Shown here piece by piece: positions 1-32,366 of a DNA stretch of 32,366 nt (its first letter is position 1; each line of letters starts with the position of its first letter). A model generated the notes under the pieces. That model made no database searches. It was given only the letters and a program-made list of their open reading frames with translations, and was not told the DNA's origin. The position numbers and the translations under genes were made by a program. This DNA is from Choristocarpus tenellus KU-1152 (lineage: Eukaryota > Protista > Phaeophyceae), in contig CAXNAD020000070.1 of the NCBI GenBank assembly GCA_964200185.2, positions 1 through 32,366 of the forward strand, read 5' to 3'.

Positions 1-1847
1 CATATTTTACTGAATTCCTTATCATATGTACTATACAAAGCTGTACCATAGTATTAGGATACACTGTATTTATAGCCTCTGGAAAACCCTTTAGACCTTG
101 AGGGTAGGTGATGCCGTGGGTAGGGTGAGAATTGTGCTTCAAACTTGGGATGAGTATTATTGTATTGTATAAATATACTTCAAATATTTTCTTGTTTTGC
201 CTGAGCGGTATGAGAGCCGTTATCAAAGCAAGAATAACAGAACAATTATATCAAAAGCAAACAACGGAAAAAAATGGATACATACTGAATACCACGATGC
301 CTACCCTCTGCCCCCGACCAGTGCCTATGCCAGCTAAGGCAACAAACACACACGACATCCGTGTCAAGCAAACACTTGAAGGACCTGGCAGGCAACCAGG
401 AGTGGAAGCAGATAAGCTGAATAGGAAGAGGAAGAGGAAGGTTTATCTAATTCCTATGATCTTGGCGGATATATTCCTTCATTATGTCACCTTTTCTGTT
501 CCTTGTTTCCAAACTCCTACTAGTCAGATATTTGTTGCAGTCGTTAATGTTGTGACATTATAGGAATGAAAAAGAAAAGATAGAAGATGCAATAAGTGAG
601 TGAGTGAAACTTCGAAGCAACAAAGAGTGGGATCATCATTAACACCACCAGCATCGTCAAGGTCCTCGGGAATAATAATAATACCCCTTAGGAACACATC
701 TGATCTGTTACAGGCGACATGTCTTCATGGCGGTCTTATAAACACTATTGTGACCTTGGAAGTTCAAGATTTGATATATTTGTACTCCTTAAAAAATTAT
801 TATTTGGTCATTACGGTCCCTGATTGTTGTAAGACATCGCCGATCAGTTCCTTTTTATGCCATCATATTTATGATAATCAAAGTGAGAAGACATACAGCA
901 TATTTGACGACTTGGGCATCACGAGTCCTACACGTGCATCAGTATCATCTAGAGGCCTCAAGGTTGGAGCTATACATACAGTCGAGGTAAGCTACTGGAG
1001 CACGCTGTGCTGTAACAGATCTATTTGAAACGTTCTCATAGCTTACAAGAAAATGGGAAGATTAAGCACTAACATTAAGAAATCATTCACCAATCCACGC
1101 TGAGGATACCTTCGACTTCATCTACTTTGGCATTTTGGATCGACTCCAGGCAAGAAGGCTTCTTTATTATCCCCATCCATCCATCAAGGGATCAACTACA
1201 ATAACAACACATCTATACAACTGATGCAAACATTGTATCTTTTTATCCTACCCCACAACTAGGGTGGGTCCCAAAACTGTAAAAAGTTAAGAGAAGGGCC
1301 CCAAATCGTCGACCTACAACAGGTGCACTTACAGTTACTCCCACTCAAGAGAAAGACCGAGCACCGGGCATATGGAGAGCAGTTGCTGAAGCCCGTTACT
1401 TCTCTCTCTAATCTACTCAACAGAATTCCCTATAATACTAGTGCGGAAGTCTTCAATGTGAAATGGATGAGGTACAAAATTATACAGCAGACTTCAAGGG
1501 TTCTGGACCACATGTGTGAGTCACTTTCTTTCATGATATGAGGCGTACATATTTTGCACACTATTCACCAATGATCGAGACAAAGCAGGATTAAAAAAAG
1601 TCTAGTGTACCTGGATTCGTTGAGACCAAGTTTGACAAGGTGAGAGTCAAACACAATGTCATTCTCCACGTTAAACCAAATACCACTCCCATCAGATTAA
1701 ATATTCACAACAAATAAGCCCTCACCATATTCAGAAAAAGGCACCACAGGTACAAAGCACTTCATTCCTAGTGCCACCTTATGTTCTAATCACTTCAATG
1801 GCCAAGTATATTTATCTACACTCCACTCCTATCTAGTATGGTTTGCA

Positions 1848-1940
1848 TCAACTCAGGTAACTCTCGATCGATTCACCAAGAACTCCTTCGATATATTTCA
1901 CAAGCCTTCTGCACTCTCGTTCCACGTCCGGGTCACCATC
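1848..1940 (-). CDS. HEATR1: HEATR1 exon 28 (stop codon)
   Basis: cag|DGDPDVERECRRLVKYIEGVLGESIESYLS*. Confidence 0.92.
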   Translation of the reverse strand, partial: DGDPDVERECRRLVKYIEGVLGESIESYLS

Positions 1941-4900
1941 CTGTCCATACACAACAAGTTGGTTGGGGTACAAGTACAGCAGAATCATGAGCCTGTCATC
2001 ACAGTCATCAATATATTCCACAAACCAACGCTGTACCCACAGAAATATCATCAACTGCAGGCCTTGAAAGGAATGATTGCATCGACCTCAAATACTTCAC
2101 CAAGAACTCCTTGATGCAAGCTTCTATTACCAACAACACAAGTGCGACATACGCATTCTACAATCAACTATAAGTAGATGATACAAAGGGTTATTTTTTC
2201 GTCTGAATCATTTCTACCAAAGGCACATTTCAAGTCTTGCAAGAGGAACGCACTAGTGTCTTCACACACAATAAGGCACTGAGATCGAGAGAACTTCACA
2301 AAATACATTTCTTCAATCTGCTTTCCAAAAGGCATTTTCAATCAAGAGCTTGTGCGTTGCATAAAGGACCGTCGAAAACAAAGTGGGACAACAATCCAAA
2401 CATAGACAACAAACAATCAGGGAGGCGGAATCCTCTATGTGCACTTTCAGCTGTGATTAAATCAATTTGTCAGCAACATAGTGCTAATAGTTCAGAATAT
2501 CATACAGAGGTTTCTGTCTGAAAGGTTCAAGAAATGGAGTTACTCTCTCTACTTCAGTGTCACCAGTATCCTCAAGAAAAGAGTCTCTAAAAGTAAACAG
2601 TACTAACAAAAACAAAGAGAGAGAGCTGAGATACTAATCATTTACCATTACCTCCCCTGCCTACATGCAGCACACATTCTACAGGTGCACAAAACAATAA
2701 AGTAAACATTCCTCACCAACGCTTATCACCCCTCACCTCAAGAAGCTCACTGAGGAACGGAATGCACTCTGGCAGTAGCGCCAAGAATTCCTCCCCTACC
2801 ACCTCAAAGCACTGATGCAAGCACACAAGTGCTGCCACCCTCACCCCTGCAACATCTGATCTGGAGCGGAGCATTATGGCGTTTACCAGCCCCTTCCACA
2901 TTGCATCCTTCCCAACCGCAGCCGCCAGTTGGGCCATACATGGTGCTAAACACTTCTCTGCAAAATCCCGACAAACCGCCACTTTTCTTTTGCCACGTGA
3001 GAACAAAGAAGATGAACCATCACTGGGAACAGTTTCCTGTTGAGCTGCATGGCACTCCAGGTGTGCTACCAAGGCCGGCATTACCGAATCAAAGCGTACC
3101 TTGTTCACAAATCCTTCCCGGTCAAACAGGAAGCACTGGTGCAATGAAGAAATAATCAATCGGGTCATGTCCATTCGCCGATGCCAGGATTCTCCAATCG
3201 AACCTGCCCCATCAACGCTTCTGCTGCCATCCTCCGACTCAGACATATCCATATCTTCACTCTCCCCTCTGCTCTTTCCTGCCCGTTTCCTTTTTCCCTC
3301 CTTTTTCTGTGGTGCACCATCCTGGTTGACCTTCCTCCTACTTTCACTGTGCTCCTCACCCATGCTGCTAGCAGCTTCGAGGTCCTCCCGACAGTCCTCC
3401 AGTACATGTGCAAAGTATGGCGTAAAAATACTCTGCAGAAAATCCACAACAACGCCAACAAGATGGGCACAACACAGAACAAAGGAAAACAAAAATGGTA
3501 AGGAACTTCCACCAGTACTTACAAACACACGGGTACAATGATGAGGATCAAGTCTCTCATTGCTTTCCTGTGTGTCTAACAGAAGATACCACTTGGGCAA
3601 CCAGACCTAGACACAAACAAGTTACAACACACCCTTTCAAAAACGTAACCTCAAAAATCACAAAGTCCATAGACCATCATCATCCTTTCCTCAACATCAA
3701 GTGTAACACTGACCTTGAGTCCTGCAGACAAGCTCTCTAGCACTCGGTAGAATGATAGTCTCCTGTCCAGGCCATTAAGCTCGCTCCCCTCTCCCTCCCC
3801 CAATCCACCAGCCATTGACTTCCACTCACAAAGTCGCAAGAAGACAGGTCGCATCTGGGCCTCACTGAGGTGCATGACCACGGCAACAAGCGACTCAGCT
3901 GCCTCAGAGTCCACCAGGTCAGCACCCTCTAGTCCTCTACTTCGAGCGATGTTGGAGGCATACACCCTTCTGAAGTCCAGTGCCCTCATTATTAGGTTTG
4001 TGAGTTGTGGCAGAGCCTCTGCGACAGCATCTCTGCTCAAACCAGTCACAACCTGACCAAATCAAGCGTGTATTATGATGGGGGTTTATTGTCACTGTAG
4101 TGTGTATGCACAGAGTACTATACTAAACTCATGTATTCCACATTAGAGTTTCATGACATTTCTTGTCATGGCAACAAACCAGCAATGAATTCGTCCCACA
4201 ACAAAGCTGCGAATCACCCACACATTCAACAGCTTGGACAACCAACAACAGACATCTTATCAAAATCAACCAAACACTGCGTATCACAATTCTGAAACCT
4301 CCTTCCGAAACTACCACAAAAGAAGTCCTCAAAACACAGAAATGGCCCATCGTGCAGCAACCTTTCCTACCCGAAAACAACTTCTCAATCAACAAAAAAT
4401 ACTCCCTTGCTTTGTGCTAACAATCCAACCTACCCATTGTCACAAAGGGAATAATACCTCGCGGATGTATAGCATAAGACGCGCCACAGATTGGACGACA
4501 TCCTTCCCTTCCTTCTCTACCAGCAGACTATCATAACTCTTGCACATCGCTGGCACAAGCAACCTTGACTCCACTCCTGCCGCTACGAGGGTGGCTACAC
4601 GATCACAAGCTTGCCGGATACTCCCCCCCGGCTGATTTCCCGCCCCTTGCCTACATTGCAGTGTAACAACTAGAATCCGCACAAGGTAAGGACTCAAAAA
4701 GGTTGGCAGACTGGCAGCCACAGTTGCCACAGCTGAGAGTGCACTTGTCTCTAAAAGGGACGATGCCCTCTTTCCCTTGCTTTTTGTAACAGTTACGTCC
4801 TGGCTAACTTCAAGGGCATGAAGCATGGCTGGGAAGAATCGTGGAAGACATGGGAATGCACGTGGTCCCAAAACTGCACAAAGCGTTGCAAGGACCAAAA

Positions 4901-7900
4901 ATGCACTCGAAGTCAAGGGCGCACTGGTTGGTGTCGCCTCCGGTGACGCACTGGTGTCACCTGGATAGAAAAAAATCCAGTTTTGCAGTTGAGAGTGAGA
5001 AGGAGGAGCAGAACATGACCAGTTCAAACCGGGAAGGAGACCAAGAGGTCATGTATGTCGTGGCTGATGCTTGTAATGAAGTTAGAGAACCATCTCTACA
5101 AAAAGATCAACACAACACCCTTCCCCACAACCAACATCTCATACTGTCAACTTCATTCCAATTGACCAATCACATTCCAGCTACAACTACAAAAGCAAAA
5201 CAAAAATAAGAAAATACACCCACCTTGCGCAAGGTGATGTCCACCCTCCTCCACAATGACAGTTACAACATCAAGCACACTCACAAAAGCCTTAGGATGC
5301 CTCCGTCCCAGACTGCGAGCCAAAACATCCAGGCTCAGTAGAGCTGTTTGTCTATTCAACAAGCTTTCCTCCATTTGCCCCTGAACATCCGACATATCAT
5401 CGTCCCCGTTGAAACTATTAACCCCTTCAGTACTGCCAAGAACCTTTCGACCACGACCTGCAGCAACCCTCTTCGTATCAGGAAGCATATCCAAGAACAA
5501 GAACTCCTCTTCGGGAGATAGACGGAGGGGTGCAAGGCTGGCAGAACCACCTTTAACAACACCTCCACTCGAAGGGTCATGTTGATGGCTGGGGTCCAGG
5601 CGTCTTGTGAACATCTCCAGAGCCTTTCTACGCACATGCGCGTCCTTTTCAATCCATAAATCACAGGAAAGATTCAAGCGACACAAAAAAGATCGTTCAA
5701 ATGATATATCTATAGACTGTGGTGTAAGTGTAGGCAAATCCGCGACACAGACACCGGCGACGCATAGCCAGCGGTCCAGTACAACTCAACTGTACAACAA
5801 AATCTGCAACAACAGATACCCTACAAAGTAGTTACTATCATCTGGTGCAAACGTACCTCTCAAGGGAGACCATTACGGTCAATCAACCATCCTTTGAGGA
5901 ATAGTATTTTTCAGGGTAGACACGGAATGTAAGGTCGACTAGAAAGTGAAAGGATTCATAAACGAATTTCATTTCATTTTCAACAGAAGTCGACCTTTTC
6001 CTTAGTTTATTTATCATCAACACGCAACTTTGATGTATTTTTTGGGTTTGTTTCACTACACACTAAATATCCTCATTGTACAAGACAGAATGGACAGGGA
6101 AACATTTTCAGCTGAAAGAGGGAGAGGGAGAAATAGATAGGGGAGGAATGTACCAGGCCCGTATATCCACCAACAAGCTTGTCATTGACCTTGAGTGGGA
6201 AAGTTTTGACCTAGTAATTTACTTTGGCAGGTTTGGACAAACCAGAGCGGGTAGAGAATCCTGCTCTGGGGATTAGTTTCCTGCAGACAATATTCAGCGC
6301 CAACCTTTACAAGTTACAACAGATTCCACCCTCACCTCATGCTGGAGTAGCTCTTGAGTCACCACAATGAAGGATGGTATCGAGAAGAGCGACTGTAGAG
6401 TGTCCAACACCTTTGCAGAGAGTGACCATTGCATTCAAATATTTGACTGTTAAAAAAGAGTTGAAACTTCCCACTACTCACACCCATTACCTAAGAGATA
6501 GCAATATACGTTATAACATCACAGGTACACCAGTTTTCCAACTTTTGCTGAACAATCTTGAACCCAGAGATAGGTTGTAGCGGACTCAATCATCAATTCC
6601 TAAAAACATGATAACACTGCAAAACCCCACATATGACAACAAGAGGAAGACTTTTATAAAAATAGTCACTTCCTCTTACATTTTCATTCTGAATACAAGA
6701 AGCAAGTTCCAAAAGGTGCACATTAAAAAATACACCATACATCCACAACCTGTAAAAGTCAAACACAAACAACCTAACATGATACCCACATCATAAGCAG
6801 TTAGTCTCAGCTGTGTCCAGTCCACTGCCAACTTAGAAGATGATTCACCACCAGCTTGCTCGAAAAATGACAGCGTCTTCAACAGTAGAAGCAATTCCTG
6901 GTGTTGAAATAAAATGAAAATAGTTCAAATAAAAAGAACATGCCCAACAACGCTCATTCCCACATCCTTTCTGAGTCCACCGTCACCATTCCCTACGCAA
7001 CTTGGTTTAACATCCACTGAGATTTATTTACACCACGCATCACCTGTTTACCACCTACCTAACAGATGTTCTCTAGAATGTGATGTGAAAAATATGCAAT
7101 ACTTGATAAATGCATAGAATAATGATTTATTAGTACTGCCAGAAAGTATGTAAAGACAAAACCTAGCTTCACGATTTTACGGTCCTCTTTGACAAGGACA
7201 ACAAAATTCAAGGACCTAAAAAACTCTACAACAAAATATTCTGGCACAGGTTGTGTTGACGCCTTTATTTCACTTACCTCACACAACAGTAGAAACCCCC
7301 TTTGTGTCTTGGACACATCCATTCCCACCGAGCTCCCCTTGCCTCTTCTCCCATCAGACACATCAGCTGCTGCAATGCGATGAAGTAGTGGCTTGGACAC
7401 CAGGTGATTTACCAAAAACTCCATACACACCTTGAGGAAAACCCCAGATACACCCTCCCCGAGGTCAAGGACTGGACCAACATCAAGCGACATGAATCCA
7501 GCACCGTTCTCATCTGCATTCCCCTCACACCTTGTTACAGAAAAATAAATAAAAGTGAATGATTAAATAAAACCATGAGTACACATCAATCGCCAAGAGG
7601 AATATATAGAACAACAGTTTTAGAGGCGGTAAGGGGAGGAGGGTACACATCAATGCCCCTTATTTCGCAGACCTATTTCTGTGCGACACCCCTCACTCTT
7701 GATCTACCAAGCCTGCTGACAAAGATTTAACCCCAACCCTAACTTCAAAGGTGCGCAAGGACAATTTAACTAGTTAACCACTACTGTCATTTTCTGTACT
7801 ATGTACTGTGGCACTACACTATCCCTTGTTCAGGCCAGTGCCTTCGAATTGGGAAGGCAAGCTGTCCAATTCTTGCTCCCTAGGAATGCAAAAAATGACC

Positions 7901-10900
7901 TCCACCACCAGAGTTTCATTCAACACGTGACAATGTGAGGCAGTGAAGTGGTAAAAAATAATAACTATCTCAAGTCCACCTACCCATCATATGCCGAATT
8001 AGACAGGGGCACAACCAGGAGTCCTTCCTCCCCATTGTCGGCGCCCAACCCTTCAGGCGCTACAAACACCCTCATTGCTTTTTTGATCACCTCTAGGTCT
8101 ACCTTCCCCTCCCTTCTCGCAACTCCCAAGCATAGGCGATGGCAGGCTTGCACAAGGCCAACAAGGGCATTTACCTTTGAACACAAGCACGAGCAATATA
8201 AATACACACACAGATAGTCAACGGAGGAAACGCACAAGATCAAGGAACTCTTAACAATATCGTTTCCCAATGCACACATCATGTAACTTCGGAACAATTC
8301 ACCTCTGGTTTAAGACATTAAAAAGTTGCAACAAAATTGCTTATACCAGAATGTTTACATTAAAAACAACCGACATGTGTGCTAATCACTATTGGAAACG
8401 ATCTGAACATTTACCCACATTTAAATCAAACAATGAAAGCTACATGTTGGAGGAGTATGGTCAGCACCAACTCCTCTACTGTAATGTACGGATATCTGAT
8501 TATCCAGGTCCGAGTGAGGTAATAGCCGGACCAAGAATGCCCAGAATTCCGCCTTGTCAAGGTCCATCTAGCGCTACCCATTGGAAGCCTCACTGGCGGG
8601 TGAGAAAATAACCGCTTAGAGGGGCAAAAAAGGGCGCTTTTCTTTCAGTCGCATTTAGCTTCTTTCTACAAATCATTTTTGTACCAATTTTCCTTCACAT
8701 GCCAAAAGAAACCAAACAGGCAGTTCACACAAGCAGGAGTGGATAACAACAGTGGATAACACTAGCACACATTTGTCATGCAATGTATTGATGTACTGCA
8801 TACTTCCAGCAATTGAAATTCTACTGGACTCATGCATACATGATTAATCAGAGCAACAGATATCAACGCTCATTACCCCCCAGACAAAGGACACATTACA
8901 AAAAATCACTCTACAGTACTTACCAACATACAAAAGAAAATGCCCCAAGAGAATTTATACTCCAAGAATGATAACAGAGCCTACTCATCGCTACACACCC
9001 CTCAGTACATGCACCCACAACATACCTGTGAACGTGGCTCCGCACAGTGGCAAGTGTGATGAGCAAACTCAACCGTACGCACTTCATCCTTCTTCAACTG
9101 ACTTCTACCACCACCACCACCATCTTTTAACTCTCCCGCCATGTTTGTAACCTCATCCTTTGCAGCCTTGCACAGCAAAAGCGTAGTCACAATGTGCAAG
9201 CAATCCTCTCCCAGGGATCCCACTAGGGTTCCAAAAAGAGGTGTCTTGGAGTGAACCGGTGTGGAATCAAGGACCCTCACAAACACCTGCTACGTTTGCA
9301 GCGAGTGTGGATTCATCAGCAAGGAACATTTTATATACTCTTCAACAATACTACAGGGGTTCCTTCATTTGTTCATGTTCTTAGAAAGACAGAACCTCTA
9401 TCCACCATCCTTCACTTCTATCCAATAATAAATCAATCAACGCACAGATTGTTCTTTAACTACACACAAGAATAACCCACAAAACTCTCAAAGTGTTCCT
9501 CTTCTTCTACATTTTCCACATTTCTCAACACTAGTTGCTCTAGTATACTCCCCAGTCATCAACCAACACCCTCATTTCATAACAGAATCTCATACACAAT
9601 CTATTTCTAAATTGGCTTGAGAGTGGAGATCAATAAAAGTTACACTCAATACTTTGACTAAGTAGTACAATTATGACCAGTCAGAAGAATACATGCACTT
9701 GAGAATGGAAATATCCCTATACTTCACCCTCTAAAAGAAAAAGTACTTAATTCTTTTCAAAGACTGTTCGAAAATCTGACAATTTCGAGTACAAGCAGAC
9801 AAACTACAACTGTTCTAAGAGATATCCATCCATCCACCCAGTTTTCCTGTAACACTCAAAATTGTCTCTTTTTTTGGATGTACACCTACAAGATACTAGT
9901 TTCTTTTCTAATCTTGACCACACGCCAAAAATATTTTCCCTGCACTATCCAAATCCGCTCAACTCAATCATCGCTCACCTCCACAACATACTGAGCGCCA
10001 ACTCCAGACTTTTTCCCGTGCTCCTTGAGTGCTGGCACGATGGTTCTCACAGCCTGTTGAGTCAATCGCACTGACCCCTCTCCGTCACTTCCCCTCACAC
10101 CTCCGCTAGCTTCTGCCACTGCTGAGGCTCCAAGGACATCCAGAAGCACAGGCAGTCCTACAGCCATCTCCGCCGGGAACAACTGAGTCATACGGGCAAG
10201 TAACAACAGCCCACTATTTCTGCTCGTCAGAAAATGGAAAACAGTACAAAATACGGACAACTATTAAAACAAAAAATGAGACAAAAAGGAGAGGGTCCGA
10301 TACAGAATATCTAGCACAACAACATGATCAAGATTTTGTACTACACATTAAAAACAGAATTGCATACGGGCTCAAGTTTCAACAGACACGTCCAACTTCC
10401 TTCAACATTTTACATCCGTCGATCTTTACACAAACCTCGATATCTTGCTCTACCAACCTATTAGCTCTCGGTACGAATTGCAAATAAGATCAATGCACAC
10501 ATCTCTAGAGAAAAAATACTTGATCACATGAACCGTAGTCATTCTTGACATCGAGGAATGTGAACATTCAGCTTTAGTGTGAAAAGTATCACCACTCTAC
10601 TCTCAACAACGGGAAGCATCACAGTCCGTAACTGTCACACACACACACCTCAAAACAACAACAAGTTCATGCTTAGTAGTGTTAGGGTTCGTGAACAAGG
10701 CAGTAAGACTCAAGTTCGAACCGAACACCGAGATTTCAGCGTTACCATCTCTGACCACCCTTTGACATTACAGCCTGAAACATCCAACATGGGCAAACAA
10801 TCTACTTTCTTATGGTAGTGTTAGGTGCCTCCCTTCTTCAACAGAACATTGTCGTCAACAACCAACCTACTTTCTACTTGACATCGATTGTGGACGTTCA

Positions 10901-13900
10901 GCATTAGCATGGAAGTAGATCACAGCTTCTCTCACAATAGAGGGAAGGATCAGGTATGCATTTTGTCTTCCTAACGTCTCACAGTCAACAATTTATCAAC
11001 GGAAGAAACACACATTAAGCCGTTTTTGCACTACTGACTGCTCATAAGATTGAGCCACTTACATTCAACAGAACATTGTCATCAACAACCAACCTACTTT
11101 CTACTTGACATCGATTGTGGACGTTCAGCATTAGCATGGAAGTAGATCACAGCTTCTCTCACAATAGAGGGAAGGATCAGGTACGCATTTTGTCTTCCTA
11201 ACGTCTCACAGTCAACAATTTATCAACAGAAGAAACACACACTAAGCCGTTTTTGCACTACTGACTGCTCGTAAGATTGAGCCACTTACATACAAGTCAT
11301 CTTAGTCTAGCATAGGTTCAGACTATGTCACCTCAGGCTTTGTTCCATACTGGAGTCACGACCTAGCTCTGAATCCCCCTTAACACAAAGAAAATAAAAC
11401 AACTATGTATACAGATATATATACTATTTAAACTCTACAAACTCTAGCGCTTGACTTGACAGTACAAGACTCGGAAGACTAGTATTATAATAGAACTCCA
11501 TATTCCAAAAAAAACAAATGTACACAATTCGTTGTGCGGTTTATATTTTAGAAAGGTGTTCATCAAAATGTACTACATTACACTGTACCACATCTCATTA
11601 CTACAAAAAGACATCTCTGTCAAGCCACTTGATCCAAAATTGAGGTAAGTTTAAAATTATATTGTCATACACAAGCATGCACACCTCCCTTACACCTGTC
11701 AACGATTGGCCCTAACAAATTCAAATTAAAAAAAATCGACTACCTACAGTATCAACCAAGACACAATACAAGAGAAAAAAATACACTTCAAAAGTGTGAG
11801 GCACAGCAAACATGGACTTTACACTAAACATACACGGCAACAATGAAATTATACTACGCAAAAGGCGTTCAGCGCCAAGTCATCAATAAGCAGAGCATAT
11901 TAGGAGGCAATTCGTACCTTGTCTGTGGGCTTGGATTATCTCGTATGCACTGAACAACCGCTTCAGCATCATACCCCGCCCTCGTCTCATCGTACAAACC
12001 CTTTCCCCTCGACCAACCCACTCCCCGCCTAAGAATCATTTCTAGAGAATCTATCGTTAGCCACAAACAATACTCTGCAGCAGACACATCCACCGCAGTG
12101 CCTGCCACCGGGTCATCAGAACTAGCTTCTGGCCCAAGTGATGCACTCAGCAGAGGCAAGATCGCACTGAAGAGTGGCCTCACCAAGGCCCAAGATTGAT
12201 TTTTCCACTTTGTTTTTGGTTCTAGAGATTGTTTGTCCCCAGTACTGCGGTCAGAGGCATTGCTCAACGCCTGTACAAGCTCCATCACACCCGAAAGTGC
12301 TACCGCCCAGTCCTTACTGGTCGCATCCAACAAAACCCTCACAGGTATTTCCTTGTCCTCCCCTCCCTTAGAGGGGGTCACCCCTTGCCCCGTACGAGTA
12401 TCTTCCTCCTGAGCATCCAAACGCCTCTTTCGTCGCCTGACAACTCTCTCCTTGGCTGAGTCGGTCTTGAACAATTATTGTACATGACCCAGAAAAGAAA
12501 AAATGGACAACTTTTTAGAGAGGTTAGTTACCCTTTCAGCGAGACTCAAATATTAGACCATTGAATTAAAATTAAGTTGGCCCATCCAACCTCACAAACT
12601 ACAACGCTGAGGACAACAGCTACATATTGTGCTTCCCAAAACAGGACCATGCTCAGCATGGTCAGCACAGATCCATTAGGTTGACCTACCGCTGTTGTCT
12701 TACAAGGAGTCCCACCTTATCTCTAATCTTGGAAGATACGTTCCGTGACAGAAAACAAATGAAGCATGCCCTTTGAGAATTTTCTTGTACTTTACCAAGG
12801 AATAAAGCAACCAGCTATGCTCCATAGCGATTTACCTACATTTCCAATCATAGCTCGACATCAATTATCCTATTTACAATTCATCAGTGACAAATACATG
12901 AAACATACTAGCAAAGCCCTCTCCCTTGGTTCCAATGTCAACAAAATAAATGCATCCATGCAAAAACACCTGCAACAATATTATTTTACTCTGTTCGAGC
13001 ATCGAATTACATTCTAAATTAATCAGGTTTGCTTGGGATAACACAGACCTCAGTCAAATCGCTTACTCAAAAGGATTATTTTCTCTTGTCAAAATTCTGA
13101 CATGAGTGCACACACTTCAAGCTTTGCAAGTTGAGCGACCAAACCTCAAGACGCGCTTTACATACAGTACAACAGTAGTCCAGTCAGAAATTGTAACCCA
13201 CCAAAACCCAAGCTCAGTGCATTCATCTTATTCACAAAATTGACACATATTATCCTTCAATGATAGATATCCACATAGACCATCACATTTTGAGCAGAAT
13301 TTGCAACGAGAAGTATTGCCCAATCAGGCACCTATTTTGTTCAGAAAATCTTCCAACAAATCTAAACCCACTCCAACCTTCAAAATCATTTTGCACTCAC
13401 TTTCTTAGGGTGAGTTGTTCCACAACCACTCATCACCAGGGCATTCACAACCCTGCTAAACTCCTGAGGAGTGACACCCAAGCCACCAAGAGCATTTACA
13501 ATTCGCCACCGTTCTGTTCCTCCAAGGCTAACCTCCAGGATGGTCATGAAAAACACCGTTCTATGCACATACTTCTCACCAACCGCTCCCATTGCTGACA
13601 CAGCACTGTTTGCCACTGCCACCAAGGCCAGCTCCTGGGCCAGACCAGGTGTTCTTAGAGCCTCAATAAATAATGCTCTACCCTCTGCTTGGCCTCCTTT
13701 CTTGCTCTCCTCCTTAACCCGCCTACCGTTGCTTTCCCCGCAAACCTTTCTCTTTTTCTTTTTGTGTAGTCCATCACTTCCTTCAACAGTCGTTGAGATA
13801 TCAGTTCCCGAAGAGCAAAACAGCTCCAGAAGAAGCCTTAGAAGGTGTGCACAACCCTCTTTCGCCGCAATGGAAATAGCGCTTGTGCCTACATTGCTCT

Positions 13901-16900
13901 CATGGTTACGCTCATTCTCCAAGGCTAGACAGTGTCTAAGAAGGGATGAACAACACCTCCTGCAAATATCGCATGCAGACATTAAGAGGTGGTACCAAAT
14001 GACTTGACAATGACTCAGATACCTTCCCTACAGGAAACTTTTGTAAATAGATGGAACACAAATTAGAAAAATTAAGGGTTCTTTTTTGTAATAGTCACCT
14101 TTTTAGGGGACCCTCAATATGATTCACTGCTGCAAAAATATAAAAAAACGTTTCGTCAGTCCAACACAAAGAAAAAGTACATAATCCACGTATACTTACA
14201 CACATTCAGAAGGCCTCAGTGCTATCGACAAAAAATGCATCCATAGTTATCAAGATGTACGGATATCTGATTATCCAGGTTCGAGTGAGGTAACAGCCGA
14301 ACCAAGAATGCCCAGAATTCCGCCTTGTCAAGGTCTATCTAGCGCTACCCATTGGAAGCCTCGTGGGCGGGTGAGAAAATAACCGCTTAGAGGGGCAAAA
14401 AAGGGCGCATTTCTCCGACTGTATTAACACTAAAGTCACTATTAACCATACAAAATGTTACCGTCACACTCATCTACAAAATGCATGAAACGTGACAGGT
14501 TGGAAAAAAAATGTAGAGAAATAACAAGTCAACAAGTAGCTAAAACCACCGCATTAAGATAAGACCAAGCACAAACGATGATCAGTTTCCCTACTAATGT
14601 TCCAAAATCTACTTTCATCCACCCCAACACATCACACCTCATGATTCCTTCCGACCACCTCAAGCACGATAGCAAAACTGCAGCCATCTTTGGCTCCCGG
14701 CGCCCCAGTCTTGACGCCCATGCCACCAAGTACGTAACCAACACCTCTCCGTCCTTGTCCCCAATCCCTCCTTTCCCACCCGGGACAAGCTCAAGCCTCA
14801 GAACCTGCTCCAGATGCCGTCCATGCAACACAAGTTCTGCTTTAGCCTGAACTAACCCTTTGCATAGCTCCACCACAACCAACAGCGAGGGAGCGCGCAA
14901 GGATGCCGGCTTAAACTCCTTGCCATCAAGTTTTTTACCCGACCTTTCAAGGGAGCTCGAAGAAGATGCTAGTGGTGCAATGGGCATAAGGTTCTCTTCT
15001 TGCAATTCAGGGCCACCAGTGGTTCTAAGAGCATCTTTCCCCTTCCTCTTACCCGGCGATTTTTTTTTCTTTGAAGACCTAGGGGAAGTAGCAGAGGCGG
15101 AGGGGCTCTTTTTTGTCAAAAGCTCTCCGTACTCCGCCAGGGTGCTGGCAAGTAGGAGTCCGGCATTGCGTGTACACTGCATTAAAAATCACGCAATGGG
15201 ACAGACGTGATGATGAGACCAGAGAGTGGAGAGACGAGGCAAACCAATTGGGCACCAAGACATCAAACTTCACTTGACCCACGCAAACACACGCACACAC
15301 CAGCCATCTTTGAAAAAAAATAACGCGAAAAGGGCCTTAAGTGGTCGGACACCTACCAACTCCATATACGCTCGTTCACCTATTCAACAAATTATTCACA
15401 ACCAACCTCTAACTCAAATCTTGGCCGTCGGCTTACTCTTTACATTTACATTTCTTCAGTGATATATATGTGGAGATTTAGTGGCCACAGAGCAAACAAT
15501 CGAGCCACAACGAGAGATAATGACAACGAACAAAAGATAGGCAGCACCCACTTCCTCCCCATCATCATCTCCAACTGCTGTAACCCCTGTCCACCCTAAA
15601 AAGCAACCCAAATCTCCTAGCAACACCGACGCTATCCTTTACAATTCGTCAGTACGACCTGAAAAGGACACGGTACAGTCTCATCAATCTTCCTGGTTTT
15701 CAGTACCAAAGTGCCACAACACGAGGAATCAGCACTTGACCCTCCAGCGGCAATGGCTATCAGCCCAGGGTCGGGGAGCAAGTTCGTCTGGCATCACAAC
15801 ACTATGAAAGCATACAGAACATATTCCTATTGTGTACAGCAGCAACTTCAACAGCCACTTTGCATACAATTCACTGTACTATAGAGTGTACGTACGCAAT
15901 TGCAACCTTTGTCGGAAGTATTGTCAGTAACAATATCTTATTACATACATCAAGAAAGAAAATAGTTGGGCTTAACTTGTCAACTCAAAAACAGTAGAGA
16001 GAGATAGAGATATGTAACAGGAGGTGGGTGCATCAAATGTTGGAGTTACTGACAACAGCACTGCAAACACAACCTTGTACCACATACACGAAACCCAGCA
16101 CAAACGTATCCACTGACCTTCCTGTCCGAGAGGAGCGCAAGCAACACCACAGGAAACATCCCCACAATATCCTCTCTTACTCCATCCCCTCCAACAGTAG
16201 AGGAGGCCTCGGCTGCAGCCTTAATAAATGTCGATGCCACGCACAACGATTTGGAGGCAGAGGTCTCTGCCTTGTCTACTCCTTCTCGAGAAGATTCTTC
16301 TCTAGATTTGCTTGTGCTTTTGTCTCCTCTCCACCCTCTGTTGTGGTGACTATTTTTGATCAAGACAGGTGTATTATCATTGGACTCAACTCCAACATCT
16401 TGAGATGGTGTTGGAGTGGTGTAGAGTGAGCCCAGAGTCAGGGCTGCTAGGACAGGAAGAGGGCGCATTTCGTAACAGTTGAGAAGGATAGAACCAGCTC
16501 CTTCCCAAGCAACGATACTCCTGTAGAATTGATAAGCAGGTAGAACCAGGGCAGCACAACACGGGAAAGGGGGAGGGTGAGCAAAAGACATGTCGGGACA
16601 AAAGGCAATCGAAACCTCGACACCATACGACAATATCATACCATCTCTGAACTTAACTTTATTTTGAAAAACATTTACTATTGGACCAAACATAGAACCA
16701 AAACGAAAAAATAACTTGCCTCGAAAAAGAGTGTTCGAGCAAATATATACCTTCACAAAACCTGAACCTGACAAGGTGTACAGGAAGGGAACAACTCACC
16801 CTTCTGTTTCTGCCCCCTTTTTTTCCCTGCCAGTCTCATCCATAGCCTCCAGAAGCATCAACAGTATAGCACCCGCTGTCAATTCCTCAACACCTCCGTT

Positions 16901-19900
16901 GACATCCCTAACAACACCAAGGTGGTCTCCTGGAAACAAGGAAAACGGTCTCTCTGGACGAGGGAGGCCAGGTGCCACCCCCCGAAGGTATCCCAGCAGT
17001 ACTGCTGGCGAAGGACTAGGTTGGTGCCCAGGTGTCGAGGCTGATGATGAAGCTTCTCTCTCACCGTACATATCCTGTCCTCGCCTTACTCCAGAGGATG
17101 ACAAGGACATCGTCACAAGATCGGCAACGGCGATAGAGAGAGCTGATCCCTCTTTTCCTGCCTTGGTATGTTCACATGACTTTTTGATTGCCCTAGAGCC
17201 AGCCTCTAGGAGAAGCCACCTTGCCCCGGGGCCACAATGTTTCCATAGAATCTGAAGTTTTCAAAAACATTTTGAACAGAAAATGACAGATTTTGATTGT
17301 GTGCAAGGGGTGGTCATGGTCAGGAGGAAGTCAATACAGGAGGCTTACAGTTGATGCAATCAAGACGCTTTAACTGCGGACAACTACACGCCAATCCAAA
17401 TCATAAGGAATAGTATCTTACTTTTTTTCAACTCTCAACTCTCAGCTCAACTGCTCAAGTATGTTTCATCTTCGTGCGATCATATGTACGTACACACGCA
17501 AGACTGTATCCTTAAGAGCACGAGATACTAAATCACACCAGATGACACACATCCTGACTTTTTTCAGTATTTTTTATCAACCCCAGTAAACTCAACCGAT
17601 GCCTGTTTTTGAATTCTGCACTTCCACAGACGCAAAACAAAGCTAGCGCATCCGTGTCAAGCAAGGCCGAGCTCCTTACGCGCTCAACCATCAAATTCAC
17701 CCTCGAATCTCCTCGTCCAATCCCACATACCAAAAGCCTTCTGTACCTCGAAAGCACAAGACAAGAGTGACTCAGAAGAGAGTTAAAAAGAGAATTCTTC
17801 ACATGGATGTCAAGGCACACGAACTGCGCTTTGAGTCTGCTGTCATCACTGTCATCTATTGCACGCAGTCTTGGCATGTGGTACGCGGTGGTTAAAACAA
17901 AGATAGCCAGTGCATGGCTCTCCCAAAAAATGGCAGTCGACCTCATTTGCAGCATCACACACGGAGCTGAGGCGCGTGTTGCCAAACTGGTGCTTACAAA
18001 ATAGCACCTACACTCCCTGGAAGGTCCGACCTAACCAAGACCAACCCTTCTTTCCCCTTAAATTATTTGTTGGTTGTAATACAGAACCTATATTTTAAGT
18101 CTGAAATAACAAAGCGCTCTTAAATACTTTTTATTGTCCAAATGTACAAAATATACAACAAAAAAAGTGGCTCTGACTGCAGTTAAAAAGTAACCTCCAT
18201 GTGCATGTCAGCGTTCAAGGTATGCTATCATCATTGCCCCTTTTTCAGTGCATACAAACACACGTACGGAAGGTAAAACTTGAGATTCTGTGCTCTAACA
18301 TGAAAAGATTATAATTCAAGCAATCTGCGCAACACTAAGAAGAGTGCATTCATAAAATTGTTCATCGGGCAGACCATGAGCCTGTAACGTTGGAATCCAA
18401 ACCAGTCAACATGAGACATTCCTCCTAAAGCAATAAAAGAAGCAGTTTCGACCCAAAGTATCTGGGAGGGGGGGGGTCTACACCAGGGTGTCCATTTGAA
18501 CAAAAATCAGGAAAAGTGAATTTACAGTATCCATCCCACGCATGCAACCAAATAAACCAAAAATCGCGACAGGAAAAATTTGACCCCAAATGGACAGCCG
18601 CCACCCTCTCCCAGATACGTTGAGTCTTTCCACTCCCGTGAGAGACCGAACGGGACAAGGGTATTTACTACGTCACATCCATTAACCCGAACAGTCTCAA
18701 CGAATTACAACCTCACAAAAAGGTCAGAAATAATATTACAAACAAAAACAAAACTTGCAACATACCTTCAGGTCCCCCTCGTCCGAACTAACGCTTCCCA
18801 GTGCATCAGCAAGCTTGTCGCAAACGCCCTCGCTCAGAGCCTTCATCCCAATGGTCTTCTTCTCAGCCCCATCAGCACTCTTCACCGCAGAGTTCTCCCC
18901 CTTCTCCCCTTTAGCCTTTGCATCCACCGCCCCTGCATGCTCTCCTACAAACTCCACCGAGGCAAGGCTTTCCAGCAACGCACGACCCAGAGGCCACCCC
19001 ACCGTACGACCCCACACCTCCTTTGCTATTGACAACGCTTCTCGGCCTAGCGATACCACAGCACGCCTTTTTGCCTTGGATGCTCTTATCTCTTCCTTAG
19101 ATCGGCCATCTCTTCCTTCGGCGTCAACCCCCGCACACCTCGCGCGAACGAGATTGTGGGGCCCAGGAACACACTCAAGCAACAGCGGGAAGAATCTTAG
19201 ATTCAAAGAGGTGCCTTCGTCCTCAACAGACCGTGACTCCAAGTCATTCGGGGACTCACCGGTAGTAGTACTACACCACATCACAGCCGATGCACTCAGT
19301 TGAACAAACTCTGTGAGTACGCGTGCGGTTACTCCGTGACTATATCTTGGTCTATCCTCAGACAGTGAGGCAATCCATGGTAAGGCTGCACCAGCAACCG
19401 TAGCAGAGACTTCCAGCAAGCTTCCTTCACCGTTGCCCTCACCGGAGGTTACGCTTTCTCTACTCTCCATCCCCATGTCAACATCATCTTCAACAACATC
19501 GGGTTTACCAAGCAGAACCTGTTGAGTTAGGAACTCACTCCCGAGGAGAGCAAACAGGACCTGTTGCCACCCCCACGCGACCCGTTTGGGAAAAGTGACA
19601 GTAAGAAAGAATCACAAAAGCAAATGGAATATCCTACTCTCATGCACACGCCTTGAAGGAATCATCAACGAAGGACATGCAATAAAACAACTGCTACTCG
19701 CGCTCAGACTACTGCCTAACGGCATTCCTACCCACACTGAATCCTTTCACACGTACCAACACACTGTCCATCCTTCCAGCAATAAATAATACTAGCCAAC
19801 AAGGAACAACTCGTATGCCTAGCGAGCCTTTGCAACCGCAGAAGAGTCCCCAACACAAAATATTACTCTAGTGCAAACAGATAAATGACAAAGATCAATC

Positions 19901-22900
19901 GAAACACAAACTCATCACGTGACTAACATGTGCCTGCTTGCCTTGCAATAAGTGAGTGACGCTTCTAAGACAGCACCTACTCAATGCAGATCAAAAACGT
20001 AACCAGTCGCATGCCAAAAAAAACTAATCTTGAGCAAAAACAACAACAACAAAAAGAGAGCAATACACACAGCTCTCTCTTCCACATCGCAATTCAAGAC
20101 TGACTCTAAGTATCACCTCCGGATCTTCGTCTCGTAACCGACGAAGCAAACTCGGCACCATCTCTCGCCTTGCAGATCTCTTATCCAACAACCCCTGCTT
20201 CTCACCCTCCCCCGTATTCGCAACAGTTGACCCTTGTCGTAGCGCTTTCTCAAGCTGCAACAGCGCTTGCACGCGCACCGTGCCCAAAGGATGTTCAACA
20301 GCTACCGAGATCGAAGTGTGCTCCAAATTGTCTTCTGTCACGGACTTCTTATTATTGACACCATCAGTTGCCGCTTCCATGGAGCCCTCAACACTTTCAC
20401 ATATCTCTTCACGTGTCATCTAACGATACCGAGTCACAACATCGTGACAGAAACAGTTGCACAAACGATGGATGTAGAAATCAAGCAAGGGGAGGTTGAG
20501 AATCGAATTGGACTAAATATCTTCAACAACAAATCCATGTATGGTATCCGGGTACCGACTCGACATATCTGGCAGCACTTCAACAGAGTTTTTTAATCAA
20601 TTGTTACGTATTTCAACAAAACATCATCAAATCAACCTTATCTCAACCGCAATGGTCGAATCAACGTTTGCAACCAGCCAGACACTGCCAAAAAAAGTGA
20701 AAAGACTATTTACCTAGACTAGACCGTACATCCATCTACGCATAAACATTACAAAAATGTATCACGCCACAGGAGAAGATTAAGACCAACACCCCGCCAT
20801 CTCTCATCCATCCTCACCTCCATCAGAGGCAAATGATGCGCCATTCCCGTCACCGAGAACGACGACGTTAATAACGACATGAGTGCCTCCCATTGAACCC
20901 GAGCCGTTCCCTTTCGAGTATTGCTGCTCCCTCCGCCGTCGCCATCTTCATCATCGCCGCCTTCCTCCTGTCCCTTCTTTTCCTCCGCCAGACGCTTCTT
21001 CACTAGCTTGCTGACCTTAGACACTTGAGCGTCCAAATCTGCTGGGTATCGCTGGCATAGCGAACGTAGCACCTGCCACACCGTAACCAAACCAGAAATA
21101 CAGAAGAACAATGTAAACCATCGCGCTACGCAAACACAAACACACTTTTGTTATGCAATCCCTCCCGACAGAACCTTGTGTTTGTCTCTTGCCTCTTGTC
21201 TCTTTAAAACAAGAAGCAGTTTTAAATGTCATTCTGAAACAAAGCTTTCTTGCATTATTTGCTGAGGCGTCACCAACAAACTGGAGTTACTCCTTCGAGC
21301 AGTGTCCCTCTCGCGAGGCAACCGGTAGACGTCTGTTGCCTTGCACAAAATCCAACGGTCTCCATCCCCTCCACAACACTCATTAAATCCTACCAACTTC
21401 TTGTTTTCTTCATGGAGACAGAAACATCGTACTGCCAATTAGGGCGCGGCATCGTAGCAATGGACCTATTCATCATCGCAAATTGAAAACAATCATATTC
21501 TAGCATTGGAAATGCACCGAAGGCCTTACACCTACAACAACACACACTCGGTAAAGTACACTACCCAGCAATGTACGGGTATCTGATTATCCAGGTCCGA
21601 GTCAGCTGATAGCCGGACCAAGAATGCCCAGAATGCCGCCTTGTCAAGGTTCATCTAGCGCTACCCATTGGAAGCCTCGTGGGCGGGTGAGAAAATAACC
21701 GCTTAGAGGGGCAAAAAAGGGCGCATTTCTCCTACTGTATTAACAATGCTAGAGTACTGGATTAGCGTCCTGCACGCAACATCACTCTCGAATCAACAAC
21801 ACGAGGTTCGTGTAAATACTCACACCTACAATAGAAATTGGGGAAAGAAAAATCAAAAGAAGAGTTTCACCTGTTGGCATCCTCTTTCCAAAGTAGAAAT
21901 CTCGATCTCTTTCTTTTCTGATACCTCCATTGCCGCATCCCTCTCATCTTGAACAATAAATGACCAGAAATACAGAGATATTTACGACCAGTGTGTCAAC
22001 TCATTGTAGTAGCGCGTATAAACAAAGAATAAATCAACTGCAGTACAGGGGAGGTAGGTTCAACAACAAAGAATAGCTCTGCTTCCTTATCTTAAAAAAA
22101 AAGCATCCCTTTTTACTTACGTACAGAGTTTGGGATACCCTCAATACAAACAGAATCTTCTTCTGTAACCGTCAGGTAGTCCCATTGTGTGTGTACGGTC
22201 ACCAGATCTCAACAGTTTGAGATATGAATGATATCATACCTTCGCATCGAGATGGTCAGAGGTAACACCCCACCAAATGCAGCCAACACATCTCACAATT
22301 GAACACACCTAAACCACACAAACGAATACACACTATCCAAAACAGAGCCACATGCGCAAAAAAAGCACACACGATGGCACATCAATCTCATCACCAAAGT
22401 TTAATTGAGGTTGGCCGATCATGGATCCACAATCAAGCGAAACACTTCACTGAGGCAACTAACTATTAGGAAAAAAAAGCCAACAGAGCAGCAGCTAGCT
22501 GCAGGTCACCTTCGGAAACAGCTCGCAGGTATACCTTGAGCATGCTGTCTATGAGACGCCTCACCAGGCGAGGAAACGATGAGCTAGGCCAGTGAGGGTA
22601 CGACGAAAGTCTGAGCAAGAAATCCAGGAATGGTTCACCATATCCAAGGTTCTCCACAACTCTGCAAAGGCGTTTTCCAGAGTAACGTATTGGGCAGGGT
22701 GAAAACTGAGCATGCCGTAAACCTCAAGGACTGTGGCATGGCTACCGCCCCCTCGTGTCAAACACTCTTCTGTTTATTTTTAAAAAATAAAATAGCAACA
22801 TCCGGTCCACCGACTATGGAACCATCATGCTGTCAAAATGAAATCTATTTTTTCGGTATAAATATTCCCCCCCAAAAAATGTTCAGACTTGAAAGTACTG

Positions 22901-25900
22901 CCAACAGTCTTGAACGGGAGAGGGACGCCAGAAAAGACACCTGACGAGAACAGTTCAAGTTGGAACTAAGCGACAGCAAACTCGCCAGGACTGGTTGTAG
23001 GAAATGCCAGAACAAAGATTAAAAAAATTACGTTTTCAACTTGTTATCGGATTGTGAAGAACCCTACTGTTCGCAACAAGATAACCAACCCTGTCTGTAA
23101 ATATCAATCATCAGTATGTCCCCCACCCTGCAAGCAAGAGTTCTCAAAAGGTGCATATATTCTGCTCATGCAACAAAACAATAAGCTGTGGGTAGCAGCA
23201 ACTACAACTAAAAGCTAATCAACCAAATATCAATTTCTTCACATCATTATTGGAAAAAAATCATCACAACCGTATCAGAACTGTAACACACCACCTCTGC
23301 AATTGTCCCCTCAAAAAAACGATTCATGTACTACCTACCACACACACCAACTACGAGTAACGCTAAGCATGAATTCCAGTAACGGCATCAAGCATCGACA
23401 CCACACAAATCGATGCTTGACGCACCTTTGCACAACTGCCCATAAAAAGGCGCTAGCATCATAGCTCCCCGCCAGTCCCGCCAAGACCCCTACTAGTCCC
23501 TCCATCCTACACATCTTCTTCAGTGCTGCATTCGGCACAATCTGCGGCAGCAATTTATTGGAGAAATTTCCTGCCTGACTCTGAGGAAAAAAATGAGAAA
23601 ATAGCATTCGTAAGTATCTCCGCAAAGCCATTTACTTGTAATAACTGCATGCAAAAATACAACAATTTCTGCAACAGATTTCAAAGATCCCCAGCAGAAC
23701 TAGTTGCATCAATAGATGCCTCAAACGATCTACTGCAACTACTGAAGGAACAGATCATCGTAAAAAAAAGAGATCTCTACTGCAGCATCTCTACCTTTAA
23801 GTGATAGCAACTTCCCTTTAAGAACCCTTATAATTCTAAAACATAGAATTGTTTTCCACAATTCTCTACATTGGTCACTCGATAGGTATCATTTACAAAA
23901 ACATTATTTCCTTTTTATCTGAAGAAGATAATGAATAATACACATGTACCTACCATGTGAAGGCAACAAACCTGTACACCAGTTTCCATAGACAACCGCA
24001 TTAACAGCTGCTCAATGCAACAGGCAACAAACACTACTTGAATTGAGAGAAGCGTCAGATCTTGTCTTTTGTTGGTGAGATCAGTCCACAGCCACTACAG
24101 CTGGAGTCATCTGACACGCATGAATATTTTGACAAGCTTCATCCTTCGCACCAACAAAACAACTACAATCCTCCAAAAAACATACACAACTGCTGACTAA
24201 TTGACAACACAAAGAACGGAAATCTATTATCTCATGTTTTTATTACCCTAGATAAACTTCTGCTGCTACCATACACCCAAAATATACCTCACACATACCA
24301 CTAAACAGACACTTGACGTCAGATCTTGTCTGAAAGTGAGTAGATCAATCCCTAGTCACTTCAACTGGGGTCATCTGAGTCAAAGCAATATTTGGACAAG
24401 GTTCATCACTCGCTCTTACAGCCTACATTTTGTAGTGATAGTTAACCGTTTCTAGAGTTATTGGGAAAGGAACCGAATGGGATCTCTTACAATCGTTTGC
24501 TTTTCTTAAAAAGACATTACCTCCTATACAAGACCCAAATCATAACCCTTCATACCAATATGCACACACTTTGAGTCAGATGCTGTTTGTGAGCAACATC
24601 AATCTCAGCCTCTAGCATGAGCATCATCTGAGATAGACAATCTAACTGCATTACTCGAGTTAAGGTGACTATATACATGTTTCCAATCATATCACCAAGA
24701 TTTGGTCATTAAAGGGCACGACCCTTTAAAATCCTAGCATCTAAATTCTGAACTACAGAACTGCCTTACTTAGTATTAAAAATTGTGAAAACAAAAACAG
24801 AAGACTAACCAAAATATAAATCATGAAAAGCCTTAACCTCAATTGTTCTGGAACAGAGCAAAGTACTCCTAATATCAACGATGTTATCACTATCATTAGA
24901 ACTACAAAAACGACAACTCACAAAACAAGATCAACAAGAACTGTAATTTCATATCCATTCACATAATACAAATTGAATCGTCATCCACAAGCCATAAAAT
25001 ATTAGAAAAATCCTCCACACACTGTTCAGCCGATATGTTTCTTTGATCTCATACACTTCATTCACCCTTCTGAAGCCCCAATAACCATCCCCACCTGCAT
25101 CACTGCAATCGCACAAAGCAATGGAGGCTCCATTCCCCCCTGACAGGGGCGACAAAGCAAGGACTTCATTGTTGCCCCCAACACCTCTGGTGCTAGTGAC
25201 CCCCTCTCGGCCACCATAGCTAAGATCATGTACGCTGACATCTGCAAAACAAACCAGTTGACTTGGTGATATATTTGAGGTATTTTTGGGTCAAGCCCGT
25301 AGGAGTAACGGCAAATCAGCGAGCATGTGAATAAGGGTCAAACCCATGGATAGAGCCCTCTATATAAAATACCAGTACAATAATGAGGTCCTGATAATCA
25401 CAATGCAAACAAGCGTGCACTGTTCACCGGAACAAGAGACACCGAAAACCTTATTACCCATACAACCTAAAATTTCATAGCACAGAACTCACTTCAGTAC
25501 AGGTTTATTGCTAGAGCGTACCTGGAACTCTGGACAGTGTGTACTGCCCAACCCATCAAGCACAGTCGGGAGCAATGACCTCAGAGTAGACTCACTCACA
25601 CCAGATGTTCCTAACCCAAACGATTCAACCACTGTGGCTGCAAAAAAAGAAAAGATTTTTCCACGACCCTCAGTCACTGCGGGAGTTGTCGTCGCAGCAG
25701 TAGTGAACATCACATCAGAAGCAATACTGGATGTTACAGCCTCAGCAGTCTGCCGTGCAGAGTTGCACAAGAAGCGAAGCAGGCGTTGATCCTTGTGACA
25801 CCTCTCGGCAATGGCCTGACGAGGGAGTGGGACACCTTTAAGCTGTACAGGTCCTAGAAACTCCCACCTGTCCATGATTCCATTAGATTTTATGGAAGAC

Positions 25901-28885
25901 TAATTAATGAAAGAAATATTATGTACGTAACAGAATAAAAGAAAGGAGTGTATCCAGTGATTCGTTAAAATCTGACCTACATAATTGAGGTCATTTGACT
26001 CCATTCACAGTACATCTTTGGATTCAACATAATACCCTGCGTCAGCAAAAGCAAGTGAGAGACTACAGAAGGTGAGGAAAAAAAACAAGTGTACAGCTGT
26101 GACCTCTGATCGGATTCCACAAGTTGTAACTGGTCGAAATCAGCGGGAAAATCTACTTCCCTACTGTTGTTTTTAAACCCATACATGATGTATCTACATC
26201 AACAGAGAGATTACACAAGCAACTGGAAAATTATACCAAGGCGCCTTAAGCCATTGATTCATCGCACATTAAAAAAATTAACCTAATTAAAAAATGAAGT
26301 CTCCAATTCTGCAGAGTATTTTCATAGTAGTATATCTTAGGTGGTTAAGCACCTTTTCTATACAAACAAGAATATGAACAGAACTGGACAACTGCAGGGG
26401 AAAAAGGCTGTTTCAAGCACATTTTCCTACCTTGTACCTCCAATACTGAGTAGCTGAATCATGCGTGCACAAGCCTTCGTGTCATGCCAAGGTAGACAGC
26501 ACTCCATTACAGCATCAACATTGTATTGATACACCTGGATAATCAGTAGCACCTAACGTCAGCTCAACCAGAGTAGGATAGTGGGGTCTGGAGGAATTCA
26601 AAAGGAAACCAGACCACCAAATATCATTCATTACAGTTATCCTACTATATTTCACATCCACTTCAGATACGCAGTGTCAGACTCCTGACAAACATTAACA
26701 TCAATGGATCAATTTTAGTTCTATTTAATCAGTTGTGTATTTCAACTGAAATCAAAATTTCATTGCTTCTCAAGGCATGATCATCAGCAAGACGCATTAT
26801 GGGCATTAAGCATGCTCATTGATAAAGAAAATGCTAGACCCTTAGATGTTCAAACTATTGAACTCTCTTTAGCAACAGAAATCTACGTCCCTCCAATACG
26901 TAACCACAGTGTGGAGAGAGGGAAACTCTGAAAGTTTTGAGGTACACCTTAAAGGGTCCCTATTGTACTACCTAGGGCCGGTGATGTAATCACTTTTCTG
27001 CTTCAGGGCACCACAGAATACTACATACACCCATACACAAGGTATTATGTGCCTACACCGCAAAGGCATGGCGAGGTTTAAAATCATTTGGGGTTATTTC
27101 ACATGTAGCCCTCATTGTTCTACAGGATTGCCAAGGTATTCTATATCATTTTTGTGTTCAGTAACACAGTGGAGATCCTCACAATTGTTTGATGATAAGG
27201 GGCACAGTTTCAGATGCAGCCTTTACTGTGCGACAAGCAATCTACCGTAGTTCATCAGAAGGGGATGCACAATCTCAGTAGTGTTAGGGGTCAGTGTTCT
27301 GTAGAAAAAAATCAAATCCAGTGTGGGGACATAGTACATGGATTCAAACAACCTCATCAAATGGGTGACGCACAACCCGAATGGGTGTAAAAACAAGCAT
27401 AATTACCTTAGGAAGGAGAAAAATGCCTACGAGGTGGGAACTTCCACTAAAACAGACTAGGCAACAAGTACAACCACAAGATACTTAACAAAACACTAAC
27501 CAGAACCAGGTTGGTTTGTGGAAGTATGCAAGGAGTTACAACCCATTTATATACCTTGATGTGATGAAGGACTCTCATCCAGTCCAGGGTTAAAGGGAAG
27601 AACTGCACATTTAAAGCTGCACTTATACCAACGGGACAGTGCAAAGGTTGCTAGTGGGTCCAGGGGATTATTCTGCCTGTCTGATTCAACAGTTACGGAT
27701 GACGTACCTTATAGTGCCGTACAAGATATTCCATCACAAGATGTGCCTCACGGGATGCAAAGTGTGGACTCAACAGTCGAAGGAATGCCTCCAAGCTTGC
27801 ATCGATTTTCTTATTGTCATCCCTTGTCTGAAGTTCTCTCAGTGTGCCCTCAGACTCCTTGCTGAAAAGAGTGTCCTGGGAGAGTAAAGGAGTGGATAGT
27901 GGAGCTTCCAATTGTGAACGGTTTACGTATATATACAAACACTATTAAATTTAGGAGAGGTGGAACCCCCTGTTGAAAACAAAAGCTGCTGGAAATATTT
28001 AACGTAGAACAAGGTACAAGAAGATTTTTCTGGGCAAGCCGTGCTTAAATTTTATATCTCAGAGAAGGCACCATCACTTCTGTTCACACAAGAAAGGGGC
28101 GAGGGATAGTTCTATCGGTCTACCTGCCCTTCACCCTACTCCTGTCCTCACTCCATGCACATCACAACGACATACCTTGTACGGGGAAAACAAGTGATTC
28201 AGAGCCTCCAAACGCTGCAAGCCAGACAACGCTGCTTCCCGCACTGACGACAGGTCGACCTCTGCTGCCTATCAGAATAGGATACGTAGTGATACATAGG
28301 CAAGGATAGGAAACAGATCGATTTGAACTGGTAAGGTAGACGAAATGGAAAATGCAGCGTAGCCATGGGAGGGTTGAAATTATCTTATGCCACTTCCTGC
28401 GGTCATGCGTATCTCAATTACACTTATCTATTGGTAGATCTGGAATACTTGTAATAATCTCCATCTAACATTAATACGGAAAAGTGCTCAGAAGCTTGAC
28501 CTAGGGACGAGTGCCACTGGCAAAACTCTCTGGTCTCCGCATATGCGCAATTCACCAGGACAAAACCGCCAGAACAACATGAAATGCAACGCCTAGTTGC
28601 TTTGAAGGTTGTGCACCAAGGATTTGCACCACTCCACTGTCCAAGACAACTGCGTAGTCATACTATCTCTAATCCCTCTGAGTTATCTGGACCGAGCGAG
28701 TGCAGAGGTCCAACGAGAGAAAAAAAAATGTGTGGCCATCGCGACTCAAAGTGTATCATACGCACCTGGTCTGGAGACAGCAGTAACGACGGTTTTCCCT
28801 TCTTGCGTTGGAGGTAGGCACTTGGGGTTCCGGCCGCAGCATGTCTGAGAGCATCGACCTGCCGCCTTAGCGCAGAGGAAGCCAT
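1848..28885 (-). CDS. HEATR1: UTP10/HEATR1 (BAP28), HEAT-repeat U3 snoRNP/SSU processome protein; 28 exons, ~2798 aa
   Basis: The N-terminus (MASSALRRQV...KPSLLLSPDQAAEVDL...RELQTRDDNKKIDASLEAFLRLLSPHF...MEYLVRHYKVYQYNVDAVMECCLPWHDTK) matches the Utp10 N-terminal pattern. The C-terminal BP28CT/HEAT region (HLSEAQMRPVFLRLCEW...RRLSFY...LKSIFTPYF...EEFLALLPECIPFLSELLEDGDPDVE...IEGVLGESIESYL*) is also typical. Hand-assembled exons sum to 8397 nt with consistent phases and GT-AG boundaries. Confidence 0.95.
2737..3432 (-). CDS. HEATR1: HEATR1 exon 27
   Basis: cag|SIFTPYF...LLPECIPFLSELLE|gtgagg. Confidence 0.92.
3714..4052 (-). CDS. HEATR1: HEATR1 exon 26 (BP28CT region)
   Basis: cag|VVTGLS...ALDFRR...LSEAQMRPVF...SAGLK|gtcagt. 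Confidence 0.92.
4458..4960 (-). CDS. HEATR1: HEATR1 exon 25
   Basis: cag|gt DTSAS...LGPRAFPCLPRF...LPTFLSPYL...YIRE|gtatta. Confidence 0.9.
5224..5644 (-). CDS. HEATR1: HEATR1 exon 24
   Basis: aag|DAHVRRKALEM...NRQTALLSLDVLARSLG...LAQ g|gtgggt. Confidence 0.87.
6336..6410 (-). CDS. HEATR1: HEATR1 exon 23
   Basis: aag|VLDTLQSLFSIPSFIVVTQELLQHE|gtgagg. Confidence 0.85.
6790..6897 (-). CDS. HEATR1: HEATR1 exon 22
   Basis: cag|ELLLLLKT...LTAYD|gtgggt. Confidence 0.82.
7278..7530 (-). CDS. HEATR1: HEATR1 exon 21
   Basis: aag|g CEGNADENG...GFLLLCE|gtaagt. Confidence 0.82.
7984..8174 (-). CDS. HEATR1: HEATR1 exon 20
   Basis: aag|VNALVGLVQ...SAYDG|gtaggt; ends phase 2. Confidence 0.8.
8482..8638 (-). 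ncRNA. Intronic box H/ACA snoRNA, copy in intron 19
   Basis: Same structure and guide strands; ACA at 8485-8487; hinge AGAUGG; homology stops at the predicted RNA ends. Confidence 0.83.
9026..9286 (-). CDS. HEATR1: HEATR1 exon 19
   Basis: cag|VFVRVLDSTPVHSKTPLFGTLVGSLG...PRSQ|gtatgt. Confidence 0.88.
9979..10219 (-). CDS. HEATR1: HEATR1 exon 18
   Basis: cag|a NSGLLLLARM...TIVPAL...YVVE|gtgagc. Confidence 0.88.
10544..10632 (-). pseudogene. Diverged third copy of the snR53-like C/D RNA
   Basis: Plus strand cttgacatcga...ttcagctttagtgtgaaaagta...gggaagcatca aligns with the repeat unit; D box kept, guide altered, no clear C box. Confidence 0.6.
10893..10978 (-). ncRNA. Intronic box C/D snoRNA (snR53-like; predicted 18S site equivalent to yeast Am796), copy 1
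   Basis: Terminal stem gacgu/acguc; variant C box AGGAAGA; D' CUGA; C' GUGAUCU; D CUGA. The guide uuccaugcuaaug is complementary to 18S CAUUAGCAUGGAA, and D+5 falls on the A of UUAG. Confidence 0.8.
11120..11205 (-). ncRNA. Intronic box C/D snoRNA (snR53-like), copy 2
   Basis: Tandem duplicate 227 nt from copy 1; one substitution in the D' guide region. Confidence 0.8.
11918..12465 (-). CDS. HEATR1: HEATR1 exon 17
   Basis: aag|TDSAKE...VVQCIRDNPSPQTR|gtacga; conserved 'VQCIR..PQT' motif. Confidence 0.85.
13401..13959 (-). CDS. HEATR1: HEATR1 exon 16
   Basis: cag|g RCCSSLL...HPKK|gtgagt. Confidence 0.83.
14253..14409 (-). ncRNA. Intronic box H/ACA snoRNA, copy in intron 15
   Basis: Near-identical to the other two copies; compensatory stem change (positions 14281 and 14300); ACA at 14256-14258; hinge AGAUAG. 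Confidence 0.83.
14638..15176 (-). CDS. HEATR1: HEATR1 exon 15
   Basis: cag|CTRNAGLLL...WSEGIMR|gtgtga; phase 2; an alternative phase-2 donor lies near 14659. Confidence 0.8.
16118..16520 (-). CDS. HEATR1: HEATR1 exon 14
   Basis: cag|g SIVAWEG...FPVVLLALLSDRK|gtcagt. Confidence 0.85.
16800..17251 (-). CDS. HEATR1: HEATR1 exon 13
   Basis: cag|ILWKHCGPGARW...GAETEG|gtgagt; ends phase 2. Confidence 0.83.
18461..18615. mobile_element. MITE-like element with terminal inverted repeats, flanked by TA
   Basis: TA-tctgggagggggg ... ccctctcccaga-TA, plus an internal inverted pair tgtccatttg (18489-18498) / caaatggaca (18587-18596); non-coding, 155 bp. Confidence 0.6.
18766..19560 (-). CDS. HEATR1: HEATR1 exon 12
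   Basis: cag|VLFALLGSEF...DEGDLK|gtatgt; 265 codons. Confidence 0.85.
20117..20419 (-). CDS. HEATR1: HEATR1 exon 11
   Basis: tag|MTREE...VEHPLGTVRVQAL...LRRLRDEDPE|gtgata; HEAT-like motifs. Confidence 0.85.
20818..21072 (-). CDS. HEATR1: HEATR1 exon 10
   Basis: cag|VLRSLCQRYPADLD...HHLPLME|gtgagg. Confidence 0.87.
21569..21725 (-). ncRNA. Intronic box H/ACA snoRNA, copy in intron 9 (predicted guide for the LSU site equivalent to yeast Psi2191)
   Basis: Hairpin, H box AGAUGA (21651-21656), second hairpin, then ACA (21572-21574). The 3' pocket strands cugggca and aauca pair with rRNA UGAUU-[U]C-UGCCCAG, 14 nt from the ACA. Same sense as the host gene. Confidence 0.85.
21871..21947 (-). CDS. 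HEATR1: HEATR1 exon 9
   Basis: aag|(D)ERDAAMEVSEKKEIEISTLERGCQQ|gtgaaa. Confidence 0.68.
22510..22661 (-). CDS. HEATR1: HEATR1 exon 8
   Basis: cag|a VVENLGY...YLRAVSE g|gtgacc; donor chosen for phase-1 compatibility with exon 9; alternative donors exist. Confidence 0.72.
23426..23580 (-). CDS. HEATR1: HEATR1 exon 7
   Basis: cag|SQAGNF...SYDASAFLWAVVQR|gtgcgt; ends phase 2. Confidence 0.85.
24052..24149 (-). ncRNA. Candidate box C/D RNA, intron 6 copy A (orphan)
   Basis: Layout gcg-a-AGGAUGA ... CUGA-cgc gives canonical K-turn geometry; internal cuuguc/gacaag stem; D'-like cagAUGA; C'-like CUGAUCU; 98 nt. Confidence 0.55.
24316..24413 (-). ncRNA. Candidate box C/D RNA, intron 6 copy B (orphan)
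   Basis: Layout gcg-a-GUGAUGA ... CUGA-cgu; same internal motifs and the same 98-nt length as copy A. Confidence 0.58.
24573..24658 (-). pseudogene. Degenerate third copy of the intron 6 C/D-like family
   Basis: Keeps ucagAUGA, gauUGAUG and auCUGA; C box degenerate (GUAAUGC). Confidence 0.4.
25095..25241 (-). CDS. HEATR1: HEATR1 exon 6
   Basis: cag|MSAYMILAMVAERG...AIAVMQ|gtgggg. Confidence 0.88.
25522..25867 (-). CDS. HEATR1: HEATR1 exon 5
   Basis: cag|g WEFLGPVQ...HCPEFQ|gtacgc. Confidence 0.9.
26431..26534 (-). CDS. HEATR1: HEATR1 exon 4
   Basis: cag|VYQYNVDAVMECCLPWHDTKACARMIQLLSIGGTR|gtagga; ends phase 2, matching exon 5. Confidence 0.9.
27708..27875 (-). CDS. HEATR1: HEATR1 exon 3
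   Basis: cag|DTLFSKES...MEYLVRHYK|gtacgt. Confidence 0.92.
28176..28268 (-). CDS. HEATR1: HEATR1 exon 2
   Basis: tag|AAEVDLSSVREAALSGLQRLEALNHLFSPYK|gtatgt. Confidence 0.9.
28766..28885 (-). CDS. HEATR1: HEATR1 exon 1 (start codon)
   Basis: ATG...KPSLLLSPDQ|gtgcgt; phase 0. Confidence 0.9.
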
Positions 28886-29724
28886 CTACCCTAGACCACC
28901 TTCAACAAGTGTTGAAAGAGTAAGAGGATTAGATGAGAAAACACACAGAACGCTGACAGACACATCATCCGGATCAAGTATGTCGCAACTCCACGAAAAT
29001 GTACACAGTGTAGCGTGAATGACTCAAATCTAAGCTAATGAGGTCAACATTTCGACAAGGTAGTATTATACTATGGAGGGTATCACCACTAAGAAGCACC
29101 CTGAACACTTCTTGCGTCATGCACTCCCCGCCATCAGGCTACTGACATTTCTTCAAGATGCATGTTTCCCTTGCAAACATATTGGCATGAAGTTAAGAGT
29201 TCGGCGTGTACAGACAAAAGTCATATACATGTGGCAACGAATACAACATAGCGGAGCACCAAGGGAGAGCAGCACCTCGGTACATGGATGAGGCAATGAG
29301 ATAATTAATTGCCTACACCAAAGTGGACAAACTGAAGACAGCCAAAATATTCTCACCTATCGGTCAAAGCAGGACAGGTCTTTACATTCCCAAGGGGCTC
29401 ACCTGCCCAGGATGTGTGGAAGTGATATGGTTAAGTTCACAGCCACAGATAAGGGAATACCTCATATGGCGCGCAAACTCGCTCGCAGTATTTCCCATTT
29501 TGGAGTTTTTCTTTTTTGTACGTTAGAACCCTCCTTCCAAAGATCAGATTTTGTTCCCAAGAAATTCGTATTAGATATACTATGTAGTGGAAGGTACAGC
29601 TGTATGTTACGATCTTGTGCTAAATCACAAAAAGGGACGCGCGGAAAGATTTGAATCGTGATGGCGAAGATTCGAGGCAGTACTCACCAGATTCGAGGGA
29701 GGAGGTTAAACGACAAGGAGTGAA

Positions 29725-30135
29725 ACGGCTGGACCTAACAAGAGGACAGTGCATTAGTTGCAGTCCAACAGGCAGTTCATAGGGTAGAAAAAATACTGGT
29801 GCATCTCACCACGGGTCATGGGGATAGGTAGGATGGAAGTAGTGAAGAATTCATTTAGACAAAAAGTGAACAAATAATAGCAAAAGTAACATATCGCAAT
29901 GTGGGGCTGTGCAGTGTCGTGGAAGCCTTCAATTTCCCTCATTTGCGCCTCCACGAAGCACAAGCAATTCAGGGCTGCCATTCTCAATGCGAAGGAAGCA
30001 TTGGTGCCAACGATCTGAAGGCATTTCAGACTCCATCTTCGAAGAAGATGCTGTCCAGCTCTGTAGCGTTGCTGAAGGCAGTCGTAATGCATTGTGGAAC
30101 TGATGTCTACAGCAACCCTACCAACCTCCTGTAAC
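29725..30135 (+). mobile_element. Degenerate Ty1/copia RT C-terminus/RNase H remnant
   Basis: Across frameshifts it reads RLDL...HRVEKILVHL...MWGCAVSWKPSISLICASTKHKQFRAAILNAKEAL, resembling copia RPDI...H..AVKRILRYL...GAVSWKSKKQ..VA.ST.EAEY.A...A.KEAL. Confidence 0.5.
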
Positions 30136-31789
30136 ATAAGGAGGTGGAAGTCTGTTCATCGCTCTATTCTCTTGAACTAACGCCTACGGCTACCCTGCCT
30201 TCAGTCCATTAGCATCAAATTATGATATTGTGGTGAAGATTATGGATGCACATCAACTCTGAATATGTCCAGTCCAGGTGTGAATCGATAGTACACTTGA
30301 GACAGTAAATTTGAGTTATCACGTTAGGATCCATTGCTTGAGGTTATCAATGTAAAGTCAGACATTATCAGAATCAGCTGTCCTATCAAAAAGTCTATTT
30401 CAATATCTAGAGTCATATACAGATGGTAACATATTGAGTTTGTATGCCTGGCACAGAGACTACCTATCCACGACCAAGAATAGCAGTAGGTGTGGACGCG
30501 ACTGTACAGTCACAAACCAAAATAACGATACTGGAACGGGACAGTGCTCACAAGGGGGTGATACTGAACTGTATCCATGTATCGGCAAGAATGGCCTATA
30601 ATTCAACATTCTCACCCTTCATGAGTTAAATATTGATAGGATGTTGGAGCCCTATGCATCTCCGTTATTGTATCCCCTCAGGTGCAAGGTAGGCCAATGG
30701 GGTCATCATGACGACCAGGAATGAGGAAGGAGTTTGGAAGTGTCAGCTGCTGGGCTTGCAAACTGCAACCAGTTTAGAAATGCAGAGAGGAATGTATCAT
30801 CTGGGGTGGAGAGGGCTCGACACAAAACTAGCCAAGATGTGGGCACCGTCACCAAAAACCTCAACCACACCATAGTGACTATCATCTCCTGTTCGCTGAG
30901 ATAATATCTTCTGCACATATACTTGTGGATGCGTATCAATAGGTGTAGCACCTTGTATTGGGCGATTTCTGTTGTAGGTGTACACCATAATTTTGCAGTA
31001 TAAACAGTATGGAAACCATTGAGCTCCTTCAACACATTTGTCTTAATTTGTGTTATACAACCGCATAATATCCAAGTTCCAGGCTATCGCAGTCGTTTGA
31101 AGATCTATGGGTAATCTGAAGGCCGAAAAATAATAACTAGGGTTTAACTAAGTACGTATTAATTACCATGCCCATTTTGCTCGGCTAACATGCAAAAACC
31201 CCATTCGTTATTAAGCAATGCCAACGTGAACCGGCGATTTCGGAAGGCCTGTAGATGTAACTGATGCAAATTCTTGCTGGCTCTGGTCATCCCTTTTTGA
31301 GAGCCCACGTTCGATGACTACACGATACAACCTCAGAAGCAATACCACAAGTAGATATAATAACCCTCCCTTCCCTCCTTGAGAACACACGTTCAACTCT
31401 AATGTTTCAACTTCACCAAGTTCACAAAAGTAGTAATATTCCGGAGTGCAGGGCTCGTAACCGATAACATGGAGGATGGTGAGAATCATATATCAAAAAA
31501 CACCATCCTATTTCGCACCCTCAACTAGGAGATTTTTTTCCATTCATCTGTGGGTTGCAGGGTTGAGGGTTTATATGCGGGGCATAACCTACTGCGTTTC
31601 GTAATAGGCAAATTCTTGCCTCAAGAAATATTTAATTCGCCATATTTTTGCAGAGCAACTTTGCAGTTTGAGGGTGACACCAACTTAGAGCTCTATTAAT
31701 ATGGCTCGAAAGGAAGGTATTTTTATTTTTGCTTCTTCAGCACAACTATTGACTCTTCTTGTACACTTTCTTCCTGAAGGACTCTGCTT

Positions 31790-32070
31790 ATGTTATACTC
31801 CGGAGAAAGTATGTGTTGCTATTCGCATCCGGAAATAGGAAGCAAGGTGGTCAGGAGAAAAACTGGTGGATATGTTCCGGGGTTAGACATGAGGATTCTA
31901 TAATGTACAATAATAGCAGCTGTGCTACCCAGGGGAGTAAATTCCAGGATGCACTAAACTTGCACTTGCGTATCAAGCACCTACAATACCGTTTTCTGTA
32001 CGCACGACAGAGAAAACTATTCTGCTTCTTCAACCAGCCATCCATATATTGTAGAACTCTGATGTAAGAA
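31790..32070 (+). mobile_element. Second degenerate Ty1/copia RNase H remnant
   Basis: KYVLL...*EARWSGEKLVDM...IMYNNSSCA...LHLRIKHLQYRFLYARQ...IYCRT resembles copia EYVAL...EA.WLR..L.DL...IY.DN.SA...H.RTKHIDIRYHFIRE...YC.T. Confidence 0.55.
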
Positions 32071-32366
32071 GAAAACCAATGAATGAGCTGTAGCGAAACG
32101 AATGTGATACAGGAGAAAGCTCCAGCCGAACAGTGATCATACATAAATAAAATATAATACTTATGAAGCGTGTTATTCTGTGTTGGCGTGGTTCACTCAG
32201 GTCTGGGTGGTGAAGAGAATCACAAGGCAAGACGGACGCAGACAAGGCATGACGGACCGTAACCGAGAGGACGACGTTAAGGTTGGACAAGTGAATGAAA
32301 GTATCTTAGAGGGTACGAGTTTTGCCCTGTTTGTCCGTTTGGAGCTTGGCTTCCCATGGGTTCTTT

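Follow-up and report, generated by a model that had tools for sequence, protein, structure and literature searches.

In the brown alga Choristocarpus tenellus, the gene UTP10/HEATR1 is encoded on the minus strand, and three of its introns each contain, on that same strand, a sequence of about 156 nt. The three sequences are best explained as paralogous genes for one box H/ACA snoRNA, a reading in which we have considerable confidence. The RNA is in all likelihood real, had not previously been filed and is of a well-known kind. As judged from its base pairing, it most likely directs the conversion of a conserved LSU uridine, the equivalent of yeast U2191, to pseudouridine. That the copies would be functional paralogues, as a sequence-only reading of this DNA had proposed, is supported by their number, their shape, the guide, its target and the occurrence of the family in a second species.

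In the window, by which we mean the whole 32,366-nt stretch of DNA analysed, copy A occupies positions 8482–8637 of the minus strand (212.7 bits with the covariance model R1), with the base of its 5′ stem at 8637 and its other limit 3 nt beyond the ACA. Copies B (14253–14408, 212 bits) and C (21569–21724, 209.6 bits) lie on the same strand, with their 5′ stem bases at 14408 and 21724, respectively. Window positions in copy A are obtained as 8646 − n for column n of alignment A2. Since the RNA sense is that of the minus strand, the terminal ACA trinucleotides fall at 8487–8485, 14258–14256 and 21574–21572 in copies A, B and C. The RNA bodies are 93–95% identical to one another, whereas the score of the 100-nt flanks, 0.54–0.66, is at the level of chance (shuffled mean, 0.56). 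This comparison bears out the places that the sequence-only reading had assigned to the copies, together with a 3′ boundary 1–2 nt past the ACA: all three copies read ACAU, A and C share a further U, and the flanks diverge beyond. The conserved block reaches slightly further in the 5′ direction than the end proposed there, and copies B and C have approximately 22 nt more in common upstream. BLAST and the covariance model R1 both recovered the same three loci, all in host sense, and no fourth copy anywhere in the 164-Mb assembly.

The host gene spans positions 1851–28885 on the minus strand and comprises 28 exons encoding 2798 amino acids. It is identified by a BP28CT domain, by the annotated C. 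tenellus protein of 2798 residues and by a match to human HEATR1 (E = 1.3e-14) in a PDB search with the C-terminal exon; a PDB search with a middle exon gave no match. All three copies are intronic and in the sense of this one gene, in agreement with the earlier claim. Copy A is carried by an intron at 8175–9025 and copy B by one at 13960–14637, both on the minus strand with GT..AG ends and both backed by spliced RNA-like contigs from run X3: a loose end joins approximately 9024 to 8171 in the first case, and a loose end at 13961 continues at 14640 in the second. The intron of copy C (21073–21870, minus strand, GT..AG) is a prediction from tblastn of the annotated protein, P0001, and from splice sites. 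The reads derive from three runs of one study, two of them DNA-like and one RNA-like; because the runs were kept as contigs, they yielded splice junctions but neither ends nor levels of the RNA. Depth over the copies in the RNA-like run, approximately 30–37, is inside the range of other intron stretches (12–39).

Both RNAalifold and minimum free energy folding give two hairpins in a hairpin–hinge–hairpin–ACA layout. The folding energy is not better than that of shuffled sequences (z = −0.71). In an alignment of five sequences, three from C. tenellus and two from the second alga, 97% of the cells pair, compared with 26–48% when the partners are slid, a difference favoured by the fitting of the alignment to the model. 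Double changes are present in four stem pairs of this alignment. Within the 3′ hairpin, the upper stem of copy B shows a compensatory change that had been noticed previously and is confirmed as a replacement of C-G by U-A at alignment columns 117/136, and in copy C the uppermost pair of the lower stem is a C·C mismatch. Differences among the three copies are confined to the loops, the hinge and stem pairs, with none in the guide strands. All five sequences have an ACA immediately after the 3′ hairpin.

The H-box position lies 1 nt past the 5′ hairpin, at 8564–8569 of the minus strand in copy A, where it reads AGAUGG. The corresponding readings are AGAUAG in copy B, the canonical AGAUGA in copy C, and AGAUUG and AGAUUA in the second alga; the AGA core is common to all five sequences, and two of the five fit ANANNA at its sixth base. 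Non-canonical H boxes in two of the three C. tenellus copies had not been remarked upon in the sequence-only reading. No conserved UGAG (CAB box) was seen in the apical loops, and a scaRNA reading was dropped on that ground. Dyskerin is encoded in the C. tenellus genome (DKCLD domain, 116.8 bits). Searches with Rfam 15 placed no family in the window at the gathering score and none at the three loci at E values up to 10.

The covariance model also detects two sense copies, scoring 76 and 65 bits, within the HEATR1 gene of the second alga. They are approximately 70–75% identical to the C. tenellus family and occupy different HEATR1 introns. Both guide pairs are invariant across the five sequences; the apical loops differ. 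As the host gene is the same and the introns are different in at least two algae, copies appear to have been duplicated, moved or lost within the gene, and selection would have held the guides fixed while the copies shifted among HEATR1 introns. Of the other HEATR1 loci, L148–L150 are intron-less transcript contigs, and L153 and L155–L157, which hold only the last few kilobases of the gene, gave no convincing match, the best being a half-match in L156 (E = 0.52).

The nuclear LSU rDNA of C. tenellus was not found in the assembly with exact and mismatch patterns, with the Rfam LSU, 5.8S and SSU models or with BLAST, which returned only plastid operons and decayed relics; the target sequences present in the assembly sit in decayed nuclear rDNA relics only. 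Pairing was therefore checked against these relics and 11 rDNA units from metagenomes. In the 3′ pocket, the 5′ strand CUGGGCA (8538–8544 in copy A, minus strand; invariant in all five sequences) pairs with LSU UGCCCAG, and the 3′ strand AAUCA (8497–8501, minus strand) pairs with LSU UGAUU. The resulting 7 + 5 Watson–Crick base pairs flank the third U of UGAUUUCUGCCCAG. This is the sole all-Watson–Crick 12-bp site in each of the 11 rDNA units, and an equal match is reached by 28 of 20,000 shuffled pockets (0.0014). The distance from the first A of AAUCA to the ACA box is 14 nt; it is 13 nt in the second alga, and the two values become 15 and 14 nt if the unpaired base beside the upper stem is counted, the expected spacing of a target from the H or ACA box being 14–16 nt. 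The pairing and spacing, put forward in the sequence-only reading, were confirmed by hand and by script. Its assignment of the target to yeast 25S Ψ2191, guided by snR32, likewise held. The third U of UGAUUUCUGCCCAG is Rfam LSU position 2197 and yeast 2191, on a numbering in which nine yeast modifications fit the Rfam consensus at an offset of +6 only, and the literature equates yeast Ψ2191 (snR32) with Arabidopsis Ψ2181 (snoR135, mapped) and human Ψ3674. Yeast and Arabidopsis both carry a modification at this position, which also has a listing for human.

The 5′ pocket has the makings of a second guide. Its strands in copy A, UUUUGCC (8623–8629, minus strand) and CUUCC (8583–8587, minus strand), pair with LSU GGCAAAA and GGAAG, respectively, forming 7 + 5 bp that flank the U of GGAAG-U-C-GGCAAAA, in an arrangement that adjoins the predicted upper stem exactly. 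The match is of 11–12 bp in nine of the 11 rDNA units. This candidate guide was absent from the sequence-only reading. The uridine is Rfam LSU position 1914, approximately yeast U1903 by a count made in this analysis. In the eleven rDNA units, it lies approximately 270–430 nt upstream of the 3′ pocket target, so that the two targets flank a variable stretch, which is taken to be expansion segment ES27. We regard it as possible rather than probable that this pocket directs pseudouridine formation at the U of GGAAG-U-CGGCAAAA.

A serious alternative, to which we give a little less than an even chance, is that this is a genuine H/ACA RNA in which only the 3′ hairpin guides, the 5′ hairpin being structural, required for particle assembly, or pairing with rRNA without catalysis. 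In both algae, 18 nt separate the 5′ pocket from the H box, beyond the usual 14–16 nt, although leaving a 2-nt lower-stem bulge uncounted could make the effective spacing 16 nt. The target U has no entry in the yeast or Arabidopsis modification tables consulted, or among the human counterparts that the Arabidopsis table lists. A literature search by target sequence returned primer lists only. Chance matches are commoner for U-rich guides, and 86 of 20,000 shuffles (0.0043) reach 12 bp for this pocket. What argues for guidance by both hairpins is that UUUGCC and CUUCCA are identical in the two algae although the bases next to them vary, and that the pairing abuts the upper stem without a gap.

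It is very unlikely that the copies are cis-acting structured elements of the UTP10/HEATR1 pre-mRNA, serving for example its splicing or dosage, with a complementarity to rRNA that is coincidental or secondary. Strict confinement to one host gene in two species would suit such a role, as would the imperfect H box and a depth over the copies, in the RNA-like run, that stays within the range of other intron stretches. Nevertheless, two separate pockets match conserved LSU sequence at the low shuffle frequencies given above, and the target of one of them is a pseudouridine site common to yeast, plants and human. A trimmed snoRNA would account for the ACA box and for the abrupt end of similarity on the 3′ side, and the lack of conservation of intron position between the species speaks against a function at a particular splice site. 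Scarcely credible is a low-copy mobile or repeated element (SINE, MITE or segmental duplicate) inserted in three introns without RNA function: the sequence is indeed dispersed and repeated in non-coding DNA, and B and C remain alike past the RNA body, but there are three copies only in the assembly rather than hundreds in random orientation, all within the same gene and pointing the same way (the grounds on which a SINE or MITE was rejected), inverted repeats of at least 40 nt and an A-rich tail are absent, similarity falls to chance outside the body, and the same host gene of the second alga holds the family with invariant guides and compensatory stem changes.

If the three copies are paralogous H/ACA snoRNA genes, the known pathway for such RNAs suggests that each would be transcribed within its UTP10/HEATR1 intron; once that intron is spliced out, exonucleases would trim it back to the RNA–protein core and so free the snoRNA. 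Dyskerin/Cbf5, Nop10, Nhp2 and Gar1 would then bind the RNA, and Cbf5 would convert the third U of UGAUUUCUGCCCAG, positioned by the observed pairing, to pseudouridine. The 5′ pocket would likewise guide the U of GGAAG-U-C-GGCAAAA as a candidate second activity.

The Choristocarpus RNA shares its predicted target uridine and its guide class with snR32 of Saccharomyces cerevisiae. It differs from snR32 in matching no Rfam family at E values up to 10, in being intronic and triplicated, and in carrying a second candidate guide. Yeast snoRNAs are mostly transcribed independently. Arabidopsis snoR135 is similar in size (141 nt, compared with approximately 156 nt here), has the equivalent target and, like the Choristocarpus RNA, carries the guide in the 3′ pocket (P2); it is, however, part of a non-coding cluster transcript, whereas the Choristocarpus copies lie in introns of a protein-coding gene. 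On the evidence of the Rfam 15 search, which gave no match, we regard the predicted RNA as the functional counterpart of snR32 and snoR135 and not as a detectable homologue. In its general setting, the family resembles the intronic snoRNAs of animals and plants, which also lie in sense orientation within introns of ribosome-biogenesis or ribosomal-protein genes, with several copies per host. Here, in contrast, the copies are in three separate introns rather than clustered in one, and the host is conserved between two algae while the introns differ.

The accepted view of H/ACA guide function is unchanged by this family. Ectocarpus snoRNA loci have been called by ACAseeker and CDseeker (PMC4513859), and brown-algal snoRNAs have so far been predicted only in bulk. 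The family offers a concrete candidate guide for a pseudouridine common to yeast, plants and human, so that unrelated-looking guides would maintain this site in a fourth major lineage. A second, possibly lineage-specific, modification site is predicted as well; if this is true, a single RNA acts on either flank of the presumed ES27. Finally, it provides a clean case of intronic snoRNA copies moving between introns inside one ribosome-biogenesis gene and, if the reading is correct, a snoRNA family that switches introns yet keeps to a single host gene across brown algae.

Alignment of copies A, B and C (minus strand, 8482..8637, 14253..14408 and 21569..21724) with 30-nt flanks revealed a block of ~160 nt, near-identical in all three and set in unrelated sequence. 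A repeat finder returned the same family (n = 3 copies, 89–100% alike, start-to-start distances of 5771 and 7316 nt), in agreement with the sequence-only reading, which had placed copies of ~157 nt at 8482, 14253 and 21569 and had the similarity ending 1–2 nt after a terminal ACA. On the minus strand, which is the sense strand, the 3′ end of each copy reads ...CCGUACAU, and the likeness between copies does stop 1–2 nt past the ACA. The RNA bodies are 93–95% identical in a script comparison; the 100-nt flanks score 0.54–0.66 vs a shuffled mean of 0.56, the exception being a ~22-nt alike stretch immediately 5′ of copies B and C. A BLAST search of the whole 164-Mb assembly with one copy gave matches only at the three loci, and the covariance model R1, built from the three copies, found the same three loci only at E up to 1.

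The host gene is UTP10/HEATR1. A 295-aa minus-strand ORF (2713–3600) contains a BP28CT domain and matches residues 1992–2116 of human HEATR1 (E 1.3e-14) and fungal UTP10. A protein search with exhaustive scope identified a 2798-aa protein of Choristocarpus tenellus (Phaeophyceae in the NCBI taxonomy), 99% identical and an unnamed product at NCBI, and tblastn of this protein on the window, the entire contig C70, defined 28 minus-strand exons between 28885 and 1851. Copies A, B and C lie in minus-strand introns with GT..AG ends at 8175–9025, 13960–14637 and 21073–21870, respectively, bearing out the claim that they are host-sense and spread over introns of one gene. The third intron is predicted from protein alignment alone; the first two are defined by the tblastn exon layout and by contigs from the one RNA-like run among three public runs holding the sequence (exon depth 300–500, intron depth 12–39). 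These contigs contain minus-strand junctions at 9283/9976, 10219/11918 and 12465/13401, and their loose ends join ~9024 to 8171 and 13961 to 14640, confirming the first two introns. Contig depth over the snoRNA copies does not leave the range seen elsewhere in introns. In the same contigs the exon that ends at ~9024 is joined either to the next exon at 8171 or to 7528, and the latter join suggests an isoform skipping the exon at ~7983–8174. The intron at 10220–11917 holds a 227-nt tandem duplication (10837–11290), 98% alike.

RNAalifold and single-sequence folding give a concordant structure. In the 5′ hairpin, a lower stem of 7 bp, broken by a 2-nt bulge, leads through an 8+8-nt internal loop to an upper stem in two parts; after an 18-nt hinge, the 3′ hairpin has lower and upper stems of 5 and 10 bp on either side of an internal loop, and the ACA box comes immediately after it. 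The folding energy is no better than that of shuffles (z −0.71), so the structural case is comparative, not thermodynamic. Differences among the copies are confined to the apical loop, hinge, internal loops and stem pairs. In copy B a single stem pair is altered on both sides, C-G becoming U-A, which is the compensatory change that had been claimed for the copy at 14253; in copy C the uppermost pair of the 3′ lower stem is a C.C mismatch. At the H-box position copy A has AGAUGG, copy B AGAUAG and copy C AGAUGA, and only the last of these fits ANANNA.

The 3′ pocket, one of the two candidate guide regions in the internal loops, is an exact complement of LSU rRNA on both sides: CUGGGCA pairs with UGCCCAG and AAUCA with UGAUU. 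Under the upper stem, the third U in UGAUUU stays unpaired together with the next C. The first A of AAUCA lies 14 nt from the ACA, and both this spacing and the 5+7 bp pairing are as the sequence-only reading described. Its naming of the target as yeast 25S Psi2191, the snR32 site, also stands. The sequence UGAuUuCUGCCCAG occupies positions 2192–2205 of the Rfam eukaryotic LSU consensus. Nine of nine listed yeast modifications (Psi2191, Cm2197, Am2220, Am2256, Psi2258, Psi2260, Psi2264, Psi2266 and m5C2278; PMC5699541) fall on the correct base of this consensus when the offset is +6; with offsets of +4, +5, +7 and +8, one or more of the four pseudouridines in the H69 region land on a base other than U. 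By this fit, the third U, at position 2197 of the model, is yeast U2191. It corresponds to human U3674 and to Arabidopsis U2181, the snoR135 target (PMC2685112; PMC8351944 supplement), which was mapped by Sun et al. 2019.

The assembly has a single exact occurrence of the target 15-mer, on contig C9056, within a decayed fragment of LSU. Neither this 15-mer nor an Rfam LSU search found true nuclear LSU rDNA in the assembly, the latter returning, besides that fragment, only two plastid operons on contig C1 and fragments on contig C3564. Since nuclear LSU rDNA is missing, pairing was scanned on 11 SSU-to-LSU eukaryotic rDNA units from metagenome contigs, retrieved by a relic-derived 18-mer. In all 11 the predicted site is the sole one with 12 contiguous Watson–Crick pairs, every other candidate requiring 2–6 G.U pairs; only 28 of 20,000 shuffled 3′-pocket strands find a 12-pair match at any point of a 6.6-kb unit. 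The assembly itself contains no intact unit of nuclear rDNA, only scattered decayed fragments (C9056, C3564, C10314, C9714 and C3273): SSU pieces reach just 75–81% identity with genuine eukaryotic SSU across long stretches, LSU fragments are heavily substituted and one 5.8S copy has no LSU behind it. C1, with two inverted 23S + 16S operons (39392–44033 and 114881–119522), looks like the plastid genome, and a further full-length 16S-like gene, on C71 (22305–23838), scores 577 bits with the eukaryotic SSU model and could be of mitochondrial or bacterial origin.

The 5′ pocket is a second candidate guide. UUUUGCC pairs with GGCAAAA and CUUCC with GGAAG, all Watson–Crick, around the U of GGAAG-U-C-GGCAAAA, and this pairing adjoins the predicted upper stem with zero gap. 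Among the 11 rDNA units the match is 12 bp in five and 11 bp in four, 269–430 nt upstream of the 3′-pocket target; 86 of 20,000 shuffles attain 12 pairs. A decayed LSU relic of this genome, on C3564, has AAGGGAATTCGGCAAAAC at the expected place. The predicted target U is Rfam LSU position 1914, which we take to be about yeast U1903, and lies 13 nt downstream of the U occupied by Arabidopsis Psi1897 and human Psi2826. It is absent from the published modification tables (PMC5699541, PMC2685112 and PMC8351944 supplement). The spacing from pocket to H box, 18 nt, or 16 if the 2-nt lower-stem bulge is not counted, speaks against a catalytic role.

A protein among the relatives of the C-terminal exon, P0004, found in an ENA assembly on a contig of 1.69 Mb, is 51% identical to the Choristocarpus protein and 61% to that of Ectocarpus sp. 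13, and is probably from another brown alga. R1 finds two sense copies in this second HEATR1 locus, L158, at 10627–10797 (65 bits) and 14094–14265 (76 bits), which by exon homology occupy other introns than the Choristocarpus copies. BLASTN between the two loci aligns the snoRNA copies, the coding exons and one further non-coding block, a C/D snoRNA. Invariant in the five-sequence alignment are UUCUGGGCAUUC, AAUCAGA, UUUGCC, CUUCCA and GUACAU, and the apical loops vary in length and sequence; the H box of the second alga reads AGAUUG and AGAUUA. In the H/ACA structure 97% of cells pair, vs 26–48% with the partners slid, and four pairs are changed on both sides vs 0–1 in the slid controls. The alignment was fitted to the model, which biases it towards pairing; comparison with the slid controls and the count of double changes give a fairer test. 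In another alga's HEATR1 contig, L156, a weak partial R1 match upstream of the BP28CT exon (1714–1804; E 0.52), covering the 5′ hairpin and an AGAUAGA hinge only, could be a diverged relative or chance.

Other small elements were seen in the Choristocarpus gene. A box C/D snoRNA-like pair (24053–24156 and 24317–24420, minus strand), each copy ending in CUGA and having a GUGAUGA or GGAUGA C box and an internal CAGAUGAC motif, lies in the intron that separates the exons encoding aa 276–326 and aa 326–402; a 53-nt core is 87% identical to L158 556–608, in the homologous intron of the second alga. The intron of copy C also holds, ~90 nt downstream of that copy, a minus-strand element (21429–21480) that starts with C box GCGAUGAUGA; no clear D box was seen in it, and its sole Rfam match is weak (archaeal sR46, E 0.79).

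A cis-regulatory intron element of the host gene is difficult to reconcile with two pockets that match rRNA and with the lack of conserved intron positions between species. A mobile element inserted in three introns, for which the sequence-only reading would expect hundreds of randomly oriented copies, is largely refuted by a copy number of three and a single orientation, with neither long inverted repeats nor an A-rich tail seen. The copies, their pairing and the second alga instead fit a functional box H/ACA snoRNA family in UTP10/HEATR1 introns, predicted to target the uridine equivalent to yeast U2191, and support the earlier reading of the copies as putative functional paralogues within one gene. 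The invariant guide strands fit purifying selection, and the genome encodes dyskerin. No Rfam family matches the copies, in the window or at the three loci, and on that evidence the RNA would be a functional counterpart of yeast snR32 and Arabidopsis snoR135, which share its predicted target uridine, but not a detectable homologue of either. Worth following are the predicted second LSU site and the conservation of the host gene while the introns that carry the snoRNA shift.
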